Part shown: positions 1 to 11,441 of the stretch, in pieces | Layout of the letters: the number at the start of each line of letters is the position of its first letter | How positions within the stretch are numbered: position 1 is the first letter of the stretch | Virus record (IMG/VR): IMGVR_UViG_3300023487_000022 | Length of the DNA: 11,441 nucleotides | Reading direction: 5' to 3' (one strand) | Origin: a virus | Lineage: Duplodnaviria > Heunggongvirae > Uroviricota > Caudoviricetes | Position numbers and translations under genes: made by a program | Notes under the pieces: generated by a model | Seen by the model: the letters and a program-made list of their open reading frames with translations, nothing else | The model's database searches: none | Told to the model about the DNA's origin: nothing

Positions 1-40
1 TGATGTCACGCTGAAAATGCCGGCCTTTGAATGGGTTCAT
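1..40 (-). CDS. tnpA: IS26 transposase, first 13 codons only (cut by window edge)
   Basis: ATG at 40..38 on the minus strand, reading MNPFKGRHFQRDI, 38 bp inside the terminal IR. Confidence 0.85.
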   Translation of the reverse strand, partial: MNPFKGRHFQRDI

Positions 41-103
41 GTGCAGCTCCATCAGTAAAAGGGGATGATAAGTTTATCACCACCGACTATTTGCAACAGT
101 GCC
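1..103 (-). mobile_element. IS26 (IS6 family) terminal 103 bp; the element continues beyond the window start
   Basis: Reverse complement of 90-103 is GGCACTGTTGCAAA, the IS26 terminal inverted repeat. Reverse complement of 1-40 is ATGAACCCATTCAAAGGCCGGCATTTTCAGCGTGACATCA, the start of the IS26 transposase gene. Recognised from memory of the IS26 sequence, not from a search. Confidence 0.88.
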
Positions 104-152
104 CTTTTCTCTCCTGGCCTTCAGCAAGACCCAGCACCAATGAAGTATTCAT
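104..152 (-). pseudogene. 5' fragment of a gene truncated by the IS26 insertion
   Basis: Minus-strand ATG at 152..150 preceded by GGAG 5 nt upstream. It reads MNTSLVLGLAEGQERK and runs straight into the IS26 IR at 103. It sits directly downstream of a copy of the Y-type upstream module, as the intact ORF at 313-642 does. Confidence 0.4.
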
Positions 153-159
153 CACCACT

Positions 160-226
160 CCGTAAACAAATTGTTTTCTCAATGGCGTAAATAATACCAG
201 TGTAAAAACGGCTACAAAGCATATTG
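160..226 (-). promoter_or_regulatory. Y-type conserved upstream module, copy 1, with AAACAAATTGTTTT dyad at 164-177
   Basis: About 80% identical by eye over about 67 bp to 651-717; both copies lie immediately upstream (minus strand) of a start codon. Confidence 0.55.
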
Positions 227-312
227 CTCAGGCACATGAATTATCTAAAGGTGGTTCTTCCCTGCGGCTACAGAGAAGTTAAGCCAGCAGGCGGTGCTGG
301 CTTTGGTTGGGC

Positions 313-642
313 TTACGCGAATAACTCAAGGAATTCCTGCACGTCCCAATGCTGGACAAGGTGAAGATAGAGCTTAGAAATCACGTCATTCTCGCTATCG
401 CATGTGAAGTAGTACTTCTGGCTGCGGTTGTATGTGTCCACACAAAATTCGCTCATATCCATAAAGTCAGCATCTTCACCCATGTCGCAAATAATCAAAG
501 CAGGAGCATCATCACGAGTCATCAGCTCAAGCACCCAGCGCGAATTGATCAGCGTGGAAGACCAACCTTCTAACTCATAAAACTGGTCAAACTCTTTTTG
601 AGTCATTTTCTTGATTTGGTTGATGTCGATATTTGCAAACAT
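313..642 (-). CDS. Hypothetical small acidic protein (109 aa)
   Basis: ORF-track frame 313..708; start chosen at the internal ATG at 642 because AAGGA lies 7 nt upstream. Product MFANIDINQIKK...; by hand count about 21 D/E versus 8 K/R. No family recognised. Confidence 0.65.
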   Translation of the reverse strand: MFANIDINQIKKMTQKEFDQFYELEGWSSTLINSRWVLELMTRDDAPALIICDMGEDADFMDMSEFCVDTYNRSQKYYFTCDSENDVISKLYLHLVQHWDVQEFLELFA

Positions 643-650
643 AAAGCAAT

Positions 651-717
651 CCTTAAACATGTTGTTTTCTGAATTTCGTAAACAATACCAGTAAGAAAAC
701 GGCCACAAAGTATATCG
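651..717 (-). promoter_or_regulatory. Y-type conserved upstream module, copy 2, with AAACATGTTGTTTT dyad at 655-668
   Basis: Direct repeat of 160-226; abuts the RBS and ATG of the 313-642 CDS. Confidence 0.55.
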
Positions 718-781
718 TTACGGTGCTGCGCTGCCCCGGAGGTTAATAGCGACAAAAGCCACCGTGCTGGTGGTCTCACTC

Positions 782-1000
782 TTAATCTTCGTCGTCCGGG
801 AACTCGCTGTGTACCGCGTCCACCAGCTCCCGCTTTTCATCTTCACTAAGCAGGTGCCAGATATCCTTCCCTTTGGGCGATTCCCCTTCTACCGGGACGA
901 ACGACCACAACTTGCGGTACAACTCCGGCCCCACTGCATCCAGACACTCAGCCAGGGAATCCACACCCCACACCTCAACCGTCACAGGCATCTTAATCAT
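782..1000 (-). CDS. Hypothetical small acidic protein (72 aa)
   Basis: ATG at 1000 with GAGGA 7 nt upstream. Product MIKMPVTVEVWGVDSLAECLD...EFPDDED; about 18 D/E versus 7 K/R by hand count. Confidence 0.7.
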   Translation of the reverse strand: MIKMPVTVEVWGVDSLAECLDAVGPELYRKLWSFVPVEGESPKGKDIWHLLSEDEKRELVDAVHSEFPDDED

Positions 1001-1032
1001 CTCTTCATCCTCACTTCGTTTATATAACGTCT

Positions 1033-1088
1033 AAACATGTTGTTTACTTATTGGTGTTATTGTCGCAATAAGACAAAGGAGAAAAAGG
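1033..1088 (-). promoter_or_regulatory. X-type conserved upstream module, copy 1 (AAACATGTTGTTTA dyad 1033-1046; TTATTG-TCG-CAATAA dyad 1057-1071)
   Basis: About 80% identical by eye to 3801-3856; both lie immediately upstream of minus-strand start codons (1000 and 3788). Confidence 0.55.
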
Positions 1089-1387
1089 ATTTTATGTCGT
1101 GAAAGCCAGGCTGGGCAGTGAATATCCGGGAACGACACGGGAACCAGTATTTACGATATTCTGCTCTACGCGCGCCGCAGGGCTGGTGGGCAGAATTTTC
1201 TTCTCCCCGAAAACCTACTGAAATCGCTTGAGACCCGAGGATGGTCTGGCAGAATGGAGTTCAGCAGCTGCACGAGAGGGAACGACACTCCCTCGCGATT
1301 TTCAGGCGAGCGAAGAGCAAGGCGCACTCCCGAAGATTTCCCGCACTGCTCCCGCAGTCGTCCCTCGCTCTGTACCGGGATGTACCC

Positions 1388-1513
1388 GTTTCCCGACCGG
1401 CAGCCAGCCTTTTCCCGGTTCGTATAGCGGGATTCCCACCGTTTCCCTGAAAAACCTCCAGCCTTTTCCCTGCGGCGACGTTCCCGTTCCTGAAAAGGGA
1501 CATGGCTTTTCCC
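1388..1513. repeat. Array of about 7 degenerate direct repeats with TTTCCC core, roughly 21 bp period
   Basis: TTCCC cores at about 1390, 1412, 1433, 1443, 1466, 1481 and 1509. Three copies share AGCCTTTTCCC-G (1407-1418, 1460-1471, 1504-1516). Confidence 0.5.
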
Positions 1514-2588
1514 TGGATGGCTCGAAGGCTGACCGAAGGGGTGGATAGGGACGTTACGGGGGATGAAAACTATGGCTTGAATTTATACGAAGAAAGTGGC
1601 GATACCCCTCCTTCCCTTCCCACTTATACCTCCCACGAATTTTCTCTCTTATGTGGGCATAAACCTTCTCTCTGATAACGCTCAATACGGCGACTATTCC
1701 TGTGGGTGAAATGGGTGGTTTGTTCTTTCTACCGGCATATGTGGTTTCGTTCTTCTTGAGGTGGTTCTTCTCTGTGTTTTCGTCAGGGTTGTTCTCGTTG
1801 TTTTGGTGATTGTTCTTCTCTGTGTATGGAGTAATGGCAGGTGGGCGATTCCTTTCGTTATTGTATTTGAGTTGTTTGTCTTGAGAGCGTGAAAGGCTTT
1901 TGTGGTTATTTGTGTATTGAGTAATGGCGTTTCCCCGCGAATGTTCTGTTTCGTGTCTTTGGGGATTGAGGGAGTCCTTGCGGTAACAGGCTTCGTTAGA
2001 GTTTCAGTGGTTCTGGTGTTTATTCGCTGTTTGGGGAATGGCGTGTAGTGGGTATCGCATGTATGAATGTTTCGAGTTGCCTGTGAAAGTTAGGTTGGTT
2101 GTCCGGTAGCCTGGGAAGAAGAGGTGGGTCTTTTCAGTAGCCTGCCATAAAGAGGTTGGTTGTTTTTGGGAATGTGGGTAATGGCGTCTCTGGGTTTCCT
2201 GTGGGTGTGGTTAGCTTGTTTTCTTGTGTCTGAAAACAACTTGTTTAGATGTCCAATATAACGCAACGGGAGCGCTTCTGAGCGTGTCTGTTTTTGGGTG
2301 GTATCACGAGTCGTTTTTGACGTTTTGGTCGCAGGGAGATGGATTCTGGTACGCTGGATTTGGGTATAAGAGATGGCGTGCGAAAACATCAACTTTTTAG
2401 ACCAAATCAGGGGAAAGCGTTGACTTTACGTTGATGTGTTATTTATTTGTTTTCTTATGGGTGTAATTGGCTTAAATGCCTTGTCACGCCTGGGATTGAG
2501 TGGGGTAGGGTGGTGGGGAAAGTGGCGATCAACGGACTCTTATAGAAATCCTCAATTTGTGACCGCCAATATCAACGAGCTGCAGCCG

Positions 2589-3158
2589 TTAGTTGTTCAG
2601 ATAGGCATCCGGAACGCGCACATAAAAGTTTCTTTCGCCGGTCAGTTCCAGAGTAACGTTTATGTCGTTGCCGTTATCCAGCGTAGCCGTCGCTTTATAG
2701 AACTTGTCCGTCACCTTGTCCTGAATTGTCACCTTCATACATTTCGGCGCTGTGGTTCCGTTATTCTCTTTCAGAATGGTCGTTACGAGAGGACAAGCCG
2801 CTTCTTCAAGAGCAACCTCTTCCTGGTGTGGGATACCGATGAAGATGTTACCAGCAAGCAACGCGACGATTACGATAAAAGGAAGTCGACTGCCTTTTGT
2901 AACGGTGGCACGTTTCCAGAGATAGACCGGAAGGAGAAATACTCCCCACAGGATGGCCGGTGGTTCATACCCTGCATCAGACAATGCCATTCTGTCAGCC
3001 ACCAGAAAGCCGAGTCCAGCGACTCCACCTATCACTATTGCATAATTCAAATACTCATCTGGCGGTGCTCCAAAGAAGAGAGGCAGTAAAGCTAGAAGCC
3101 ACGCATAAGCATTATTCAGAGGTTTTGTTTGTTGGTTCTGGGTTTCCATCACATCCAT
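2589..3158 (-). CDS. Hypothetical membrane protein (189 aa), hydrophobic N-terminal half and soluble C-terminal domain
   Basis: ORF track; hydrophobic stretches (WLLALLPLFF, AIVIGGVAGLGFLV, ILWGVFLLPVYLW, FIVIVALLAGNIFIGI). Start uncertain between ATG 3158 and ATG 3149; RBS weak. The overlapping plus-strand ORF 2436-3089 has a non-protein-like composition. Confidence 0.65.
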   Translation of the reverse strand: MDVMETQNQQTKPLNNAYAWLLALLPLFFGAPPDEYLNYAIVIGGVAGLGFLVADRMALSDAGYEPPAILWGVFLLPVYLWKRATVTKGSRLPFIVIVALLAGNIFIGIPHQEEVALEEAACPLVTTILKENNGTTAPKCMKVTIQDKVTDKFYKATATLDNGNDINVTLELTGERNFYVRVPDAYLNN

Positions 3159-3234
3159 TCCATCAGATTAAAAAGCGGTACTATGTTACCAATTTTCTTC
3201 GCTTATATGACATGATTACTCAACGAGTGGGCGA

Positions 3235-3555
3235 TCACCATTCCCATGCAGGTAGCCCATCCACCAGCTCGGCGTCGCAATCGAAGTGAACCACGTCAAA
3301 GCCGTCATCCAGTATGGTCTGTATGTTGGAGATCGCCTCTTGGGAAATGCCGTACTCACGCAGTTCTTCCTTCCAGTCATTCCCTCGCATTCCAGCACGA
3401 ACAATCCAGCCGTACTGTGTACCGTGTACCCAATTCAACCCGCGATCAGTAAGTGGGTCGAAGCAGGCAATGGGTAGCCGTTCTGAATCCGCTGCCGTTA
3501 CGTGGGCGGTGCTGATCACCGCCGTCTTATACGATTCGGTGATTTTCAGCATCAT
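3235..3555 (-). CDS. Hypothetical acidic protein (106 aa), translationally coupled to the upstream gene
   Basis: ATG at 3555 overlaps the TGA of the 3552-3788 CDS (ATGA overlap); AAGGAG upstream. About 18 D/E versus 8 K/R by hand count. Confidence 0.72.
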   Translation of the reverse strand: MMLKITESYKTAVISTAHVTAADSERLPIACFDPLTDRGLNWVHGTQYGWIVRAGMRGNDWKEELREYGISQEAISNIQTILDDGFDVVHFDCDAELVDGLPAWEW

Positions 3556-3788
3556 GCCTTCTCCTTTGGAAACAGAATGTTGGCCGTGTCAGAAATGACA
3601 TCCCAATTCACGCCGACGCTGGTGTCATGGCACTCTTTGATTTTTCGCAAAACCTGAACGCACTGTTCGTCAGTCAGGTCTGGTCGCACTTCACCTACAT
3701 CTTCCTTGTGCCACATCACCATCAGCAGCGGCTCGTCTTCTGGGTAGTTCTCCAGCTTTTCGATGATGTCTTTTGCGGTTCCGAACAT
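3552..3788 (-). CDS. Hypothetical small acidic protein (78 aa)
   Basis: ATG at 3788 with AAGGAG 6 nt upstream; the track start at 3806 is a TTG that contains this SD. Product MFGTAKDIIEKLENYPEDEPLL... Confidence 0.72.
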   Translation of the reverse strand: MFGTAKDIIEKLENYPEDEPLLMVMWHKEDVGEVRPDLTDEQCVQVLRKIKECHDTSVGVNWDVISDTANILFPKEKA

Positions 3789-3800
3789 GATCAACTCCTT

Positions 3801-3856
3801 AAACAATTTATTTTCTTATTTGTGTTATTATCTCAAATAACAAAAGGTAGAAAACA
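3801..3856 (-). promoter_or_regulatory. X-type conserved upstream module, copy 2 (GTTATT-N6-AATAAC dyad 3824-3841; AAACA/TGTTT-like dyads at 3801-3814 and 3851-3865)
   Basis: Homologous to 1033-1088; lies between the 3874-4140 and 3552-3788 genes. Confidence 0.55.
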
Positions 3857-3873
3857 AAATGTTTAAGGGATGA

Positions 3874-4140
3874 CTAGGTGAGTTTGAAGTCGTCTATGTC
3901 ATCAACAAACTCCATATACCTGGCTTCGACACTCGACAATCTGATCAGATACGCAAGCCCGTAACTTAGTGAAGTGGGTTGCTCCAGCACAAATTCGAAC
4001 CCATCCTCATGCGTTTTACCAAGCCAGAACCCCCCACCGTATTCTTTTTCACGTTGGAAGAAAACGAACTGTCCGGGTATTAGGTGCTTGAGTGCTTCGC
4101 CCCTATAGACGATCACATATTTAGAATTCTTGCTGCCCAT
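3874..4140 (-). CDS. Hypothetical protein (88 aa)
   Basis: ORF-track frame 3874..4197; start chosen at ATG 4140 because GAGG lies 6 nt upstream, while the ATG at 4197 has no SD. Confidence 0.6.
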   Translation of the reverse strand: MGSKNSKYVIVYRGEALKHLIPGQFVFFQREKEYGGGFWLGKTHEDGFEFVLEQPTSLSYGLAYLIRLSSVEARYMEFVDDIDDFKLT

Positions 4141-4228
4141 TGCTCGCCTCGCAATACTGTACATATAAACAGTATTATTTATTACGGTACTGGTCAACTT
4201 TACGGGTTAATTGAATAACAAGATGGTG

Positions 4229-4243
4229 AAAACAATTTGTTTT
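4229..4243. promoter_or_regulatory. Perfect 15 bp palindrome AAAACAATTTGTTTT in a divergent promoter region; candidate operator
   Basis: Seven-base arms around a central T, between the minus-strand start at 4140 and the plus-strand start at 4328; the strongest copy of the recurring AAACA-N-TGTTT dyad. Confidence 0.5.
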
Positions 4244-4327
4244 GGCACTTGAGATTTTGCAAATCGCACCTACATGGAAAACGGCAATTTTTGAAACCTG
4301 ATTTGACCCATGTGAAAGGAGGAAACG

Positions 4328-4531
4328 ATGAAGACCTATGATCGCAACCGTAACGCTATCACTACCGGCAGCCGAGTGATGGTGGCAACGAATGGTGCAA
4401 CGGGAGTCATCAAGGAAATCTGCGGAGAAGGCAAATCAGAAGAACAATTACGCCGCTCTGACTGCGTGTCTATCGAAGGTGTGGAAGGTCTATTCTGCCC
4501 AATGGATTTGGTTCGCCTGGGGTTCCATTAA
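4328..4531 (+). CDS. Hypothetical small protein (67 aa); candidate regulator
   Basis: ATG at 4328 with AGGAGG SD 5 nt upstream. It is the only plus-strand gene in the island and is transcribed divergently from the palindrome at 4229-4243. Confidence 0.72.
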   Translation: MKTYDRNRNAITTGSRVMVATNGATGVIKEICGEGKSEEQLRRSDCVSIEGVEGLFCPMDLVRLGFH

Positions 4532-4558
4532 TTTCACCATCTATAAAACAAATTGTTT

Positions 4559-4579
4559 AAGGCCACAACTAGTGGCCTT
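4559..4579. terminator. GC-rich inverted repeat AAGGCCAC-AACTA-GTGGCCTT between convergent genes; possible bidirectional terminator
   Basis: 8 bp stem, 5 nt loop. The T-rich tract on the minus-strand side is offset by about 6 nt, so terminator function is uncertain. Confidence 0.4.
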
Positions 4580-4586
4580 ATCTGGC

Positions 4587-5285
4587 TTACGGAACAGCGG
4601 TAATCAGATCGCAAATGCCTGTTTTAGTTAAATCACTATTCAGCTTCTGAAAATTGGCATTCAGCATTGCGGTATGTATTCGATTCTCAAGTTCAAAGAA
4701 GAGACCGATCTTGCCCTCTTTGGCTGCCACCTTCTTCCAAATATTCACCTGGTCATCTGCGATACGACTTGCGCAGGTGAACAAGAACGAACTCCCTCTG
4801 GGAAGGGATGTCGTGCTGTAGTATTCACCGTCAACTTCAATATACTTAGCTCGGAATGACTCCAGAGTTAGCTTTTTACCGCTCTCAGCCTGCTTTGTGT
4901 CTGCCTTGCTTGTCTTTTCCTGAACTTCAGGCTGTTTCTGCACAGGCTTTGGTGTCTCATTGACCACCGCAGTGCTGGCCGAACCATCCAAACTCTTGAG
5001 GCCATTAATTTGGATTAGATAAGCCAACTCCAGAGCCTTATCACCAGTGAGTTTTCCACGCATACTTACCCATTGACGCTGAACCGTCTTTAAGGCGTCT
5101 GCGTCCCCCGGGTTTGCTTTGAGTGCGTTGGAATAGGTAGAGCTAAGTTGTTCGTCTAATTTTGACAGGCGTTCGTTATCGCAGATTTTGTGTTCGATTT
5201 CTGCCGAAGCCTTTTGGCAGTCAAAGCTGGCTGCAAATACAGCCGGCGATGCCACCAACAATGATGCCAGTAGGATATTTTTCAT
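4587..5285 (-). CDS. Secreted protein with DUF1311 (LprI-like) N-terminal domain (232 aa)
   Basis: ATG at 5285 with GGAG upstream. Signal peptide MKNILLASLLVASPAVFA with an AXA-type cleavage site, followed by the Cys/Leu pattern FDCQKASAEIEHKICDNERLSKLDEQLSSTYSNALKA...QRQWVSMRG, which matches DUF1311 from memory. C-terminal domain unassigned. Confidence 0.78.
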   Translation of the reverse strand: MKNILLASLLVASPAVFAASFDCQKASAEIEHKICDNERLSKLDEQLSSTYSNALKANPGDADALKTVQRQWVSMRGKLTGDKALELAYLIQINGLKSLDGSASTAVVNETPKPVQKQPEVQEKTSKADTKQAESGKKLTLESFRAKYIEVDGEYYSTTSLPRGSSFLFTCASRIADDQVNIWKKVAAKEGKIGLFFELENRIHTAMLNANFQKLNSDLTKTGICDLITAVP

Positions 5286-5323
5286 ATTCACTCCATAAAT
5301 ATAAAAGCGCCTGACTATAGCAC

Positions 5324-5539
5324 TTAACCAATTGCTTCTCTCATCTGATTGTGAAGCTCTTTCAGCCCATCACGTACCGCGTTCATGATACGTTCCAGGG
5401 ATTGGTATCTGGGGTTTGGCACTGTTGGCCAACCGGCATACCACGGATCGTCACCAAACAGACTCAGCAGTTCGTTACCGACACCGAAACAGCAGCAACT
5501 TTCTTTTACGTCATCAGCGTTTTCTGCCTCGTCCCACAT
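5324..5539 (-). CDS. Hypothetical protein (71 aa), possibly the C-terminal remnant of a longer disrupted gene
   Basis: ORF track; in the same frame as 5774-6505 but separated from it by stops. The frame is open upstream of the ATG as far as 5626. Confidence 0.4.
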   Translation of the reverse strand: MWDEAENADDVKESCCCFGVGNELLSLFGDDPWYAGWPTVPNPRYQSLERIMNAVRDGLKELHNQMREAIG

Positions 5540-5773
5540 ATTGCGGGCCTGCTCTGCGTCGATTTCTCTCTCTCCCTGCGCAACTTTATGATTTCGGATT
5601 TGACGAAAAGCAGGTTTGCGTCGTTGTCATCGTCGACCGTACTGAAGTGGCACACTGAATTTGGCCGTCTGTAATGGGCAGATCCGGCAACTGTTTAAAA
5701 ACATCCATCTGCTCATGGATACGCAGAAACCACCTTGCCAGCTCCATCTGCTCACCGCGGGTGAGGAGATTAT

Positions 5774-6505
5774 TCAGCGGGGACTTAACAAAAGCGGAGA
5801 CTCGCTCGACAAGCCGGCCAGTGAACCAACATCCCCCCAATTCTGGTGTGTCAGCGCCCCGATACTTACCACTCCAGGCAGCACTTCTTTGTGGTTGTGG
5901 TAGTGCCCGGACAACAATAAACGGAAGCCGATATCTTTCAGTTCCTGTGCGTCGATGCCGACATCGGGCATGGTGGGGATCGCTTTGTTGATTGAGGTAT
6001 GTACAACAACATCATGGTTGTCACCATCCAGCCCGGAACGCAGCGTTTTGAGATCGCTGATAAGTTCTGCGTAGTTATTACGCCAGCTAATCAGATGGAC
6101 GGTTACGTCGCCCATTTTGATGGAATGAGGACGTTTGCCGCAGACGATTTCCACACCGATTGAGCGCAGAGAGGCTGCTGCATTGGCGCTGTATACGGAA
6201 TCGTTGGTTTCGAGGTCGTGGTTGCCAGCCAGCATTACCACCTTGAGACCCAACTCTTTGATGATCCACTCGTAAGTTTCGGTCACGAAATGCAGAACGG
6301 AAGGTGATATAGCACCGCGAACATGGAAGGTATCACCAGCTACCAGCATGTTCTTACAGCCAGCAGCTTTCATCGCTTTGGCCGCCTCCTTCGTAGCGTC
6401 CAGTTGGATCTCCAGCCGAGAGTTAAGCCCGTCAGCGTTTGTTGTCGCAAAAGCATCCCAACGATGATAATGGGGATCTGATATTACCCCGTATGGCAAT
6501 GTCAT
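5774..6505 (-). CDS. Calcineurin-like metallophosphoesterase (243 aa)
   Basis: ATG at 6505 with AAGGA upstream. Ordered motifs ISDPHYH, GDTFHVRG, GNHD and GHYHNH match the metallophosphatase signature (D-x-H, GD-x-x-D/H-R-G, GNH[DE], GH-x-H). Confidence 0.75.
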   Translation of the reverse strand: MTLPYGVISDPHYHRWDAFATTNADGLNSRLEIQLDATKEAAKAMKAAGCKNMLVAGDTFHVRGAISPSVLHFVTETYEWIIKELGLKVVMLAGNHDLETNDSVYSANAAASLRSIGVEIVCGKRPHSIKMGDVTVHLISWRNNYAELISDLKTLRSGLDGDNHDVVVHTSINKAIPTMPDVGIDAQELKDIGFRLLLSGHYHNHKEVLPGVVSIGALTHQNWGDVGSLAGLSSESPLLLSPR

Positions 6506-6848
6506 GTGTCTTTTCCTTTGTGGTTATTTTGATACAAATTCTAAGCGTGCATAAGAGGCGTACAACCCAGACAACACGGCACACAAAAGAATATAAAGGC
6601 ACATGATAATAACAAAAAAATAAGTAAGTAAATACCTATCAGATAGGGCAGCAACGATTTCTAAACGTCACAAGCAATTTTATGAGAGCAGTCATTTACT
6701 GATGACAAGAAATGAAAAAGGAGAACGGACGGTGAAGTTGTGAGATGACATTTACGGCGTTTGCGTGCGTCGTCTTCAAACGCATCCGTCGGCCACAGTT
6801 TCTGCTCTTGAATAAAATTCACTCATGCATTAATCCCTAAAGCTCTCA

Positions 6849-6875
6849 GTGTCTTTCTAAGACACCATATTTTAT
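6849..6875 (+). terminator. Hairpin GTGTCTT-TCT-AAGACAC followed by CATATTTTAT; candidate plus-strand rho-independent terminator
   Basis: Perfect 7 bp stem, 3 nt loop, T-rich tail on the plus strand only; lies just after a 31-codon plus-strand ORF (6745-6840). Confidence 0.45.
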
Positions 6876-6901
6876 GCCCGGTAAAAAGCATGAGTTTGCC
6901 T

Positions 6902-7546
6902 TTAAAACGTCTCTGAGGGCTTCTGACGCGCTCTGCTAATGTCTATTACCCCAGCTTTTGGACGAGGGTCTACAAGATTCAACTCTTCAGCACTGTGATA
7001 CTCCGTGTCGAACTCCCGATCGACATGGCGAATGTAAATGGCTGTCAGAAGGCTGTTATCATTCAGAAAGTGTCCGTAAGATTTGCGAATTACTTCGCCA
7101 ACCTTCTCAATCTTCTCTCCGCCCATGCAGAGATGGTTAAATCGGCTGTGTTTCCGCAGCATTTCATCCACCGGGCCTGAGTAGACCTTATCAACTCTCC
7201 CGAACCGGATGATATTTCCGGTATCAGCTTCAACCAGACAAACGAGTTTGCCAGGTTCGACACGATCTCGCCAAGTGACACCAGAGCGCAGTGTGTTGAA
7301 GTAGGGAGCATCCAATCCGATGATCGGTTTACGAAATGCTAGTAGTGGCACGTAACGTATGCAGCTGTTTAGGTGGAAATGCGCACCGGCGTCGTGGAGT
7401 TTAAGCCGGGTTTCGTTAATCGGGCATTTCGAAGCAATGCCGCAAAGGTCGCAGAGCAACTTCTGTTTGTTCAGACTAGTGTTTGATTCAATGGTGTAGG
7501 AGCCATCTTCAAGACGGCGAACCCAGCGCGTGCGTTTAAGATCCAT
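6902..7546 (-). CDS. Hypothetical protein (214 aa) with a CDLCGIASKC Cys cluster
   Basis: ORF track, ATG at 7546, weak RBS. No family recognised. Confidence 0.6.
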   Translation of the reverse strand: MDLKRTRWVRRLEDGSYTIESNTSLNKQKLLCDLCGIASKCPINETRLKLHDAGAHFHLNSCIRYVPLLAFRKPIIGLDAPYFNTLRSGVTWRDRVEPGKLVCLVEADTGNIIRFGRVDKVYSGPVDEMLRKHSRFNHLCMGGEKIEKVGEVIRKSYGHFLNDNSLLTAIYIRHVDREFDTEYHSAEELNLVDPRPKAGVIDISRARQKPSETF

Positions 7547-7645
7547 AATTCTTGTTCAAATAATTTTGTCCGGGGCAACGATAACGGATAAGGCGCACCG
7601 GAGTTTGCAAATGCCTGTTTACTTATTCACTTTATTCACAGGCCC

Positions 7646-7703
7646 GATCCAATATTTAGATCCCCAGAGAGATCCTACAGAAGATCAAAAGAGATCCCCG
7701 ATC
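7646..7703. promoter_or_regulatory. GATC (Dam site) cluster, 6 sites in 58 bp; origin-like element
   Basis: GATC at 7646, 7659, 7671, 7683, 7693 and 7700, next to an AT-rich segment and just upstream of iteron cluster 1; this resembles the arrangement at P1-type origins. Confidence 0.5.
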
Positions 7704-7744
7704 GTCTCCAGCGCTTGCGGTTACTGGCTTGAGAAGGGGTTACT

Positions 7745-7846
7745 ATCCACTATAGGGAGCAAAATAACCACTGTAGAGAGCATAATAACCGCTATGAAGA
7801 GCAAAACAACCTCTCTGGAGAGTAGTCGGTATCCACTGTAGTGAGT
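7745..7846 (+). repeat. Iteron cluster 1: 5 direct repeats, about 21 bp spacing, core A(A/T)CCACT(A/G)TAG(A/T)GAG
   Basis: Copies at 7745-7760, 7766-7781, 7787-7802, 7808-7823 (degenerate) and 7831-7846. Confidence 0.8.
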
Positions 7847-8127
7847 AGGAGACAATGTTTTAACTGGATAACTCCGAGCCTGTTTTTCTGCGGCAGATGG
7901 CTGATATTCTTGGAAATATTGTAAATTTTGCGTTGCGGCGTGTTTATTTCGATCACACATTATCCCCAGAAGGGGAGTGATGCCTGATTTTGTAATTATC
8001 TGATTTTTATACACAGGCCCGATCCAGTAATTCAGATCCCTGTTAGAACCAAAGAGAACCACAAAGACCCAAAGAGATCCCCGGCCCTTGCAAACCGTTG
8101 TGCCACATGGCTTTAGAGGTTATCGAT

Positions 8128-8249
8128 ATCCACTATAGTGAGAAGAACAACCACTATAGAGAGTAAATCAACCACTATGGAGAGTAGAAAAACCGCTGTA
8201 GGCGGTAGGATAACCACTGTGATGGGTGCTACTATCCACTGTAATCAGT
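8128..8249 (+). repeat. Iteron cluster 2: 6 direct repeats at 21-22 bp spacing, immediately upstream of repA
   Basis: Copies at 8128-8143, 8149-8164, 8170-8185, 8191-8206, 8212-8227 and 8234-8249. Confidence 0.82.
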
Positions 8250-8288
8250 AAAGGCACCCAAGCCGTCGAATAAAAAGAGACATTTGGA

Positions 8289-9344
8289 ATGAGCGTAAAC
8301 GACAATAAAAACATTGCGATAAGCGAAGCATTTTCCGAAACAGACAAAAAGACCGGCGAAGTTGTTACGTTAGTTCCTAACACCAACAACACAGTTCAGC
8401 CTGTTGCTCTGATGCGTCTTGGTCTCTTCGTTCCGACGCTGAAATCGACATCCAGGGGTAGAAAGGGGCAAATGGTCTCTATGGACGCCTCCGCTGAACT
8501 CAAACAGCTGTCTCTGGCCAAAGCCGAAGGGTACGAGGATATAAGGATTGCTGGTCTTCGTCTTGATATGGATAACGATTTCAAAACATGGGTGGGCATC
8601 ATCCACGCGTTCGCCAAGCACAAGGTTGTTGGTGACACCGTCACGTTGCCGTTCGTCGAGTTCGTCAGACTTTGTGGCATACCAACAGCCAGATCGTCCG
8701 CGAAGTTACGTAAGCGCCTGGACAGCTCTCTAAGTCGTATCGCCACAAACACCATCTCATTCCGCAGCAAAGGCTCTGAAGAGTATTACGTTACGCACCT
8801 TGTGCAGACGGCAAAGTACAGTACCAAGAATGACACGGTCGAACTGAAGGCCGATCCTAAGATTTTCGAACTTTACCAGTTCGACAAAAAGGTGCTTTTG
8901 CAACTTCGGGCCATCAACGAACTCTCCAGAAAGGAATCCGCGCAGGCGCTCTACACCTTCATTGAAAGTTTGCCACCAGACCCGGCGCCAATCTCATTGG
9001 CTCGCTTACGCGCCAGACTTAACTTAACCAGCCGCACCATTACCCAGAATGCGACAGTCAGGAAGGCGATGGAGCAGCTGCGAGAGATCGGCTATCTCGA
9101 TTACACTGAAGTGAAACGCGGCAGCTCGGTCTACTTCGTCATCCACTATAGACGGCCGAAGTTACGTTCGGCACTGCCGCCATCTATGGCTACGCCTGAA
9201 GAGCCAGAAGATATCTTGCCAGGTGATGATCCGGAGGACATTATCGATGTTGCCCCTGAAGAAAAAGACGGGGAAATGGTCATGTTGAGCAAGGAAGAAC
9301 TGGCGATTCTCGAAGAGCTGCGCAAGGCAAAGGCTCGCAAATAG
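8289..9344 (+). CDS. repA: Iteron-binding replication initiator RepA, RepFIB/P1 RepA family (351 aa)
   Basis: Product contains [57 protein letters not shown] and [10 protein letters not shown], which I recognise as conserved in P1 RepA and RepFIB RepA. Flanked on both sides by iterons. Confidence 0.9.
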
Positions 9345-9347
9345 CCC

Positions 9348-9947
9348 AACCACTGTAGAGAGTAAAAAGGCTCACTATCTACTGTAGTGAGCCTTTTTGT
9401 TTATCGGAAATGCAATATCCACTGTAGTGAGTAAAAGAAACCGAAGAATAACCACTGTAGGCAGTGCGCACAAATCGCGAAGTAAATGTTAGTGGTTGCA
9501 AACATAGATAAAACAAGGGCTGAGAGGTTAGCGGTCACTGGGTATCTCTGTTAAGTCTACTCTCTACAGCGGTTATCGTCGCTCTCCTCATTGTTGACTA
9601 TCCACTGTGAAGAGCAGAATTGGCTGACTTGACCTCTATCCACTGTAGTGAGTGGATATCCGTTTAAAACAGCGAAGATTTACTCTCCATAGTGGATATC
9701 CGCTGGAGGGGGCATTCCATCACTCTCTATAGTGGTTGTTTGTAGTCAGTGAACGCCTGTTTACTCACTACAGTGTATAGCGACCCCGATAATCACCAAT
9801 TTACTCACTACAGTGGATAGTTGATATCGTGGCAGAGGGTTTGCTCACTACAGTGGTTGGGGTGCATACCTGAAGGGTGTTCTACTCGCTACAGTGGTTA
9901 TGAGCCGGATTCACACGCGGTGAGCTGGCTACTCACCGCAGTGGATA
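9348..9947. repeat. Downstream iteron array, about 14 copies in both orientations (incA-like)
   Basis: Direct copies at 9348-9363, 9378-9393, 9417-9432, 9450-9465, 9598-9615 and 9638-9653; inverted copies at 9559-9576, 9682-9701, 9721-9738, 9763-9780, 9803-9820, 9843-9860, 9884-9901 and 9930-9947. Confidence 0.8.
9369..9402 (+). terminator. repA rho-independent terminator: GGCTCACTA-TCTACTG-TAGTGAGCC then TTTTTGTTT
   Basis: 9 bp stem beginning 25 nt after the repA stop, followed by a T-run; the stem is built from iteron-like sequence. Confidence 0.6.
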
Positions 9948-9953
9948 GTGTTA

Positions 9954-10166
9954 TCAGTGGATTTTCTTCAGCAGACCCCAGAGTGTCCCGGCCTTCGTTG
10001 CGAGCTTACCTGTTTCCGGATCGTACATGTGCCATTCACGTCGCTGGTGGACAATATACCCATCTTCACGTTCCAGTCGTTCCAGTACGCCGGACTGCTT
10101 GAACCCTTTGGCACGCCAGTAGCCGCTTGTTTTTTCGATTTCCAGACCTGTCAGTGTAACCGCCAT
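9954..10166 (-). CDS. Hypothetical small protein (70 aa), translationally coupled
   Basis: ATG at 10166..10164 overlaps the TGA of the upstream gene (TGATG); the track start at 10169 is a TTG. Product MAVTLTGLEIEKTSGYWRAKGF... Confidence 0.62.
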   Translation of the reverse strand: MAVTLTGLEIEKTSGYWRAKGFKQSGVLERLEREDGYIVHQRREWHMYDPETGKLATKAGTLWGLLKKIH

Positions 10167-10501
10167 CAACTAATCTCCTTGCAGTCATCGAAAAGGTAGC
10201 TGTCGTTCTTCGCGTGAACGCCGTATACATCACCCGATTTGTTGTAAACGAATCTATCTTTACCTACGCCAGATAGTTCGCCGTTACGTTTAGTGAGAAA
10301 CGGGGAAGACAGGACGCGATCATCGCGTACCACATAAAACTGTTCGCCACGGTCCACAACCATCGCGCCGTAATTAGCTTTAACGACGTTGCGGATCAGG
10401 CCGTTTTTCGCTTCGACCACAAACATTTCGCACTCATAGACATGTGTGTCCGCAAAGACGGGGAGAGTGAGCAGCGCCAGTACCAGGGCTGTTTTCTTCA
10501 T
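10166..10501 (-). CDS. Hypothetical exported protein with Sec signal peptide (111 aa)
   Basis: MKKTALVLALLTLPVFA then DTHVYEC, consistent with an AXA cleavage site. ATG at 10501 overlaps the stop of the upstream small ORF (ATGA). Confidence 0.65.
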   Translation of the reverse strand: MKKTALVLALLTLPVFADTHVYECEMFVVEAKNGLIRNVVKANYGAMVVDRGEQFYVVRDDRVLSSPFLTKRNGELSGVGKDRFVYNKSGDVYGVHAKNDSYLFDDCKEIS

Positions 10502-10677
10502 GCCACGACTCCTTTGAAAACGCCTAATGCTGAGTCGAAGACCAGTACTACGGCCAGCGCATTGATCATCACATCATTAACAGGCGCCAGCGCTTTACGG
10601 ATTGCCCCTGTGAAGATGCAGTCGAGCACAAAGGCTATCGAGATAATAAGTAACGTGATATCTAATAAAATTTTCAT
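10498..10677 (-). CDS. Candidate small hydrophobic peptide (59 aa), not in the supplied ORF track
   Basis: ATG at 10677, reading MKILLDITLLIISIAFVLDCIFTGAIRKALAPVNDVMINALAVVLVFDSALGVFKGVVA. Its stop overlaps the start of the 111 aa gene. RBS is weak, and a plus-strand ORF (10442-10693) overlaps it. Confidence 0.4.
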   Translation of the reverse strand: MKILLDITLLIISIAFVLDCIFTGAIRKALAPVNDVMINALAVVLVFDSALGVFKGVVA

Positions 10678-10716
10678 GATAGGTAAATGCTAACTTATAT
10701 ATTTTTGCTGTAAATA

Positions 10717-10992
10717 TCACTCAAAAGTGCTGATACCCAAAATGCGCTCAAGATGGGCCGCGTCTTCATCGCTTACCAGCATTGTGTCGTCGACGTACCA
10801 GCAGCTACCGTTGTGCCAACAAACACCGTCATCATCGATATAAATAGAATCCGCATCCATTCCTGTGTATTCAACTAGATTGCGTTCAATTGCCGCTTGA
10901 ATTTCTTCATCGTTCAGCCCGTCGCACTTGATCATGAACAACGGGTAAACGTCATAGTCGGTACTAGATGAAATGCGAACCAAAGTCTTCAT
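10717..10992 (-). CDS. Hypothetical small, very acidic protein (91 aa)
   Basis: ORF-track frame 10717..11055; start chosen at ATG 10992 with AAGGAG 7 nt upstream. About 20 D/E versus 5 K/R by hand count. Confidence 0.62.
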   Translation of the reverse strand: MKTLVRISSSTDYDVYPLFMIKCDGLNDEEIQAAIERNLVEYTGMDADSIYIDDDGVCWHNGSCWYVDDTMLVSDEDAAHLERILGISTFE

Positions 10993-11172
10993 GTGCTTTC
11001 TCCTTGTTGGTAAGTACTTATCTATCTTAATGCGCGCTATAAGGCGCACAATCATTGTGTTCAGGCTGGTGGAAAGAACTTCTCCAGCGTGTGGTTGATA
11101 GCCTTATCAATGTGCATCAGGTGCCAGACGACCATATCTTTGCTTCCAATGCCGCGAGTGTAGATGAAGTGG

Positions 11173-11389
11173 TCAACAAAAACTGGCCACCGAGTTAGAT
11201 TTTTTCCAGTATCGATTTTCCGATTCATTTGGGGGTAATCCACCGTTATATTCGTGCGGTCTTAGTGCGCTGTAATATCCAACGATATAGTCCGTTATGG
11301 CGTGAGCTGCCTCGCTGAAGCTTACGTAACCCACCACCGGCATCCATTCGTTCTTCAGACTCCTGAAGAAGCGTTCCATTGGGCTGTTG
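11173..11389 (-). pseudogene. C-terminal fragment of an IS3-family transposase (OrfB tail), truncated upstream
   Basis: Reads ...SVNSPMERFFRSLKNEW...YYSALRPHEYNGGLPPNESE, resembling the conserved IS3-family DDE-domain tail (DNAxxESFFxxLKxE ... RxHxxLGxxxPxEFE). An in-frame stop at 11390-11392 sits just upstream of the conserved motif, and no other frame continues the homology. Confidence 0.55.
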
Positions 11390-11441
11390 ACGCTCCTATG
11401 TCAAGAGCGGGCGATTGGCATATGTGAGATCTGATAAAATC

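What the first reader, a model, noticed from the sequence alone, without database searches (positions are those of the whole stretch)
104..4580. Island of small, very acidic proteins with shared upstream modules: candidate anti-defence or DNA-mimic locus
Seen in sequence: at least six minus-strand genes of 70-110 aa (313-642, 782-1000, 3235-3555, 3552-3788, 3874-4140, plus the IS26-truncated start at 152), most with good SD sequences and a large excess of Asp/Glu over Lys/Arg by my hand count. Each is preceded by one of two conserved upstream module types. Established knowledge: small acidic proteins of this size include DNA mimics and anti-restriction proteins (Ocr and ArdA are the classic examples), and such genes cluster in early-expressed regions of plasmids and phages. 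Inference: this is an uncharacterised anti-defence or establishment island. I recognise none of the proteins as a known family.
Basis: partly seen in the sequence, partly recalled or inferred. Interest (0 to 1): 0.8.

Follow-up and report, generated by a model that had tools for sequence, protein, structure and literature searches.

The report
Phage-plasmid accessory gene cassettes, shared operator
This is the accessory-gene region of an SSU5-type phage-plasmid, where small, mostly acidic proteins of unknown function each sit behind a copy of one promoter-operator module used across the whole element (one gene is under SOS/LexA control instead), so they are reasonable but unproven candidates for host-takeover or anti-defence factors.

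Summary
The five complete genes are real and under purifying selection, and four of them are strongly acidic. The shared upstream modules also exist.

- The replicon is a non-conjugative SSU5-family phage-plasmid, so there is no oriT or leading region.
- The "modules" are one element: previous gene's terminator, extended -10 promoter (TGnGATAAT), 13-bp palindrome AAACA-N3-TGTTT at about +8..+20, then SD and ATG. A second palindrome often lies exactly 51 bp upstream.
- The palindrome is not specific to the island. SSU5 has 14 perfect copies (0.04 expected), including upstream of terS-like, parA, ant and a DNA methyltransferase gene.
- g6 (3874-4140) instead has a conserved LexA box (4155-4174), the only strong one in SSU5.
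- The IS26-truncated gene encodes a basic protein in intact relatives.
- One third of the island is a conserved 1.5-kb non-coding stretch.

Anti-defence remains plausible but untested. Interest is moderate.

The parts
1..103 (.). End of IS26 (terminal inverted repeat GGCACTGTTGCAAA at 90-103). It truncates the island and, in this lineage, replaces the homologues of SSU5_114 to SSU5_122.
   Evidence: (IS26 transposase annotated next to it in L001/L002), comparison with L003/L009.
104..152 (-). First 16 codons of an SSU5_113-like gene cut by IS26. The intact homologue is a basic 103-104 aa protein, not an acidic one.
156..224 (-). Promoter-operator module (type B): extended -10 TGGTATTAT at 191-199, palindrome AAACAATTTGTTT at 164-176, SD GGAG.
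   Evidence: (D3).
313..642 (-). g1, 109 aa, net charge -13, pI 4.2, phrog_7645. A narrow family found only in SSU5-like elements. It is a cassette inserted between the SSU5_112 and SSU5_113 homologues.
647..715 (-). Second copy of the type B module (81% identical to 156-224): extended -10 TGGTATTGT at 682-690, palindrome at 655-667, SD AAGGA.
759..773 (-). Intrinsic-terminator-like hairpin after g2 (it also contains a Chi octamer on the + strand).
782..1000 (-). g2, 72 aa, net charge -11, pI 4.3, phrog_6757, the SSU5_112 homologue.
1033..1067 (-). Promoter-operator module (type A) of g2: extended -10 TGCGACAAT at 1059-1067, palindrome AAACAACATGTTT at 1033-1045.
1068..2588 (-). Conserved non-coding stretch (72-85% identity in all SSU5-like loci). 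It is CA-rich and G-poor on the gene strand, with internal repeats, a perfect palindrome at 2234-2246 and a module-like promoter with a degenerate operator at 2440-2470. Function unresolved.
2589..3158 (-). g3, a 186-189 aa protein with hydrophobic segments (probably membrane), not acidic, phrog_12486. It has no module of its own and is probably the third gene of the g5-g4-g3 unit. Other relatives carry different genes at this position.
3235..3555 (-). g4, 106 aa, net charge -10, Pfam DUF5983 C-terminal domain (E 7e-22). Its start overlaps the g5 stop (ATGA), so the two are translationally coupled.
3552..3788 (-). g5, 78 aa, net charge -8, phrog_10258. It belongs to a large phage family (2393 clusters at 50% identity) with no Pfam model. 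RefSeq labels it DUF1380, which was not reproduced here.
3801..3868 (-). Full two-operator module of the g5 unit: distal palindrome at 3852-3864, extended -10 TGAGATAAT at 3827-3835, proximal palindrome (1 mismatch) at 3801-3813, SD AAGGAG. The two palindromes are 51 bp apart.
   Evidence: (I1).
3874..4140 (-). g6, 88 aa, net charge -3, phrog_2100, the SSU5_103 homologue. Also present in P22-like Salmonella phages.
4155..4197 (-). SOS-type promoter of g6: -35 TTGACC (4197-4192), 17-nt spacer, -10 TACTGT (4174-4169) lying inside the LexA box TACTGTTTATATGTACAGTA (4155-4174).
4230..4242 (.). Perfect palindrome AAACAATTTGTTT upstream of the g6 promoter, in the divergent region shared with ydfZ.
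4328..4531 (+). ydfZ (Pfam YdfZ, E 2e-30), the only gene on the opposite strand. It is flanked by inverted copies of a ~30-bp element that includes the palindrome (4221-4255 and 4527-4562).
   Evidence: I13, I14.
4546..4579 (-). Terminator-like hairpin after the LprI-like gene (4559-4579), followed directly by a perfect palindrome (4546-4558). This is the 'distal operator' arrangement seen at many cassette boundaries.

Best explanation
The region is the variable accessory-gene array of an SSU5-family phage-plasmid, next to its immunity region and cut here by IS26.

Shown from sequence and comparison: each small gene or gene pair is a separate unit. It consists of the previous gene's terminator hairpin, an extended -10 sigma-70-type promoter (TGnGATAAT or TGgTATTAT) with no good -35, a 13-bp palindrome AAACA-N3-TGTTT at about +8 to +20, and an SD and ATG within about 15 nt. 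A second palindrome often lies exactly 51 bp upstream, over the -35 region. The same module heads about 20 transcription units across the SSU5 genome.

Inferred: the palindrome is the operator of one element-encoded dimeric DNA-binding repressor, not identified here. That repressor would hold these otherwise strong promoters down in the plasmid state. They would then fire together when the DNA enters a cell that lacks the repressor, or on induction.

g6 is wired differently. A conserved LexA box covers its -10, so it should be switched on by DNA damage. By analogy with 186 Tum, N15 AntC and Gifsy GfoA it may be the SOS input (an antirepressor-like trigger).

Inferred with lower confidence: the acidic proteins g1, g2 and the coupled pair g5-g4 are cytoplasmic effectors. 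They would act by binding host proteins, either as inhibitors of defence or restriction or for other host takeover. They are not enzymes and not DNA binders.
For: Identity of the element:
- 86% DNA identity and synteny with phage SSU5.
- IncFIB repA in the window, and related plasmids typed non-mobilizable.

The palindrome and module:
- Palindrome enriched in the window: 9 hits against 0.78 expected.
- 14 perfect copies in SSU5 against 0.04 expected.
- Present at 2-7 per 10 kb in all 20 SSU5-like IMG/VR loci, and absent from 20 of 21 unrelated viral contigs.
- Fixed geometry: 84 unique instances have a -10-like hexamer exactly 13 nt upstream (59 are GATAAT), and 66 of those 84 have TG at -15/-14.
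- 32 of 36 neighbouring palindrome pairs are 51 bp apart.
- Variant palindromes are not compensated, which points to base-specific recognition.
- Terminator hairpins precede the modules.
- The regulon also heads terS-like, parA, dnaB-like, ant and DUF4942 DNA methyltransferase genes.

Cassette behaviour:
- g1 was inserted together with a duplicated 69-nt module.
- Gene content differs between relatives while the modules are kept.

LexA control of g6:
- The box has 2 mismatches to the 20-mer consensus, with 0 expected by chance.
- It is the only strong box in the 103-kb SSU5 genome and is conserved across diverged relatives.
- Precedent for LexA-controlled small antirepressors lying outside the immunity region: PMC3121763.

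The proteins:
- Acidity is significantly higher than in the rest of the element's small proteome.
- All are under purifying selection.
- None has a Pfam enzyme or DNA-binding domain.
Against: - No expression data, no mapped transcription start site and no identified regulator. Operator function is inferred from position and conservation only.
- The same module precedes parA, which must be expressed in the plasmid state, and the head-gene operon. A simple 'early genes only' reading is therefore too narrow.
- The candidate regulators next to the island (FljA-like SSU5_121, HTH-like SSU5_116) are deleted in this window's lineage, yet the plasmids persist. Either the regulator lies elsewhere or repression is dispensable.
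- No similarity to any known anti-defence protein.
- Neighbouring genes (an LprI-like protein with a hydrophobic, signal-peptide-like N-terminus by eye, YdfZ, and membrane protein g3) look more like lysogenic-conversion cargo.
- Small phage proteins are often acidic for unrelated reasons.
- g6 homologues occur with the same LexA box in P22-like phages. From my own knowledge, not checked here, P22's repressor is RecA-cleavable, so such phages may not need an SOS antirepressor.
Confidence: 0.5

Rival explanations
1. Lysogenic-conversion 'morons'. The cassettes are autonomous units expressed from the resident plasmid-prophage for the benefit of the host or the element (exclusion of other phages, envelope protection, stress functions), not at entry and not against host defences.
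For: The terminator-promoter-gene autonomy is the classical moron layout. The neighbours are an LprI-family protein with a hydrophobic, signal-peptide-like N-terminus by eye, YdfZ and membrane protein g3. The array is retained in IS26-rearranged plasmids that have lost adjacent regulators. The same module drives parA, a plasmid-state gene. The g6 cassette moves between unrelated phages as a unit.
Against: A conserved palindrome placed over +8..+20 and over the -35 region argues for repression rather than constitutive expression. The same module heads the terS-like/head operon and replication genes, which should be silent in lysogeny. The acidic proteins show no signal peptide or transmembrane segment by eye.
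Confidence: 0.25
2. The palindrome is not a DNA operator. It would instead act in the mRNA leader (a small hairpin abutting the SD, bound by an RNA-binding repressor such as the FljA-like protein), or as a cassette-boundary or recombination signal that drives shuffling of modules.
For: The palindrome abuts the SD in the 5' leader. SSU5 and its relatives encode an FljA homologue next to the island (Pfam Flag1_repress, E 3e-81), and FljA blocks fliC mRNA translation (PMC2652032). Cassette gain, loss and an inverted ydfZ are bounded by palindrome-bearing repeats. One cassette carries the palindrome into a P22-like phage.
Against: Distal copies lie upstream of the promoter or between convergent genes, outside any leader (4546-4558, 3852-3864). 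The 51-bp phasing of pairs fits DNA binding. The stem would be only 5 weak pairs, and variants are not compensated. Five-bp arms with a 3-bp spacer are too short for known site-specific recombinases (own knowledge). The FljA-like gene is deleted here without obvious consequence.
Confidence: 0.12
3. Conjugative-plasmid establishment island in a leading region next to oriT, with ArdA- or Ocr-like DNA mimics.
For: Small acidic proteins with repeated upstream modules resemble the IncN CUP-controlled ard genes and leading-region islands (own knowledge). RefSeq labels g5 'DUF1380', a family known from enterobacterial plasmids.
Against: The element is an SSU5-type phage-plasmid. Related records are typed non-mobilizable, with no relaxase or oriT nearby. 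The DUF1380 label is not reproduced by Pfam. There is no sequence or fold match to ArdA, Ocr or KlcA among PDB entries.
Confidence: 0.03
4. Toxin-antitoxin or addiction components: the acidic proteins would be antitoxins neutralising basic partners such as the SSU5_113-like protein.
For: DUF5983 genes lie next to cbtA toxins in E. coli prophages (PMC10790755). An acidic g1 sits directly upstream of a basic 103-aa protein in intact relatives.
Against: Each gene has its own promoter and terminator rather than forming an autoregulated bicistron. There are no PADLOC or Pfam toxin or antitoxin hits. In the window the basic partner is destroyed by IS26 while g1 is kept. g1 is absent from many relatives that keep the basic gene.
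Confidence: 0.05

Closest known systems
Global repressor regulons of plasmids with repeated promoter-operator modules (IncP RK2 KorA/KorB with the kil/kle loci; IncN pKM101 CUP repeats with ArdK controlling ardA/ardB). Recalled from own knowledge.
   Same: A short palindromic operator is repeated at many promoters around the replicon. Strong promoters are held down by an element-encoded repressor. The targets include partition genes and clusters of small proteins of unknown or anti-restriction function. The expected outcome is a burst of expression on entry into a new cell.
   Different: The element is a phage-plasmid rather than a conjugative plasmid. The operator sequence (AAACA-N3-TGTTT) differs. 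The regulon also includes virion and replication genes. The regulator is unidentified, and no ArdA or ArdB homologue is present.
Phage P1 C1 repressor with operators scattered around a phage-plasmid genome (own knowledge)
   Same: A phage-plasmid whose many separate transcription units each carry a copy of one operator.
   Different: P1 operators are asymmetric 17-mers, and P1 late genes are controlled indirectly through Lpa. Here the operator is a 13-bp palindrome, often paired at 51 bp, and it also lies directly upstream of the head-gene operon and parA.
LexA-controlled small antirepressors (186 Tum, N15 AntC, Gifsy GfoA/GftA; PMC3121763)
   Same: g6 is a small gene outside the immunity region. 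It is preceded by terminator-like and palindromic sequences, its promoter is covered by a consensus LexA box, and that box is the only strong one in the element.
   Different: No sequence relationship to these proteins was shown. Homologues with the same box occur in P22-like phages. Binding to a repressor is untested.
Phage 'morons' (autonomous promoter-gene-terminator insertions; own knowledge, see also PMC7067206)
   Same: Each cassette has its own predicted promoter and is separated by terminator hairpins. Cassettes are gained, lost and exchanged between phages.
   Different: These cassettes share one operator and form a co-regulated array. Classical morons have unrelated promoters and are expressed in lysogeny.
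DNA-mimic anti-restriction proteins Ocr and ArdA
   Same: Small size and a large excess of Asp/Glu (net -8 to -13 in 72-109 aa).
   Different: No sequence similarity for any of the five proteins, and no fold similarity for g4 and g5. g4 is an alpha/beta domain (DUF5983) and g5 a small helical domain. Neither model was checked for DNA-like charge patterning.

Membership tests
SSU5-family phage-plasmid | DNA identity and gene order shared with Salmonella phage SSU5 / pHCM2-type elements | tested here: met
   86% identity over 53-5717 with conserved order SSU5_101-113. 20 IMG/VR relatives of ~100-115 kb.
SSU5-family phage-plasmid | IncFIB-type RepA replicon on the same molecule | tested here: met
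   repA at 8289-9344. PLSDB typing of matching plasmids is IncFIB.
Conjugative-plasmid leading region / establishment island | Location next to oriT on a plasmid with a relaxase | tested here: not met
   Matching plasmids are typed non-mobilizable. SSU5 annotation shows no relaxase or T4SS, and the island lies beside the immunity region.
Ocr / ArdA DNA-mimic anti-restriction proteins | Sequence homology to Ocr, ArdA or other solved anti-defence proteins | tested here: not met
   phmmer/hmmsearch of g1, g2, g4, g5 and g6 against all PDB sequences found no credible hit. No Pfam or PADLOC hit.
Ocr / ArdA DNA-mimic anti-restriction proteins | Fold similarity | tested here: not met
Ocr / ArdA DNA-mimic anti-restriction proteins | High net negative charge | tested here: met
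   Net -13, -11, -10 and -8 for g1, g2, g4 and g5; only -3 for g6.
Ocr / ArdA DNA-mimic anti-restriction proteins | Inhibition of type I restriction-modification enzymes | not testable with these tools
   Needs an in vivo restriction-alleviation assay.
Pfam DUF5983 (PF19419) | HMM score above the gathering threshold | tested here: met
   g4: 77.9 bits against a cut-off of 27, E 7e-22, covering profile positions 2-90 of 90. The structural neighbours are DUF5983 phage proteins.
Pfam DUF1380 (RefSeq label of g5) | HMM match to the Pfam model | tested here: not met
   No Pfam hit at E no higher than 0.1 for g5, and none at E no higher than 0.01 among 42 distant relatives.
LexA (SOS) regulon | CTGT-N8-ACAG box close to the 20-mer consensus, overlapping a promoter | tested here: met
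   TACTGTTTATATGTACAGTA at 4155-4174, with 2 mismatches and 0 expected by chance. It overlaps the -10 of TTGACC-17-TACTGT. It is conserved in relatives.
LexA (SOS) regulon | LexA binding and DNA-damage induction | not testable with these tools
   Needs EMSA and a mitomycin C induction experiment.
LexA-controlled antirepressors (Tum / AntC / GfoA) | Binds and inactivates the element's lysogeny repressor | not testable with these tools
   Only the regulatory layout matches. No homology was shown.
Repressor-controlled regulon (operator function of the palindrome) | Over-represented, position-fixed palindrome overlapping core promoter elements | tested here: met
Repressor-controlled regulon (operator function of the palindrome) | An identified protein that binds the site and represses transcription | tested here: inconclusive
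   The candidates (SSU5_034, 113, 116, 121) have no informative domains except FljA-like 121 and a weak HTH in 116. Genes 116 and 121 are deleted in this lineage.
Toxin-antitoxin system | Bicistronic autoregulated pair with a recognisable toxin | tested here: not met
   No toxin or antitoxin domain. The genes have separate promoters.

The most novel reading that the evidence does not exclude
At least one of g1, g2 or the coupled g5-g4 pair would be a new family of anti-defence or host-takeover inhibitor, possibly a DNA or protein mimic. It would be released in a burst from a previously undescribed SSU5-wide palindromic operator regulon when the phage-plasmid enters a naive cell. g6 would be the element's SOS-triggered antirepressor. 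This would explain why SSU5-group elements, including pHCM2 of S. Typhi and plasmids of XDR Shigella sonnei, appear almost devoid of known anti-defence genes.
Probability: 0.3. Interest if true: 0.7.

Novelty: new member of a known kind. Interest (0 to 1): 0.5.

Why it matters
SSU5-type phage-plasmids are common in clinical Salmonella, Shigella, E. coli and Klebsiella. The proteins here each occur on hundreds to more than 1000 sequenced contigs, yet all are annotated as hypothetical.

DefenseFinder-type screens find almost no known anti-defence genes in this group.

The work here supplies three concrete handles:
- A defined 13-bp operator with a fixed promoter geometry. It marks about 20 transcription units and can be used to find the regulator and to predict co-regulated cargo in any SSU5-like element.
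- A single conserved LexA box that points to the probable SOS input of the element.
- A short list of conserved, selected, acidic proteins to test against restriction, BREX, CRISPR and other systems.

If none of them is anti-defence, the array still shows how accessory cassettes are exchanged between phage-plasmids and lambdoid phages.

Tried and rejected
- **Family scans.** NCBIfam and PADLOC scans of ten window proteins, including g1-g6, gave nothing useful.
- **Multicystatin match.** The g1 match to multicystatin 4lzi (E 4e-5) is rejected. The score is the sum of three weak repeats with individual E-values of 11-350, spanning domain boundaries.
- **Rfam.** A scan of the whole window gave only chance-level miRNA and leader hits.
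- **Non-coding stretch.**
  - Folding of the best-conserved block (2230-2580) gave z = -1.5, so there is no support for a structured RNA.
  - DnaA boxes are not enriched, so there is no support for an origin from that criterion.
  - TRF found only weak short arrays.
- **Conserved g5 + DUF5983 pair.** Rejected: no DUF5983-like ORF lies near g5 homologues in 21 environmental viral contigs.
- **Host-factor site common to enterobacterial phages.** Rejected: the palindrome is absent from 20 of 21 unrelated contigs and occurs once in a 50-kb P22-like genome, only inside the shared g6 cassette.
- **Identifying the regulator.** Pfam and PDB searches of SSU5_034, 113, 116, 117 and 121 did not identify it.
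- **Literature.** Searches for the motif, SSU5 regulation and pHCM2 transcriptomes found nothing.

Full report
**What the window is.**
The window is part of an SSU5-family phage-plasmid.
- It matches many E. coli IncFIB plasmids at 99-100% identity, and these are typed non-mobilizable.
- Positions 53-5717 match Salmonella phage SSU5 at 86% identity with the same gene order, SSU5_101 to SSU5_113.
- Positions 1-103 are the end of IS26 (IR at 90-103).
- Comparison with SSU5 and with the intact plasmid pJH51-3 shows that IS26 has replaced the homologues of SSU5_114 to SSU5_122. It has also cut the SSU5_113 homologue after 16 codons.
- At about 5811 the island is joined to a truncated metallophosphoesterase and the repA region.
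- There is no relaxase, T4SS or oriT context.

**Checking the observation.**
All the stated minus-strand genes exist at the stated coordinates, and each has an SD-like sequence.

| Gene | Coordinates | Length (aa) | Net charge | pI | PHROG |
|---|---|---|---|---|---|
| g1 | 313-642 | 109 | -13 | 4.2 | phrog_7645 |
| g2 | 782-1000 | 72 | -11 | 4.3 | phrog_6757 |
| g4 | 3235-3555 | 106 | -10 | 4.4 | phrog_5003 |
| g5 | 3552-3788 | 78 | -8 | 4.5 | phrog_10258 |
| g6 | 3874-4140 | 88 | -3 | 5.3 | phrog_2100 |

- They are real genes. PHROG E-values run from 1e-30 to 1e-75, and dN/dS is 0.04-0.27 against diverged relatives.
- The acidity is more than a general property of small phage proteins. In SSU5 the ten small island proteins have a median pI of 4.5, against 8.1 for the 49 other small proteins of the genome (Mann-Whitney p = 0.001).
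- Three corrections are needed:
  - The truncated gene's intact homologue is basic (pI 10.2).
  - A 186-189-aa membrane protein (g3, 2589-3158) lies inside the range.
  - About 1.5 kb (1068-2588) is non-coding.

**The upstream modules.**
- It occurs 9 times in the window (7 perfect), all between 164 and 4558, against 0.78 expected. One of the two 1-mismatch hits (3570-3582) lies inside the g5 coding sequence and is probably chance.
- In the complete SSU5 genome there are 14 perfect copies against 0.04 expected, and 22 with at most one mismatch.
- These lie not only in the island. They also sit upstream of the terS-like gene at the head of the virion operon, parA, a dnaB-like helicase, a cobT-like gene, nrdB, ant and a DUF4942 DNA methyltransferase.
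- All 20 SSU5-like IMG/VR loci carry 2-7 copies per 10 kb. 20 of 21 unrelated viral contigs fetched in the same search have none.

**Geometry of the module.**
Aligning 231 unique instances gives a fixed layout:
- a GC-rich hairpin with a T-run (the previous gene's terminator);
- then TGnGATAAT, where 84 instances have a -10-like hexamer exactly 13 nt before the palindrome, 59 of them are GATAAT, and 66 of the 84 have TG at -15/-14;
- then AACACCAAYAAGA, the palindrome, AAGGAG and ATG.

With a start site about 7 nt after the hexamer, the palindrome covers roughly +8 to +20.
- Many promoters have a second palindrome upstream. 32 of 36 such neighbouring pairs are exactly 51 bp apart, which puts the distal copy over the -35 region.
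- Variant palindromes carry uncompensated changes, which points to base-specific recognition rather than RNA pairing.
- In the window:
  - The truncated gene and g1 have the 'type B' variant (TGGTATTAT / TGGTATTGT; 156-224 and 647-715, 81% identical).
  - g2 and the g5 unit have 'type A' (1033-1067; 3801-3868, with both operators).
  - g4 is translationally coupled to g5 (ATGA overlap).
  - g3 has no module and probably belongs to the same unit.

I read this as an extended -10 sigma-70 promoter sandwiched by operators of one dimeric repressor, that is, an element-wide regulon. This step is inference. No expression or binding data exist, and I found no paper containing the motif.

**Who binds it?**
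- Candidates next to the island in SSU5 are an FljA homologue (Pfam Flag1_repress, E 3e-81) and a weak-HTH protein, SSU5_116.
- Both are deleted in this window's lineage, which nevertheless persists in several strains. The regulator is therefore more likely encoded elsewhere.
- One possibility is the small basic protein after the type-Ib ParA, whose own promoter carries the site. None of the candidates has an informative domain. The regulator remains unidentified.

**g6 is different.**
- Its promoter is TTGACC (4197-4192), a 17-nt spacer, then TACTGT. The -10 lies inside TACTGTTTATATGTACAGTA (4155-4174).
- That sequence has 2 mismatches to the 20-nt LexA consensus, and no match occurred in 200 shuffles.
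- The box is the only strong one in the whole SSU5 genome. It is conserved in diverged relatives even where the spacer has changed.
- The entire cassette (distal palindrome, -35, LexA box and gene) is also found between xis and eaA in P22-like Salmonella phages. There the palindrome occurs nowhere else in 50 kb. The cassette therefore moves as a unit.
- LexA-controlled small genes outside the immunity region are the known way in which 186, N15 and Gifsy prophages couple induction to SOS (PMC3121763). g6 fits that layout, but no homology or repressor binding was shown.

**What the proteins are.**
- g5 is labelled DUF1380 in RefSeq, but Pfam does not reproduce this.
  - A profile search finds 2393 clusters at 50% identity, either standalone or as a C-terminal domain. 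All 43 sampled members fall in phrog_10258, of unknown function.
  - Its model (pLDDT 77, four helices) has no significant PDB neighbour (Z no higher than 4.1).
  - The g5-g4 pairing is specific to SSU5 relatives.
- g1 is restricted to SSU5-like elements: 10 clusters, all at least 74% identical.
- None of g1, g2, g4, g5 or g6 matches any PDB sequence credibly, nor any PADLOC or NCBIfam model.
- All are named 'hypothetical' in every source, although they occur on hundreds to more than 1000 contigs.
- So the tested proteins are not members of Ocr, ArdA or other solved anti-defence families. Whether they work like them is open.

**Cassette behaviour.**
- Gene content between conserved modules differs among relatives.
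  - g1 is present in 12 of 25 loci and arrived with a duplicated module.
  - SSU5_111 is present in 7.
  - g3 is replaced by other genes in SSU5.
  - ydfZ lies inverted between inverted palindrome-bearing repeats.
- Proteins directly behind a module are mostly acidic, at -8 to -16. Two conserved basic proteins, an HD hydrolase and the methyltransferase are also found there.

**Best explanation and rivals.**
- Most likely (about 0.5): a co-regulated array of autonomous accessory cassettes. It would be repressed through the palindrome in the plasmid state and released together on entry or induction. g6 would be the SOS-wired exception. The acidic proteins would be cytoplasmic binders of host proteins. 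Within this, anti-defence specifically rates about 0.3.
- Main rival (0.25): lysogeny-expressed conversion genes. This is favoured by the moron layout, by the LprI-like, YdfZ and membrane-protein neighbours, and by the module's presence at parA.
- Less likely: an RNA-level or recombination role for the palindrome (0.12), toxin-antitoxin (0.05), and a conjugative leading-region island (0.03, essentially refuted).

**Novelty and interest.**
- The kind of system is known: a mobile-element regulon with repeated promoter-operator modules in front of small accessory genes. Examples from my own knowledge are the IncP kor regulon, the IncN CUP repeats and the scattered C1 operators of P1.
- This operator, its two-site geometry, its extent over an SSU5-type genome and the single LexA-controlled cassette appear to be undescribed.
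- The proteins are uncharacterised families.
- I rate it a new member of a known kind, with moderate interest (0.5). It is clinically widespread and directly testable, but there is no evidence yet for the anti-defence function that motivated the high first-stage score.

Noticed in passing
window 1068-2588 (read on the minus strand): A non-coding stretch of ~1.5 kb that is as conserved as the genes (72-85% identity in all SSU5-like loci), even where the flanking genes differ. On the gene strand it is strongly CA-rich and G-poor from about 2500 to 1750. A near-invariant G-rich block follows (GGTATAAGTGGGAAGGGAAGGAGGGGTATCGCC, about 1640-1600), then a GC-rich part with GGGAAAAGGCTGG repeated three times. 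It contains GCCATTAC..ATACACA motifs, three 30-nt repeats (2070-2163) that recur ~3.4 kb away in some relatives, and a module-like promoter with a degenerate operator at 2440-2470. There is no Rfam hit, no strong fold and no DnaA-box enrichment. It may be a long ncRNA, a lytic origin or iterons, or a Rho-loading region; this is unresolved.
   Followed up: partly
window 766-773, 820-827, 1182-1189, 3261-3268, 10043-10050, 11065-11072: Six Chi octamers (GCTGGTGG) in 11.4 kb against 0.39 expected from shuffles. SSU5 has 31 in 103 kb. This suggests selection for RecBCD protection in this element.
   Followed up: partly
window 4221-4255 and 4527-4562, flanking ydfZ (4328-4531, + strand): ydfZ is the only gene on the opposite strand. 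It is bracketed by inverted copies of a ~30-bp element that includes the palindrome, as if the cassette had been inserted or inverted between two operator sites.
   Followed up: no
L051 3290-3370 / L052 19976-20066 (Salmonella phage 29485): The g6 cassette, with the same palindrome, -35 and LexA box, sits between xis and eaA of a P22-like or lambdoid phage. L029 carries nearly the same version. This is evidence that a complete regulatory cassette has moved between phage-plasmids and lambdoid phages.
   Followed up: partly
window ~5774-6505 (breakpoint near 5811-5814): The metallophosphoesterase gene is shorter than SSU5_073 (243 against 361 aa), and database matches switch partners at 5811-5814. 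Relative to SSU5, the roughly 21 kb between SSU5_073 and the LprI-like gene SSU5_101 (about 64.3-86.9 kb, SSU5_074-100) has no counterpart here; the window carries only the small acidic gene g9 (5324-5539) in that interval. The window is therefore a recombinant or deleted derivative that brings the island next to repA.
   Followed up: partly
window 10717-10992 (-) and 5324-5539 (-): Two more small, very acidic proteins lie outside the finding's range. One is 91 aa with net charge -15 and pI 4.05, matching SSU5_065 in length, net charge and pI (a probable homologue; no alignment was made), and lies beyond repA. The other is 71 aa with net charge -7 (phrog_35423). Neither has the palindrome upstream in the window.
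   Followed up: no
L003 1444-1890 (SSU5_121) and homologues in Cyrano and pJN2-26: SSU5-like phage-plasmids encode a full-length homologue of FljA, the post-transcriptional repressor of phase-1 flagellin (Pfam Flag1_repress, E 3e-81). It lies next to the island and is deleted in this window's lineage by IS26. It could silence host flagellin or act on the element's own leaders.
   Followed up: partly
L007 ~15063-15082 (phage Cyrano), L024 ~6086, L026 ~6085: In the Cyrano-type relatives fetched here, which showed no g6 match, a consensus LexA box lies elsewhere; in Cyrano it lies directly upstream of a gene annotated as a LexA-like S24 peptidase. This suggests alternative SOS wiring in different branches of the family.
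   Followed up: no
window 3552-3788: The RefSeq product name 'DUF1380 domain-containing protein' for g5 could not be reproduced with current Pfam. The protein instead belongs to a large phage family (2393 clusters at 50% identity; conserved W-H-x-E-D-V ... R-P-D-L-T-D-E-Q ... H-D-A-x-x-G-(I/V)-N-W-D-V-I) that has no Pfam model.
   Followed up: yes
window 11173-11441: The C-terminal fragment of an IS3-family transposase ORF lies at the right edge of the window. With IS26 on the left, the window is bounded by insertion sequences.
   Followed up: no

What the first reader, a model, noticed from the sequence alone, without database searches (positions are those of the whole stretch)
104..226. IS26 has removed a gene from the cassette series, leaving its upstream module and first 16 codons
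The Y-type module at 160-226 is a near copy of 651-717, which drives the 313-642 gene. It is followed by GGAG, then an ATG at 152, and MNTSLVLGLAEGQERK runs directly into the IS26 inverted repeat at 103. The island therefore originally continued leftwards and one member was truncated by the insertion.
Basis: seen in the sequence. Interest (0 to 1): 0.45.

Follow-up and report, generated by a model that had tools for sequence, protein, structure and literature searches.

The report
IS26-truncated gene in a phage-plasmid
An IS26 insertion sequence, at the edge of a large block of imported DNA in a phage-derived E. coli plasmid, has cut off a small phage gene of unknown function after 16 codons; this is an ordinary, well-understood kind of plasmid rearrangement.

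Summary
Window 1-103 is the left end of IS26 (IR at 90-103; tnp26 starts at 40 and reads leftwards). From 104 the sequence is the backbone of an SSU5/pHCM2-like phage-plasmid. In 32 near-identical uninterrupted plasmids the ATG at 152 starts an annotated 103-aa gene (WP_001711135.1, phrog_5125, function unknown). The window keeps only its promoter-like module, its SD and codons 1-16.

The reading needs widening. In the two public plasmids with this exact junction (pB379_2, pXJW9B263-1), this IS26 is the right edge of a roughly 50-63 kb IS26-bounded mosaic of Klebsiella/Citrobacter-type cargo. Between the outer IS26 copies, 4.8-4.9 kb of backbone is missing: seven whole genes plus 87 codons of this one. 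There is no 8-bp target duplication.

A third relative, the Shigella STLE3 plasmid, has the same IS26 copy with the same inner flank. Its outer flank lies 1,471 bp further right, so this IS26 copy has demonstrably made adjacent deletions into the gene array.

The upstream module is real. It is near-invariant across diverged relatives and carries a palindrome (AAACA-N3-TGTTT) that recurs before many backbone genes.

Verdict: a correct but routine IS26 deletion junction. It is already a known kind of event and of low interest.

The parts
1..103 (-). Left (IRL) end of IS26. tnp26 starts at 40 and reads leftwards out of the window.
   Evidence: Identical to the end of an 820-bp IS26 in pB379_2. 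N-terminus MNPFKGRHFQRDI. Annotated as IS26 family transposase in relatives.
90..103 (.). 14-bp IS26 terminal inverted repeat (TTTGCAACAGTGCC, the reverse complement of GGCACTGTTGCAAA).
   Evidence: Read directly. Both IRs shown.
103..104 (.). IS26/backbone junction. The outer 8-bp flank is CTTTTCTC (104-111).
   Evidence: In the uninterrupted relative L009 the sequence runs ...GGTTGGTTTTT|CTTTTCTC.... Only 2 records in PLSDB and 2 of 5,426 E. coli genomes carry this junction.
105..152 (-). First 16 codons (MNTSLVLGLAEGQERK) of a 103-aa phrog_5125 gene.
   Evidence: The full gene is annotated as WP_001711135.1 in relatives. phrog_5125 E=1.1e-55.
87..152 (-). Residual fusion ORF that runs into IS26: MNTSLVLGLAEGQERK+GHCCK*, 21 aa.
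158..161 (-). Shine-Dalgarno GGAG, 5 nt before the ATG.
   Evidence: Read directly. Conserved in relatives.
164..176 (.). Palindromic core AAACAAATTGTTT, an operator-like site.
   Evidence: 8 sites in the window against about 1 expected. 19 sites in pB379_2 against about 4 in shuffles.
191..199 (-). Candidate extended -10 element, TGGTATTAT on the sense strand.
   Evidence: My reading of the sequence. Conserved in 30 of 33 aligned rows. Not reported by the consensus scan.
156..226 (-).
   Evidence: (D9).
283..301 (-). Hairpin GCCAGCA-loop-TGCTGGC downstream of the 313-642 gene. Terminator-like, with a weak T tract.
   Evidence: Read directly. The stem is kept and the loop differs in the diverged lineage. 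Not listed by the terminator scan.
313..642 (-). Intact neighbouring gene, 109 aa, phrog_7645, function unknown.
   Evidence: Annotated as WP_032187826.1.
647..715 (-). Upstream module, copy 2, in front of the 313-642 gene.
   Evidence: (D9).

Best explanation
Window 104 onward is the accessory small-gene array next to the RepA/iteron replicon of an SSU5/pHCM2-like phage-plasmid. An IS26 copy, which forms the right boundary of a large multi-IS26 mosaic of imported cargo, abuts codon 17 of a 103-aa phage gene of unknown function (phrog_5125). The gene's own regulatory module is left intact: a candidate extended -10 promoter, a palindromic operator-like site and the SD. So are 16 codons, which now read into IS26 as a 21-aa nonsense fusion.

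The rest of the gene and about 4.7 kb further left have been lost. That stretch held seven genes, including an FljA-like regulator.

The most likely route has two steps.

1. IS26-mediated cointegration brought in the cargo between directly oriented IS26 copies.
2. Intramolecular replicative transposition of the boundary IS26 copies in cis then deleted adjacent backbone and erased the 8-bp target duplication.

Shown: the junction, the lost DNA, the absence of a duplication, and the further deletion by the same IS26 copy in a sister plasmid. Inferred: the order of events, and that the module is a promoter plus operator.
For: - IS26 identity and orientation: and 7/8/50.
- Uninterrupted allele: 34 plasmids match 104-312 at 99% or better, and 32 of them lack the IS26 junction. 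The annotated 103-aa CDS starts at the window-152 ATG.
- The gene is real. It gives a full-length phrog_5125 match. It has 42 invariant columns among 14 homologues of 51-73% identity. There are 37 IMG/VR loci.
- The remnant has no fold. In the AlphaFold model residues 1-19 form no secondary-structure element; pLDDT is below 50 for residues 1-11 and averages 59 for 11-20. The conserved core begins at residue 26.
- Structure in pB379_2: IS26 at 80899-81718 and at 143057-143876, both in + orientation, bracket 62,978 bp of bcs, dha, psiAB, umuDC, parM, malT and IS elements.
- Backbone missing relative to pRHB41-C15_2: 4,772 bp in pB379_2 and 4,930 bp in pXJW9B263-1. It is absent from all of pB379_2.
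- Flanks: GATAAAAG|IS26...IS26|CTTTTCTC, so no duplication. The IS26 copy's own inner flank is GGCGGCCG, inside a truncated dhaR.
- STLE3 plasmid: same left boundary and same inner flank, but the outer flank is at window 1575. That is a clean further 1,471-bp adjacent deletion.
- Mechanism in the literature: IS6-family intramolecular replicative transposition in cis deletes adjacent DNA and loses the flanking repeats. IS26 makes 8-bp duplications (PMC7986276).
- IS26/IS6 elements next to cargo in phage-plasmids, including the SSU5 group, are already described (PMC9600943).
Against: - The window holds only 103 bp of IS26. What lies beyond it in the window's own replicon is inferred from two 99.95-100% identical public plasmids.
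- The window itself is a third close relative. It diverges from pB379_2 after position 11388.
- It cannot be decided whether the 104 junction is the original insertion site, with the deletion made later from the left-hand IS26, or is itself a deletion endpoint.
- Homologous recombination between two independent IS26 insertions would give the same end state.
Confidence: 0.9

Rival explanations
1. Simple IS26 insertion. The gene is merely interrupted, its 3' part lies just beyond the IS, and it is flanked by an 8-bp target duplication.
For: IS26 normally makes 8-bp duplications on insertion (PMC7986276). The window does not show the other IS end.
Against: In both public plasmids with this exact junction, the other side of the IS26 is dha-operon cargo or IS1, with flanks GGCGGCCG and TCATCCCT rather than CTTTTCTC. 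The missing 4,772 bp has no match anywhere in pB379_2.
Confidence: 0.03
2. The loss arose by RecA-dependent recombination between two independently inserted, directly oriented IS26 copies, or by resolution of a cointegrate at a different IS26. Transposase-driven adjacent deletion was not involved.
For: The outer IS26 copies are in direct orientation and 99.9% identical. Such recombination also leaves no duplication. Both routes are discussed for IS26 (PMC7986276).
Against: Three sister plasmids show three different outer endpoints: L009 1359 or 1517 on the left, window 104 or 1575 on the right. In each case the IS and its inner flank stay the same. One-sided nibbling like this is the signature of intramolecular transposition. 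Recombination would need a pre-existing IS26 at every endpoint.
Confidence: 0.1
3. The 152 ATG is not a real gene start, and the similarity of 156-224 to 647-715 is a chance or purely structural repeat. In that case nothing functional was truncated.
For: The protein has no Pfam family and no significant structural match. The consensus scan finds no promoter.
Against: There is a full-length phrog_5125 match. The ORF length and 42 invariant residues are conserved across 51-73% identical homologues. The fold is confidently predicted (pLDDT 77.6). The module is more conserved than its flanks.
Confidence: 0.02

Closest known systems
IS26 (IS6 family) pseudo-compound transposon or cointegrate structures with IS26-mediated adjacent deletion
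   Same: 14-bp IR, 820-bp element, and directly oriented IS26 copies bracketing mosaic cargo. The 8-bp duplication is lost. Sister plasmids show one-sided deletions that start exactly at the IS end (PMC7986276).
   Different: Nothing essential. The cargo is metabolic and maintenance genes (dha, bcs, umuDC, parM) rather than antibiotic resistance genes. The target is a phage-plasmid backbone.
IS6/IS26-associated cargo regions in phage-plasmids (Pfeifer et al. 2022, PMC9600943)
   Same: A backbone of the SSU5/pHCM2 supergroup with IS26-flanked acquired DNA concentrated in a plastic locus.
   Different: Here the element has also lost about 23 kb of virion genes, so it is probably no longer a phage. 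I did not check whether the locus is the one reported in that paper.
Dispersed C1 operators of phage-plasmid P1 (own knowledge, analogy only)
   Same: A short conserved site recurs immediately upstream of many unrelated genes around the genome. One of these is a DnaB-like helicase gene, as with ban in P1.
   Different: The sequence is a symmetric AAACA-N3-TGTTT palindrome, unlike the asymmetric C1 operator. No binding protein is identified and no experiment exists. This is a resemblance in layout, not membership.

Membership tests
IS26 (IS6 family insertion sequence) | 14-bp terminal inverted repeat GGCACTGTTGCAAA | tested here: met
   Window 90-103 is its reverse complement. Both IRs are seen in the full copy from pB379_2.
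IS26 (IS6 family insertion sequence) | About 820 bp with a single transposase gene read from the left end | tested here: met
   The window holds only 103 bp, with the tnp26 start at 40 (MNPFKGRHFQRDI). The identical copy in pB379_2 is 820 bp and is annotated as IS26 family transposase WP_001067848.1.
IS26 (IS6 family insertion sequence) | 8-bp direct target duplication flanking the element | tested here: not met
   Flanks are GGCGGCCG / CTTTTCTC in pB379_2 and TCATCCCT / CTTTTCTC in pXJW9B263-1. The outer flanks of the whole region are GATAAAAG / CTTTTCTC. This is expected after intramolecular transposition (PMC7986276), so it does not argue against IS26 identity.
SSU5/pHCM2-like phage-plasmid backbone | Plasmid replicon together with phage virion and packaging genes on one replicon | tested here: met
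   RepA at 8289-9344 lies between iteron arrays. Uninterrupted relatives carry terminase, portal, capsid, tape measure and tail genes. There is 83.8% DNA identity to pHCM2 NC_003385.1 over the flank probe. The window's closest relatives have lost the capsid-to-tail block.
phrog_5125 (phage protein family, function unknown) | Full-length match to the family HMM | tested here: met
   The uninterrupted allele gives E=1.1e-55 over 1-103 of 103. The window retains residues 1-16 only, so the window copy is a remnant and not a functional member.
   No attC model search was run. Each unit here has its own conserved upstream module and SD. No integrase is annotated nearby. The word applies only loosely.
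Sigma-70 extended -10 promoter | TGn immediately upstream of a TATAAT-like hexamer at a suitable distance from the start codon | tested here: inconclusive
   TGGTATTAT (sense strand, 199-191) and TGGTATTGT (690-682) are present and conserved. The -35 is poor (TTGTAG with a 15-nt spacer), and the consensus scan reports no promoter there. No transcript data.

The most novel reading that the evidence does not exclude
The AAACA-N3-TGTTT palindrome, in its best copies the 15-bp AAAACAA-T-TTGTTTT, marks an undescribed genome-wide regulon of SSU5-like phage-plasmids, comparable in layout to P1's dispersed C1 operators. The IS26 deletion removed seven genes, including an FljA-like regulator (PF03614). 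It may therefore have changed the control of the surviving module-driven genes in a phage-plasmid that has become a pure plasmid.
Probability: 0.12. Interest if true: 0.4.

Novelty: already known. Interest (0 to 1): 0.12.

Why it matters
For annotation, the 16-codon stub should be marked as an IS26-truncated pseudogene of the phrog_5125 family. The IS26 should be marked as the boundary of a large acquired region, not as a solo insertion.

Biologically this is one more example of IS26 loading cargo onto a phage-plasmid and eroding its backbone. Here it accompanies loss of the virion genes, which illustrates phage-plasmid to plasmid conversion. It opens no new question.

The only thread with some originality is the conserved promoter/palindrome module shared by many backbone genes. 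Its regulator is unknown.

Tried and rejected
- Function of the truncated gene: Pfam gave nothing. PHROGs gave only 'unknown function'. The homologue search found 23 clusters, all hypothetical and all on SSU5-like elements. The AlphaFold model is usable (pLDDT 77.6), but Foldseek against the PDB found nothing below E=0.06 or above TM 0.45.
- RNA-element reading of the module: no Rfam hit in the window. The two copies do not share a stable fold (z = -2.5 versus +1.1), so I prefer a DNA-level operator.
- Canonical sigma-70 promoter in the module: not found by the scan.
- Target-site duplication: looked for at this IS26 copy and at the outer boundaries in three plasmids. None found.
- Inversion signature: the left flank GATAAAAG resembles the reverse complement of CTTTTCTC at 7 of 8 positions. 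It is native backbone sequence in the uninterrupted relative, so this is coincidence.
- Literature on an SSU5/pHCM2 repressor or operator: nothing relevant found.

Full report
**What is in the sequence**

Window 90-103 reads TTTGCAACAGTGCC, the reverse complement of the 14-bp IS26 terminal repeat. On the minus strand, positions 40..2 translate to MNPFKGRHFQRDI. This lies under the gene annotated as 'IS6-like element IS26 family transposase' in the two public plasmids that contain this stretch. Window 1-103 is identical to the end of a complete 820-bp IS26 copy in pB379_2. The IS end facing the finding is therefore IRL, and tnp26 reads away from it.

From base 104 the sequence changes character. 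On the minus strand there is GGAG (161-158), then 5 nt, then ATG (152). The 16 codons MNTSLVLGLAEGQERK follow (152..105). Base 104 is the first base of codon 17. As it now stands, the frame runs into IS26 and stops at 87, giving MNTSLVLGLAEGQERKGHCCK*.

The repeat finder confirms that 156-224 is an 81% copy of 647-715 (69 nt, offset 491, D9). The second copy sits directly in front of the intact 313-642 gene. These are the only two copies of this module type in the whole 152-kb relative.

**What the backbone is**

Window 104-312 is matched at 99% identity or better by 34 E. coli, E. fergusonii and Shigella plasmids of about 106-115 kb, and at 80-90% by 172 more. These plasmids are typed IncFIB and non-mobilizable.

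The uninterrupted ones carry terminase, portal, major capsid, tape measure and tail genes alongside plasmid functions. A flank probe also matches S. Typhi pHCM2 at 83.8%. The window is therefore the accessory small-gene region next to the replicon of an SSU5/pHCM2-like phage-plasmid. RepA is at 8289-9344, between iteron arrays.

**The uninterrupted allele**

In S56 plasmid B, pGS04EC-1 and pRHB41-C15_2, the ATG that corresponds to window 152 starts an annotated 312-nt CDS, WP_001711135.1, of 103 aa. The evidence that this is a real gene is as follows:

- It is a full-length member of phrog_5125, function unknown (E=1.1e-55). It has no Pfam family.
- 37 IMG/VR contigs encode it at 57-100% identity over residues 1-103.
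- A search of 5.8 billion proteins finds only 23 clusters, all 'hypothetical'. Most of the longest contigs that encode them are about 100-117 kb.
- An alignment of 14 homologues has 42 invariant columns, and the conserved core starts at T26.
- The AlphaFold model (pLDDT 77.6) has no secondary-structure element in residues 1-19 (pLDDT below 50 for 1-11), four beta strands and a C-terminal helix. Foldseek against the PDB gives no meaningful match.

The 16 codons left in the window encode only the variable, low-confidence N-terminal tail. The gene is functionally gone.

**How much was lost, and how**

Only two records in PLSDB carry the exact IS26/backbone junction, and the same two among 5,426 complete E. 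coli genomes. They are pB379_2 (NZ_CP090457.1) and pXJW9B263-1 (NZ_CP067400.1). The window is 99.95% identical to pB379_2 over 1-11388 and then diverges, so it comes from a third close relative.

In pB379_2 this IS26 lies at 143057-143876. It is the right-hand boundary of a 62,978-bp block that starts with another directly oriented IS26 at 80899-81718. The block holds three further IS26 copies, IS1, IS3 and IS5 elements, and cargo typical of Klebsiella/Citrobacter plasmids: bcs cellulose genes, the dha glycerol/1,3-propanediol genes, psiAB, umuDC, parM and malT. Similar bcs and glycerol clusters on Citrobacter plasmids are described in PMC12955436.

Relative to pRHB41-C15_2, the backbone between the two outer IS26 copies lacks 4,772 bp in pB379_2 and 4,930 bp in pXJW9B263-1. 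That segment has no match anywhere else in pB379_2. It held seven whole genes in addition to codons 17-103 of the truncated gene:

- Three further leftward small genes: phrog_2473, phrog_7971 and phrog_1641.
- Four rightward genes, one of which is an FljA-like 'repressor of phase-1 flagellin' (PF03614, E=6.7e-95).

**No target duplication**

The outer flanks are GATAAAAG|IS26...IS26|CTTTTCTC. The window IS26's own inner flank is GGCGGCCG in pB379_2, where RefSeq annotates a dhaR pseudogene missing its N-terminus. In pXJW9B263-1 it is TCATCCCT. This is not a simple insertion.

**Direct comparative evidence for IS26-adjacent deletion**

The Shigella flexneri STLE3 plasmid (NZ_CP058829.1) has the same left boundary as pB379_2. 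It also has the same inner flank at the right-boundary IS26 (…GGGCGGCCG|IS26). Its outer flank, however, is window position 1575 (IS26|GCTTGAAT…). Relative to the window, a further 1,471 bp has gone, starting exactly at the IS end. The lost stretch includes the 16-codon stub, both modules, and the 313-642 and 782-1000 genes.

| Plasmid | Left endpoint (L009 coordinates) | Right endpoint (window coordinates) |
|---|---|---|
| pXJW9B263-1 | 1359 | 104 |
| pB379_2 | 1517 | 104 |
| STLE3 plasmid | 1517 | 1575 |

pB379_2 and STLE3 have also lost 5.8 kb of dha DNA on the inner side of the same IS, relative to pXJW9B263-1.

One-sided losses that begin precisely at an unchanged IS end are what intramolecular replicative transposition in cis produces. 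That process also removes the flanking repeats (PMC7986276). I therefore take transposase-mediated adjacent deletion as the mechanism. Recombination between pre-existing IS26 copies is a weaker alternative.

It cannot be decided whether position 104 was the original entry point, with later deletion from the left-hand IS26, or is itself a deletion endpoint.

**The upstream module**

Across 32 distinct relatives, the about 70 nt from ATATGCTTTGTAGCCGTTTT through TGGTATTATTTACGCCATTGAGAAAACAAnTTGTTTACGGAGT to the ATG are almost invariant. The spacer upstream and the first codons diverge over the same set. One relative (L019) has a different upstream half (GATAATAACACC…) joined to the same palindrome and SD.

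The consensus scan finds no sigma-70 promoter here. I read TGGTATTAT (copy 2: TGGTATTGT) as an extended -10 element with a poor -35. This is inference.

The palindromic core AAACA-N3-TGTTT occurs 8 times in the window against about 1 expected. It occurs 19 times in pB379_2 against about 4 in shuffles, nearly all in backbone DNA (18 of 19; one one-mismatch site, at 86559, lies in the imported block). Most sites lie 10-25 nt upstream of start codons, including those of a DnaB-like helicase, an AAA ATPase and a gene next to the terminase.

The two module copies do not share a stable RNA fold, and Rfam has nothing. A DNA operator for an unidentified dimeric regulator is the best guess. The layout recalls P1's dispersed C1 operators; that comparison is from my own knowledge and is an analogy only. 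A conserved-stem hairpin at 283-301 separates the upstream gene from the module, so each gene looks like its own transcription unit.

**Comparison with what is known, and verdict**

IS26 boundaries that truncate backbone genes, lack target duplications and nibble into adjacent DNA are textbook behaviour (PMC7986276). IS6/IS26 elements next to acquired genes in phage-plasmids, including the SSU5 group, have been reported (PMC9600943).

It needs two extensions: about 4.8 kb was lost, not one gene, and the event was a deletion rather than a plain insertion. It is an ordinary event of a known kind. Interest is low. The only mildly original thread is the uncharacterised promoter/palindrome regulon of the backbone.

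Noticed in passing
window 164-176, 655-667, 1033-1045, 2234-2246, 3801-3813, 3852-3864, 4230-4242, 4546-4558; also pB379_2 30355, 68498, 71427, 77271: A palindrome AAACA-N3-TGTTT (best copies AAAACAA-T-TTGTTTT) recurs in intergenic DNA. It lies mostly 10-25 nt upstream of start codons of unrelated backbone genes, including a DnaB-like helicase, an AAA ATPase and a terminase-adjacent gene. There are 8 in the window against about 1 expected. It looks like a dispersed operator of an unknown regulator.
   Followed up: partly
window 4155-4174: A perfect LexA (SOS) box, TACTGTACATATAAACAGTA, lies 14 nt upstream of the start of the 3874-4140 gene (- strand). 0.04 are expected by chance. This small gene is probably SOS-induced.
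   Followed up: partly
window 3797-3868: A 33-nt inverted repeat (82% complementary, 6-nt spacer) is made of two palindrome-bearing modules back to back. It sits between the stop of 3874-4140 and the start of the DUF1380 gene (3552-3788).
   Followed up: no
window about 1100-2580: A roughly 1.5-kb stretch has no annotated gene in any relative. It is full of short direct repeats (families D11, D12, D15, D16: 30-48-nt periodic units). The STLE3 deletion endpoint (1575) falls inside it.
   Followed up: no
window 7742-8254 and 9345-9948, flanking RepA 8289-9344: Arrays of 21-nt-spaced iterons (core ATCCACTGTAGTGAGTA) lie on both sides of repA, in opposite orientation downstream. This is a typical iteron replicon.
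   Followed up: no
L009 1781-2308 (deleted region; absent from the window): The DNA removed by the IS26 event included a strong FljA-like 'repressor of phase-1 flagellin' gene (PF03614, E=6.7e-95; phrog_1444 transcriptional repressor).
   Followed up: partly
pB379_2 (L007 about 28830-29620), pXJW9B263-1 (L010), STLE3 (L049) versus S56 plasmid B (L006 7734-30834): The three IS26-bearing relatives lack about 23 kb of virion genes (capsid through tail fibre) that intact relatives carry, while keeping portal and terminase. They look like phage-plasmids that have decayed into plain plasmids loaded with cargo.
   Followed up: partly
L050 49375 = window 1575 (S. flexneri STLE3 plasmid NZ_CP058829.1): The same IS26 copy has an outer flank 1,471 bp further right in this sister plasmid. 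That removes the stub, both Y-type modules and two intact genes.
   Followed up: yes
window 11388-11441: The window stops matching pB379_2 after 11388, so the source is a third, unsampled close relative. pXJW9B263-1 differs by an IS3-family insertion at about window 6029.
   Followed up: partly

What the first reader, a model, noticed from the sequence alone, without database searches (positions are those of the whole stretch)
164..4559. Recurring dyad AAACA-N3/4-TGTTT at eight intergenic positions, confined to the left 4.6 kb
Copies at 164-177, 655-668, 1033-1046, 2233-2247, 3801-3814 (degenerate), 3851-3865, 4229-4243 (perfect 7-1-7 palindrome) and 4545-4559. All are intergenic and most lie within 50 bp of a start codon. 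The only copy in the right 7 kb is one inverted-orientation TGTTT-AAACA inside coding sequence around 5691-5702. This looks like the operator set of one regulon controlled by a dimeric DNA-binding protein. I cannot match it to a known regulator consensus (not LexA, CRP, Fur or FNR).
Basis: seen in the sequence. Interest (0 to 1): 0.7.

Follow-up and report, generated by a model that had tools for sequence, protein, structure and literature searches.

The report
Operator dyads of SSU5-type phage-plasmids
The repeated 13-base palindrome AAACAAnTTGTTT is real and sits at fixed positions in a conserved promoter cassette of SSU5-family phage-plasmids (relatives of pHCM2 and pMT1), so it most likely marks the operators of one element-encoded repressor, whose identity I could not establish.

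Summary
The window has seven exact AAACA-N3-TGTTT copies and one one-mismatch copy, against 0.03 expected, and all are intergenic.

The window is not an ordinary plasmid backbone. It is a decayed, IS26-bounded piece of an SSU5-family phage-plasmid. Its left 5.7 kb corresponds to the SSU5 small-gene region at 85-93 kb.

The same dyad, usually a perfect 6-1-6 palindrome, is the commonest palindrome in every family genome examined: 10-14 copies each, and 14 of 14 intergenic in SSU5. It occupies two fixed positions in a conserved extended -10 promoter cassette, centred near +14 or near -38. Neighbouring copies lie exactly 25 or 51 bp apart. The central base is free, no compensatory changes occur, and the RNA hairpin is negligible (-0.7 kcal/mol).

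Best reading: DNA operators of a symmetric, element-encoded repressor that silences about 15-25 promoters. The binder is unidentified. The small protein encoded after parA is the best candidate. The "confinement to the left 4.6 kb" comes from a deletion junction at about 5813.

No description of the motif was found in the searchable literature. It is a new member of a known kind, of moderate interest.

The parts
164..176 (.). Class-A dyad AAACAAATTGTTT. Downstream (+14) type for the minus-strand ORF starting at 152, an SSU5_113/CYRAN_106 homologue cut by IS26 at 103.
   Evidence: The orthologous sites are SSU5 92759 and Cyrano 96286.
191..199 (-). Extended -10 element TGGTATTAT, 14 nt upstream of dyad 164 on the minus strand.
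655..667 (.). Class-A dyad AAACATGTTGTTT, +14 type, 12 nt before the ATG (642) of ORF 313-642(-), a CYRAN_105 homologue.
   Evidence: The orthologous site is Cyrano 95801.
682..690 (-). Extended -10 element TGGTATTGT for the promoter of ORF 313-642(-).
1033..1045 (.). Class-A dyad AAACATGTTGTTT, +14 type, 32 nt before the ATG (1000) of ORF 782-1000(-), an SSU5_112 homologue.
1059..1067 (-). Extended -10 element TGCGACAAT, 13 nt upstream of dyad 1033.
2234..2246 (.). Class-A dyad AAACAACTTGTTT, 8 nt downstream (minus strand) of the TTATATT -10-like element at 2255-2261. It faces the 1.1-kb region at 1100-2230, which has no long ORF.
   Evidence: The orthologous sites are SSU5 90740, Cyrano 94605 and pJN2-26 25869.
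3801..3813 (.). Class-A dyad with one mismatch (minus strand AAATAAATTGTTT), +14 type, 12 nt before the ATG (3788) of the DUF1380/DUF5983 operon 3235-3788(-).
   Evidence: The orthologous site is SSU5 88370.
3827..3835 (-). Extended -10 element TGAGATAAT, lying between the two dyads of this promoter.
3852..3864 (.). Class-A dyad AAACAAAATGTTT, upstream (about -38) type for the same promoter. Its centre is 51 bp from the centre of dyad 3801.
   Evidence: The orthologous site is SSU5 88319.
4230..4242 (.). Class-A dyad AAACAATTTGTTT (7-1-7 over 4229-4243). It lies in the divergent region between ydfZ (+, ATG 4328) and ORF 3874-4140(-), 11 nt after the TGAATAAC -10-like element at 4212-4219 (+).
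   Evidence: The orthologous site is SSU5 87941.
4546..4558 (.). Class-A dyad AAACAAATTGTTT between the convergent ydfZ and LprI-family genes. It abuts the hairpin AAGGCCAC-N4-GTGGCCTT (4559-4580) and has no recognisable promoter.
   Evidence: The orthologous site is SSU5 87625. The same hairpin-plus-dyad arrangement recurs at SSU5 85602, where a promoter follows.
3235..3788 (-). Regulated genes: DUF1380-like (3552-3788) and DUF5983 (3235-3555).
4328..4531 (+). ydfZ-family gene. It is probably a regulated gene, not the regulator.

Best explanation
The dyads are DNA operators of a single symmetric (dimeric or tetrameric) repressor encoded by SSU5-family phage-plasmids.

They are built into a conserved sigma-70 'extended -10' promoter cassette: gCCTTTTc-N10-TGnGATAAT-aacaccaacaAGA-AAACAAnTTGTTT-A(A)GGAG-ATG.

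A copy centred near +14 would block RNA polymerase after binding or at promoter clearance. A copy centred near -38 would occlude the upstream half of the promoter. Promoters that carry both copies, 51 bp apart (about 5 helical turns), could be clamped cooperatively.

In intact elements the regulon covers about 15-25 promoters: the block of small genes at 80-95 kb in SSU5 coordinates, plus parA, dnaB, cobT-like, nrdB, a methyltransferase and the terS-led structural operon. The protein would therefore keep most lytic and accessory transcription units quiet in the plasmid-prophage state and/or shut off early genes during infection.

Shown:
- the motif, its enrichment and its positions;
- its restriction to this family;
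- its conservation across lineages.

Inferred:
- that the -10 elements are functional promoters;
- that the sites are protein-bound;
- that binding represses.

The binder is not identified. My best candidate, at roughly 30%, is the 119-aa protein encoded directly after the type-Ib parA (SSU5_034 extended = CYRAN_29). On that reading the dyads would act like the omega and KorB systems, as combined partition and silencing sites.
For: Enrichment:
- 7 exact copies in the window against 0.03 expected.
- SSU5 has 14 exact copies, all in the 11.6% of the genome that is intergenic, where base composition predicts 0.02.

Family-wide and family-specific:
- It is the top palindrome in SSU5, Cyrano, Klebsiella pJN2-26 and two divergent Klebsiella plasmids, with 10-14 copies each.
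- Among 120 viral-contig loci holding the 17-mer, the 73 SSU5-like loci carry 173 dyads. The 47 unrelated loci carry essentially one each.

Fixed architecture:
- 45 oriented sites give the consensus tAaTtAcac.aataAGA-AAACAAnTTGTTT-Aa.
- The four minus-strand window promoters have TGGTATTAT, TGGTATTGT, TGCGACAAT and TGAGATAAT 13-14 nt before the dyad.
- Neighbouring dyads are only ever 25 bp (4 cases) or 51 bp (6 cases) apart.

DNA rather than RNA:
- 53 of 65 sites are perfect 6-1-6 palindromes with an unconstrained centre (G25, T14, C14, A12), which cannot form a hairpin with a 1-nt loop.
- Compensatory double changes: 0, against 6 non-compensatory.
- The predicted RNA hairpin is only -0.7 kcal/mol.
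- In the L134 lineage several promoters keep only the upstream, untranscribed dyad, and the +14 position is reduced to AGAAAACAA or to the SD.

Consistent with repression: in the LF82(Cyrano) lysogen, genes behind these dyads are at background (5-13, against a median of 9.8) (PMC9928086 S1 table).

For the ParA-partner candidate:
- The dyad block CATAAGAAAACAAnTTGTTT is the only conserved element in the parA promoter across lineages.
- The partner's segment I(K/Q)SRTMS(L/I/M)EDE...TRSDVIRAAI is invariant wherever the dyad exists.
- In the one lineage that lacks the dyad (Moellerella) it reads SRTVS, and only the left half-site survives.
- It is at least 90% identical in 736 of 797 plasmids, more conserved than the FljA-like or CI-like proteins.
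- The parA operon is expressed in the lysogen at 50-89.
- The closest plasmid to the window keeps this gene.
Against: - There is no experimental binding, TSS or reporter data.
- The simple -35/-10 scan finds no promoter at the dyads, so promoter calls rest on my alignment of TGn/-10 elements.
- Most phage genes are silent in the lysogen anyway, so the expression data do not discriminate.
- Site 4546 has no promoter, and site 2234 faces non-coding DNA.

Against the ParA-partner idea specifically:
- The ribbon-helix-helix reading is my own inspection of the sequence. The only Pfam support is a sub-threshold RHH_1 hit (E=0.035) for the Moellerella homologue, and 12 family members show no hit.
- hhalign against ParG and omega is negative.
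- The AF2 monomer is of low confidence (pLDDT 64), shows no strand, and Foldseek finds nothing.
- Known type-Ib centromeres are tandem arrays, not single dyads.
- pMT1 lacks this protein yet keeps the dyads. Its divergence is probably too recent for decay, which I infer rather than show.
Confidence: 0.68

Rival explanations
1. RNA-level control. The dyad acts in the 5' leader, right next to the Shine-Dalgarno sequence, as the binding site of the family's FljA-like protein (Pfam Flag1_repress, with a weak Hfq/Sm-like C-terminal signal). That protein would repress translation of many early mRNAs, in the way Salmonella FljA is reported to act on the fliC leader.
For: - An FljA-family protein is a core gene of the family: E=3e-81 in SSU5, present in 12 of 12 related phage records and 835 plasmids.
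- Its C-terminus gives weak Hfq and LSM hits (also in the very divergent Moellerella homologue).
- FljA is described as preventing fliC mRNA translation (PMC2652032).
- +14-type dyads abut the SD in many units, e.g. TTGTTTAAGGAG.
- The Salmonella fliC leader, verified from published primers, contains CAAGTTGT, the dyad core.
- The gene is modestly expressed in the Cyrano lysogen (18, against a background of 9.8).
- The one lineage without dyads has a barely recognisable FljA-like protein.
Against: - Upstream-type dyads (about -38) are not in the leader of the gene they precede, and some promoters have only that copy.
- The hairpin is negligible, positions 6 and 8 are conserved as a 6-1-6 palindrome, and there are no compensatory changes.
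- The dyad is invariant while the protein falls to 32% identity between SSU5 and the L134 lineage.
- There is no dyad near its own gene.
- The E. coli K-12 fliC leader lacks the motif.
- The plasmid closest to the window has lost the gene but keeps the dyads.
Confidence: 0.1
2. The sites are operators as in the best explanation, but the binder is another element protein or a host factor. Element candidates: the 88-aa winged-helix-like SSU5_130/CYRAN_123, a ParB-like protein (SSU5_125/126), or the XRE-type CI-like repressor next to the integrase. A host factor would be one conserved in Enterobacteriaceae.
For: - SSU5_130 is 75% identical between SSU5 and the L134 lineage, and the ParB-like proteins are 67-69% identical.
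- All are present in the plasmid closest to the window.
- The CI-like repressor is expressed in the lysogen at 96 and has nearly the same distribution as the family.
- The dyad's invariance across Escherichia, Salmonella, Klebsiella and Yersinia elements would also fit a conserved host protein.
Against: - SSU5_130 is at background in the lysogen (7.8) and persists at 61% identity in the Moellerella element that lacks dyads, as do both ParB-like proteins.
- The CI-like gene carries the other dyad (GGTAAGTnCTTACC) in its own upstream region, not this one. Moellerella keeps the CI-like protein and TAAGT-type half-sites but no class-A dyads.
- The small wHTH-like SSU5_046 is missing in the L143 lineage, which has dyads.
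- No E. coli regulator consensus that I tested or recall fits (plus my own knowledge), and the motif is multi-copy only in this family.
Confidence: 0.3
3. The dyad is a positive promoter element. It would be the binding site of an activator, or a recognition element for a phage-modified RNA polymerase, needed to fire promoters that lack a -35 hexamer.
For: - The promoters have no -35 consensus.
- The upstream copy, at about -38 to -40, is near the position used by class II activators (established knowledge).
- A conserved CCTTTT box sits where a MotA-type box would.
Against: - Most copies are centred at about +14, a position known for repressors, not activators.
- TGn extended -10 elements can work without a -35 (established knowledge).
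- Dyad genes are silent in the lysogen, although that fits either model.
Confidence: 0.1
4. There is no function of its own. The dyad would just be a passenger within a promoter cassette that spread by duplication.
For: The flanks (AGA, -10, CCTTTT) are also similar between copies, which suggests common ancestry of the cassettes.
Against: - Spacer positions and the central base have diverged freely while 12 dyad positions stay fixed. This holds across lineages whose surrounding DNA is about 72% identical and whose proteins are 30-70% identical.
- The dyad occurs at two different cassette positions and also without a cassette (site 4546).
Confidence: 0.03

Closest known systems
Phage P1 C1 repressor and its dispersed operators
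   Same: P1 is also a plasmid prophage, with one repressor and many operators scattered over about 100 kb. Each operator overlaps the promoter of a separate operon, some occur as paired sites, and induction runs through antirepressors. This is my own knowledge of P1. The dispersed, promoter-linked distribution here is shown.
   Different: C1 operators are asymmetric 17-mers (ATTGCTCTAATAAATTT). The only match in the window has 3 mismatches and lies elsewhere. No C1 homologue was seen. The sites here are perfect palindromes.
KorB and its OB operators of IncP plasmid RK2
   Same: OB is a 13-bp 6-1-6 palindrome present in about a dozen copies on one replicon. Some copies lie about 39-40 bp upstream of transcription starts. 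The binder is a partition (ParB-family) protein that doubles as a global repressor (my knowledge). The site geometry and copy number here are the same.
   Different: The sequence differs: TTTAGCSGCTAAA is absent. Most sites here are at +14. No evidence links the family's ParB-like proteins to the dyad, and both persist in the dyad-free Moellerella element.
Omega (pSM19035) and ParG (TP228): small partners of type-Ib ParA
   Same: A small protein encoded after a short ParA binds upstream of parA, autoregulates the operon and, for omega, represses several other promoters (my knowledge). Here a dyad sits in the parA promoter in every dyad-bearing lineage, and the partner's putative DNA-reading segment is invariant with it.
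   Different: Those proteins bind tandem arrays of 7-bp or 4-bp repeats, whereas the sites here are single or paired 13-bp palindromes. The ribbon-helix-helix fold of the SSU5 protein is not confirmed.
N15 SopB with dispersed centromere sites
   Same: N15 is a phage-plasmid whose partition sites are spread through the genome near phage promoters and affect their expression (my knowledge).
   Different: N15 has four 16-bp sites bound by a large type-Ia SopB. No sequence or protein similarity was found here.
FljA repression of the fliC leader in Salmonella
   Same: The family encodes an FljA homologue. The Salmonella fliC leader shares CAAGTTGT with the dyad.
   Different: FljA acts on one mRNA. 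The dyads here include untranscribed positions, and the E. coli fliC leader lacks the motif.

Membership tests
LexA (SOS) box | CTGT-N8-ACAG with an AT-rich spacer | tested here: not met
   None of the dyads fits. The only match in the window is a separate site at 4155-4174.
KdgR box | AAACA-N1-TGTTT core (one-base spacer; consensus recalled from memory) | tested here: not met
   No AAACANTGTTT in the window. The dyads have a three-base spacer.
CRP, FNR, Fur and NrdR sites | Their consensus palindromes | tested here: not met
   No hits at the dyads with 1-5 mismatches allowed.
RK2 KorB operator (OB) | Sequence TTTAGCSGCTAAA | tested here: not met
   No match with up to 2 mismatches.
RK2 KorB operator (OB) | 13-bp 6-1-6 palindrome, about a dozen dispersed copies near promoters | tested here: met
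   53 of 65 sites are perfect 6-1-6 palindromes. There are 10-14 copies per genome, all intergenic in SSU5.
RK2 KorB operator (OB) | Bound by a ParB-family protein | not testable with these tools
   ParB_N proteins exist in the family, but they persist in the dyad-free Moellerella element.
P1 C1 operator | Asymmetric 17-mer ATTGCTCTAATAAATTT | tested here: not met
   One 3-mismatch hit at 6676, away from the dyads.
Chromosomal parS | TGTTNCACGTGAAACA | tested here: not met
   No match with up to 3 mismatches. The half-site order is inverted in the dyads.
Type-Ib partition operator/centromere (ParG or omega type) | Conserved site in the parA promoter | tested here: met
   The block CATAAGAAAACAAnTTGTTT is the only invariant stretch in parA upstream regions of five dyad-bearing elements.
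Type-Ib partition operator/centromere (ParG or omega type) | The partner protein is a ribbon-helix-helix dimer | tested here: inconclusive
   The sequence pattern is suggestive. The only Pfam RHH_1 hit is sub-threshold in one homologue and absent in 12 others. hhalign, AF2 and Foldseek are uninformative.
Type-Ib partition operator/centromere (ParG or omega type) | Tandem array of at least 4 short repeats | tested here: not met
   Sites are single, or paired at 25 or 51 bp.
FljA target (fliC leader) | An FljA-family protein is encoded by the element | tested here: met
   PF03614 E=3e-81 in SSU5, and a core gene in the family. It is absent from the plasmid closest to the window.
FljA target (fliC leader) | Site lies in the transcribed leader and shares the motif of fliC leaders | tested here: inconclusive
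   CAAGTTGT is shared with the Salmonella leader but not with E. coli K-12. Upstream-type dyads are outside the leader.
Structured RNA element or intrinsic terminator | Stable stem-loop, covariation, or a curated family match | tested here: not met
   -0.7 kcal/mol. No compensatory pairs. No Rfam hit in the window.

The most novel reading that the evidence does not exclude
The FljA-like protein belongs to a family known only as a translational repressor of one flagellin mRNA, and carries a weak Hfq/Sm-like signature. On this reading it is the master regulator of the dyad regulon in SSU5-type phage-plasmids. It would recognise AAACAAnTTGTTT (as DNA, as leader RNA, or both) and so control some 20 transcription units of elements that include pHCM2 of S. 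Typhi and pMT1 of Y. pestis.
Probability: 0.1. Interest if true: 0.8.

Novelty: new member of a known kind. Interest (0 to 1): 0.5.

Why it matters
SSU5-type phage-plasmids are common in clinical Escherichia, Klebsiella, Salmonella and Enterobacter. About 800 records in the plasmid collection carry the family's core genes. The family includes pHCM2 and the backbone of pMT1, and its members carry resistance genes, as the relative of this window does.

I found no description of how they control lysogeny, and the exact motif strings occur in no paper of the searchable library.

A defined 13-bp operator present at about 15-25 promoters gives:
- a ready map of one regulon;
- a bait for identifying the repressor;
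- a handle for predicting which remnants in resistance plasmids are still regulated;
- together with the LexA box and the second dyad class noted in passing, the outline of a multi-layer switch that can be tested directly.

Tried and rejected
- YdfZ as regulator: rejected. It is a Pfam YdfZ protein with no DNA-binding signature and sits behind a dyad.
- SSU5_116 'repressor-like' protein: rejected. It has no counterpart in Cyrano, where the flanking dyad promoters are conserved.
- CI-like XRE repressor as the binder: unlikely. Its own upstream region carries the other dyad (GGTAAGTnCTTACC) and no class-A copy, and it persists in the dyad-free Moellerella element.
- wHTH-like SSU5_046: unlikely. 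It is absent from the L143 lineage, which has dyads.
- pMT1 as a natural test of the ParA-partner idea: uninformative. pMT1 lacks the protein and keeps the dyads, but its divergence is probably too recent for decay.
- A truncated homologue of the ParA partner in a 262-kb Klebsiella plasmid: unusable, because it is cut by IS5.
- Wider homologue search for the ParA partner: only 25 clusters, all from SSU5-like contigs, so there was no independent replicon to test.
- Structure route for that protein: low-confidence AF2 model, no Foldseek match, no PDB sequence match, and hhalign against ParG and omega negative.
- Scan of viral contigs for the 17-mer: it only separated SSU5-like loci (multi-copy) from chance single hits, and revealed no second family.
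- The key FljA papers (J Bacteriol 2003 and 2006) are not held, and a 2026 preprint on an SSU5-related heteroresistance mechanism could not be opened.
- The generic -35/-10 scan finds nothing at the dyads.
- Rfam finds nothing in the window.

Full report
**What the window is.** Bases 1-103 are the end of IS26 (terminal repeat GGCACTGTTGCAAA at 90-103). The rest is a fragment of an SSU5-family phage-plasmid.
- The left part (104-5813) matches Salmonella phage SSU5 at 86% identity over SSU5 85-93 kb, in reverse orientation.
- The right part (5813-11165) matches the SSU5 57-64 kb region, which holds RepA and its iterons.
- The two parts are joined at about 5813 by a deletion that truncates the metallophosphoesterase gene.
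- The closest complete record is E. coli plasmid p1585m1_B. It is a mosaic of a decayed SSU5-like element, IncF replicons and a multiresistance region.

**The observation.**
- AAACA-N3-TGTTT occurs exactly seven times, against 0.03 expected.
- 3801-3813 is a one-mismatch copy in the same context.
- All eight copies are intergenic.
- Looser matches are not enriched.

**It is a family-wide, family-specific motif.**
- SSU5 has 14 exact copies. All lie in the 11.6% of the genome that is not annotated as coding, where base composition predicts 0.02.
- Cyrano has 11 copies and Klebsiella phage pJN2-26 has 14. Two plasmids of a more distant Klebsiella lineage have 10-11 copies in 40 kb each. In every case AAACA/AACAA is by far the commonest palindrome arm.
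- In the IMG/VR scan, 73 SSU5-like loci carried 173 dyads, while 47 unrelated loci carried essentially the single chance match.
- In intact genomes the dyad precedes terS, parA, dnaB, a cobT-like gene, nrdB, a large methyltransferase, ant and a run of small genes.

**Anatomy.** Oriented by the downstream gene, 45 sites give the consensus ...c.Tttt.....t.g...tAaTtAcac.aataAGA-AAACAAnTTGTTT-Aa.
- In the window the four minus-strand units have TGGTATTAT, TGGTATTGT, TGCGACAAT and TGAGATAAT, which are extended -10 elements. They lie 13-14 nt before the dyad.
- If transcription starts about 7 nt after the hexamer (inference), the dyad spans about +8 to +20.
- A second class of copies lies upstream of the same cassette (dyad-tctaCCTTTTc-N10-TGnGATAAT), centred at about -38. 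These often follow the hairpin of the preceding gene directly.
- Neighbouring copies are only ever 25 or 51 bp apart. The window pair 3852/3801 is a 51-bp pair.
- The flanks are asymmetric (AGA ... AAGG), and upstream copies are inverted relative to downstream ones.

**DNA or RNA?**
- 53 of 65 exact sites are perfect 6-1-6 palindromes with a free central base. Positions 6 and 8 would be loop residues in any feasible hairpin, yet they are conserved.
- No compensatory double substitutions occur.
- The hairpin is worth only -0.7 kcal/mol.
- In the distant Klebsiella lineage several promoters keep only the untranscribed upstream copy.
- This favours symmetric protein-DNA recognition. The positions +14 and -38 are classical for repression, and +14 in particular does not fit an activator.
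- Genes behind the dyads are at background in the published LF82(Cyrano) lysogen transcriptome. So are most phage genes, so this is weak support.

**Who binds? I could not settle this.**
- *YdfZ (4328-4531)* has no support.
- *FljA-like protein.* The family encodes an FljA-family protein with weak Hfq/LSM similarity. The Salmonella fliC leader shares CAAGTTGT with the dyad. Against it: the E. coli leader does not share the motif, the protein drops to 32% identity in a lineage with unchanged dyads, no dyad lies near its gene, and the plasmid closest to the window has lost it.
- *CI-like XRE repressor next to the integrase.* It is expressed in lysogens and is absent from the lytic isolate SSU5 itself. 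However, it carries a different dyad, GGTAAGTnCTTACC, in front of its own gene.
- *The 119-aa protein encoded after the type-Ib parA.* This candidate fits best. A dyad is the only conserved element of the parA promoter across lineages. The protein's I(K/Q)SRTMS-EDE...TRSDVIRAAI segment is invariant wherever dyads exist. That segment is altered (SRTVS) in the Moellerella element, which has lost the dyads and keeps only a left half-site at parA. The protein is at least 90% identical in most family plasmids, and its operon is expressed in the lysogen.
- *Caveat on that candidate.* My reading of it as ribbon-helix-helix is not confirmed by Pfam, hhalign, AF2 or Foldseek. Single dyads also differ from the tandem arrays of known type-Ib centromeres.

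**Comparison with known systems.** In logic this resembles P1 C1 with its dispersed operators. In geometry it resembles the 13-bp KorB operators of RK2. If the ParA partner is the binder, it resembles omega of pSM19035. The defining sequences of all these, and of LexA, CRP, FNR, Fur, KdgR, NrdR and parS, are not met. The motif strings occur in no paper of the searchable library, and I found nothing on regulation of SSU5-type elements.

**Verdict.** The feature is real and strongly non-random. It is most likely the operator set of one element-encoded repressor, making it a new member of a familiar kind of system. Its value lies in making the unknown lysogeny circuit of a clinically widespread phage-plasmid family directly testable.

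Noticed in passing
window 4155-4174: A near-consensus LexA (SOS) box, TACTGTACATATAAACAGTA. It lies between a TTGACC-N17 promoter and the ATG (4140, minus strand) of the 88-aa ORF 3874-4140 (SSU5_103 homologue). It is conserved at the same gene in SSU5 and pJN2-26. Other LexA boxes precede the integrase gene in Cyrano, pJN2-26 and L136. This is a candidate SOS-controlled antirepressor, which would fit the ciprofloxacin induction reported for Cyrano.
   Followed up: partly
window 11011-11020; SSU5 9068, 15590, 21938, 38179, 41774, 45125, 55700, 67780, 72362, 78714: A second dyad family, TAAGTA(N0-6)TACTTA / GGTAAGTACTTACC, sits in the same kind of promoter cassette in front of other genes. In the window it lies about 20 nt before the ATG of ORF 10720-10992(-). 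One copy lies just upstream of the CI-like XRE repressor gene in Cyrano, pJN2-26 and p1585m1_B, so it is probably that repressor's operator.
   Followed up: partly
window ~5813: A deletion junction fuses a truncated metallophosphoesterase gene (SSU5_073 residues 1-231) to a fragment of SSU5_097. About 21 kb of the ancestral genome is missing. The two halves of the window occur separately in other plasmids.
   Followed up: partly
window 1100-2230: About 1.1 kb with no long ORF, G+T-rich on the + strand, with loose 24-36-nt repeats. On the minus strand it lies downstream of dyad 2234 and a TTATATT element. It is conserved in SSU5, Cyrano and pJN2-26, has no Rfam match, and is unexplained.
   Followed up: partly
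window 1-103 and 11170-11441: An IS26 end on the left cuts the SSU5_113 homologue 49 nt after its start. An IS3-family fragment lies on the right. In the closest plasmid, IS26 has replaced the segment that in SSU5 carries genes 114-122, including the FljA-like gene.
   Followed up: partly
window 7747-7822, 8130-8201, 9350-9950: Arrays of 21-bp iterons (CCACTATAGAGAG...) flank repA (8289-9344), which is 92% identical to the SSU5 replication protein.
   Followed up: no
L002 33481; L004 3286 running into L002 1; L006 28132; L009 24892: A large palindrome of about 60 bp (CCTGCTTCcGTATATATAAATAcTAAGTnACTTAtTATTTATATACgGAAGCAGG) is present in 2-3 copies per SSU5-family genome, one of them next to the terS dyads. 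It could be a centromere, an origin or a packaging-related site. It is not in the window.
   Followed up: no
L140 14446-14871: The Moellerella wisconsensis SSU5-like plasmid has no class-A dyads. It has a barely recognisable FljA-family protein (PF03614 E=3e-8) and an altered ParA-partner segment, which makes it a useful outgroup for working out who binds the dyad.
   Followed up: partly

What the first reader, a model, noticed from the sequence alone, without database searches (positions are those of the whole stretch)
1033..1088. X-type upstream module duplicated in front of two different genes
1033-1088 and 3801-3856 are about 80% identical by eye over about 55 bp. Each contains two dyads: AAACA/TGTTT plus TTATTG-N3-CAATAA in one copy and GTTATT-N6-AATAAC in the other. 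They precede the unrelated genes starting at 1000 and 3788. Conservation of non-coding sequence in front of non-homologous genes suggests portable promoter-operator cassettes. If this is a conjugative leading region they could instead be single-strand promoter hairpins (Frpo-like), but this is speculative because I found no oriT or known leading-region gene.
Basis: partly seen in the sequence, partly recalled or inferred. Interest (0 to 1): 0.55.

Follow-up and report, generated by a model that had tools for sequence, protein, structure and literature searches.

The report
Repeated promoter-operator module of a phage-plasmid
The two look-alike stretches are copies of a short promoter-plus-operator unit that SSU5-type phage-plasmids place in front of about twenty different genes per genome, which points to one still unidentified regulator switching all of them together.

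Summary
1031-1091 and 3797-3868 align at 43/55 positions (0 of 2000 shuffles reach this), lie upstream of unrelated minus-strand genes, and no coding sequence is duplicated.

The window is not a conjugative leading region. It is a remnant of an SSU5/pHCM2-type phage-plasmid next to its repA, cut by IS26 at base 103.

The two copies, and the 'Y-type' pair at 160-211 and 651-702, belong to one module family. On the gene strand it reads: CCTTTT, an extended -10 (TGnGATAAT), 13 nt, the palindrome AAACAA-N-TTGTTT, then the ribosome-binding site and ATG. Some copies carry a second, inverted palindrome exactly 51 bp upstream.

The palindrome occurs 7 times exactly in the window, 14 times in phage SSU5 and 11 times in phage Cyrano, against about 0.1 expected. 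The same X-type promoter precedes at least six different genes in other phage-plasmids, with homology ending at the palindrome.

Best reading: sigma-70 extended -10 promoters repressed by a dimeric phage-encoded DNA-binding protein. That protein is unidentified. The most attractive candidate, the small ParA-partner protein, is only an inference.

The Frpo-like single-strand promoter idea is rejected. No paper I could read describes this regulon, so I file it as a new member of a known kind, of moderate interest.

The parts
1031..1091 (-). X-type module copy 1: a promoter-operator unit upstream of gene 782-1000.
   Evidence: Profile hit at 1079-1031, E 8.6e-10. Homologous to SSU5 92123-92184 and Cyrano 95761-95818.
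1059..1067 (-). Extended -10 of copy 1 (TGCGACAAT on the minus strand). The predicted transcription start is near 1051-1053.
   Evidence: Read from the sequence. An extended -10 lies 11-15 nt upstream of about 40% of palindromes, against 2% background. The start site is inferred, not mapped.
1033..1045 (.). Proximal palindromic operator of copy 1 (AAACATGTTGTTT), centred at about +13.
   Evidence: Exact match. Homology with Cyrano and SSU5 breaks here.
782..1000 (-). Downstream gene of copy 1: 72 aa, phrog_6757, function unknown.
759..773 (-). Terminator-like hairpin plus T-run that closes the copy 1 cassette.
3797..3868 (-). X-type module copy 2: the double-operator version, an inverted repeat with 33-nt arms, upstream of the DUF1380 gene 3552-3788.
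   Evidence: inverted repeat I1 (82% complementary). Profile hit at 3847-3797, E 9.7e-9. Orthologue footprint.
3827..3835 (-). Extended -10 of copy 2 (TGAGATAAT on the minus strand).
   Evidence: TTGAGATAATAA is invariant in 9 distinct orthologous regions.
3801..3813 (.). Proximal operator of copy 2. It is degenerate here (AAACAATTTATTT, one mismatch) but exact in SSU5.
3852..3864 (.). Distal, inverted operator of copy 2 (AAACAAAATGTTT), 51 bp from the proximal one and centred at about -38.
   Evidence: The 51-bp spacing occurs in 29 of 41 distinct neighbouring pairs.
3552..3788 (-). Downstream gene of copy 2: 78 aa, annotated DUF1380 in related records, phrog_10258.
651..702 (-). Y-type module of the same family: TGGTATTGT at 682-690 and palindrome at 655-667. 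It lies upstream of gene 313-642.
   Evidence: Profile hit, E 2.8e-6.
160..211 (-). Y-type module: TGGTATTAT at 191-199 and palindrome at 164-176. It lies upstream of a gene (ATG at 152-150) cut by IS26 at 103/104.
   Evidence: Profile hit, E 1.4e-8. IS26 end read from the sequence.
2234..2246 (.). Solitary palindrome at the upstream end of the 1.4-kb non-coding region.
   Evidence: The SSU5 counterpart is at 90740.
4230..4242 (.). Palindrome in the divergent region between the LexA-box gene (3874-4140, minus strand) and ydfZ (4328-4531, plus strand).
4546..4558 (.). Palindrome next to the GGCCAC/GTGGCC hairpin, between the convergent genes ydfZ and LprI.
   Evidence: Partial profile hit at 4529-4562. 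SSU5 counterpart at 87625.

Best explanation
Both stretches are copies of the standard promoter-operator module of SSU5/pHCM2-type phage-plasmids.

On the gene (minus) strand each module has four elements:
- a weak -35 region (CCTTTT);
- an extended -10 element, TGnGATAAT (TGCGACAAT at 1059-1067; TGAGATAAT at 3827-3835), which host sigma-70 RNA polymerase can use without a good -35;
- 13 nt further on, the palindrome AAACAA-N-TTGTTT, which would cover about +7 to +19 of the transcript start region;
- directly after it, the ribosome-binding site and ATG.

A dimeric (or dimer-of-dimers) phage-encoded DNA-binding protein is proposed to bind the palindrome and block RNA polymerase. In copy 2 a second, inverted palindrome 51 bp upstream (about -38) would sandwich the promoter and tighten repression.

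The same operator precedes about 20 transcription units per genome. These include the late operon, parA, dnaB, nrdB, methyltransferase genes and many small accessory genes. They would therefore form one regulon that is kept quiet in the lysogen.

The conserved module also marks the places where gene cassettes have been exchanged between phage-plasmids.

Shown: the family, its anatomy, its excess over chance, its positions and the mosaic junctions. Inferred: promoter use, the transcription start, repression, and the regulator's identity.
For: Context: the window matches SSU5-type phage-plasmids and phage SSU5 itself, at 85% over 76% of window 600-4600.

Excess over chance: the window has 7 exact and 2 one-mismatch palindromes. 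Shuffles give 0.78 for the two classes together, and 0 of 200 reach 9. SSU5 has 14 exact sites where shuffles give about 0.14. Cyrano has 11.

Position: most exact sites end 13-41 nt before a start codon.

Promoter element: an extended -10 lies 11-15 nt upstream of 6/14, 4/11 and 3/7 exact sites on the gene strand, against 2% of random positions.

Symmetry: positions 6 and 8 of the palindrome were not required by the search, yet are 91% A and 89% T. The centre base is equiprobable. This is the pattern expected for a dimeric DNA binder.

Footprint: in 9 distinct orthologues of copy 2 the distal operator, TTGAGATAATAA and the proximal operator are invariant, while the 8 nt around the predicted start vary.

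Spacing: the two operators are 51 bp apart in 29 of 41 distinct pairs.

RNA structure: the predicted 5' UTRs are unstructured (z +1.2 to -1.0).

Expression: in a Cyrano lysogen most module-driven first genes are at background. CYRAN_1 is 7.1, 101 is 7.5, 105 is 12.8, 106 is 12.2 and 108 is 5.7 (111 is 25.5); about half of all genes score 10 or less (PMC9928086 S1 table).

Portability: the same X promoter precedes at least 6 different first genes. Homology between the window and Cyrano or SSU5 breaks at palindromes 655-667 and 1033-1045.
Against: No transcription start, promoter activity or protein binding has been measured.

The -35 is poor, so promoter strength rests entirely on the extended -10.

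Some sites do not fit a simple repressed-promoter picture. There is no recognisable -10 at window 2234, 4230 or 4546, nor at the tandem pair before terS.

The parA operon carries the site but is moderately expressed in the lysogen (50-89 reads). The regulator may therefore be a dampener rather than the lysogeny master switch.

The flanks of the palindrome are orientation-specific (AGA...AAGG). A purely symmetric DNA operator does not need that.

Low expression in lysogens would also fit promoters that need an activator.

The strict 51-bp spacing may simply reflect common descent of the modules.
Confidence: 0.6

Rival explanations
1. RNA-level control. The conserved sequence acts in the mRNA leader. 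A phage translational repressor, for instance the FljA-family protein encoded by all SSU5-type phages, binds AAGAAAACAAnUUGUUUAAGGAG next to the Shine-Dalgarno sequence and blocks translation, as FljA does on fliC mRNA.
For: If the extended -10 is used, the palindrome lies within the leader and abuts the ribosome-binding site. Its flanks are orientation-specific. SSU5_121 and CYRAN_114 match Pfam Flag1_repress at E about 1e-80, and the gene is present in all 12 SSU5-type phage records. FljA-like repressors act post-transcriptionally (PMC2652032). There are faint Hfq/LSm-like hits in the C-terminus.
Against: The symmetric part is 6+1+6, which leaves a 1-nt loop that cannot form a hairpin. Predicted leaders are unstructured. 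The inverted distal copy 51 bp upstream would not be part of the transcript. A module profile does not find the Salmonella or Citrobacter fliC leader (best hits E >= 13 and elsewhere).
Confidence: 0.12
2. Recombination linker. The modules are conserved mainly because they are the short homologies at which gene cassettes are swapped, like the PeSL cassettes of T4-type phages. Regulation would be secondary.
For: Relative to Cyrano, the cassette 671-1031 (gene 782-1000 plus the Y promoter) is an insertion or deletion bounded by palindromes. SSU5_111 is missing from the window, with a junction about 8 nt after the palindrome. The same X promoter is fused to at least 6 different genes, and in L110 the junction lies inside the palindrome.
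Against: Across 75 loci, homology ends are 3 times enriched near palindromes compared with uniform positions (3.3% against 1.0% within 10 nt). That is no more than generic gene-start positions (5.7%), so there is no specific signal. Recombination does not explain the symmetric half-sites, the free centre base, the fixed distance to a -10, or sites in core operons such as parA, dnaB, nrdB and terS.
Confidence: 0.15
3. Positive control. The palindrome is the binding site of a phage activator, or part of a phage-specific promoter, and is needed to switch these weak promoters on during lytic growth.
For: Module genes are silent in lysogens. The -35 regions are poor. The terS sites lack a recognisable -10.
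Against: The site lies downstream of the -10, at about +7 to +19, which is a typical repressor position and an atypical activator position. Most modules have a good extended -10, which usually works without an activator.
Confidence: 0.1
4. Frpo-like single-strand promoter. The module folds in single-stranded DNA entering a recipient cell and is transcribed from the hairpin.
For: Copy 2 folds as single-stranded DNA on either strand (-15.7 and -15.9 kcal/mol, z -5.2 and -4.8). Its arms show some two-sided changes among orthologues (6 pairs, 0 of 500 shuffles).
Against: The element is a tailed-phage plasmid that is mostly typed non-mobilizable (895 of 932 matching plasmids), not a leading region. 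Copy 1 and both Y copies do not fold (z -1.8 to +0.8), so the hairpin is not a property of the family. In the copy 2 fold the -10 element lies partly in the apical loop and partly in the adjacent stem, and no paired -35 element is evident. There is no Rfam match.
Confidence: 0.02

Closest known systems
Phage P1 C1 repressor regulon (operators dispersed over a phage-plasmid genome)
   Same: One short operator sequence is repeated at many promoters scattered over a roughly 100-kb phage-plasmid, so that one protein can hold many separate transcription units (own knowledge of P1; the distribution here is).
   Different: The P1 operator is an asymmetric 17-bp sequence (ATTGCTCTAATAAATTT), unrelated to AAACAA-N-TTGTTT. 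The SSU5-type regulator is unknown. No C1 homologue was looked for or seen.
PeSL mobile regulatory cassettes of T4-type phages (Arbiol, Comeau and Krisch 2010; own knowledge)
   Same: These are conserved intergenic units with a sigma-70 promoter, placed in front of small unrelated genes of unknown function in a plastic genome region, and they coincide with gene-shuffling junctions.
   Different: The PeSL hallmark is a stem-loop. Here only the double-operator variant folds. The conserved core here is a protein-type palindrome. The genome-wide junction test was not specific.
Global kor regulon of IncP plasmids (KorA/KorB), the omega protein of pSM19035, and the dispersed SopB sites of phage-plasmid N15 (own knowledge)
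   Same: A 12-13-bp palindrome or short repeats occur at many promoters, including the partition operon's own promoter, and are bound by a partition-related or small dimeric protein that acts as a global repressor. Here the palindrome sits in the parA promoter. The ParA partner protein is at least 95% identical in 735 of 797 plasmids, with an invariant SRTMSxEDE...RSDVIRAAI core.
Morons of lambdoid phages (autonomous promoter-gene-terminator units; own knowledge)
   Same: Copy 1 has a promoter (1059-1067), a gene (782-1000) and a terminator-like hairpin (759-773).
   Different: Classical morons have individual promoters and are often expressed in the lysogen. These units share one operator, and most are silent in a Cyrano lysogen.

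Membership tests
Sigma-70 extended -10 promoter | A TGn motif immediately upstream of a -10 hexamer with A at position 2 and T at position 6. | tested here: met
   TGCGACAAT at 1059-1067 and TGAGATAAT at 3827-3835. About 20-fold enriched at a fixed distance from the palindrome. Invariant in orthologues.
Sigma-70 extended -10 promoter | A transcription start 6-8 nt downstream, with activity on double-stranded DNA. | not testable with these tools
   No 5'-end data were available. The simple TTGACA/TATAAT scan did not list these sites because the -35 is poor.
Operator of a dimeric repressor | Two-fold symmetric half-sites with an unconstrained centre. | tested here: met
   AAACAA-N-TTGTTT. Positions 6 and 8 are 91% and 89% conserved although not required by the search, and the centre base is 22-30% each.
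Operator of a dimeric repressor | Overlap with the RNA polymerase footprint of a promoter. | tested here: met
   The proximal site lies 13 nt after the -10 (about +7 to +19) and the distal site is centred at about -38. This holds only if the -10 assignment is right.
Operator of a dimeric repressor | A cognate protein that binds and represses. | not testable with these tools
   The candidates are only circumstantial.
Frpo-type single-strand promoter of conjugative leading regions | Location in a leading region next to oriT of a conjugative plasmid. | tested here: not met
   The segment is SSU5-type phage-plasmid DNA. 895 of 932 matching plasmids are typed non-mobilizable.
Frpo-type single-strand promoter of conjugative leading regions | A long imperfect hairpin in single-stranded DNA that rebuilds -35 and -10 elements in its stem. 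| tested here: not met
   Copy 1 has z -1.8 and -1.3, and the Y copies +0.8 and -0.8. Only copy 2 folds; there the -10 element lies partly in the apical loop and partly in the adjacent stem, and no paired -35 is evident.
PeSL-like mobile regulatory cassette | A conserved promoter unit in front of unrelated small genes in a plastic region. | tested here: met
PeSL-like mobile regulatory cassette | A stem-loop as part of every cassette. | tested here: not met
PeSL-like mobile regulatory cassette | Cassette boundaries act as recombination junctions. | tested here: inconclusive
   There are clear cases at 655-667 and 1033-1045 and in L110. Genome-wide enrichment is no greater than for generic gene starts.
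Known RNA families (Rfam 15) | A match to a covariance model at the gathering score. | tested here: not met
   Only three sub-threshold chance hits, E 0.5-0.7.
FljA target (fliC mRNA leader) | Sequence resemblance of the module leader to the fliC 5' UTR. | tested here: not met
   By eye the two share CCAATAA...CAAGTTGT...AAGGA. The module profile does not hit the fliC leader.

The most novel reading that the evidence does not exclude
The palindrome is bound by the small, almost invariant protein encoded directly after the ParA-like ATPase (SSU5_034, cluster P0001). The roughly 20 dispersed sites would then serve both as partition-complex sites and as operators. Plasmid segregation and global silencing of phage genes would be carried out by one protein in the commonest phage-plasmid family of clinical Enterobacteriaceae. 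This would be a far more extensive version of the dispersed SopB sites of N15 or the omega regulon of pSM19035.
Probability: 0.2. Interest if true: 0.65.

Novelty: new member of a known kind. Interest (0 to 1): 0.4.

Why it matters
SSU5/pHCM2-type phage-plasmids are very common in Salmonella, E. coli, Klebsiella and Enterobacter. The query region matched 932 plasmid records, and these elements can carry or merge with resistance plasmids.

How they hold lysogeny and time their genes appears undescribed. None of the papers I could search or read mentions these operators.

A defined 13-bp operator with a fixed promoter architecture gives three things:
- a direct handle for finding the regulator by pull-down or ChIP;
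- a predicted regulon;
- an explanation for how small accessory genes are plugged in as ready-made, co-regulated units.

In hybrid resistance plasmids such as the one this window resembles, orphaned modules may drive unregulated expression of their cargo.

Tried and rejected
1. Frpo-like hairpins. Single-strand DNA folding of all four modules showed structure only in copy 2. Rejected as a family property.

2. RNA leader structure. The predicted 5' UTRs are unstructured and there is no Rfam family.

3. FljA link. I fetched fliC upstream regions from 10 enterobacterial genomes. A module-leader profile did not find the fliC leader. The FljA papers by Yamamoto & Kutsukake and Bonifield & Hughes are not held.

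4. Regulator by domain search. The other minus-strand SSU5 genes gave no DNA-binding domain in Pfam. SSU5_116 and CYRAN_45 have HTH hits but, going by the two annotations, have no counterpart in the other phage.

5. Covariation between regulator and operator. A K. pneumoniae phage-plasmid whose ParA partner is only 55% identical still has the same palindrome at parA and dnaB. The predicted DNA-reading segment is invariant, so this test cannot discriminate.

7. Junction statistics. Homology ends across 75 loci are not more enriched at palindromes than at generic gene starts.

8. A third X-like copy at 2440-2477 is not significant (E 0.65).

9. A 2026 preprint on an SSU5-type phage-plasmid and heteroresistance could not be opened. 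A term search shows it contains none of the words repressor, FljA, LexA or inverted repeat.

Full report
**What is there.**
- The repeat finder pairs 1032-1086 with 3800-3854 at 73% ungapped identity.
- A local alignment with one gap gives 43 of 55 identical positions. Its score is 29, against 8.9 +/- 1.5 for 2000 dinucleotide-preserving shuffles, none of which reaches it.
- Both lie upstream of minus-strand genes, 782-1000 and 3552-3788. Their products show no similarity, and the alignment stops before either coding sequence.

**Where the DNA comes from.**
The window is not a conjugative leading region.
- It matches IncFIB-typed E. coli plasmids at 99.8-100%.
- More distantly, region 600-4600 matches 932 plasmids, 895 of them typed non-mobilizable. 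It also matches SSU5-type phages, with Salmonella phage SSU5 itself at 85%.
- The closest complete records are decayed phage-plasmids fused to IS26-rich resistance regions.
- Bases 1-103 are an IS26 end, and phage-plasmid DNA starts at 104.
- The genes behind the modules are small phage proteins of unknown function, each matching a PHROG family and almost none matching Pfam.

**The module family.**
- Window: 7 exact and 2 one-mismatch sites. Shuffles give 0.78 for the two classes together, and 0 of 200 reach 9.
- SSU5: 14 exact sites, with about 0.14 given by shuffles.
- Cyrano, a distantly related E. coli phage-plasmid: 11 exact sites.

Most exact sites end 13-41 nt before a start codon on the gene strand. 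In SSU5 and Cyrano the genes served include:
- the terminase small subunit (start of the late operon);
- parA, dnaB and nrdB;
- a cobT-like gene and a methyltransferase;
- a dozen small accessory genes.

Aligned on the palindrome, the copies share this architecture:

[optional inverted palindrome] - TCTaCCTTTT - about 8 nt - TGnGATAAT - 13 nt (often AACACCAAnAAGA) - AAACAA-N-TTGTTT - A - ribosome-binding site - ATG

A profile built only from IMG/VR contigs, which is independent of the window, finds four full-length modules on the window's minus strand:

| Position | E-value |
|---|---|
| 1079-1031 | 8.6e-10 |
| 3847-3797 | 9.7e-9 |
| 211-160 | 1.4e-8 |
| 702-651 | 2.8e-6 |

They differ mainly in the -10 version (TGCGATAAT against TGGTATTAT).

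**Why a promoter plus a DNA operator is the best reading.**
- TGnGATAAT is the consensus of an extended -10 promoter. It lies 11-15 nt upstream of 6/14 (SSU5), 4/11 (Cyrano) and 3/7 (window) exact palindromes on the gene strand, against about 2% of random positions.
- In nine distinct orthologues of copy 2, the distal palindrome, TTGAGATAATAA and the proximal palindrome are invariant. The eight bases in between, where transcription should start, vary freely.
- The palindrome is really 6+1+6. Positions 6 and 8 were not required by the search yet are 91% A and 89% T, and the centre base is equiprobable. That is the signature of a two-fold symmetric protein on double-stranded DNA. It leaves a 1-nt loop that no hairpin can form.
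- The predicted leaders have no stable RNA structure.
- With the -10 as assigned, the proximal site covers about +7 to +19 and the distal site is centred near -38. Together they bracket the polymerase footprint.
- The two sites are exactly 51 bp apart in 29 of 41 distinct neighbouring pairs, and 25 bp apart in 6, the spacing seen at the terS tandem sites.
- In published RNA-seq of a Cyrano lysogen, most first genes behind modules sit at background. CYRAN_1 is 7.1, 101 is 7.5, 105 is 12.8, 106 is 12.2 and 108 is 5.7, while 111 is 25.5. About half of all genes score 10 or less (PMC9928086 supplementary table).
- The parA operon is the clearest exception, at 50-89 reads.

None of this is a measurement of a transcription start or of binding. 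Promoter use and repression are inferences.

**Differences between the two copies.**
- Copy 1 has one operator (1033-1045, exact), and a terminator-like hairpin follows its gene (759-773). It is a complete promoter-gene-terminator unit.
- Copy 2 is the double-operator version. The whole of 3797-3868 is an inverted repeat with 33-nt arms.
- The proximal site of copy 2 carries a mismatch in this window (AAACAATTTATTT) but is exact in SSU5.
- Only copy 2 folds as single-stranded DNA (-15.7 kcal/mol, z -5.2).
- Only copy 2 folds as read-through RNA (-28.6 kcal/mol, z -6.3), where the hairpin would bury the Shine-Dalgarno sequence.
- Among orthologues six pairs of this hairpin change on both sides (0 of 500 shuffles). 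The symmetry itself seems to be maintained. I cannot tell whether this serves protein binding at two inverted sites or insulates the gene from read-through transcripts.

**Portability.**
- The window and Cyrano are collinear over 104-670 and 1032-2575. The breakpoints fall at palindromes 655-667 and 1033-1045.
- The piece in between (gene 782-1000, its terminator and the Y promoter) is one cassette that is present here and absent there.
- SSU5 has an extra gene (SSU5_111) inserted about 8 nt after the same palindrome.
- Across IMG/VR contigs the same X promoter (TTATTGCGATAATAAC, with a homologous upstream flank) precedes at least six different first genes. Similarity ends right after TGTTTA, and in one contig (L110) the junction lies inside the palindrome.
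- A cruder genome-wide test was not specific. Homology ends are 3 times enriched near palindromes compared with uniform positions, but no more than generic gene starts.
- I therefore treat the linker role as shown by examples but not as a demonstrated general rule.

**Who binds.**
This is unknown. The candidates are as follows.
- The FljA-family protein is encoded by all 12 SSU5-type phage records. Its relatives act on fliC mRNA. However, the module profile does not recognise the fliC leader, and the closest decayed plasmid lacks the gene.
- SSU5_116 and CYRAN_45 have HTH hits but, going by the two annotations, have no counterpart in the other phage.
- The most attractive candidate is the small protein encoded directly after the ParA-like ATPase.
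  - Its operon carries the palindrome in its own promoter in SSU5, Cyrano and a divergent Klebsiella element.
  - It is 98% identical between SSU5 and Cyrano and at least 95% identical in 735 of 797 plasmids.
  - The segment SRTMSxEDE...RSDVIRAAI is invariant even in 50%-identical variants.
  - The operon is expressed in the lysogen.
  - Its sequence looks like a ribbon-helix-helix protein. The only support is a sub-threshold aCcr1 hit, and the structure model and fold search were uninformative.
  - I give this link about 20%.

**Comparison with known systems.**
- In function the closest parallels are the dispersed C1 operators of phage-plasmid P1 and the global kor or omega regulons of plasmids.
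- In genome dynamics the closest parallels are the PeSL cassettes of T4-type phages and the morons of lambdoid phages.
- The sequences are unrelated to any of these. The PeSL stem-loop is not a family feature here, and there is no Rfam match.
- None of the papers I could search or read describes these operators. One 2026 preprint could not be opened.

**Verdict.**
- The 'portable promoter-operator cassette' reading is supported. The Frpo alternative is rejected.
- The finding opens onto a previously undescribed regulon of about 20 sites in a very common phage-plasmid family. This is a new member of a known kind, of moderate interest, with an unidentified regulator as the main open question.

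Noticed in passing
window 4155-4174: There is a perfect LexA box (TACTGTACATATAAACAGTA; 0.04 given by shuffles). It overlaps the -10 of a TTGACC-N17-TACTGT promoter on the minus strand, upstream of the 88-aa gene 3874-4140 (phrog_2100, the SSU5_103 homologue). The box is conserved in SSU5. This could be an SOS-controlled antirepressor, which would fit the ciprofloxacin induction of Cyrano.
   Followed up: partly
window 6620-6639 and 10679-10698; SSU5 and Cyrano genome-wide: A second dispersed motif, the 20-bp inverted repeat ATAAGTA-N6-TACTTAT, gives 38 overlapping matches in SSU5 and 34 in Cyrano at up to 2 mismatches (perhaps 25 distinct places each). By position many appear to lie between genes, including in the late structural region, and some directly abut a start codon. 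It is a separate regulon or signal of unknown function (I9, 86, 87).
   Followed up: partly
window 1100-2560: This is a roughly 1.4-kb stretch without convincing genes. It is conserved in SSU5 (84%) and Cyrano (72%). The plus strand of 1700-2500 is very G+T-rich (GC skew up to +0.48, AT skew down to -0.59). It contains a 24-nt tandem repeat at 1763-1825 and TTTTCCC-type repeats at 1390-1515, and a palindrome (2234-2246) sits towards its upstream end. It might be a non-coding RNA, a Rho-loading region or an origin.
   Followed up: partly
window 1-103 and 104-152: An IS26 terminal repeat ends at 103 and cuts the gene driven by the Y module at 160-211 after about 16 codons. The closest plasmids are decayed phage-plasmids fused to multi-resistance regions. 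In p1585m1_B, IS26 has removed window 104-1192 and the segment that holds the FljA-like gene in SSU5.
   Followed up: partly
window 4328-4531 with 4230-4242 and 4546-4558: ydfZ is the only plus-strand gene in the module region. It has a palindrome on each side, and the downstream one is fused to a GGCCAC/GTGGCC hairpin shared with the convergent LprI gene.
   Followed up: no
window 5324-6505 (minus strand): The SbcD-like metallophosphoesterase ORF is 243 aa, against 361 aa in SSU5. It is followed by short ORFs in other frames, so it is probably disrupted. The order of this segment relative to the LprI-side genes also differs from SSU5.
   Followed up: no
window 7740-8255 and 9345-9950: Arrays of repA iterons (core CCACTGTAGAGAG, 21-bp spacing) flank repA (8289-9344). 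A duplicated upstream block lies at 7620-7850 and 7990-8250. This is an ordinary iteron replicon.
   Followed up: no
SSU5 L003:46897-47343 and Cyrano L007:780-1301 (outside the window): Every SSU5-type phage record encodes a close homologue of the flagellar phase-1 repressor FljA (Pfam E about 1e-80), with a faint Sm/Hfq-like C-terminus. Its target in the phage or the host is unknown.
   Followed up: partly
locus L110 (IMG/VR contig): An X-type promoter is joined to a different gene with the junction inside the palindrome: AAGAAAACAA|AGGAG, with the right half-site missing.
   Followed up: no

What the first reader, a model, noticed from the sequence alone, without database searches (positions are those of the whole stretch)
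1128..1560. GC-rich non-coding block with hairpins and a periodic TTTCCC array
The block has no plausible ORF; the track ORFs there are Pro/Arg/Gly-rich with no RBS. It contains GGGAACGACAC twice (1128-1138 and 1278-1288), the second copy forming the hairpin GAGGGA-ACGACAC-TCCCTC at 1276-1294. It also has about seven TTTCCC cores at roughly two-helical-turn spacing (1390-1513), three in the longer unit AGCCTTTTCCC-G. Phased direct repeats of this kind are typical of protein-binding arrays such as plasmid centromeres, iterons or primosome/ssi sites, yet no par or rep gene is adjacent.
Basis: seen in the sequence. Interest (0 to 1): 0.6.

Follow-up and report, generated by a model that had tools for sequence, protein, structure and literature searches.

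The report
Orphan iteron-like repeats in phage-plasmid
A non-coding stretch of an SSU5/pHCM2-type phage-plasmid carries five or six copies of a 15-base motif spaced exactly two or three DNA turns apart; the spacing is conserved across hundreds of related plasmids, so it is probably a docking array for a still unknown DNA-binding protein.

Summary
Window 1128-1560 is non-coding. It holds a one-strand array of six units (consensus CCAGCC[T/G]TTTCCC[T/G]G) starting at 1382, 1404, 1435, 1458, 1479 (degenerate) and 1501.

The window is an SSU5/pHCM2-type phage-plasmid. The block lies in a 1.6 kb gene-free region (1001-2588) that is syntenic in all relatives examined, and the block itself matches 717 PLSDB plasmids.

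In 24 non-redundant relatives, down to about 70% identity, the cores are conserved and the spacers vary.

Neither strand shows a stable or conserved fold as RNA or single-stranded DNA, and Rfam gives nothing.

The units are not the resident RepA's iterons. RepA is 48% identical to P1 RepA and has its own P1-style iteron sets at 7747-8254 and 9350-9926. The units are also not P1 iterons, and not a lambda-type cosB despite sharing the CGTTTCC core.

High-scoring units occur at only two loci per genome. The second is a two-unit mini-array 1.5-4 kb away, which IS26 has removed from this window.

Best reading: an orphan, iteron-like protein-binding array. The binder and its role (lytic origin, pac, centromere or roadblock) are unresolved. 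It is a new member of a known kind and of moderate interest.

The parts
1001..2588 (.). Conserved gene-free region of SSU5/pHCM2-type phage-plasmids that contains the finding.
   Evidence: No CDS is called by PGAP at the syntenic place in six relatives. The nine-sequence alignment A1 shows 50-93% per-bin conservation. The block itself (window 1100-1600) matches 717 PLSDB records.
1382..1396 (+). Array unit 1, GTACCCGTTTCCCGA.
   Evidence: PWM score 16.8. Lies 22 bp before unit 2. Present in the window, SSU5 and Enterobacter lineages.
1404..1418 (+). Array unit 2, CCAGCCTTTTCCCGG.
   Evidence: PWM score 20.8. The core AGCC.TTTCCCG is invariant in 9 of 9 sequences.
1435..1449 (+). Array unit 3, CCCACCGTTTCCCTG, reached by a 31-bp step from unit 2.
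   Evidence: PWM score 17.8. CCGTTTC is invariant. The 31-bp step is kept in 15 lineage representatives and shortened to 22 bp in the Klebsiella lineage.
1458..1472 (+). Array unit 4, CCAGCCTTTTCCCTG. This is the best-conserved unit.
   Evidence: PWM score 21.1. CCAGCC.TT.CCC is invariant in 9 of 9 sequences.
1479..1493 (+). Degenerate unit, GTTCCCGTTCCTGAA, in register (21 bp after unit 4 and 22 bp before unit 5). It overlaps the small palindrome GTTCCTGAAAAGGGAC at 1486-1501.
   Evidence: It aligns with full units in other lineages, such as GCTCCCGTTTCCCGG and CCAGCCGTTTCTGTA. The palindrome was picked up as a stem-loop.
1501..1515 (+). Array unit 5, CATGGCTTTTCCCTG.
   Evidence: PWM score 14.8. 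The core C.TTTC.CT is conserved.
1328..1364 (+). Four TCCC motifs at 11-nt spacing (1328, 1339, 1350, 1361). Lineage-specific and poorly conserved.
   Evidence: Positions. TRF reports a period of 11. Conservation is 0.2-0.5, and the stretch is absent from the SSU5, Cyrano and Klebsiella lineages.
1276..1294 (+). Small inverted repeat GAGGGA-ACGACAC-TCCCTC, lying about +14 to +32 from the predicted + strand transcription start.
   Evidence: Sequence. Other lineages have different 5-6 bp stems at the same place, such as GCGGGA...TCCCGC and GGGAC...GTCCC. There is no excess folding energy.
1128..1144 (+). Direct repeat GGGAAC-N5-GGGAAC, which includes the first GGGAACGACAC copy.
   Evidence: The Klebsiella lineage has GGGAGC-N5-GGGAGC at the same place, and the Cyrano lineage has a different repeat.
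1182..1189 (+). Chi site, GCTGGTGG.
   Evidence: It is conserved in 5 of the 6 lineages that keep this segment.
1228..1255 (+). Sigma-70-like promoter, TTGAGA-16 nt-(TG)CAGAAT, pointing rightwards into the array.
   Evidence: It is the only promoter-like site found by the scan of 900-2700. TTG.G. and TGGCA(G/C)AAT are conserved in the Klebsiella, E. albertii and Cyrano lineages. Function is inferred.
1577..1632 (-). Highly conserved element: TTGAAT...GGCGA...CCCCTCC...CTTATA on the + strand. On the - strand it folds into a hairpin followed by a U-rich tail, like an intrinsic terminator.
   Evidence: The - strand hairpins are -9.5 to -21 kcal/mol in 8 lineages and are followed by UUUCUUCG or UUUUUCG. 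A paralogous hairpin lies directly after a - strand gene at the second locus.
1033..1071 (-). Promoter and leader of the - strand gene 782..1000. It has an extended -10 (TGCGACAAT, 1067->1059) and an operator-like palindrome AAACATGTTGTTT (1033-1045).
   Evidence: This is a near-invariant 30-mer. The same motif precedes other - strand genes in relatives. The palindrome occurs seven times in the window. Function is inferred.

Best explanation
Window 1382-1515 is a cis-acting, iteron-like array on duplex DNA. It has five good units and one degenerate unit of a 15-bp site, CCAGCC[T/G]TTTCCC[T/G]G. All units point the same way and sit 22 bp apart (one step is 31 bp), so every site faces the same side of the helix.

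Proposed mechanism: several protomers of one conserved, sequence-specific DNA-binding protein of SSU5/pHCM2-type phage-plasmids bind side by side and cooperatively. They build a wrapped or filament-like nucleoprotein complex. This complex can also engage the second, two-unit array that relatives carry 1.5-4 kb away.

The array lies between a - strand terminator-like hairpin (1590-1632) and a + strand promoter-like site (1228-1255) that fires into it. A bound complex would therefore also block that transcript.

My leading guess for the role is a control or assembly site for a phage-phase DNA transaction, that is, a lytic origin or packaging site. A centromere is the next choice.

Shown here:
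- the region is non-coding;
- the unit sequence, orientation and register;
- conservation of cores and of phase, with variable spacers;
- restriction of the motif to two loci;
- absence of RNA or ssDNA structure;
- no match to the RepA iterons.

Inferred:
- that a protein binds;
- its identity;
- cooperativity and pairing of the two arrays;
- the biological role.
For: - Register: unit spacing in 24 non-redundant relatives is 22 bp (52 intervals), 21 (3), 23 (2), 31 (15) and 43-44 (6). The Klebsiella lineage turns the 31-bp step into 22 bp by a 9-nt deletion, which keeps roughly the helical face.
- Conservation pattern: cores are invariant or nearly so, while spacers vary at about 70% overall identity.
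- Specificity: all units are on one strand. In the complete SSU5 genome, units scoring 15 or more occur only at 91.49-91.59 kb and 95.13-95.15 kb.
- Second locus: the mini-array with 22-bp spacing is present in every SSU5-like contig that matched the pattern.
- Copy number: it varies from 2 to 6 by whole-unit gains and losses.
- Non-coding: mismatches by codon phase are 22/31/21, 26/26/29 and 20/17/20 (p 0.29-0.9). A control gene at similar divergence gives 9/41/7 (p 5e-9).
- No structure: the 561-nt stretch 1100-1660 that contains the block gives RNA z-scores of +0.63 and +0.31. Among the sliding windows that overlap the block, none falls below z -0.9. Consensus structure energy is -6.9 and -10.4 kcal/mol over 474 columns, with almost no covariation. 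ssDNA z-scores are -0.24 and -1.12.
- Precedent for the spacing: the annotated P1 RepA iterons show the same 21-22 bp (incC) and 30-31/40-41 bp (incA) spacing classes.
- Expression: ORFs called over the gap in phage-plasmid Cyrano are at or near the floor in lysogen RNA-seq, about 5 and 14 against 57 for the neighbouring gene (supplement of PMC9928086). That fits a DNA site better than an abundant RNA.
Against: - No binding protein is identified.
- The proteins encoded next to the block are acidic or membrane proteins with only unknown-function PHROG families.
- No AT-rich unwinding element, DnaA-box cluster or IHF consensus lies next to the array.
- No rep, par or terminase gene is adjacent.
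- Whole-unit slippage would preserve a 22-bp register by itself, so only the core-versus-spacer contrast and the 31-to-22 change argue independently for a helical-face constraint.
- The + strand of the array is moderately C-rich (C/G 1.5-2.0) and lies downstream of a + strand promoter-like site, so an RNA-level role is not excluded.
Confidence: 0.55

Rival explanations
1. RNA-level element on the + strand. The UUUCCC tracts, spaced 11-22 nt apart in a C-rich, G-poor and unstructured transcript, act as a Rho utilisation site or as docking sites for an RNA-binding protein. They would terminate or regulate the antisense-oriented transcript that starts at the promoter-like site 1228-1255 (or, in the SSU5/pHCM2 lineages, at the small + strand gene that replaces 1072-1290).
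For: - C/G ratio on the + strand is 1.5-2.0 across 1313-1507.
- The RNA has no stable fold.
- A conserved + strand promoter-like site lies 60-260 nt upstream.
- In three lineages a + strand gene sits there instead.
- Rho-dependent terminators are described as C-rich regions with regularly spaced C residues (established knowledge, recalled, not checked here).
Against: - Rut sites are compositional and are not known to keep invariant 13-15 nt cores across lineages with variable spacers (the rut generalisation is from memory).
- Spacer lengths restricted to multiples of about 10.5-11 bp make sense for duplex DNA, not for RNA.
- At the second locus in Cyrano, two strong + strand intrinsic terminators lie about 450 nt upstream of the array.
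- The G content (24%) is high for a rut site.
Confidence: 0.17
2. - strand RNA sponge. Read on the - strand, the array is 13 GGA motifs in 190 nt (CAGGGAAA, CGGGAAA, CAGGAAC). That density resembles CsrB/CsrC and could titrate CsrA or another RNA-binding protein.
For: - TCC occurs on the + strand at 13 positions between 1328 and 1510.
- The - strand is the sense direction of almost all genes in SSU5.
Against: - The array lies downstream of a terminator-like hairpin on the - strand.
- The annotated - strand ORF over it in Cyrano is at background in lysogen RNA-seq.
- The GGA motifs flank predicted stems rather than sitting in hairpin loops.
- Some lineages have lost the GGA in individual units, e.g. 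the Klebsiella TTTCCACT and TTTCTACT.
- There is no Rfam CsrB/CsrC/Rsm match.
Confidence: 0.04
3. Extra binding sites for the plasmid's own initiator: an incA-like copy-control or handcuffing locus for the P1-like RepA.
For: - RepA (8289-9344) is 48% identical to P1 RepA.
- P1 iterons in one orientation begin GC(C/T)TTTCCCTCCAGC, which shares TTTCCCT and CCAGC with the units.
- The 22 and 31 bp spacing classes are as in P1 incC and incA.
Against: - The resident replicon already has complete iteron sets with a different consensus, CCACTRTAGAGAGYA. There are 5+6 upstream and 13 downstream of repA in both orientations.
- That PWM has no hit inside the finding; the nearest is a marginal 8.3 at 1638 on the - strand.
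- The P1 iteron PWM does not score the array on the strand and in the register of the units. Its full form has no hit there, and its half form gives only a chance-level 10.0 on the opposite strand at about 1465 (5.0 such hits expected per shuffle).
- The two shared sub-motifs are in the opposite order and at a different offset (+15 against +7).
Confidence: 0.06
4. No specific function. The units are the product of replication slippage in a tolerant intergenic spacer, perhaps contributing only intrinsic curvature through phased T and A tracts.
For: - Whole-unit deletions and copy-number differences among close relatives show that slippage happens.
- T and A tracts fall near integer helical turns (reading).
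Against: - Cores stay invariant while spacers diverge, over lineages from Escherichia, Salmonella, Klebsiella, Enterobacter and Citrobacter.
- The same unit pair is kept at a second locus in every SSU5-like contig that matched.
- The gap is at least as conserved as its flanking genes, and the gene on its right differs between lineages.
Confidence: 0.1
5. Degraded coding sequence or an unannotated small gene.
For: Some annotators called ORFs here, such as CYRAN_104 and SSU5_109. The window has ORFs of 57-106 aa.
Against: - No Pfam family for these ORFs.
- No codon periodicity of substitutions, against strong periodicity in control genes.
- Indels of 1, 2, 4, 9, 10 and 22 nt.
- PGAP calls nothing in six relatives.
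- ORFs differ in strand and frame between lineages.
Confidence: 0.02

Closest known systems
Iterons of theta-replicating plasmids, in particular the phage-plasmid P1 incC and incA arrays bound by RepA
   Same: Both are tandem direct repeats of about 15-19 conserved bp in one orientation, with spacing classes of 21-22 and about 31 bp (two and three helical turns). Both form two separate clusters a few kb or less apart. Copy number is variable. The sub-motifs TTTCCCT and CCAGC are shared.
   Different: The array is not next to a rep gene. There is no AT-rich region, DnaA-box cluster or GATC cluster beside it. Neither the P1 iteron PWM nor the resident RepA iteron PWM scores it. The shared sub-motifs are in a different order.
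Lambda cosB R elements (binding sites of the small terminase gpNu1)
   Same: The core CGTTTCC is identical to units 1 and 3 (CCGTTTCCC). The inverted GGGAACGACAC copies resemble R2, GGAAACGACAG. In both cases there are several sites in a phage non-coding region. The lambda R sites are among the best PWM hits in lambda 1-800.
   Different: Lambda R-site scores are only 7-11 against 15-21 for true units. SSU5 TerL is of the Terminase_6N/PBSX type, not GpA. SSU5 TerS shows no similarity to Nu1. The array is about 11 kb from the terminase genes and no unit lies near them.
Lambda ori iterons (O protein sites)
   Same: Lambda has four sites spaced 20-24 bp apart with TCCC...GGGA arms around an A-rich centre. 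The window's GTTCCTGAAAAGGGAC (1486-1501) has that shape.
   Different: Lambda iterons are 18-bp palindromes lying inside the O gene and are followed by an AT-rich region. Here five of six units are asymmetric, the region is non-coding, and no AT-rich block follows.
Plasmid centromeres made of direct repeats (R1 parC, pSK41 parC, F sopC) and the dispersed centromere sites of phage-plasmid N15
   Same: They are phased direct repeats bound cooperatively on one face of the DNA, and can occur at more than one locus per replicon. This comparison rests on recalled literature and was not tested here.
   Different: No par operon is adjacent. The SSU5 ParA-family gene is about 60 kb away. Unit length and sequence are unrelated to those recalled sites.

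Membership tests
Plasmid Rep-protein iterons | Tandem direct repeats of about 17-22 bp in a register of about 22 bp, in one orientation. | tested here: met
   Six units with spacings of 22, 31, 23, 21 and 22 bp. Across 24 relatives, 22 bp accounts for 52 of 80 intervals.
Plasmid Rep-protein iterons | Sequence matches the iteron consensus of the replicon's own initiator. | tested here: not met
   The PWM built from the 11 RepA iterons at 7747-8254 finds 13 more sites at 9143-9926 but none in the array. The P1 iteron PWM gives no hit on the strand and in the register of the units; its half form gives only a chance-level 10.0 on the opposite strand near 1465.
Plasmid Rep-protein iterons | Adjacent rep gene, AT-rich unwinding element and DnaA boxes. 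| tested here: not met
   The nearest rep gene is 6.7 kb away. DnaA-box-like sites cluster at 7632-8015, with only one in the gap, at 2173. The block is 55-59% GC.
Plasmid Rep-protein iterons | Bound by an initiator; exerts incompatibility. | not testable with these tools
   Needs EMSA or footprinting and an incompatibility assay.
Lambda-type cosB | R-element core CGTTTCC in several copies and both orientations. | tested here: inconclusive
   The core is shared, but lambda R sites score only 7-11 with the unit PWM. The inverted copies (GGGAACGACAC) are lineage-specific.
Lambda-type cosB | Lies next to cosN and the terminase genes; Nu1-like TerS and GpA-type TerL. | tested here: not met
   The array is about 11 kb from terS and terL in SSU5, with no units near them. 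TerL is Terminase_6N/PBSX-like. BLASTP of Nu1 against SSU5_001 gives E=5.8.
Partition centromere (parS/parC) | Repeat array adjacent to, or regulating, a par operon. | tested here: not met
   No par gene was found among the ten window ORFs scanned. The SSU5 ParA-family gene is at 30.5 kb. No unit lies upstream of it, and no repeat array was found there.
Partition centromere (parS/parC) | Bound by a centromere-binding protein; stabilises an unstable replicon in cis. | not testable with these tools
   Needs a plasmid stabilisation assay.
Single-strand initiation / primosome assembly site | Unusually stable hairpins in one DNA strand. | tested here: not met
   ssDNA folding z-scores are -0.24 (+) and -1.12 (-) for 1128-1560.
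Structured non-coding RNA | Match to a described family, or a conserved secondary structure with covariation. | tested here: not met
   No Rfam match at gathering threshold, and nothing credible at E<=10. RNAalifold gives -6.9 (+) and -10.4 (-) kcal/mol over 474 columns; on the + strand, 1 of 16 predicted pairs shows a compensatory change.
Rho utilisation site | C-rich, G-poor, unstructured transcribed RNA of about 80 nt or more. | tested here: inconclusive
   On the + strand, C is 36% and G 24%, with C/G 1.5-2.0 over 1313-1507, and the RNA is unstructured. Transcription and Rho dependence were not tested.
CsrA-type sponge RNA | Many GGA motifs in loops of an abundant small RNA. | tested here: not met
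   There are 13 GGA motifs in 190 nt on the - strand, but they are not in loops. They lie behind a terminator-like hairpin. Expression is at background in the Cyrano lysogen.

The most novel reading that the evidence does not exclude
The whole 1.6 kb gene-free region (1001-2588) is the so far unmapped lytic-phase origin of SSU5/pHCM2-type phage-plasmids.

The + strand promoter-like site at 1228-1255 would send a transcript through the TTTCCC array into 600-700 bp where the non-template strand is 31% G and 14% C. That composition favours a persistent R-loop that could prime replication. This would fit the T4-like set of genes in SSU5: a UvsW-like helicase, RNase H, a RecA-like recombinase and gp46/47-like exonuclease subunits.

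A protein bound to the twin TTTCCC arrays would gate this transcript, keeping the origin silent in the lysogen.
Probability: 0.12. Interest if true: 0.75.

Novelty: new member of a known kind. Interest (0 to 1): 0.45.

Why it matters
SSU5/pHCM2-type phage-plasmids are common in Salmonella Typhi, Klebsiella, Enterobacter and E. coli. The block alone matches 717 PLSDB records, and these elements carry resistance genes (PMC9600943).

Their plasmid replicon can be read off the sequence: a P1-like repA with iterons. I found no description of their lytic origin, packaging site or centromere in the papers searched.

This region is conserved, gene-free and nearly silent in the lysogen. Its two-locus, phase-conserved repeat array makes it a concrete and cheap-to-test candidate for one of those missing cis sites. 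It also gives bait for finding the protein that binds it.

If the array turns out to be only a terminator or a slippage product, the result is ordinary.

Tried and rejected
- Rfam at gathering threshold on the whole window, and at E<=10 on 900-2700, gave nothing credible.
- tRNA/tmRNA scan found none.
- Folding both strands as RNA, whole and in sliding windows, and as ssDNA showed no excess stability in the block.
- RNAalifold on 20 diverse relatives, both strands, found no conserved structure.
- Coding hypothesis rejected. My first control gene (782..1000) was invalid, because the neighbouring 216-bp genes of other lineages are not homologous. I replaced it with three other genes.
- RepA iteron PWM and P1 iteron PWM: no match to the array.
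- Lambda Nu1 against SSU5 TerS: no similarity. PDB and NCBIfam searches of TerS were uninformative.
- Pfam and PHROG searches of flanking and candidate proteins gave only unknown-function families. Flanking proteins are acidic or membrane proteins.
- The genome-contig scan for the array gave two probable contaminant or mis-binned contigs.
- The viral-contig scan for a unit pair gave only SSU5-like contigs plus unrelated chance or coding repeats.
- A protein-based locus search with the 72-aa neighbour reached only close relatives.
- Cumulative GC skew of SSU5 peaks next to the gap but mainly follows gene orientation, so it is not decisive.
- DnaA-box and IHF consensus searches found nothing next to the array.
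- No repeat array was found upstream of the SSU5 parA-family gene.
- Literature searches found no description of the region. One 2026 preprint on phage-plasmid heteroresistance could not be opened.
- I did not use the large protein-homology searches or structure prediction, because no candidate binder is encoded in the window.
Full report
**What the window is**

The best match of window 1000-1700 is E. coli plasmid pXJW9B263-1 at 99.9% identity. Related DNA is found in Salmonella phage SSU5, S. Typhi plasmid pHCM2, E. coli phage-plasmid Cyrano and many Klebsiella, Enterobacter and Citrobacter plasmids typed IncFIB and non-mobilizable. The window is therefore part of an SSU5/pHCM2-type phage-plasmid.

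It is colinear with SSU5 92.8-84.9 kb and then jumps to 63.9-57.6 kb. About 21 kb present in SSU5 is missing here. Its first 103 bases are the end of IS26 (IS26 is annotated at that place).

**Check of the observation**

- GGGAACGACAC occurs at 1128 and 1278. Only 3 of 200 shuffles give two matches.
- The inverted repeat at 1276-1294 is there.
- Six exact TTTCCC copies lie on the + strand within 1337-1513. TTCCC adds 1433 and 1481.
- The 15-mer CCAGCCTTTTCCCTG, with up to 3 mismatches, hits four times in the array against 0.24 expected in the whole window.

A position-weight matrix built from the units gives starts at 1382, 1404, 1435, 1458 and 1501. All are on the + strand, and no hit lies anywhere else in the window on either strand. 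Alignment with relatives shows a sixth, degenerate unit at 1479. The true register is therefore 22, 31, 23, 21 and 22 bp. The eleven TCCC motifs of 1328-1510 are helically phased (R=0.74, p about 0.006).

**Non-coding status**

- NCBI's PGAP pipeline calls no gene in the syntenic 1.5-1.6 kb gap of six relatives.
- The ORFs in the block have no Pfam family.
- Substitutions between the window and four diverged lineages are spread evenly over the three codon phases: 22/31/21, 26/26/29 and 20/17/20, with p 0.29-0.9.
- Three control genes of the same window show the expected excess in one phase at the same divergence, for example 9/41/7 with p 5e-9.
- Indels of 1, 2, 4, 9, 10 and 22 nt occur in the block.

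**Conservation of the array and of its phase**

I collected the region from nine annotated records (alignment A1) and from 67 IMG/VR contigs. In 24 non-redundant representatives, down to about 70% identity, the units are found in the same orientation. Adjacent spacing is as follows:

| Spacing (bp) | Intervals |
|---|---|
| 22 | 52 |
| 21 | 3 |
| 23 | 2 |
| 31 | 15 |
| 43-44 | 6 |
| 131 | 2 |

The two 131-bp intervals reach a weak hit (score 9) outside the array.

The cores AGCC.TTTCCCG, CCGTTTC and CCAGCC.TT.CCC are invariant in A1, while the spacers between them are among the least conserved columns.

Copy number ranges from 2 to 6. Several relatives have lost exactly one or two units. The Klebsiella lineage shortens the single 31-bp step to 22 bp. 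The second refutation test (phase not conserved) therefore also fails.

By contrast, the 11-nt TCCC run at 1328-1364 and the two GGGAACGACAC copies are lineage-specific. In SSU5, pHCM2 and Citrobacter, window 1072-1290 is replaced by a small + strand gene.

**A second locus**

In the complete SSU5 genome, units scoring 15 or more occur only in the main array and in a two-unit array, also 22 bp apart and on the same strand, 3.5 kb away at 95.13-95.15 kb. That second locus has further degenerate units and a Chi or near-Chi sequence. It lies directly after the intrinsic terminator of a - strand gene.

A pattern scan of IMG/VR found the same pair in every SSU5-like contig that matched, 1.5-4 kb from the main array. 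Otherwise it returned only unrelated chance or coding repeats. In this window the second locus is missing because IS26 cuts the element at position 103.

**Is it an RNA or a single-strand structure?**

- Rfam gives nothing.
- Minimum free energies of 1100-1660 are no better than shuffles on either strand (z +0.63 and +0.31). Among the 100-nt windows that overlap the block, none falls below z -0.9.
- RNAalifold on 20 diverse sequences gives -6.9 kcal/mol (+) and -10.4 kcal/mol (-) over 474 columns, with almost no covariation.
- As single-stranded DNA the z-scores are -0.24 and -1.12.

A structured RNA and an ssi or primosome site are therefore not supported.

In the lysogen transcriptomes of E. 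coli LF82, the two ORFs that annotators placed in the gap of Cyrano are at the floor (about 5) and near background (about 14). The next gene reads 57 (supplement of PMC9928086). That argues against an abundant lysogenic RNA.

**Context on both strands**

Almost all SSU5 genes run in the direction of the window's - strand.

- The near-invariant 30-mer at 1042-1071 reads on the - strand as an extended -10 (TGCGACAAT) plus a CA-rich leader with the palindrome AAACA-N3-TGTTT. The same motif precedes other - strand genes. The palindrome occurs seven times in the window, at 164, 655, 1033, 2234, 3852, 4230 and 4546, and also in front of terS in SSU5.
- On the - strand, the conserved element 1577-1632 folds into a hairpin of -9.5 to -21 kcal/mol followed by a U-rich tail in eight lineages.
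- On the + strand, the only promoter-like site in 900-2700 is TTGAGA-16-(TG)CAGAAT at 1228-1255. It is conserved in the lineages that keep this segment.

The array thus sits between a - strand terminator-like hairpin and a + strand promoter-like site that points into it. The + strand of the array is moderately C-rich (C 36%, G 24%), so a Rho-related RNA role remains a rival.

**Tests against known families**

*Resident RepA.* The RepA of the window (8289-9344, Rep_3 domains) is 48% identical to P1 RepA (E 9e-76). Its iterons (CCACTRTAGAGAGYA) form two upstream clusters of 5 and 6 at 21-bp spacing. Thirteen more copies lie downstream at 9143-9926 in both orientations. This is a complete P1-like oriR-repA-incA layout, with a GATC cluster and DnaA-box-like sites beside it. 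That matrix does not hit the array.

*P1 iterons.* P1 iterons share TTTCCCT and CCAGC with the units, but in the other order. The P1 matrix does not score the array on the strand and in the register of the units; its half form gives only a chance-level hit on the opposite strand near 1465. P1's annotated arrays do show the same spacing classes, 21-22 bp and 30-31/40-41 bp.

*Lambda cosB.* The three gpNu1 sites of lambda cosB share the core CGTTTCC and are among the best matrix hits in lambda 1-800, but at scores of only 7-11. Three further points argue against a cosB here.
- SSU5 TerL is of the Terminase_6N/PBSX type.
- Its TerS shows no similarity to Nu1.
- The array lies 11 kb from the terminase genes, with no unit near them.

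*Lambda ori.* Lambda ori iterons have the TCCC...AAAA...GGGA shape of one unit (1486-1501), but they are palindromes inside the O gene.

*Centromere.* No par gene is adjacent. The SSU5 ParA-family gene is 60 kb away, with no recognisable repeat array in front of it.

**Conclusion**

The evidence fits a duplex-DNA, protein-binding, iteron-like array.
- The cores are conserved and asymmetric.
- The spacers are variable.
- Spacing is kept at whole numbers of helical turns.
- All units share one orientation.
- The motif occurs at only two loci per genome.
- There is no nucleic-acid fold.
- Transcription in the lysogen is low.

I put this at 0.55. What binds it and why remain inferred.

My ranking of roles is:
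1. A phage-phase site, meaning lytic origin control or packaging recognition by the HTH small terminase.
2. A centromere-like site.
3. A transcriptional roadblock for the + strand promoter.

The remaining rivals are:

| Rival | Confidence |
|---|---|
| + strand RNA or Rho site | 0.17 |
| Functionless slippage repeats | 0.10 |
| RepA secondary sites | 0.06 |
| - strand GGA sponge | 0.04 |
| Coding remnant | 0.02 |

No paper found in the library describes this region.

It is a new member of a known kind: an orphan iteron-like array in a widespread and clinically relevant phage-plasmid family. Its main value is as a testable candidate for one of the unmapped cis sites of these elements.

Noticed in passing
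window 1-103: This is the end of IS26 (inverted repeat TTTGCAACAGTGCC at 90-103). It truncates a - strand gene and cuts off the part of the phage-plasmid that carries the second TTTCCC mini-array in relatives.
   Followed up: partly
window 7600-9930: A complete P1-like plasmid replicon. repA (8289-9344) is 48% identical to P1 RepA. Iterons CCACTRTAGAGAGYA occur as 5 copies (7747-7851) and 6 copies (8130-8254) at 21-bp spacing. Thirteen more copies in both orientations lie downstream (9143-9926, incA-like). Beside them are a cluster of six GATC sites at 7646-7700 and DnaA-box-like sites at 7632, 7960 and 8007.
   Followed up: yes
window 164, 655, 1033, 2234, 3852, 4230, 4546; also SSU5 just upstream of terS: An operator-like palindrome, AAACA-N3-TGTTT, occurs seven times. 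Where I checked, it lies in a CA-rich leader just upstream of a - strand gene start, often behind an extended -10 (TGCGAYAAT). It may be a dispersed operator of a phage regulator. The copy at 2234 has no gene behind it.
   Followed up: partly
window 1650-2400: About 700 bp of extreme strand asymmetry: the + strand is 31% G, 39% T and 14% C. The - strand RNA would be almost unstructured (-2 to -12 kcal/mol per 100 nt) with C/G of 2-3.5, which is rut-like. The + strand RNA would be G/U-rich and R-loop-prone. The stretch is conserved with no ORF.
   Followed up: partly
window 1826-2186 and 2070-2163; L004:492-552: Further conserved repeat families lie in the gap. (G/A)GTAATGGC(G/A) or GGAATGGCG occurs at about 1830, 1921, 2036 and 2179. 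Three 31-nt tandem units GTAGCCTG...AGAGGTGGGT are also present, and one more copy of this unit lies in another intergenic region of relatives. A GTAATGG-type motif also occurs at the second TTTCCC locus of SSU5 and Cyrano.
   Followed up: partly
window 2383-2580: Five copies of GTTGA(T/C)/ATCAAC in both orientations, at about 2386, 2420, 2431, 2527 and 2574. All are invariant in nine lineages. This is probably another binding-site cluster next to the variable right-hand gene.
   Followed up: no
window 766, 819(-), 1182, 3260(-), 10043, 11065; whole SSU5 genome: Chi (GCTGGTGG) is strongly over-represented. There are 6 in 11.4 kb here and 29 in the first 102 kb of SSU5, against about 3 expected by chance for SSU5. 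One Chi lies 200 bp before the main array. A Chi or near-Chi lies right after the second array.
   Followed up: partly
window 548-2526: There is no GATC for about 2 kb, where about 8 are expected. Elsewhere in the window GATC occurs about every 200-250 bp. Some relatives do have a GATC near the equivalent of 1600.
   Followed up: no
window 5643-5811 vs SSU5: Relative to SSU5, the window lacks about 21 kb (SSU5 63.9-84.9 kb). That stretch carries the exonuclease, ribonucleotide reductase, thymidylate synthase, DHFR, methylase and antirepressor genes. This plasmid is therefore a rearranged and probably defective phage-plasmid.
   Followed up: partly
window 2272-2295: A + strand terminator-like hairpin, GCGCT-TCTG-AGCGT, is followed by GTCTGTTTTT. 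It is conserved and lies close to the operator-like palindrome at 2234. It could end a + strand transcript that crosses the whole G/T-rich stretch.
   Followed up: no

What the first reader, a model, noticed from the sequence alone, without database searches (positions are those of the whole stretch)
1690..2260. 570 bp strongly GT-skewed, ORF-free segment with long-period degenerate repeats
The plus strand is dominated by G and T (for example 1741-1800). Motifs recur at about 100-140 bp intervals: TGTGTAT(G/T)GAGTAATGGC at 1812 and 1908, and GG(G/T)(A/G)ATGGCG at 2033 and 2181. The segment ends with an AAACA-N-TGTTT dyad at 2233-2247. There is no convincing ORF on either strand. Such strand asymmetry is unusual for enterobacterial coding DNA and suggests a structured non-coding RNA, a strand-specific ssDNA element, or a binding array.
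Basis: seen in the sequence. Interest (0 to 1): 0.55.

Follow-up and report, generated by a model that had tools for sequence, protein, structure and literature searches.

The report
Conserved GT-skewed non-coding spacer, SSU5 phage-plasmids
This is a real, repeat-built, non-coding stretch kept by an entire family of SSU5-type phage-plasmids; it most likely acts as a one-way barrier to transcription between swappable cargo genes and the phage's early genes, but that function is inferred, not shown.

Summary
Window 1690-2260 is 71.6% G+T, against 49% elsewhere (z = 9.6), and the skew runs on to about 2560. The homologous stretch is the strongest compositional outlier in the 100 kb of the SSU5 genome examined.

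The window is an SSU5/pHCM2-family phage-plasmid. The stretch occurs in about 850 plasmid records and 12 phages. It spans 25 lineages at 58-84% identity, always in the same orientation and always 65-72% G+T.

It is non-coding. No ORF is shared between clades, most indels are not multiples of three, substitutions fall evenly across codon positions, and there are no Pfam or Rfam hits.

The core shows no excess RNA structure on either strand. It is built from 4-5 same-orientation units ending in G(G/T)AATGGC(G/A) and a 31-bp tandem repeat of variable copy number. The dyad is one copy of a promoter/operator-like palindrome dispersed through the genome.

Nearly all family genes lie on the other strand, so read-through RNA here would be C-rich, G-poor, start-codon-poor and unstructured. 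That is a textbook Rho loading zone. In published Cyrano lysogen RNA-seq, the upstream gene reads 45-587 FPKM and the spacer 0-14.

Best reading: a polar terminator or insulator (confidence about 0.37). A DNA-level protein-binding site remains a serious rival.

The parts
1690..2560 (.). Full GT-skewed (+ strand) / CA-rich (- strand) non-coding zone; the finding's 1690-2260 is its most extreme part
   Evidence: Conserved composition in all clades.
1812..1839 (+). Repeat unit 1 (GTTCTTCTCTGTGTATGGAGTAATGGCA)
   Evidence: Among the most conserved islands. A recombination breakpoint lies here.
1902..1929 (+). Repeat unit 2 (...TGTGTATTGAGTAATGGCG)
2016..2043 (+). Repeat unit 3 (...CTGTTTGGGGAATGGCG)
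2159..2186 (+). Repeat unit 4 (...GGAATGTGGGTAATGGCG)
2070..2163 (+). Three tandem 30-31-bp repeats (consensus CGGTAGCCTGGGAAGAAGAGGTGGGTCTTTT); GTWGCCTG occurs 0-3 times across homologues
   Evidence: (an extra tandem copy in L024). The second recombination breakpoint lies here.
2231..2249 (.). Palindrome TGAAAACAACTTGTTTAGA: an orphan copy of the family's dispersed promoter/operator-like dyad AAACAAnnTGTTTA
2445..2472 (-). Degenerate copy (M3) of the dispersed promoter/5'-leader module (AATTACACCCATAAGAAAACAA...), lacking a good -10 and the right half of the dyad
   Evidence: nhmmer E = 1.7e-4; conserved in all clades
2365..2544 (.). Conserved right-hand block. It is bounded by the inverted repeat TATAAGAG (2365-2372) / CTCTTATA (2537-2544). 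It contains the hairpin CATCAAC...GTTGAC (2387-2424) and clustered CGTTGAY boxes (2418, 2429, 2528, 2571).
2523..2568 (-). 9-bp stem (TGGCGGTCA / TGATCGCCA on the - strand, with one G.U) just downstream, in the sense direction, of the upstream gene's stop codon; a C-rich, variable tract follows
   Evidence: The C-rich tract at 2470-2523 is variable in sequence but constant in composition.
1604..1625 (+). C-rich arm (ACCCCTCCTTCCCTTCCCAC). It is complementary to the G-rich arm at 2495-2517 and flanked by the 12-mer GAAAGTGGCGAT (1592-1603, repeated at 2518-2529).
   Evidence: family D11; duplex -44.9 kcal/mol against shuffles -32.4 +/- 5.0
2495..2529 (+). G-rich arm plus the second copy of GAAAGTGGCGAT
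1032..1072 (-). Full promoter/operator-like module (M1) for the leftward gene 782-1000; it marks the downstream end of the unannotated gap
   Evidence: nhmmer E = 3.8e-8
2589..3158 (-). Upstream (sense-direction) accessory gene of unknown function (phrog_12486). This position holds a different gene in each clade.

Best explanation
The segment is the core of a conserved non-coding spacer of about 1.1-1.6 kb that is specific to SSU5/pHCM2-type phage-plasmids. It lies between a hypervariable accessory-gene slot, on the right in window coordinates, and a conserved cluster of small early genes on the left, several of which carry their own promoter/operator-like module.

Almost every gene of these elements is read on the window's minus strand. 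Any RNA polymerase leaving the accessory gene therefore transcribes the spacer into RNA that is 32% C and 14% G. That RNA is almost free of start codons, untranslated and essentially unstructured.

Proposed mechanism (inferred):
1. The RNA passes a conserved stem just after the stop codon.
2. Rho factor loads on the C-rich tract and on the following array of CA-rich repeat units.
3. Rho releases the polymerase, and the unprotected tail is degraded.

The spacer would thus act as an orientation-specific terminator or insulator. It would keep transcription of whatever cargo gene sits upstream from running into the early genes while the element lives as a plasmid. Embedded promoter/operator-like elements (the dyad and module M3) suggest that the barrier also belongs to the repressor-controlled regulatory landscape.

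Shown: conservation, non-coding status, strand bias, repeats, lack of structure, and the transcript drop in one family member. Inferred: the involvement of Rho and the insulator role.
For: 1. Gene orientation. SSU5 genes 1-118 lie, with few exceptions, on one strand, which corresponds to the window's minus strand.
2. Rho-substrate composition. On the minus strand, 78-nt windows have C/G >= 2 almost continuously from 1689 to 2572. The mean is 2.30, against 0.99 elsewhere, and only 1.9% of outside windows reach 2. YC dinucleotides run at 15.6 per 100 nt against 10.7.
3. Untranslated. Only 13 start triplets occur in 861 nt across all frames. No ORF is conserved.
4. Unstructured. The minus-strand RNA folds at -70.7 kcal/mol over 571 nt, with z = -0.88.
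5. No terminator-like site is predicted on the minus strand, and no sigma-70-like promoter within 1690-2560.
6. Composition is kept while sequence turns over.
   - 25 lineages at 64-84% identity to the window all hold 65-72% G+T.
   - G<->T changes make up 31% of differences in the core, against 9% in the left block.
   - The tract just after the stem is variable in sequence but always C-rich.
7. Position. The right edge of homology, about 2580, abuts a different gene in each clade.
8. In vivo data. In E. coli LF82 carrying Cyrano (PMC9928086, S1 Table, log2(FPKM+5), 10 samples):
   - the upstream gene CYRAN_102 reads 45-587 FPKM;
   - CYRAN_103, a spurious ORF on the CA-rich strand that begins 111 nt after the CYRAN_102 stop codon, reads 0-14 FPKM, and 0 in LB.
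9. Retention. None of 844 plasmid records joins the two flanks without the spacer.
Against: - A Rho loading site needs roughly 80-100 nt, not 900.
- Composition alone does not explain the sharply conserved 10-28-nt units, their conserved spacings (52/41/135/142, 93/135/144, 90/113/135) or the 31-bp tandem repeat.
- In Cyrano the transcript is already gone before most of the GT core is reached. The core may therefore be redundant for termination, or do something else.
- The RNA-seq covers one family member in the lysogenic state only. The table gives per-gene counts, and I could not confirm whether they were counted strand-specifically.
- The element is retained in pJN2-26, where the neighbouring gene points away from it.
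- Rho dependence was not tested.
Confidence: 0.37

Rival explanations
1. A DNA-level cis-acting site. The repeats form an array of binding sites for a phage or host protein. The resulting nucleoprotein complex could serve lytic replication, packaging, partition-like positioning or repressor looping. The strand skew would simply follow from same-orientation G/T-rich sites.
For: - Four to five same-orientation units have an invariant 10-nt core, and their spacings are conserved across clades that are only 58-70% identical.
- One spacing differs between clades by 21-22 bp, about two helical turns.
- The 31-bp tandem repeat varies in copy number, as iterons do.
- Four CGTTGAY boxes cluster within 160 bp, two of them 11 bp apart.
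- Watson-Crick inverted repeats fit equally well on either strand.
- The spacer is never deleted in 844 records.
- It is architecturally like the untranslated, repeat-rich injection-stop region of T5.
Against: - The region has no DnaA boxes, and no origin-like unwinding element was identified (not specifically tested).
- The plasmid RepA iterons are unrelated and lie 30 kb away.
- The terminase, replication and partition genes are all distant.
- The variable spacers between motifs also keep the skew, which binding sites alone do not explain.
- No candidate binding protein was identified; all neighbours have unknown function.
Confidence: 0.25
2. A G/U-rich non-coding RNA transcribed from the + strand, antisense to the general direction of transcription. 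It could act in the lytic cycle or against host C/A-rich mRNA elements, in the manner of the G/U-rich seed of GcvB.
For: - Predicted helices in the right block are 94% paired on the + strand against 75% on the mirrored - strand.
- G>C and T>A is the direction expected for the non-template strand of a transcribed region (established knowledge).
- The per-gene table gives no separate measure of + strand RNA over the spacer.
Against: - No promoter-like site points rightward at the left boundary, and the single terminator-like + strand site (2272-2285) is not conserved as a hairpin.
- The core fold z-score is 0.22, and there is no Rfam hit.
- The + strand advantage in pairing is expected for any G/U-rich sequence when the structure was predicted on that same strand.
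- Compensatory changes are few, and mismatched intermediates occur in both directions.
- GGA motifs are not enriched: 14 observed against 14.8 expected.
Confidence: 0.1
3. A zone in which the + strand is often exposed as single-stranded DNA, through an R-loop or D-loop, for example a transcription-primed lytic origin. The G+T richness would then be partly a deamination footprint (C->T, A->G), as on the heavy strand of mitochondrial DNA.
For: - The skew has the sign and the G+T / A+C pairing known for strands exposed as single strands (established knowledge of mitochondrial strand asymmetry).
- The boundaries are sharp, and complementary C-rich and G-rich arms flank the zone.
- The family encodes a UvsW-like helicase, an RNase H, a recombinase and an SSB, but no recognised origin-binding initiator was seen for the lytic replisome.
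Against: - No promoter was found to drive an R-loop.
- Invariant sequence motifs inside the zone indicate selection rather than mutation pressure.
- A skew of 0.4-0.5 is far above known transcription- or replication-associated skews in bacteria.
- There is no direct evidence for an origin here.
Confidence: 0.1
4. A homologous-recombination anchor. A conserved, RecA-friendly G/T-rich block next to the cargo slot would promote cassette exchange between family members.
For: - The window's own spacer is a recombinant: SSU5-like at 1479-1800 and 2156-2590, Cyrano-like at 1827-2150.
- It borders the hypervariable slot.
- A Chi site at 1182 is conserved in position in 6 of 11 homologues.
- RecA prefers G/T-rich DNA (established knowledge).
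Against: - Any conserved block shows such crossovers, and the breakpoints simply fall where identity is highest.
- Chi lies 500 bp outside the skewed zone and is not universal.
- This reading does not explain motif spacing or strand specificity.
Confidence: 0.06
5. A decayed or frameshifted protein-coding gene, or a set of small hydrophobic peptides.
For: - G/T-rich frames translate into hydrophobic runs, and A/C-rich frames stay open for 130-150 codons.
- Some records annotate ORFs here: SSU5_108, CYRAN_103, QBP27487.
Against: - The annotated ORFs lie on different strands and in different frames in different records.
- No ORF is shared between clades.
- Mismatches across codon positions are even: 8/10/10, 11/10/11 and 12/10/16.
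- 92 of 117 pairwise indel runs are not multiples of three.
- No Pfam hits.
- The open frames follow from the lack of T and G and have no start codons.
Confidence: 0.02

Closest known systems
Rho-dependent terminators with C-rich, G-poor rut sites (for example lambda tR1 rutA/rutB)
   Same: The sense RNA is untranslated, C-rich, G-poor and unstructured, and lies directly downstream of a transcribed gene. The transcript disappears there in vivo in one family member. A stem upstream could serve as the processed, protected 3' end.
   Different: It is about ten times longer than a usual rut region. It is built from conserved repeat units with fixed spacing, and it is conserved as sequence across a whole family of mobile elements. 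Rho dependence is untested.
Untranslated repeat region 3 / injection stop signal of phage T5
   Same: Both are conserved untranslated regions of more than 1 kb in large siphovirus genomes. Both are packed with dispersed same-orientation repeats, inverted repeats and palindromes, lie next to poorly conserved coding DNA, and have no demonstrated mechanism.
   Different: There is no sequence similarity. SSU5 has no A1, A2 or dmp homologues. The spacer has no DnaA boxes. T5's region has no G+T skew. The SSU5 element is not at a known genome end.
Iteron arrays of plasmid and phage replication origins (P1 oriR/incA; the RepA iterons of pHCM2/SSU5)
   Same: Direct repeats in one orientation, including a tandem set at roughly three helical turns whose copy number varies.
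   Different: The motifs are unrelated to the family's own RepA iterons. There is no adjacent initiator gene and there are no DnaA boxes, and no AT-rich unwinding element was identified (not specifically tested). Most units are irregularly spaced at 41-144 bp.
Dispersed operator sets of plasmid prophages (the P1 C1 operators)
   Same: The dyad in the finding belongs to a palindrome scattered over about 20 intergenic sites, usually between a -10-like hexamer and a start codon.
   Different: The binding protein is unknown. The copy inside the spacer is an orphan with no gene behind it. This accounts for the dyad only, not for the skewed array.

Membership tests
Rho-dependent terminator / rut region | At least ~80 nt of C-rich, G-poor RNA in the direction of transcription | tested here: met
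   Minus strand: C 31.5%, G 13.9%. C/G >= 2 in 78-nt windows nearly continuously over 1689-2572.
Rho-dependent terminator / rut region | The RNA is untranslated and weakly structured | tested here: met
   No conserved ORF. 13 start triplets in 861 nt. MFE -70.7 kcal/mol over 571 nt.
Rho-dependent terminator / rut region | Transcripts from the upstream gene end here in vivo | tested here: inconclusive
   Cyrano in LF82: CYRAN_102 at 45-587 FPKM against CYRAN_103 at 0-14 FPKM. This is one element, in the lysogenic state, from gene-level counts only.
Rho-dependent terminator / rut region | Read-through rises when Rho is inhibited (bicyclomycin, rho or nusG mutants) | not testable with these tools
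   No such data set was found.
Structured non-coding RNA (any Rfam family or a new one) | Match to a curated covariance model | tested here: not met
   No hit at gathering threshold in the window. Only one chance-level hit at E <= 5 in 900-2700.
Structured non-coding RNA (any Rfam family or a new one) | Folding energy better than shuffles, and compensatory base changes | tested here: not met
   Core z-scores are 0.22 and -0.88. The tandem-repeat block shows no informative covariation. The right block is inconclusive: 6 pairs carry double changes, but mismatched intermediates occur in 25 lineages.
RfaH ops / JUMPStart element | 12-nt ops GGCGGTAGCGTG on the non-template strand upstream of a long operon | tested here: not met
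   The best match, TCCGGTAGCCTG, has 3 mismatches. There are 7 such matches in the window against 6.2 expected. No + strand operon lies downstream.
T5-type injection stop region | Paired DnaA boxes, and the A1/A2 transfer proteins encoded by the phage | tested here: not met
   No TTWTNCACA in 1000-2700. tblastn of T5 A1, A2 and dmp against SSU5 gives no significant hit.
Iteron-type replication origin | Phased iterons next to an initiator gene, with DnaA/IHF sites and an AT-rich unwinding element | tested here: not met
   Only the 31-bp triplet is phased. The RepA iterons differ and lie elsewhere. There are no DnaA boxes. All neighbours have unknown function.
CsrB/RsmZ-type protein sponge RNA | Many GGA motifs, above the compositional expectation | tested here: not met
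   14 observed against 14.8 expected on the + strand.
Non-autonomous transposable element (MITE-like) | Terminal inverted repeats plus a target duplication, and related genomes with an empty site | tested here: not met
   The 12-mer GAAAGTGGCGAT flanks C-rich and G-rich arms. However, 0 of 844 records show the joined empty site. All intact copies have the same orientation and position.
Invertible DNA switch | Both orientations of the segment found among isolates | tested here: not met
   69 of 73 loci have the G/T-rich strand in the same orientation relative to the outside marker. The other 4 are truncations.
Protein-coding gene or pseudogene | Conserved reading frame, third-position excess of substitutions, indels in multiples of three | tested here: not met

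The most novel reading that the evidence does not exclude
The spacer is not mainly a terminator. It is a dedicated strand-asymmetric DNA element in which the G/T-rich strand is displaced as single-stranded DNA. One example would be an R-loop- or D-loop-primed lytic origin, serviced by the family's UvsW-like helicase, RNase H and recombinase, with the repeat units as loading sites. The extreme G+T skew would then be partly a deamination footprint of the kind seen on the mitochondrial heavy strand. This would define a new type of phage-plasmid origin and explain why the spacer is never lost.
Probability: 0.12. Interest if true: 0.75.

Novelty: new variant of a known kind. Interest (0 to 1): 0.45.

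Why it matters
SSU5/pHCM2-type phage-plasmids are common in clinical Escherichia, Klebsiella, Salmonella, Enterobacter and Citrobacter, and they carry resistance and accessory genes.

This spacer lies at the edge of their main cargo slot, is retained in every intact member examined, and is not annotated in any record I saw. If it is a polar insulator, that would explain how these elements accept arbitrary cargo genes without switching on their own lytic or host-takeover genes. It would also be a compact, orientation-specific terminator module for engineering.

If it is instead a lytic origin or another DNA site, it fills a gap in the basic map of the family. Either way it is a defined target that can be deleted and tested, and its motifs (GKAATGGCR units; GGCGATCAACNNNNTCTTATAG) are convenient markers for typing the family.

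Tried and rejected
- Rfam, at gathering and at permissive thresholds: nothing.
- Sigma-70 promoter and intrinsic-terminator scans: one weak promoter-like site outside the segment and two weak + strand terminator-like sites, all at chance frequency.
- RfaH ops resemblance of CGGTAGCCTG: chance level.
- T5 injection-stop analogy: similar architecture, but no A1/A2/dmp, no DnaA boxes and no matching skew.
- Relation to the plasmid RepA iterons: none.
- MITE or insertion idea from the flanking 12-mer and C/G-rich arms: no empty site in 844 records.
- Invertible-switch idea: no inverted copies.
- Idea that the CA-rich units are decayed copies of the promoter/leader module: an HMM of 12 modules finds M1, M3 and the dyad but not the units.
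- CsrA-sponge idea: GGA is not enriched. Hfq (ARN)n runs: one. Canonical G-quadruplex: one motif at 2492-2518, not conserved in all clades.
- Small-peptide idea (ATG inside every GTAATGGC): the peptides are not conserved, and the Shine-Dalgarno spacing is 2 nt.
- Coding tests: all negative.
- Search for more distant relatives through the left-flank protein: only close family members turned up.
- A loose pattern scan of viral contigs was mostly unspecific.
- Literature searches for a described RNA or site in SSU5/pHCM2: nothing. One 2026 preprint on phage-plasmid heteroresistance could not be opened.
Full report
**What the window is.**
Window 1500-2700 matches 460 plasmid records by megablast and 858 by sensitive blastn. 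Almost all are non-mobilizable IncFIB plasmids of about 100-115 kb from Escherichia, Klebsiella, Enterobacter, Salmonella and Citrobacter. It also matches 12 phage records, including Salmonella phage SSU5 (82.7% identity), Escherichia phage Cyrano and Klebsiella phage-plasmids. The window is therefore part of an SSU5/pHCM2-type phage-plasmid. It is 100% identical to E. coli pXJW9B263-1.

**Checking the observation.**
- Window 1690-2260 is 71.6% G+T. This is z = 9.6 against all other 571-nt windows.
- The skew begins abruptly at about 1690, after a short C-rich patch, and lasts to about 2560.
- In the 100 kb of the SSU5 genome examined, the homologous stretch is the most extreme compositional outlier (z = 5.4 for 400-nt windows). 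Its skew is opposite in sign to the rest of the genome.
- The repeats are real. GKAATGGCR occurs four times, all on the + strand, against 0.40 expected.
- These cores end a unit of about 28 nt, GTTCTTCTCCGTGTATTGGGTAATGGCG, present in 3-5 copies in every clade.
Its copy number varies among homologues.

**It is non-coding.**
- Records that annotate ORFs here place them on different strands and in different frames. PGAP leaves about 1.5 kb empty in most records.
- No ORF of 45 or more codons is shared between clades.
- For the longest ORF shared by the SSU5 and Klebsiella clades, mismatches are spread evenly across codon positions: 8/10/10, 11/10/11 and 12/10/16.
- 92 of 117 pairwise indel runs are not multiples of three.
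- There are no Pfam hits.
- The long open frames on the A/C-rich strand follow from its lack of T and G, and they have no start codons.

**It is conserved, and composition is conserved beyond sequence.**
- In an initial set of 19 homologues, about five clades differ by 58-82% identity.
- With 73 loci from plasmids and IMG/VR, there are 25 lineages at the 95% level. All hold 65-72% G+T, and recurrent unit spacings are 52/41/135/142, 93/135/144 or 90/113/135.
- Conservation comes in islands: the units, the tandem repeat, the dyad and a right-hand block at 2360-2560. Variable stretches between the islands keep the skew.
- G<->T differences make up 31% of all differences in the core, against 9% in the left block.
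- None of 844 plasmid records joins the flanks without the spacer. The only shortened copies are four obvious remnants.
- All intact copies have the same orientation.

**Context.**
Nearly all SSU5 genes (1-118) lie on one strand, which is the window's minus strand. The right edge of homology, about 2580, abuts a different accessory gene in each clade. The left side leads to a conserved run of small genes of unknown function.

- The 16-nt search pattern built on it (up to 3 mismatches) gives 9 matches at 7 sites in the window, against 0.27 expected.
- A 14-nt core (up to 1 mismatch) is found at about 20 sites in SSU5.
- It is normally preceded by a GATAAT-like hexamer and CAAYAAG, and lies 12-35 nt upstream of a start codon.
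- It therefore looks like a dispersed promoter/operator or leader module.

A profile of 12 such modules finds a full copy before the leftward gene (1072-1032, E = 4e-8), a degenerate copy inside the spacer (2472-2445, E = 2e-4) and the dyad. It does not find the GTAATGGC units.

**RNA structure.**
- The core folds no better than shuffles on either strand: z = 0.22 and -0.88.
- Rfam gives nothing.
- Consensus folding of the tandem-repeat block shows no informative covariation.
- The right block contains inverted repeats: TATAAGAG/CTCTTATA, CATCAAC/GTTGAC, and a 9-bp stem after the upstream stop codon. A predicted + strand fold is 94% paired.
- That fold was derived from the same G/U-rich alignment. 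In 25 lineages the variable pairs also show mismatched intermediates in both directions.
- Structure in the right block is therefore possible but unproven, and it is equally compatible with DNA-level inverted repeats.

**Most likely mechanism.**
Read in the direction of the genes, the spacer is 31.5% C and 13.9% G.
- C/G is at least 2 in nearly every 78-nt window from 1689 to 2572. The mean is 2.30, against 0.99 elsewhere.
- YC dinucleotides are enriched.
- Only 13 start triplets occur in 861 nt.
- Folding energy is -0.12 kcal/mol per nt.
- No terminator-like site is predicted on that strand.

By established knowledge of Rho, such untranslated, C-rich, G-poor, unstructured RNA is the canonical loading substrate.

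Published RNA-seq of E. coli LF82, which carries the family member Cyrano, gives an in vivo check (PMC9928086, S1 Table, values as log2(FPKM+5)).
- The gene just upstream in the sense direction, CYRAN_102, reads 45-587 FPKM in ten samples.
- CYRAN_103 reads 0-14 FPKM, and 0 in LB. It is a spurious ORF on the A/C-rich strand that starts 111 nt after the CYRAN_102 stop codon and corresponds to window ~2090-2470.
- The authors classed CYRAN_102 as a moron expressed in the lysogen.

Sense transcription therefore stops, or the RNA is removed, at the entrance of the spacer.

I conclude, with confidence about 0.37, that the spacer is a polar terminator or insulator. It would shield the early genes from transcription of whatever cargo occupies the adjacent slot.

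**What this does not explain.**
- A terminator does not need 900 nt, an invariant 10-nt motif, fixed spacings or a phased 31-bp tandem repeat.
- In Cyrano the transcript is gone before most of the core is reached.

A DNA-level protein-binding array therefore remains a serious rival (0.25). Candidates are a lytic origin, a packaging site or another nucleoprotein site. It resembles the unexplained untranslated repeat region of T5 in architecture only. Weaker rivals are:
- a + strand G/U-rich RNA (0.10);
- a single-strand-exposed R-loop or D-loop zone (0.10);
- a recombination anchor (0.06), noting that the window's own copy is a recombinant of two clades;
- decayed coding sequence (0.02).

**Novelty and score.**
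I found no description of this element in the literature available to me, and no annotation of it in the records examined. On the best reading it is an unusually long, repeat-built, family-conserved variant of a known kind of signal. Its function is not established. Interest is 0.45: a solid, testable, family-wide feature, but not yet a surprise to a specialist.

Noticed in passing
window 161-176, 652-667, 1030-1072, 3801-3867, 4227-4245, 4546-4561; about 20 sites in SSU5 (L134/L135): A dispersed module sits upstream of many genes: a GATAAT-like hexamer, CAAYAAG, then the palindrome AAACAAnnTGTTTA, 12-35 nt before the start codon. It is a candidate set of repressor-controlled promoters, or a conserved 5' leader, for the whole SSU5 family. 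In two cases the palindrome directly follows a GC-rich hairpin and may double as a terminator tail.
   Followed up: partly
window 1182-1189 (+): A Chi site (GCTGGTGG) lies in the left part of the same unannotated gap. It is found at the equivalent place in 6 of 11 homologues.
   Followed up: no
window 1339-1364 and 1392-1515: The GC-rich left part of the gap holds short repeats: TCCCGCACTCC x2.4 and CCAGCCTTTTCCC x3. ORF 1261-1503 (-) lies at the position of SSU5_109, and PGAP does not annotate it. Whether it is a gene or part of the regulatory spacer is unclear.
   Followed up: no
window 1479-2590: The spacer in this plasmid is a mosaic. It is SSU5-like (87-100% in most 60-nt windows) at 1479-1800 and 2156-2590, and Cyrano-like (71-100%) at 1827-2150. 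The crossovers fall in repeat unit 1 and in the 31-bp tandem repeat.
   Followed up: yes
SSU5 record 6932-6943 (L134); Cyrano L140 1401-1413: The unit core GAGTAATGGCG is identical to the stop/start overlap between head genes 7 and 8 (head-tail adaptor) in both phages. The A/C-rich spacer RNA would be complementary to that translation start. This may be coincidence.
   Followed up: partly
window 1-41 and about 6073-7286; L001 upstream: The window starts inside the end of an IS26 copy and contains an IS3-family element. In the source plasmid, IS1, IS26 and a dha/glycerol operon lie just upstream. This phage-plasmid is therefore heavily loaded with insertions.
   Followed up: no
L012 2244-2713, L013 4001-4288, L144, L150: Large Klebsiella IncFIB/IncU plasmids and two IMG/VR contigs carry only the right-hand part of the spacer (window ~2076/2104/2290 to 2578), in L012 and L013 next to IS/Tn3 elements. 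These are remnants of phage-plasmid DNA.
   Followed up: partly
window 3235-3806: The accessory genes to the right include DUF5983 and DUF1380 proteins. From memory, these families are also seen in plasmid leading regions and cryptic prophages. That would fit an anti-defence or accessory island next to the spacer.
   Followed up: no

What the first reader, a model, noticed from the sequence alone, without database searches (positions are those of the whole stretch)
2589..4140. Four-gene minus-strand operon: two coupled acidic proteins followed by a membrane protein
Order is 3874-4140 (88 aa), then 3552-3788 (78 aa) with its stop overlapping the start of 3235-3555 (106 aa), then 2589-3158 (189 aa) with hydrophobic helices and a soluble C-terminal domain. 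Stop/start overlap implies stoichiometric co-expression, a pattern seen in toxin-antitoxin pairs, effector-immunity pairs and two-component anti-defence modules. None of the four proteins is recognisable to me.
Basis: partly seen in the sequence, partly recalled or inferred. Interest (0 to 1): 0.6.

Follow-up and report, generated by a model that had tools for sequence, protein, structure and literature searches.

The report
Leading-region-type genes in a phage-plasmid
The four small minus-strand genes are real and conserved, but they are a patchwork of independently shuffled accessory genes in an SSU5-type phage-plasmid; two belong to uncharacterised families typical of the first-to-enter regions of conjugative plasmids, and they do not form a toxin-antitoxin unit.

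Summary
The ORFs, their coordinates, the stop/start overlap, the acidity and the membrane character are all confirmed. All four genes are under purifying selection (dN/dS 0.04-0.17). The window is the replicon-proximal accessory region of an SSU5/pHCM2-type phage-plasmid, and identical copies sit in RefSeq as "hypothetical protein".

- **g3 (106 aa)** is a clear DUF5983 member (PF19419, 78 bits).
- **g2 (78 aa)** is a four-helix domain from a very large family with no Pfam model (1,985 clusters, many phyla). It is remotely related to the N-terminal half of DUF1380.
- **Published context:** DUF5983 and DUF1380 are both listed among the 100 most prevalent families enriched in plasmid leading regions, the "anti-defence islands". 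There they lie beside ArdA/KlcA, SSB, PsiA, DUF932 and orphan methylases, but not next to each other.
- **Co-occurrence:** of 46 SSU5-like loci with g3, 19 have g2, 9 have g4 and 8 have all four. g1 also occurs alone in P22-like and P2-like phages. Where g2 and g3 are both present, the overlap is always kept (19/19).

The toxin-antitoxin and effector-immunity readings are therefore disfavoured. An early establishment or anti-defence role is the best guess, resting on association only. No structural or functional analogue was found.

The parts
3874..4140 (-). g1, an 88-aa acidic protein (phrog_2100). It is an independent phage accessory gene with the conserved core VVYRGE...VFFQR.KE.GGGFWLG.
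   Evidence: The ORF and sequence are, the PHROG match, and the 88-cluster family alignment. No Pfam or PDB match was found. It occurs alone in the ea region of P22-like phages and directly after DinI in P2-like prophages. dN/dS is 0.04-0.09.
3789..3873 (-). AT-rich leader in front of g2. It holds a TGAGATAAT extended -10-like motif overlapping the near-palindrome TTATTTGAGATAA, followed by an AAGGAG ribosome-binding site. It is a putative separate promoter for g2-g3.
   Evidence: The sequence is. The same leader directly abuts g3 in relatives that lack g2. The palindrome occurs once in the window. The simple consensus scan did not call it a promoter, so this is an inference.
3552..3788 (-). 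g2, a 78-aa acidic four-helix protein. It belongs to a large family with no Pfam model, built on a domain of about 55 aa (W..eDV..vRPDLTDEQA.EVL......HDA.iGINWDVI). It is remotely related to the N-terminal half of DUF1380.
3235..3555 (-). g3, a DUF5983 (PF19419) protein of 106 aa, or 105 aa from the ATG at 3552. It is translationally coupled to g2 and is the constant element of this locus in SSU5-like elements.
2589..3158 (-). g4, a 189-aa membrane protein (phrog_12486) with 3-4 transmembrane segments. Its C-terminal domain of about 80 aa has two cysteines and is predicted periplasmic by the positive-inside rule. It is a variable cargo gene.
   Evidence: The ORF is and the hydropathy profile. 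No Pfam, NCBIfam, PADLOC or PDB match was found. It occurs in 119 plasmid records only and is absent from SSU5 itself. In L090 it is 83% identical where g3 is only 50% identical.

Best explanation
The region is a piece of the variable accessory-gene array beside the RepA replicon of an SSU5/pHCM2-type phage-plasmid. It is not a fixed four-gene system. It is a mosaic of at least three independently exchanged modules: g1, the g2-g3 pair, and g4. g3, a DUF5983 protein, is the constant anchor. g2, a DUF1380-like domain protein, is an optional add-on, inserted precisely between the shared leader and g3 and translationally coupled to it. g4 is a variable membrane-protein cargo, and g1 is a free-standing phage accessory gene.

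Inferred function: g2 and g3 are the phage-plasmid's counterparts of the uncharacterised establishment genes that conjugative plasmids and ICEs carry in their leading-region anti-defence islands. They would be made early after the DNA enters a new cell. As small acidic non-enzymatic binding proteins, they would neutralise a host defence or DNA-surveillance function, with g2 modulating or extending the action of g3 as a complex. g4 most likely acts at the envelope, for example in superinfection exclusion.

Shown here: gene reality, family assignments, mosaic distribution, conserved coupling and genomic associations. Inferred only: early expression, a g2-g3 complex, anti-defence activity and the role of g4.
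For: Element identity:
- 314 plasmid records match, nearly all about 110 kb and non-mobilizable. Phage SSU5 matches at 82% identity, and an IncFIB-type RepA with iterons lies nearby.

Family assignments:
- g3 matches PF19419 at 78 bits.
- The g2 family aligns to the N-terminal half of DUF1380 (hhalign probability 81%).

Leading-region link:
- The supplementary table of Samuel et al. 2024 lists DUF1380 (rank 7), DUF4942 (ranks 24 and 76) and DUF5983 (rank 72) among the top-100 leading-region-enriched families, all uncharacterised.
- g3 homologues sit after ssb in the pOXA-48 leading region, and beside PsiA or DUF932 and the oriT-proximal transglycosylase and TraM in F-like plasmids.
- They also sit next to DUF4942 in Klebsiella plasmids and in a Klebsiella SSU5-like element.
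- Distant g2 relatives flank ArdA/antirestriction genes, DNA methylase, ParB and PsiA.
- In 78 loci from many phyla, the neighbours of g2-like genes are RadC, DUF932, ArdA, methylases and DUF6876.

Mosaic structure:
- Co-occurrence table, the shared leader and the g3 tree, which shows a nested loss of g2 and a discordant g4.

Coupling and selection:
- The overlap is kept in 19 of 19 loci.
- All four genes are under purifying selection.
Against: - No experimental function is known for any of the four families. The anti-defence idea is guilt by association only.
- A phage-plasmid has no oriT or leading strand, so the defining positional logic of leading regions does not apply here.
- A pI of about 4.5 is only moderately acidic.
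- g3 has an invariant His and Asp and several invariant Trp, which could equally indicate ligand binding or catalysis.
- Expression timing is unknown, and no promoter was called by the consensus scan.
Confidence: 0.55

Rival explanations
1. g2-g3 is a toxin-antitoxin (addiction) pair that stabilises the phage-plasmid. One protein would be toxic and the other would neutralise it in a 1:1 complex.
For: The two small genes are translationally coupled, and the overlap is conserved in 19 of 19 loci. A published survey lists DUF5983 as a recurrent partner immediately downstream of the CbtA toxin in E. coli (PMC10790755). Plasmid prophages often carry addiction modules (general knowledge).
Against: - g3 occurs without g2 in 27 of 46 related loci and in thousands of plasmids, so g3 cannot be a toxin that needs g2.
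- g2-like genes occur in 78 loci without any DUF5983, and their tightly linked partners are diverse.
- One relative (L138) keeps g2 beside a g3 that shares only its first 19 residues with the intact protein.
- No CbtA or other toxin or antitoxin domain is present.
- Neither protein shows a recognised DNA-binding antitoxin fold.
Confidence: 0.07
2. The unit is built around the membrane protein g4. g4 would be a superinfection-exclusion, effector-immunity or lysis-control protein, and g2-g3 would be its cytoplasmic regulators.
For: g4 has 3-4 transmembrane segments and a probable periplasmic Cys-containing domain. It lies 76 nt downstream on the same strand with no predicted terminator. Membrane proteins in prophage accessory regions are often exclusion proteins (general knowledge).
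Against: - g4 is present in only 9 of 46 loci with g3 and is absent from SSU5 itself. Other lineages carry SSU5_106/107-type genes in that slot.
- In L090, g4 is 83% identical while g3 is 50% identical and g2 is absent. That argues for independent exchange.
- g4 has no homology to any known exclusion, holin or immunity family.
Confidence: 0.12
3. g3 (DUF5983) is a small-molecule-binding or detoxifying protein with half of a glyoxalase/bleomycin-resistance-like fold. It could act as a sponge for a signalling nucleotide or a binder of a toxic metabolite, with g2 as an accessory subunit.
Confidence: 0.12
4. g2 is a transcription modulator, a helical bundle resembling sigma-factor region 2 that binds RNA polymerase or a regulator. 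The cluster would then control the phage-plasmid's own gene expression rather than host defence.
Confidence: 0.08

Closest known systems
DUF5983 (PF19419), found in plasmid leading regions and downstream of the CbtA toxin in E. coli CP4-type islands. By position this corresponds to yeeW, which is my inference.
   Same: g3 matches the Pfam model end to end (78 bits). It shares the STAH..D, WxHG..GWIVR and HFDxDA..W.W motifs with the pOXA-48 and F-like plasmid members. It is a stand-alone protein of 100-110 aa, like them.
   Different: Here it lies in a phage-plasmid, not next to oriT or CbtA. It is translationally coupled to a DUF1380-like gene, an arrangement seen only in one clade of SSU5-like elements.
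DUF1380 (PF07128; YcgB/YubF-type proteins of IncF, IncI and IncL leading regions)
   Same: g2 residues 18-74 align to DUF1380 residues 19-78 (hhalign probability 81%, E 1e-5). The shared motif is W..EDV....D..LT.eEA..VL. RefSeq labels g2 "DUF1380 domain-containing". Both families keep company with antirestriction genes.
   Different: g2 does not reach the Pfam model at any reported E-value. It lacks the C-terminal 60 residues or so of DUF1380. It belongs to a much larger, phylum-spanning family that has no Pfam model.
Anti-defence islands in plasmid leading regions (Samuel et al., Nature 2024, PMC11541004)
   Same: The gene families are the same: DUF5983, DUF1380-like and, nearby in relatives, DUF4942 methyltransferase-like. 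The island is likewise an array of small co-directional genes of mostly unknown function.
   Different: The island definition rests on position next to oriT on the transferred strand and on ssDNA (Frpo) promoters. This element has no relaxase or oriT and enters cells as injected phage DNA. No known anti-defence gene lies inside the window (and Pfam results).
Type II/IV toxin-antitoxin pairs (e.g. CbtA-CbeA)
   Same: Two small, adjacent, translationally coupled genes on a plasmid prophage.
   Different: There is no toxin or antitoxin domain. The partners are not obligately linked, and both proteins are acidic.
Phage accessory ("moron") slots: the P22 ea region and the P2 cargo slot between gene A/DinI and the portal gene
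   Same: g1 homologues occupy exactly these slots. Like other cargo there, g1 is small, of unknown function and moves between unrelated phage types.
   Different: In the window, g1 is placed upstream of g2-g3 in a phage-plasmid. No function is known for any member.

Membership tests
DUF5983 (Pfam PF19419), for g3 | Score at or above the Pfam gathering threshold (27 bits) over the whole model | tested here: met
   77.9 bits, E 7e-22, model positions 2-90 of 90. The pOXA-48 and Klebsiella homologues score 80 and 76 bits.
DUF1380 (Pfam PF07128), for g2 | Score at or above the Pfam gathering threshold (26 bits) | tested here: not met
   No hit even at E<=10. A true leading-region DUF1380 protein scores 39 bits in the same library.
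DUF1380 (Pfam PF07128), for g2 | Full two-part architecture of about 137 aa (N-terminal W..EDV/LT.eEA domain plus a C-terminal extension) | tested here: not met
   g2 is 78 aa. Only the N-terminal part aligns: hhalign probability 81%, E 1e-5, g2 residues 18-74 against DUF1380 residues 19-78.
Toxin-antitoxin pair, for g2-g3 | Obligate co-occurrence of the two partners | tested here: not met
   g3 occurs without g2 in 27 of 46 SSU5-like loci and in conjugative plasmids. The g2 family occurs without DUF5983 in 78 of 78 distant loci.
Toxin-antitoxin pair, for g2-g3 | A recognisable toxin or antitoxin domain, or an adjacent CbtA toxin as in the published DUF5983 pairing | tested here: not met
   No TA-related hit in Pfam, NCBIfam or PADLOC for any of the four proteins or their neighbours.
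Toxin-antitoxin pair, for g2-g3 | Toxicity of one partner and its neutralisation by the other | not testable with these tools
   This needs expression experiments.
Plasmid leading-region anti-defence island | The gene families are statistically enriched in leading regions | tested here: met
   DUF5983 is rank 72 and DUF1380 rank 7 in the supplementary table of PMC11541004. Contexts were verified in pOXA-48, pEB170, pKPC-224e and F-like plasmids.
Plasmid leading-region anti-defence island | Location next to oriT on the first-transferred strand of a conjugative element | tested here: not met
   The closest records are about 110 kb, non-mobilizable SSU5-like phage-plasmids without a relaxase. No relaxase or oriT gene is in the window.
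Plasmid leading-region anti-defence island | Demonstrated inhibition of a defence system | not testable with these tools
   No experimental data were found for DUF5983 or DUF1380.
SSU5/pHCM2-type phage-plasmid backbone | Nucleotide and gene-order similarity to phage SSU5 and its plasmid relatives, with an IncFIB-type RepA | tested here: met
   82-84% identity to SSU5 with the same gene order (ydfZ, LprI-like, g1-g2-g3). RepA with Rep3 domains and 21-bp iterons. 39 IMG/VR viral contigs carry the locus.
Tad2/DUF2829, for g1 (a lead from a UniRef label on one relative) | Match to the DUF2829 Pfam model or to solved Tad2 structures | tested here: not met
   None of the 52 family members hits DUF2829 at E<=1. 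The family profile finds no PDB chain at E<=10.
Known anti-phage defence systems (PADLOC) | Match to any PADLOC protein model | tested here: not met
   No hits for the four proteins or for six neighbours.

The most novel reading that the evidence does not exclude
The g2 module of about 55 aa would define a large, unrecognised superfamily specific to mobile elements and spanning many phyla, with the N-terminal half of DUF1380 as one branch. In SSU5-type phage-plasmids it would have been recruited as the partner of DUF5983 to form a two-component inhibitor of a host defence or DNA-surveillance system. That would show that phage-plasmids and conjugative plasmids use a shared, still uncharacterised establishment toolkit.
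Probability: 0.2. Interest if true: 0.6.

Novelty: new member of a known kind. Interest (0 to 1): 0.35.

Why it matters
DUF5983 and DUF1380 are among the most abundant uncharacterised gene families in the leading regions of clinically important plasmids, including pOXA-48, the IncF family and Klebsiella IncFIB(K) plasmids. The same families are conserved under purifying selection in SSU5-type phage-plasmids, which enter cells by injection rather than conjugation. That argues their job concerns establishment of incoming DNA in general, not conjugation as such.

It also offers a simple genetic system for assigning a function: a plaque-forming phage, with natural variants that have or lack g2. 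Separately, the g2-like domain family (about 2,000 clusters at 50% identity, with no Pfam model) is a gap in current domain databases. As it stands the locus is ordinary accessory cargo of unknown function, already present in RefSeq.

Tried and rejected
- **afdb50 fold search.** The library was unavailable. BFVD gave only other DUF5983 proteins.
- **Split-gene idea.** I considered whether g2+g3 is a split form of a longer DUF5983 protein. Rejected: stand-alone DUF5983 proteins in pOXA-48, pEB170 and pKPC-224e are 102-110 aa. Neither they nor their upstream neighbours match the g2 profile.
- **Conserved partner for the g2 family.** Rejected: 47 tightly linked neighbours fall into many small clusters, and none resembles DUF5983.
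- **g1 as Tad2/DUF2829.** This lead came from a UniRef label. Rejected.
- **Database searches that found nothing.** PDB sequence searches with single proteins and with family profiles; PADLOC; NCBIfam; Rfam at gathering threshold over the whole window.
- **Promoter and terminator scan.** It called nothing useful in the cluster. The proposed promoter before g2 rests on conservation only.
- **Operator regulon.** The leader palindrome occurs only once in the window.
- **Literature search for YeeW.** It returned unrelated papers.
Full report
**1. Observation**

The six-frame ORF list and the minus-strand sequence confirm four ORFs on the minus strand at the stated coordinates:
- g1, 3874-4140 (88 aa)
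- g2, 3552-3788 (78 aa)
- g3, 3235-3555 (106 aa)
- g4, 2589-3158 (189 aa)

RefSeq annotates identical copies with almost the same boundaries. The g3 start is 3 nt later and the g4 start 9 nt later. g2 and g3 have AAGGAG ribosome-binding sites.

The junction reads GCATGATGCTG. The g2 stop TGA overlaps the first ATG by 4 nt or the second ATG by 1 nt. Relatives that have only the second ATG suggest that 3552 is the conserved g3 start.

The pI values are 5.27, 4.54, 4.44 and 4.86. g4 has two strong and two weaker hydrophobic segments and a soluble C-terminal part of about 80 aa with two cysteines. By the positive-inside rule (loop KRATVTKGSR, residues 83-91) the C-terminal domain should be periplasmic. 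That is an inference.

The genes are real. dN/dS against diverged relatives is 0.04-0.17 for all four, and each matches a PHROG family over its whole length.

A single operon is not shown. There are gaps of 85 nt and 76 nt, and no terminator or consensus promoter was predicted.

**2. What the element is**

The 1.9-kb region matches 314 plasmid records. Of these, 304 are typed non-mobilizable, and the listed records are mostly about 105-120 kb. Hosts are Enterobacter, Escherichia, Klebsiella, Salmonella and Citrobacter. It also matches Salmonella phage SSU5 at 82% identity, but only over g3-g2-g1.

In SSU5 the order is ydfZ, g1 (SSU5_103), g2 (SSU5_104), g3 (SSU5_105), followed by SSU5_106/107 in place of g4. 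The window also holds a Rep3-type RepA (8289-9344) with two sets of 21-bp iterons. It is therefore the replicon-proximal accessory region of an SSU5/pHCM2-type phage-plasmid, a recognised group (PMC7969092).

**3. g3**

g3 is a clear DUF5983 member (PF19419, 77.9 bits against a cutoff of 27). Close relatives (81 clusters) come mostly from contigs of about 105-115 kb. tblastn finds the family in 2,488 plasmid records, 1,736 of them conjugative.

Contexts in conjugative plasmids:
- In pOXA-48 (IncL) the homologue (43% identity, 80 bits to PF19419) follows ssb in the leading region. It lies 3 kb from a DUF1380 gene and an antirestriction gene.
- In F-like plasmids it lies beside PsiA or DUF932 and the oriT-proximal transglycosylase and TraM. 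pEB170 has two tandem paralogues.
- In Klebsiella IncFIB(K)/HI1B plasmids and in a Klebsiella SSU5-like element it is near DUF4942.
- A published survey reports DUF5983 as the gene always found downstream of the CbtA toxin in E. coli (PMC10790755).

**4. g2**

g2 has only 23 close clusters, mostly from contigs of about 100 kb, and no Pfam hit even at E<=10. An exhaustive profile search found 1,985 clusters at E<=1e-3, 338 of them at E<=1e-10. They share a module of about 55 aa: I.I.W.ieDV..vRPDLTDEQA.EVL......HDA.iGINWDVI...AD.LFPe. The module occurs alone, in tandem, or at the C-terminus of varied proteins.

None of the 65 members scanned has a Pfam family on this module, and all 65 hit phrog_10258, which has no known function. 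In species-representative genomes the family occurs in Planctomycetota, Cyanobacteria, Legionella, other Gamma- and Alphaproteobacteria, Chloroflexota, Bacillota, Verrucomicrobiota and Bacteroidota.

A profile-profile comparison with five leading-region proteins that RefSeq labels DUF1380 gives probability 81% and E 1e-5. g2 residues 18-74 align to DUF1380 residues 19-78. g2 is therefore a remote relative of the N-terminal half of DUF1380, not a Pfam member.

**5. Association with establishment and anti-defence arrays**

Distant g2 relatives on plasmids lie between an antirestriction gene, a DNA methylase, ParB and PsiA. I took the genes immediately flanking g2-like genes in the distant loci, 127 proteins in all. 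The recurrent Pfam families were RadC, DUF932, DUF6876, cytosine and adenine methylases, ArdA, DUF6573, DUF5895, DUF3560 and DUF4262. This is the typical content of ICE and plasmid leading regions.

The supplementary table of Samuel et al. 2024 lists DUF1380 (rank 7; YcgB/YubF), DUF4942 (ranks 24 and 76; YdiA) and DUF5983 (rank 72; 618 members) among the 100 most prevalent families enriched in leading regions. All are classed as uncharacterised. That paper proposes that many such families are anti-defence genes.

**6. Is the four-gene cluster a unit?**

No. I examined 46 SSU5-like loci that carry g3: 39 from IMG/VR, plus plasmid, phage and genome loci. They were not dereplicated.

| Content | Loci (of 46) |
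|---|---|
| g3 | 46 |
| g1 within 4 kb | 33 |
| g2 | 19 |
| g4 | 9 |
| all four | 8 |
| g3 without g2 | 27 |

In loci without g2, the same AT-rich leader that precedes g2 in the window abuts the g3 start codon directly. The leader reads TGAGATAATAAC...TTTAAGGAG. g2 therefore behaves as a precisely inserted or deleted cassette.

On a g3 tree, g2 is absent from the Klebsiella clades and was lost at least once inside the clade that has g2 (L099-L101). g4 is patchy. In pM-64-197, g4 is 83% identical while g3 is only 50% identical and g2 and g1 are missing.

The slot after g3 holds different cargo in different lineages:
- SSU5_106-like genes of 58-63 aa;
- a 61-aa ORF with a sub-threshold hit to T7 gp5.9;
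- SSU5_107-like genes of about 400 aa;
- or g4.

None of the 78 distant g2-family loci has a DUF5983 gene within 5 kb, and their tightly linked partners are heterogeneous.

g1 occurs alone in the ea region of P22-like phages. In P2-like prophages it sits directly after DinI, downstream of gene A, in front of variable cargo before the portal gene.

One thing is constant. Whenever g2 and g3 are both present, the stop/start overlap is kept: 19 of 19 loci, in four junction forms. One relative (L138) keeps g2 with the same 4-nt overlap, but the downstream ORF shares only its first 19 residues with g3.

**7. Interpretation**

g3 cannot be a toxin dependent on g2, neither partner is obligate, and no toxin, antitoxin, immunity or defence model matches.

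The best-supported reading is that this is mosaic accessory cargo. The g2-g3 core belongs to the uncharacterised establishment gene families of plasmid leading regions, here carried by a phage-plasmid. I infer, but cannot show, the following:
- g2-g3 are expressed early from their own promoter.
- They act as small acidic binding proteins against a host defence or DNA-surveillance function.
- g2 acts as an optional co-factor of g3.
- g4 is separate, envelope-acting cargo.

Rival readings are kept at low confidence: TA pair, g4-centred exclusion module, ligand-binding g3, and sigma-like g2.

**8. Novelty and score**

Identical sequences are already in RefSeq as hypothetical or DUF1380-domain proteins. 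Both families are known as families of unknown function, and their leading-region enrichment is published.

What I did not find described in the searched literature:
- the coupled g2-g3 arrangement, specific to one SSU5 clade;
- its cassette-like gain and loss;
- the size and breadth of the g2-like domain family, which has no Pfam model.

This is a new member of a known kind, of modest interest (0.35). The most novel reading not excluded is a two-component anti-defence pair built from a new superfamily specific to mobile elements. I put its probability at about 0.2.

Noticed in passing
window 1000-2588: A 1.6-kb stretch directly downstream of g4 has no annotated gene in RefSeq relatives. It is strongly G+T-rich on the + strand at about 1700-2400 (GC skew up to +0.43, AT skew down to -0.47) and contains degenerate direct repeats. 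It is conserved at 72-84% identity over 81-99% of its length in nine SSU5-group phage records (63-65% coverage in three more), including Klebsiella phages in which tblastn found no g2 or g4. ORFs of 60 aa or more differ in strand and position among four relatives, and there is no Rfam match. It looks like a conserved non-coding backbone element of unknown function.
   Followed up: partly
window 3828-3840, within the g1-g2 intergenic leader 3789-3873: The near-palindrome TTATTTGAGATAA overlaps a TGnGATAAT extended -10-like motif. In relatives L099-L101 it is the perfect palindrome TTATCTGAGATAA. It may be an operator and promoter for g2-g3. It occurs only once in the window.
   Followed up: partly
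L090 3337-3522 (E. coli plasmid pM-64-197, between the g3-like gene and g4): A 61-aa acidic ORF in the slot after g3 has a weak, sub-threshold Pfam hit to the phage T7 gp5.9 RecBCD inhibitor (PF25708, E 0.006, 16.9 bits against a cutoff of 24.5). In SSU5 and Klebsiella relatives the same slot holds an unrelated 58-63-aa gene of the SSU5_106 family.
   Followed up: no
L132-L137 (Raoultella and Pantoea P2-like prophages); L003 (P22-like phage SE1): Homologues of g1 sit immediately after the DinI-like gene downstream of replication gene A, in front of variable cargo before the portal gene of P2-like prophages. They also sit in the ea region of P22-like phages. The gene has moved between three unrelated temperate-phage types.
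   Followed up: partly
window 7747-7822 and 8130-8201: Two arrays of about 3.5 copies of a 21-bp repeat (CCACTATAGAGAG.A.AA.AA) lie upstream of repA (8289-9344). They are presumably the iterons of the plasmid origin.
   Followed up: no
window 11173-11379: A C-terminal fragment of an IS3-family transposase/integrase lies at the window edge. Related plasmids have IS3, IS1 and IS26 copies around this backbone segment, so the window probably comes from a rearranged or hybrid SSU5-like plasmid.
   Followed up: no
window 4328-4531 (+), 4587-5291 (-), 5774-6505 (-): The neighbouring cargo is a YdfZ family protein (PF14001), a secreted LprI/DUF1311-like protein, and a metallophosphoesterase resembling the SbcD subunit (phrog_100). 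All three are conserved in SSU5-like elements.
   Followed up: no
L139 3465-3797 and 4001-4312 (Erwinia billingiae pEB170): Two tandem DUF5983 paralogues (110 and 103 aa) lie beside the oriT-proximal transglycosylase and TraM of an F-like plasmid. The family can therefore duplicate in place.
   Followed up: partly
L138 3001-3258 (Enterobacter ludwigii 61-kb plasmid): g2 is intact and keeps the 4-nt overlap, but the downstream ORF shares only its first 19 residues with g3 and then continues as low-complexity sequence. It looks like a decayed or replaced g3.
   Followed up: partly

What the first reader, a model, noticed from the sequence alone, without database searches (positions are those of the whole stretch)
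4587..5285. Plasmid-borne secreted DUF1311 (LprI-like) protein with an unassigned C-terminal domain
A clear Sec signal peptide is followed by the Cys-x-x-A...I-C...L-x-x-L-D...Y...QRxW pattern that I recognise as DUF1311, the N-terminal domain of lysozyme-inhibitor LprI-like proteins. The C-terminal roughly 100 residues are unassigned. A periplasmic DUF1311 protein on a plasmid could be an immunity or inhibitor protein against a periplasm-acting enzyme.
Basis: partly seen in the sequence, partly recalled or inferred. Interest (0 to 1): 0.4.

Follow-up and report, generated by a model that had tools for sequence, protein, structure and literature searches.

The report
Phage-borne secreted DUF1311 two-domain protein
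This is a real, well-conserved gene that temperate phages (SSU5-type phage-plasmids and lambda-like prophages) carry as a self-contained add-on; it makes a protein exported to the bacterial periplasm, with a known-type helical front half and a rare, undescribed back half, and its job, probably blocking a cell-wall-cutting enzyme, has never been tested.

Summary

"Plasmid-borne" needs correcting. The replicon is an SSU5/pHCM2-type phage-plasmid, and the same cassette (conserved 5' leader, ORF, terminator) also sits in lambdoid prophages. Two-domain relatives occur in T4-like phages. It is not housekeeping: 124 of 5426 E. coli genomes carry it, always in phage DNA.

The inhibitor or immunity role remains an inference. 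The MliC domain that inhibits lysozyme in LprI is absent. There is no similarity to Etsi4, the only DUF1311 immunity protein shown to rescue toxicity that I found. No toxin gene lies nearby.

Verdict: already annotated by name, function unknown, a modest new variant of a known kind. Interest is about 0.35.

The parts
4587..5285 (-). Complete CDS of 232 aa plus stop codon. Annotated in identical plasmids as 'lysozyme inhibitor LprI family protein' (WP_023135690.1).
   Evidence: Full-length match to PHROG 4675, E 1e-89. Whole-gene dN/dS 0.11-0.21 in divergent pairs.
5232..5285 (-). Sec (signal peptidase I type) signal peptide, aa 1-18, with predicted cleavage VFA|AS.
   Evidence: Sequence inspection. 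Low-confidence N-terminus in the AF2 model. The mature N-terminus ASFDC is invariant across phage relatives.
4995..5231 (-). N-module, aa 19-97. A compact two-cysteine (C23, C35) DUF1311/LprI-type helical domain.
4872..4994 (-). Disordered Pro/Lys/Gln/Glu-rich linker, aa 98-138. Variable in length and sequence.
   Evidence: pLDDT below 30. Indels and low conservation. dN/dS 0.3-1.2.
4590..4871 (-). Unassigned C-terminal domain, aa 139-232: short helix, beta-hairpin (148-157), three long helices, and invariant C171 and C225 (probable disulfide).
   Evidence: pLDDT 84-95 over aa 141-220, falling to 64 and 42 in the last 12 residues. C171 invariant and C225 present wherever the C-terminus is retained, across distant relatives including T4-like phages. 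dN/dS 0.03-0.08. Only about 10 true relatives among 1.84e9 representatives. No Pfam or PDB match.
5291..5294 (-). GGAG ribosome-binding site, 5 nt upstream of the ATG.
   Evidence: Invariant in all six aligned contexts.
5314..5322 (-). TGCTATAGT, an extended -10-like element in the conserved 5' leader. Candidate own promoter; this is an inference.
   Evidence: TGnTATAGT is conserved in phage-plasmid and lambdoid contexts, while the coding region has dS 0.4-1.1. The two-hexamer scanner did not call it. No transcript data.
4545..4580 (-). Intrinsic terminator: 9-bp GC-rich hairpin plus T-run. It lies between the gene and the convergent ydfZ.
   Evidence: dG -15.3 kcal/mol, z -3.7, 0 of 200 shuffles as stable. 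Conserved in all contexts, and homology between contexts ends just after it.

Best explanation
The gene is a self-contained phage accessory cassette (5' leader with RBS and a probable extended -10 promoter, ORF, intrinsic terminator). SSU5-type phage-plasmids and lambdoid prophages of Enterobacteriaceae both carry it.

Its product is exported by Sec and released as a soluble periplasmic protein of about 214 aa. It has a two-cysteine DUF1311-type helical N-module, a roughly 40-residue flexible spacer, and a rare, strongly conserved, disulfide-stabilised C-terminal domain (beta-hairpin plus three-helix bundle).

Shown here: the anatomy, the export signal, the phage carriage, the selection pattern and the fold class.

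Inferred: it acts as a stoichiometric binder or inhibitor of a periplasm-acting, lysozyme-like peptidoglycan hydrolase. Candidate targets are the wall-piercing enzyme of a superinfecting phage or a T6SS or bacteriocin wall-degrading effector. This would protect the cell that carries or is infected by the phage. It would be a T4-Spackle-like or orphan-immunity-like role reached with unrelated domains.

By analogy with LprI (DUF1311 plus MliC), the DUF1311 module is the common scaffold or docking part and the C-terminal domain supplies the specific activity.
For: - Real, expressed-type gene: RBS, terminator and purifying selection.
- Signal peptide without a lipobox.
- DUF1311 by HMM and by fold.
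- Phage carriage: PHROG 4675; SSU5_101; a lambdoid prophage between xis and ea22; 34 IMG/VR contigs.
- Cassette boundaries are conserved across unrelated phage backbones. The P0055 homolog is also a stand-alone unit.
- There is no conserved partner gene, so the protein acts alone.
- The same SP-ASFDC-DUF1311-linker design, with a homologous or an exchanged C-domain, occurs in T4-like phages.
- The C-domain is the most constrained part, with dN/dS 0.03-0.08.
- Class-level functional precedent: the DUF1311 protein Etsi4 rescues periplasmic toxicity of the wall-targeting T6SS effector Etse4 (PMC12981562). LprI-domain proteins are encoded next to lysozyme-like or transglycosylase T6SS effectors in Pantoea and Salmonella Dublin (PMC9796082, PMC8867033).
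Against: - No functional data exist for this protein or any close relative.
- There is no detectable sequence similarity to Etsi4.
- The N-module lacks the second cysteine pair and the last third of the Pfam model.
- The MliC domain is absent.
- ScwA, a periplasmic DUF1311 protein, does not confer lysozyme resistance (PMC7933661).
- Very strong purifying selection on the C-domain is not the signature of an arms race with variable toxins.
- Klebsiella phage VAC36 carries both Spackle and a two-domain DUF1311 gene, which argues against simple redundancy with Spackle.
- The promoter assignment is only a conserved motif.
Confidence: 0.4

Rival explanations
1. ScwA-like modulator of the host's own cell-wall enzymes. 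The periplasmic protein binds or stabilises endogenous lytic transglycosylases or endopeptidases (as ScwA controls MltD levels) and so tunes wall remodelling for the phage, for example to prepare or delay lysis or to aid DNA entry and exit.
For: ScwA is the best-studied enterobacterial DUF1311 protein. It is soluble, periplasmic and disulfide-bonded, it alters MltD and other hydrolase levels, and overproduction causes lysis (PMC7933661). The very low dN/dS of the C-domain fits a conserved host target. The gene occurs in lytic T4-like phages as well as temperate ones.
Against: ScwA's architecture differs: its DUF1311 is C-terminal, the protein is 275 aa, and it has no equivalent of this C-domain. 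No ScwA-like protein turned up among the sequence-search hits. ScwA's mechanism is itself unresolved.
Confidence: 0.2
2. Superinfection-exclusion or envelope-modifying factor whose target is not a peptidoglycan hydrolase, for example a receptor, porin, Tol/Ton component or the DNA-injection machinery. The DUF1311 module serves as a generic periplasmic docking or oligomerisation module, and the interchangeable C-domain is the effector.
For: The N-module is conserved across phage families while the C-domain is swapped; RB49/kaaroe has an unrelated beta-rich C-domain. The long Pro/Lys/Glu spacer recalls periplasm-spanning linkers (the comparison is from my own knowledge). The cassette is moron-like, as is typical of exclusion genes.
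Against: There is no membrane anchor or lipobox. There is no similarity to known exclusion proteins in PADLOC or PHROG functional categories. No target can be named.
Confidence: 0.2
3. Lysis-timing regulator that restrains the phage's own exported endolysin, or senses superinfection, in the periplasm (antiholin- or RI-like logic).
For: The protein is periplasmic and phage-encoded, and it occurs in lytic T4-like phages. In the lambdoid context it lies in the pL early-left operon region, which is transcribed during lytic growth (lambda biology is from my own knowledge).
Against: The gene is never adjacent to lysis genes in the contexts examined. It is present in phages with unrelated backbones, though their lysis genes were not examined. 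It is an accessory gene, seen in about 127-199 plasmids against 498 that match the SbcD-like/phrog_2105 backbone segment (window 5774-7546).
Confidence: 0.1
4. A classical lysozyme inhibitor, as the database name implies. It would protect the lysogen against animal c-type lysozyme in the way MliC, PliC, Ivy or LprI do.
For: The PGAP name and the Pfam name. Chromosomal carriers are often gut or avian isolates (enrichment not tested).
Against: The name derives from the domain, not from an assay. In LprI the MliC domain is credited with inhibition, and it is absent here (PMC7933661). ScwA, which has DUF1311 only, gave no lysozyme protection (PMC7933661). There is no lipoprotein anchor. The C-domain is helical, unlike the beta-rich MliC/PliC, Ivy and PliG folds (those folds are from my own knowledge).
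Confidence: 0.07

Closest known systems
Pfam PF07007 (DUF1311 / 'Lysozyme inhibitor LprI' N-terminal domain); solved examples 3gi7 (Pseudomonas putida PP0307) and 6ar7 (Burkholderia thailandensis)
   Different: Only profile positions 1-70 of 106 are matched. The second cysteine pair seen in 3gi7 and Etsi4 is missing. hhalign against the single 3gi7 sequence is not significant. An extra linker and a C-terminal domain are attached.
Mycobacterium tuberculosis LprI (Rv1541c)
   Same: An N-terminal DUF1311 domain followed by a second, functional C-terminal domain. It is exported to the cell envelope.
   Different: LprI is a lipoprotein, and its second domain is MliC (PF09864), the part credited with lysozyme inhibition (PMC7933661 citing Sethi 2016). 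Here there is no lipobox and no MliC. The C-domain is an unrelated helical domain.
[not shown]
   Same: Sec-exported periplasmic DUF1311 proteins. Etsi4 neutralises a periplasm-acting wall-targeting effector (PMC12981562). The others are encoded next to lysozyme-like or transglycosylase effectors (PMC8867033, PMC9796082).
   Different: Those are single-domain proteins of about 146-149 aa. Etsi4 has four cysteines and sits in a T6SS cluster beside its effector. The window protein shows no detectable similarity to Etsi4, has two domains, is phage-borne and has no effector neighbour.
ScwA (SL1344_0490) of Salmonella Typhimurium
   Same: Soluble, periplasmic, disulfide-bonded DUF1311 protein of horizontally acquired origin, linked to peptidoglycan enzyme homeostasis (PMC7933661).
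   Different: In ScwA the DUF1311 domain is C-terminal, the protein is 275 aa and chromosomal, and it has no lysozyme-resistance phenotype. It did not appear among the sequence-search hits.
T4 Spackle (Sp), the periplasmic inhibitor of the gp5 tail lysozyme
   Same: Functional analogy only: a small phage-encoded, Sec-exported periplasmic protein that blocks a wall-piercing lysozyme of superinfecting phages (my own knowledge).
PHROG 4675 and the DUF1311 two-domain proteins of T4-like phages (Aeromonas ZPAH1 orf288, Klebsiella VAC36 'LprI domain-containing protein', RB49 ORF260c/Q7Y3G7)
   Same: Full-length member of PHROG 4675 (E 1e-89). The design is shared: signal peptide, ASFDC DUF1311 module, charged linker, C-domain. 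The ZPAH1 C-domain is homologous (hhalign 75%, E 2.5e-5).
   Different: All are of unknown function. The VAC36 C-domain is only partly alignable, the D3 one is not significant, and the RB49/kaaroe one is unrelated and beta-rich.

Membership tests
Pfam PF07007 DUF1311/LprI domain | HMM score at or above the curated gathering cutoff | tested here: met
   24.9 bits against a cutoff of 22, E 2.7e-5. The isolated N-module scores 27.6 bits. Eight of 8 phage N-modules and 11 of 15 family members match.
Pfam PF07007 DUF1311/LprI domain | Match over the whole domain model | tested here: not met
   Only profile positions 1-70 (or 1-68) of 106 are aligned. The last third is replaced by a shorter helix.
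Pfam PF07007 DUF1311/LprI domain | Four conserved cysteines (two pairs), as in 3gi7 and Etsi4 | tested here: not met
   The N-module has only C23 and C35. 3gi7 and Etsi4 each show four. That four cysteines are family-wide is partly my recollection of the Pfam description.
Pfam PF07007 DUF1311/LprI domain | Fold similarity to a solved DUF1311 structure | tested here: met
   [not shown]
LprI-type lysozyme inhibitor (M. tuberculosis LprI) | MliC/PliC domain (PF09864) that carries the inhibitory activity | tested here: not met
   A Pfam scan at E up to 10 lists only PF07007. The C-domain is predicted to be helical.
LprI-type lysozyme inhibitor (M. tuberculosis LprI) | Lipoprotein signal (lipobox with +1 Cys) | tested here: not met
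   The signal ends VFA|ASFDC. The Cys is at +5 and there is no L-x-x-C lipobox (sequence inspection).
LprI-type lysozyme inhibitor (M. tuberculosis LprI) | Inhibition of lysozyme activity | not testable with these tools
   This needs purified protein or lysozyme/EDTA survival assays.
T6SS immunity protein of the DUF1311 type (Etsi4-like) | Encoded next to its cognate effector in a T6SS or effector island | tested here: not met
   The neighbours are phage genes in every context examined. No effector, Hcp, VgrG or PAAR gene is present.
T6SS immunity protein of the DUF1311 type (Etsi4-like) | Sequence relationship to a validated member | tested here: not met
   BLASTP E 38 and hhalign probability 0.3% against Etsi4.
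T6SS immunity protein of the DUF1311 type (Etsi4-like) | Neutralises a periplasmic effector | not testable with these tools
   This needs co-expression or competition assays.
Phage moron (autonomous accessory transcription unit) | The same cassette inserted in unrelated phage backbones with sharp homology boundaries | tested here: met
   SSU5-type and lambdoid contexts share only about 45-70 nt of leader, the ORF and the terminator. The lambdoid site lies between xis and ea22.
Phage moron (autonomous accessory transcription unit) | Own terminator | tested here: met
   The hairpin has dG -15.3 kcal/mol and z -3.7, and it is conserved in all contexts.
Phage moron (autonomous accessory transcription unit) | Own promoter, with expression from the prophage state | tested here: inconclusive
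   An invariant TGnTATAGT extended -10-like motif lies 21 nt upstream of the ATG-proximal leader, but the scanner made no two-hexamer call and there are no transcript data.
PHROG 4675 | Full-length profile match | tested here: met
   E 1e-89, residues 1-231 matching profile 1-234/235. The function category is unknown.
T4 Spackle family | Sequence or profile similarity | tested here: not met
   hhalign probability 0.2% for the C-domain against the VAC36 Spackle.

The most novel reading that the evidence does not exclude
The SP-ASFDC-DUF1311 module may be a shared periplasmic 'delivery or docking' module that very different phages (SSU5-type phage-plasmids, lambdoid prophages, T4-like lytic phages) fuse through a flexible spacer to interchangeable effector domains. 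On this reading, the C-terminal domain here (beta-hairpin plus disulfide-locked three-helix bundle, about ten relatives in 1.84 billion representative proteins) would be a previously undescribed effector fold. It would mediate superinfection exclusion or immunity by binding a conserved envelope enzyme.
Probability: 0.2. Interest if true: 0.6.

Novelty: new variant of a known kind. Interest (0 to 1): 0.35.

Why it matters
If the protein is a periplasmic inhibitor, it would be a phage-carried protection factor against wall-degrading enzymes of competing phages or bacteria. It spreads on phage-plasmids that are common in clinical Enterobacter, Salmonella, Citrobacter and E. coli. It would also give the first function to a rare C-terminal domain and to the widespread DUF1311 proteins of T4-like phages. 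It would correct a misleading database name as well: "lysozyme inhibitor" is assigned from a domain that has not itself been shown to inhibit lysozyme. If the protein does nothing of the kind, it remains one more conserved phage accessory protein of unknown function.

Tried and rejected
- First AF2 model, built from 14 close homologs, was too poor to use (pLDDT 48). A second model that added distant homologs was usable.
- Foldseek against the PDB found nothing below E 1. The afdb50 library was unavailable, so the isolated C-domain could not be compared with AlphaFold DB.
- PDB sequence searches with the protein, the family profile and the C-domain profile returned only designed repeat proteins and chance hits.
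- PADLOC gave no defence-system match for the gene or eight neighbours. NCBIfam gave only sub-threshold hits, the best being A1S_1983 at E 0.003 and 17 bits against a cutoff of 150.
- The idea that the C-domain is a degenerate second DUF1311 repeat was rejected (hhalign 0.4%).
- The idea that the C-domain is Spackle-like was rejected.
- Direct homology to Etsi4 was rejected.
- The hairpin upstream of the RBS, flagged as terminator-like, is not more stable than shuffles (z -0.7).
- A CRISPR spacer reported to match a 'lysozyme inhibitor LprI' gene in APEC (PMC9732669) does not match this gene or any fetched locus.
- An early impression that SSU5 lacks the gene (nucleotide search) was wrong. tblastn finds SSU5_101 at 87% identity.
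- The search for related loci with the C-domain alignment failed for lack of conserved stretches. Viral-contig scans with P0060 and P0061 found nothing.
- Rfam found no RNA family in the window.

Full report
**1. What is at the coordinates**

The finding covers a minus-strand ORF, 4587-5285. The ATG is at 5283-5285. It is preceded by GGAG (5291-5294) with a 5-nt spacer. The TAA at 4587-4589 is followed by a 9-bp GC-rich hairpin and a T-run (4545-4580). Folded as RNA, this hairpin has dG -15.3 kcal/mol and z -3.7 against shuffles.

The 232-aa product begins MKNILLASLLVASPAVFA|ASFDC. This is a standard signal peptidase I signal with no lipobox, read from the sequence because no predictor was available. 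Identical copies in RefSeq plasmids are annotated 'lysozyme inhibitor LprI family protein' or 'DUF1311 domain-containing protein'.

**2. Is the DUF1311 call right?**

Yes, but it is marginal and partial.

- Pfam PF07007 scores 24.9 bits against a gathering cutoff of 22 (E 2.7e-5). It aligns residues 23-78 to profile positions 1-70 of 106.
- Eleven of 15 family members match the model, as do all eight isolated N-modules from this family and from T4-like phage relatives (best E 6e-7).
- An AlphaFold2 model built on an alignment that included distant homologs is confident for both domains. In 10-residue blocks, pLDDT is 81-90 over aa 21-90 and 84-95 over aa 141-220, dropping to 64 and 42 in the last 12 residues. 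It is below 30 for the linker, aa 101-135.

The domain is a compact variant. It keeps the first cysteine pair (C23, C35) and the L-D, Y and Q-R-x-W motifs. It lacks the second cysteine pair seen in 3gi7 and in Etsi4.

**3. Architecture and selection**

Alignments show four parts:

- a signal peptide (aa 1-18);
- the N-module (aa 19-97);
- a Pro/Lys/Gln/Glu-rich linker that varies in length and sequence (aa 98-138);
- a conserved C-terminal domain (aa 139-232).

The C-domain model has a short helix, a beta-hairpin (148-157) and three long helices (166-189, 193-217, 219-230). C171 is invariant in every relative, and C225 is present wherever the C-terminus is retained, including T4-like phage proteins at 15-18% identity. 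This points to a disulfide.

I computed Nei-Gojobori dN/dS over six gene copies:

| Region | dN/dS |
|---|---|
| C-domain | 0.03-0.08 |
| N-module | 0.10-0.20 |
| Linker | 0.3-1.2 |
| Whole gene (divergent pairs) | 0.11-0.21 |

The unassigned C-domain is thus the most constrained part of a clearly functional protein.

The C-domain is also very rare. An exhaustive HMMER scan of 1.84 billion representative proteins found 12 hits. Two of these are repetitive false positives. The true distant relatives are P0055, P0057, P0059 (Yersinia), P0060 and P0061.

The C-domain matches nothing else that I tested:

- no Pfam, NCBIfam or PADLOC model;
- no PDB sequence;
- not the N-module;
- not T4 Spackle.

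**4. Where the gene lives**

The window is part of an SSU5/pHCM2-type phage-plasmid.

- The 1.3-kb region matches 199 PLSDB plasmids, of which 192 are non-mobilizable. They come from Enterobacter, Escherichia, Salmonella and Citrobacter, and the listed and sampled examples are mostly about 105-115 kb.
- These plasmids carry terminase and other phage genes. The window shares its RepA/SbcD-like region with Salmonella phage SSU5.
- SSU5 itself encodes the protein (SSU5_101, 87% identity), with the same convergent ydfZ neighbour.
- The gene is accessory rather than core. About 127-199 plasmids carry it, against 498 that match an adjacent backbone segment.

The same gene, at 83% nucleotide identity, sits in lambdoid phage ev099 and in E. 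coli prophages integrated next to ybhC. There it lies between a small ORF next to xis and ea22, in the early-left accessory region.

Among 5426 complete E. coli genomes, 124 carry it, with 108 chromosomal and 17 plasmid copies. Among 185,579 species-representative genomes only one locus was found, a 109-kb Kluyvera contig. IMG/VR holds 34 loci, which fall into the same two groups.

The protein is a full-length member of PHROG 4675, whose function is unknown.

**5. A mobile cassette**

I aligned the flanks from phage-plasmid and lambdoid contexts.

- Homology begins about 45-70 nt upstream of the ATG.
- It ends immediately after the terminator.
- The leader is almost invariant although synonymous divergence in the ORF is 0.4-1.1.
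- The leader contains TGnTATAGT (window 5314-5322, minus strand), an extended -10-like element, and the GGAG site.

I read this as a moron-type unit with its own terminator and probably its own promoter. The promoter is an inference: the two-hexamer scanner did not call it and there are no transcript data.

In this particular window the upstream ORF (5324-5539) is only the last 71 codons of the 183-aa SSU5_100 homolog. The upstream operon is therefore broken here.

The distant homolog P0055 is also a stand-alone unit, with its own intergenic region and hairpin. No partner gene is conserved across contexts.

**6. Wider family**

tblastn and Foldseek against viral models find 200-250-aa proteins in T4-like phages of Aeromonas, Klebsiella and Escherichia, including RB49 ORF260c. 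They share a signal peptide, an invariant ASFDC mature N-terminus, the DUF1311 module and a charged linker.

Their C-domains differ in how they relate to this one:

| Phage | Relationship of C-domain | Evidence |
|---|---|---|
| Aeromonas ZPAH1 | homologous | hhalign 75%, E 2.5e-5 over 80 columns |
| Klebsiella VAC36 | partly alignable | hhalign 45% |
| Aeromonas D3 | not significant | |
| RB49/kaaroe | unrelated, beta-rich | |

The N-module therefore behaves as a common module joined to exchangeable C-domains. LprI itself pairs DUF1311 with MliC in the same way.

**7. Function**

Nothing has been tested for this protein. At the class level:

- Etsi4, a four-cysteine, single-domain DUF1311 protein, rescues the periplasmic toxicity of the wall-targeting T6SS effector Etse4 (PMC12981562).
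- LprI-domain proteins lie beside lysozyme-like or transglycosylase effectors in Salmonella Dublin and Pantoea (PMC8867033, PMC9796082, PMC12135965).
- ScwA, a periplasmic DUF1311 protein, controls MltD levels but gives no lysozyme resistance. Its authors attribute lysozyme inhibition in LprI to the MliC domain (PMC7933661).

I located Etsi4 in EDL933 and found no detectable similarity to the window protein.

My best reading, at confidence about 0.4, is a soluble periplasmic binder or inhibitor of a lysozyme-like wall hydrolase. It would protect the phage-carrying cell in a Spackle-like or orphan-immunity-like way, with the C-domain as the specific part. Rivals:

- a ScwA-like modulator of host wall enzymes (0.2);
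- an exclusion or envelope factor with a non-hydrolase target (0.2);
- a lysis-timing regulator (0.1);
- a classical animal-lysozyme inhibitor, as the database name suggests (0.07).

The strong purifying selection on the C-domain argues for a conserved target rather than an arms race.

**8. Verdict**

The gene is already annotated by name and belongs to an existing PHROG. What is new is modest: the two-cysteine DUF1311 variant, the rare and undescribed C-domain, the cassette mobility between phage types, and the modular family in T4-like phages. I rate it a new variant of a known kind, with interest 0.35.

Noticed in passing
window 1-104 and 11156-11388: The window is bounded by insertion-sequence fragments: an IS26 end at the left and an IS911/IS3-family fragment at the right. 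An ORF at 11173-11379 (-) reads like the C-terminal end of a transposase.
   Followed up: partly
window 5324-5539 (-) and 5540-5810: The 71-aa ORF upstream of the target is only the C-terminal 71 residues of the 183-aa SSU5_100 / Phage_phiTE_072 homolog (83% identity). In SSU5 the target lies about 25 kb from the SbcD-like/RepA region, whereas here they are adjacent, so this plasmid lineage has a deletion or rearrangement junction. Sister plasmids have an IS3 inserted nearby.
   Followed up: partly
window 4328-4531 (+): A YdfZ-family gene (PF14001, E 1.8e-30; 'putative selenium delivery protein') lies convergent to the target and shares the hairpin terminator. It accompanies the target in most SSU5-type elements but not in the P0040 Enterobacter lineage or in lambdoid prophages.
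   Followed up: partly
window 4590-5231 (-): For the same sequence pairs, synonymous divergence of the C-domain (dS 0.6-1.9) is two to three times that of the N-module (dS 0.3-0.9). This suggests intragenic mosaicism or recombination near the linker.
   Followed up: no
window 10166-10501 (-): A 111-aa ORF has a Sec-like signal peptide (MKKTALVLALLTLPVFA) and no Pfam match. It may be another small exported protein of the phage-plasmid.
   Followed up: no
window 2589-3158 (-): A 189-aa ORF (phrog_12486, unknown function) has hydrophobic segments that suggest a membrane protein. It has no Pfam match.
   Followed up: no
E. coli chromosomal hits (e.g. L009): About ten of the 26 chromosomal (lambdoid prophage) carriers listed are chicken or avian isolates. 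This could reflect clonal lineages. Enrichment was not tested.
   Followed up: no
L010 3974-4576 (Aeromonas phage ZPAH1): The two-domain homolog in this T4-like phage is inserted, together with a small ORF, on the opposite strand between baseplate wedge genes.
   Followed up: partly
L011 1041-1355 and 3435-4187 (Klebsiella phage vB_KpnM-VAC36): This phage encodes both a Spackle homolog and a two-domain DUF1311 protein about 2 kb apart in the early region, so the two are unlikely to be redundant.
   Followed up: partly
L007 709-1671 and L003 226-3478: Distant C-domain relatives sit in other mobile contexts. P0060 is a lipoprotein version without the ASFDC module; it lies next to a TM2-domain gene and a T5orf172 gene. 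P0059 (Yersinia enterocolitica) lies next to two serine recombinases at a contig end.
   Followed up: no

What the first reader, a model, noticed from the sequence alone, without database searches (positions are those of the whole stretch)
5324..6505. Metallophosphoesterase followed by an oddly phased reading-frame pattern suggesting compensating frameshifts
The 243 aa phosphoesterase frame ends at 5774, but the same frame reopens from 5626 to 5324. The intervening segment is open in another frame (5586-5840), and a third frame is also open locally (reading TVDDDNDANLLFVKSEIIKL around 5640-5581). A C6 homopolymer on the plus strand at 5834-5839 sits close to where the first frame switch would be (the 5774-5840 overlap). 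This could be a roughly 390 aa ancestral protein with a C-terminal extension broken by indels, a sequencing error, or two or three short genes.
Basis: seen in the sequence. Interest (0 to 1): 0.5.

Follow-up and report, generated by a model that had tools for sequence, protein, structure and literature searches.

The report
Deletion scars in decayed phage-plasmid
The odd three-frame pattern is not one protein broken by compensating frameshifts. It is three unrelated gene remnants in a degraded SSU5-type phage-plasmid, joined by two old deletions and one 2-base insertion, which is an ordinary and already annotated kind of gene decay.

Summary
The explanation is different from the one proposed.

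- **The 243-aa ORF (5774-6505, minus strand).** It is the 5' 231 codons of a 361-aa SbcD-like metallophosphoesterase of SSU5-family phage-plasmids.
- **Junction 1.** At a 4-bp microhomology (GCTT, 5814-5811) an 18.1-kb deletion joins this gene, out of frame, to nt 12 of an unrelated 93-aa gene. The size is counted on E. coli S56 plasmid B. The deletion removed the C-terminal 130 codons, the SbcC-like ATPase partner and 21 other genes.
- **Junction 2.** An older ~1.45-kb deletion (5654-5644) joins that 93-aa remnant (5814-5655) to the last 105 codons of a 183-aa gene (5643-5324).
- **The one true frameshift.** The 183-aa remnant carries a +2 (GA)4-to-(GA)5 insertion at 5574-5565.

The missing C-terminus of the phosphoesterase matches no downstream frame. 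The C6 run is identical in intact homologs. Junction 1 is identical in five independent plasmid assemblies, so it is not a sequencing error. RefSeq already marks both loci as pseudogenes. This is ordinary and of low interest.

The parts
5812..6505 (-). Native part of the SbcD-like metallophosphoesterase gene: codons 1-231 plus the first base of codon 232, which is cut by the junction. All catalytic motifs are retained (D10-x-H12, GD58, GN95H96D, H169, GH201-x-H203).
   Evidence: It is 97% identical over residues 1-231 to the 361-aa WP_032187693.1, and identity stops there. Pfam PF00149 scores 37 bits against a 21.5 cutoff. phrog_100 'SbcD-like subunit' gives E 1e-64 and covers only profile positions 27-245, whereas the full-length protein covers 27-380. 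The motifs were read from the translation.
5774..5811 (-). Foreign tail of the 243-aa ORF. It comprises 12 codons (LSSESPLLLSPR) and the TGA stop, read out of frame from the 93-aa gene remnant.
   Evidence: Alignments, and the frame translations.
5811..5814 (-). Junction 1: a 4-bp microhomology (GCTT on the minus strand) where the phosphoesterase gene is fused to nt 12 of the 93-aa gene. It corresponds to an 18,100-bp deletion counted on E. coli S56 plasmid B.
   Evidence: Window 4354-5814 matches L010 1-1461 and window 5811-8254 matches L010 19558-22001. See also the alignment. The identical 100-nt junction is present in 5 PLSDB plasmids.
5833..5838 (+). C6 homopolymer (G6 on the coding strand). 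It is not a frameshift site.
   Evidence: The same run is present in L001, which has the intact 361-aa ORF.
5655..5814 (-). Remnant of a 93-aa phage-plasmid gene (WP_006812541.1 type, phrog_10451), nt 12-171 of 282. Its start codon and ribosome-binding site are lost. It forms the core of the 84-aa ORF at 5586-5840.
   Evidence: tblastn places p93 residues 5-57 at window 5813-5655 with 88.7% identity. See also the alignment, the annotation, and the phrog_10451 match at E 9e-23.
5644..5654 (-). Junction 2: 11 nt (TGTGCCACTTC) that match neither parent gene, lying between the 93-aa and 183-aa gene remnants. It corresponds to a 1,448-bp deletion counted on C. freundii NZ_CP114568.1.
   Evidence: BLAST coordinates against L009 are and the sequence context is. 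The 100-nt junction is identical in 26 PLSDB plasmids.
5324..5643 (-). 3' remnant (codons 79-183 plus stop) of a 183-aa gene (WP_058687813.1 type, phrog_3451). It is split over two frames: the 49-aa ORF at 5506-5655 and the 71-aa ORF at 5324-5539.
   Evidence: tblastn places p183 residues 78-104 in one frame and residues 102-183 in another. See also the alignment. The PGAP note reads 'frameshifted; incomplete; missing N-terminus' at the same coordinates. The phrog_3451 matches are.
5565..5574 (-). (GA)5 run carrying a +2 insertion relative to the (GA)4 of the intact 183-aa gene. This is the only real frameshift in the region.
   Evidence: The alignment (window and L002 CAGGGAGAGAGAGAAATC against L006 CAGG--GAGAGAGAAATC).

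Best explanation
Window 5324-6505 is a patch of gene wreckage in a degraded SSU5-family phage-plasmid (IncFIB replicon). Three unrelated genes are fused head to tail on the minus strand.

1. The first 231 codons of a 361-aa SbcD/Mre11-like metallophosphoesterase.
2. Nt 12-171 of a 93-aa gene of unknown function.
3. The last 105 codons of a 183-aa gene of unknown function.

The likely order of events is as follows. An older deletion of about 1.45 kb fused gene 2 to gene 3 and removed three genes between them. The now useless gene 3 remnant gained a GA dinucleotide by slippage in a (GA)4 run. Later, an 18.1-kb illegitimate recombination at a 4-bp microhomology (GCTT) fused the phosphoesterase gene out of frame to gene 2. 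That event removed the phosphoesterase C-terminal 130 codons, its SbcC-like ATPase partner and the phage nucleotide-metabolism module.

The 243-aa ORF therefore encodes a truncated nuclease core with a 12-residue nonsense tail and no partner. It is most likely a non-functional pseudogene, and the downstream open frames are non-functional leftovers.

The breakpoints, the homologies and the indel are shown by the tool results. The order of the events, the slippage mechanism and the loss of function are inferred.
For: **Breakpoints**
- Megablast homology to intact phosphoesterase plasmids ends at window 5811. Homology to a second locus starts at 5814.
- Collinear BLAST against E. coli S56 plasmid B gives window 4354-5814 = L010 1-1461 and window 5811-8254 = L010 19558-22001. 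That is an 18,100-bp gap holding 22 annotated CDS, including the SbcC-like ATPase, thyA, dfrA51, a 3'-5' exonuclease and a dam-type methylase.

**The phosphoesterase**
- The intact protein is 361 aa, is followed by a 638-aa SbcC-like ATPase, and matches phrog_100 and phrog_77, the 'SbcD/SbcC-like subunits of palindrome specific endonuclease'.
- Identity of the window protein stops at residue 231.
- The missing C-terminus matches nothing downstream.

**The downstream remnants**
- They map onto the 93-aa and 183-aa genes of intact relatives.
- The GA insertion is visible.

**The junctions are inherited, not artefacts**
- Junction 1 is in 5 plasmids, from human, bovine and gull hosts and from wastewater.
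- Junction 2 is in 26 plasmids, including all 5 with junction 1 and also full-size plasmids that still have the intact phosphoesterase. Junction 2 is therefore the older event.
- The exact 243-aa product is on 148 contigs, while most listed members of its 90% cluster (including the representative) are 361 aa.

**Independent annotation and context**
- RefSeq PGAP calls both loci pseudogenes: 'missing C-terminus', and 'frameshifted; incomplete; missing N-terminus'.
- In two sister plasmids an IS3 element sits inside the phosphoesterase remnant, which argues against selection for its integrity.
- The nearest complete record (pB379_2, 99.9% identical) is full of IS elements, cargo operons and pseudogenes. 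It has lost most phage structural genes and has no SbcC-like gene elsewhere.
Against: - The truncated ORF keeps its native start, upstream region and every phosphoesterase active-site motif, and differs from the intact allele at only three residues before the breakpoint. Residual expression or activity cannot be excluded.
- The 79-aa junction-2 fusion ORF is annotated as a real protein (WP_072650124.1) in relatives, and the 71-aa ORF is annotated in GenBank submissions.
- The 11 nt at junction 2 match neither parent.
- The two sides of junction 1 differ in identity to S56 plasmid B (96.8% against 99.6%). The event could have been recombination between two co-resident related elements instead of a simple intramolecular deletion.
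Confidence: 0.93

Rival explanations
1. One reading: a single ancestral protein of about 390 aa, a phosphoesterase with a C-terminal extension, disrupted by two or three compensating frameshifts. One of these would be at the C6 homopolymer, and the pattern could reflect sequencing error.
For: The frames do tile the region. The phosphoesterase is indeed shorter than its homologs. A homopolymer lies near the first frame overlap.
Against: - Residues 232-361 of the intact protein have no tblastn match in any frame of 5300-5900.
- The downstream frames match two other protein families, phrog_10451 and phrog_3451.
- The homopolymer is identical in intact genes.
- The junction is identical in five independent complete assemblies, and the product is on 148 contigs.
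Confidence: 0.01
2. The region holds a truncated but functional stand-alone nuclease gene plus two or three genuine small genes (84/79 aa, 49 aa, 71 aa) that are expressed and maintained.
For: - All catalytic motifs are retained in the 243-aa product.
- The same allele is widespread (148 contigs).
- The 79-aa and 71-aa ORFs are annotated as proteins in some records and even form their own PHROG families, phrog_35423 and phrog_34949.
Against: - Each small ORF is a piece of a longer gene that is intact in relatives.
- The 84-aa ORF has lost its native ATG and ribosome-binding site.
- An IS3 element has inserted into the phosphoesterase remnant in sister plasmids.
- The partner ATPase is gone.
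- PGAP calls the loci pseudogenes.
- The small PHROG families are most simply explained as annotated fragments.
Confidence: 0.05
3. Programmed ribosomal frameshifting at the GA-rich run (GGGAGAGAGAGAAA, 5576-5563) joins the 49-aa and 71-aa frames into one product.
For: The two frames are consecutive parts of one family. They switch at a repetitive run.
Against: - Intact homologs encode the protein in one frame with (GA)4.
- The remnant lacks the first 78 codons and any native start.
- The two-frame state occurs only in the lineage that already carries deletion 2.
Confidence: 0.01

Closest known systems
SbcD-like / SbcC-like nuclease pair of SSU5-family phage-plasmids (Salmonella phage SSU5, pHCM2 of S. 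Typhi, Y. pestis pMT1-type plasmids); PHROG 100 and PHROG 77
   Same: The first 231 residues are 97% identical to the E. coli phage-plasmid protein WP_032187693.1. The DNA is 92.7% identical to the SSU5 'putative exonuclease subunit 1' gene. The upstream neighbours and the IncFIB repA are the same.
   Different: The C-terminal 130 residues are missing. By analogy with SbcD/Mre11 (my own knowledge) this is the capping and SbcC-binding region. The adjacent SbcC-like ATPase gene is also missing.
E. coli SbcCD and the Mre11-Rad50 family, including the phage T4 gp47/gp46 and T5 D13/D12 pairs (own knowledge)
   Same: It has the calcineurin-like phosphoesterase fold signature (PF00149). In intact relatives it is paired with an SMC-like ATPase (PF13476, PF02463, PF13558).
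   Different: The sequence relationship is only distant. The best match among solved structures is a short stretch of 'Nuclease MPE' 6nvo at E 5e-4. In the window the pair is broken.
Defective or hybrid phage-plasmids
   Same: The nearest complete record, pB379_2, keeps repA, portal and terminase. It is otherwise interrupted by IS26, IS1, IS3 and IS5 elements, carries ars, ttr, bcs and dha cargo, and has many pseudogenes. Published surveys describe hybrid or defective derivatives of phage-plasmids (abstract of PMC12977533). SSU5 is treated as a phage-plasmid group in PMC7969092.
   Different: Nothing distinctive. This is one more example of the same process.

Membership tests
Calcineurin-like metallophosphoesterase (Pfam PF00149) | Profile match above the curated gathering score | tested here: met
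   37 bits against a cutoff of 21.5, residues 4-204.
Calcineurin-like metallophosphoesterase (Pfam PF00149) | Conserved metal-binding motifs D-x-H, G-D, G-N-H-D/E, H, G-H-x-H | tested here: met
   Read from the translation: D10PH12, GD58, GN95H96D97, H169, GH201YH203. The motif definitions are from my own knowledge of the family.
SbcD/Mre11-type nuclease subunit | Full-length match including the region C-terminal to the phosphoesterase core | tested here: not met
   The window protein covers phrog_100 positions 27-245 only, while the intact 361-aa homolog covers 27-380. Identity ends at residue 231, and there is no match to residues 232-361 downstream.
SbcD/Mre11-type nuclease subunit | Adjacent SbcC/Rad50-like SMC-type ATPase gene | tested here: not met
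   It is present directly downstream in intact relatives. It is deleted in the window and is not annotated anywhere in the 99.9% identical plasmid pB379_2.
SbcD/Mre11-type nuclease subunit | Mn2+-dependent nuclease activity | not testable with these tools
   This needs biochemistry.
SSU5-family phage-plasmid backbone | Collinear nucleotide homology to SSU5 and pHCM2-like elements, with an IncFIB-type repA | tested here: met
   92.7% identity to phage SSU5 over the phosphoesterase gene. Hundreds of IncFIB plasmids in Escherichia, Salmonella, Enterobacter, Yersinia and Citrobacter match. repA lies at window 8289-9344.
SSU5-family phage-plasmid backbone | Complete phage structural and lysis module (a functional phage) | tested here: not met
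   In pB379_2, portal and terminase large subunit are the only phage structural or packaging genes annotated. The backbone is interrupted by IS elements and cargo. This was tested on the nearest record, not on the unknown source of the window.
Programmed ribosomal frameshift gene | Two-frame arrangement conserved in full-length homologs, with an intact upstream ORF | tested here: not met
   Homologs are single-frame with (GA)4. The window copy lacks codons 1-78.
Pseudogene / deletion scar | Truncation or frameshift relative to intact orthologs, with abrupt loss of DNA homology at a breakpoint | tested here: met
   PGAP flags the loci as pseudogenes.

The most novel reading that the evidence does not exclude
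The truncated SbcD-like nuclease core may be more than dead weight. It has an intact active site, its native start and a 12-residue foreign tail, and the same allele is on 148 contigs in E. coli, Salmonella and Shigella. It could be kept as a partner-independent nuclease, or as a dominant-negative modulator of the host SbcCD. Alternatively, the deletion-made fusion ORFs (79/84 aa and 71 aa) could be newly born expressed micro-genes.
Probability: 0.04. Interest if true: 0.35.

Novelty: already known. Interest (0 to 1): 0.08.

Why it matters
It matters little beyond correct annotation. Three practical points follow.

- **A three-frame ORF mosaic can be something other than a frameshifted gene.** Here the tiling of open frames comes from several gene remnants stitched together by deletions.
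- **Fragment proteins have entered reference resources.** The 243-aa, 79/84-aa and 71-aa products are catalogued as if they were proteins or families (phrog_34949, phrog_35423, WP_072650124.1), which can mislead automatic annotation.
- **The 18.1-kb deletion is a usable lineage marker.** It identifies a defective SSU5-type phage-plasmid that has lost its SbcCD-like nuclease and nucleotide-metabolism module and has become a cargo plasmid.

Tried and rejected
- **Pfam on the downstream ORFs.** It gave only sub-threshold noise (PIR, MLLE_2, Lambda_CIII), which I ignored.
- **The phosphoesterase C-terminus in downstream frames.** tblastn of residues 232-361 against all frames of 5300-5900 found nothing. 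The compensating-frameshift model is rejected.
- **The C6 homopolymer as an indel site.** It is identical in intact genes. Rejected.
- **Antisense (plus-strand) ORFs** 5351-5674, 5416-5658, 5661-5903 and 5674-5991 have no PHROG match.
- **Origin of the 11 nt at junction 2.** The first 9 nt of the 11-mer do not occur anywhere in the 28-kb C. freundii reference interval. This remains unexplained.
- **Solved structures.** The search gave only a weak local hit, 6nvo 'Nuclease MPE' at E 5e-4, so the domain boundary was not mapped structurally. I did not run structure prediction or the large protein searches because the answer did not depend on them.
- **Odd cluster memberships.** The 71-aa ORF is clustered with 561-aa DUF4942 proteins, and the 79-aa ORF with an unrelated 126-aa protein. 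BLASTP and inspection show no similarity. This is a quirk of the database.
- **Rfam** at gathering threshold found nothing in the window.
- **The promoter and terminator scan** of 5200-6700 was at background level.

Full report
**Observation.**
- On the minus strand a 243-aa ORF runs from 6505 to 5774, with its stop at 5776-5774.
- The same frame is closed again at 5629-5627 and is then open to 5324.
- A second frame is open over 5840-5586 (84 aa).
- A third frame is open over 5655-5506 and reads TVDDDNDANLLFVKSEIIKL at 5640-5581.
- The only inaccuracy is the C6 run, which is at 5833-5838 and not 5834-5839.

**What the DNA is.** Window 1-8288 is 99.96% identical to the matching stretch of E. 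coli plasmid pB379_2 (NZ_CP090457.1, IncFIB), and the query region 5200-6600 is 99.9% identical to it. The backbone belongs to the SSU5 family of phage-plasmids.
- The phosphoesterase gene is 92.7% identical to the 'putative exonuclease subunit 1' gene of Salmonella phage SSU5.
- It is also found in several hundred IncFIB plasmids of Escherichia, Enterobacter, Yersinia, Salmonella and Citrobacter.
- SSU5 is a recognised phage-plasmid group (PMC7969092).

**The phosphoesterase is truncated by a deletion, not by a frameshift.** Megablast with 5200-6600 splits the query cleanly. Plasmids with an annotated 'metallophosphoesterase / exonuclease SbcCD subunit D' match only down to window 5811. A different set of records matches only from 5814 onward.
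- In intact relatives the gene encodes 361 aa and is followed by a 638-aa SbcC-like AAA ATPase. These match phrog_100 and phrog_77, the 'SbcD-like' and 'SbcC-like subunit of palindrome specific endonuclease'. The ATPase also matches Pfam AAA_23, SMC_N and SbcC_Walker_B.
- The window protein is 97% identical to the 361-aa protein through residue 231 and unrelated thereafter.
- The base-level alignment shows the switch at GCTT (minus strand, 5814-5811), which both parents share.
- Collinear BLAST against E. coli S56 plasmid B (NZ_CP010244.1) gives window 4354-5814 = L010 1-1461 and window 5811-8254 = L010 19558-22001. That is an 18,100-bp deletion.
- In the S56 relative the lost interval holds the 3' 392 nt of the phosphoesterase gene and 22 annotated CDS. 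These include the SbcC-like ATPase, a MazG-like pyrophosphohydrolase, thymidylate synthase, DfrA51, a 3'-5' exonuclease, a phage N6-adenine methyltransferase and a DUF4942 methyltransferase.
- The fusion is out of frame, so the phosphoesterase ORF reads 12 foreign codons (LSSESPLLLSPR) and stops at 5776-5774.
- Residues 232-361 of the intact protein have no tblastn match in any frame of 5300-5900.
- The G6/C6 run is unchanged in plasmids with the intact ORF.

**The second frame (5840-5586).** Window 5814-5655 corresponds to nt 12-171 of a 93-aa gene (WP_006812541.1, phrog_10451). In intact elements this gene lies about 18-21 kb downstream of the phosphoesterase on the same strand. Junction 1 removed its ATG and ribosome-binding site. 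The TTG at 5840 is merely the first start-like codon of the open frame, and it lies inside phosphoesterase sequence.

**The third frame and the reopening first frame.** Window 5643-5324 corresponds to the last 318 nt (codons 79-183) of a 183-aa gene (WP_058687813.1, phrog_3451).
- Between the 93-aa remnant and this remnant lies junction 2 (5654-5644). These 11 nt match neither parent.
- Relative to C. freundii NZ_CP114568.1, junction 2 is a 1,448-bp deletion. It removed the 3' end of the 93-aa gene, a 123-aa gene, an HD-domain gene, a 67-aa gene and the first 78 codons of the 183-aa gene.
- Inside the 183-aa remnant the window has (GA)5 at 5574-5565 where the intact gene has (GA)4.
- This +2 insertion moves the reading from the frame of the 49-aa ORF to the frame of the 71-aa ORF. 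The latter happens to be the same phase as the phosphoesterase.
- PHROG matches show this independently. The 49-aa ORF hits phrog_3451 positions 183-213 and the 71-aa ORF hits positions 217-285.
- The one real frameshift in the region therefore lies in an unrelated gene that was already decapitated.

**These are real, inherited scars.**
- A 100-nt probe across junction 1 is 100% identical in five complete plasmids. They come from E. coli of human, bovine and gull origin and from a wastewater Shigella flexneri.
- The exact 243-aa product is on 148 contigs, including one from Salmonella Agona, while most listed members of its 90% cluster (including the representative) are 361 aa.
- A probe across junction 2 is identical in 26 plasmids. 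These include all five with junction 1 and also full-size (106-115 kb) plasmids that keep the intact phosphoesterase and ATPase. Junction 2 is therefore the older event.
- RefSeq PGAP annotates window 6505-5795 as 'metallophosphoesterase, incomplete, missing C-terminus'. It annotates 5643-5324 as 'hypothetical protein, frameshifted; incomplete; missing N-terminus'.
- In two sister plasmids an IS3 element has additionally landed inside the phosphoesterase remnant.

**Context and likely consequence.** pB379_2 is a 152-kb mosaic. It has an SSU5-type repA, replication genes, portal and terminase. It also has IS26, IS1, IS3, IS5 and IS110 copies, group II introns, many pseudogenes, and ars, ttr, bcs and dha cargo operons. 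No SbcC-like gene is annotated anywhere on it, and portal and terminase are the only phage structural or packaging genes annotated. This fits the defective or hybrid derivatives of phage-plasmids described in the literature (abstract of PMC12977533).

My inference is that the 243-aa product retains the phosphoesterase core. All metal-binding motifs lie before residue 204. It lacks the C-terminal region that in SbcD/Mre11 proteins caps the active site and binds the ATPase partner (own knowledge), and the partner itself is gone. It is therefore most likely inert. Residual activity cannot be excluded from sequence alone.

**Open points.**
- The 11 nt at junction 2 are unexplained. They could be filler DNA or come from an unsampled parental variant.
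- The two sides of junction 1 differ in identity to S56 plasmid B (96.8% against 99.6%), although pLR-62-2_1 matches both sides at 99.3% or better. I cannot tell whether junction 1 arose by intramolecular deletion or by recombination between two co-resident related elements.

**Verdict.** The thing itself is an ordinary, already annotated pair of pseudogene scars.

Noticed in passing
window 997-2589: About 1.6 kb has no annotated gene in the RefSeq record and mostly 'none' under the match in related plasmids. It is nevertheless conserved at 80-93% identity across SSU5-like plasmids of Escherichia, Enterobacter, Salmonella, Klebsiella and Buttiauxella. Positions 1601-2400 are strongly G+T-rich on the plus strand, with GC skew up to +0.42 and AT skew down to -0.46. 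The stretch contains degenerate direct repeats: units of about 30 nt at 2070-2163...AATGGCGT repeats at 1900, 2014 and 2157, CCTTTTCCC(T/G)G repeats at 1392-1515, and a 24-bp tandem at 1763-1825. There is no Rfam hit. It could be an origin, a binding-site array or a non-coding RNA.
   Followed up: partly
window 7747-7822 and 8130-8201: There are two arrays of 21-bp repeats (CCACTATAGAGAG...), each about 3.5 copies, upstream of repA (8289-9344). They lie within two ~210-bp segments that are about 70% identical to each other. They look like iterons of the IncFIB-type replicon.
   Followed up: no
PHROG families phrog_34949 (243 aa) and phrog_35423 (71 aa); WP_072650124.1 (79 aa): Reference resources carry families or proteins that correspond exactly to the deletion-made fragments. 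These are the truncated phosphoesterase with its 12-residue nonsense tail, the 71-aa tail of the 183-aa protein, and the 79-aa junction-2 fusion ORF. They are likely annotation artefacts that propagate.
   Followed up: partly
Listing of cluster members output: The 71-aa ORF is listed in one 90% cluster with 561-aa DUF4942 proteins, and the 79-aa ORF is listed with an unrelated 126-aa protein. BLASTP (71-aa ORF vs DUF4942) and inspection of the 126-aa sequence show no similarity. This appears to be a clustering quirk of the collection, not biology.
   Followed up: yes
window 11173-11441 (minus strand): The 68-aa ORF at 11173-11379 looks like the C-terminal end of an IS3-family transposase. It corresponds to the 'integrase core domain-containing protein, incomplete' pseudogene at 2884-3183 of pB379_2, which is followed there by an IS110 element and a group II intron. 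This is another scar at the edge of the window.
   Followed up: no
L010 (NZ_CP010244.1) 12070-12540, inside the interval deleted from the window: The closest intact relative carries dfrA51, a trimethoprim-resistant dihydrofolate reductase, within the phage nucleotide-metabolism module. A paper on dfrA50 and dfrA51 in phage-plasmids exists (PMC12217456). The window lineage has lost this gene through the 18.1-kb deletion.
   Followed up: no
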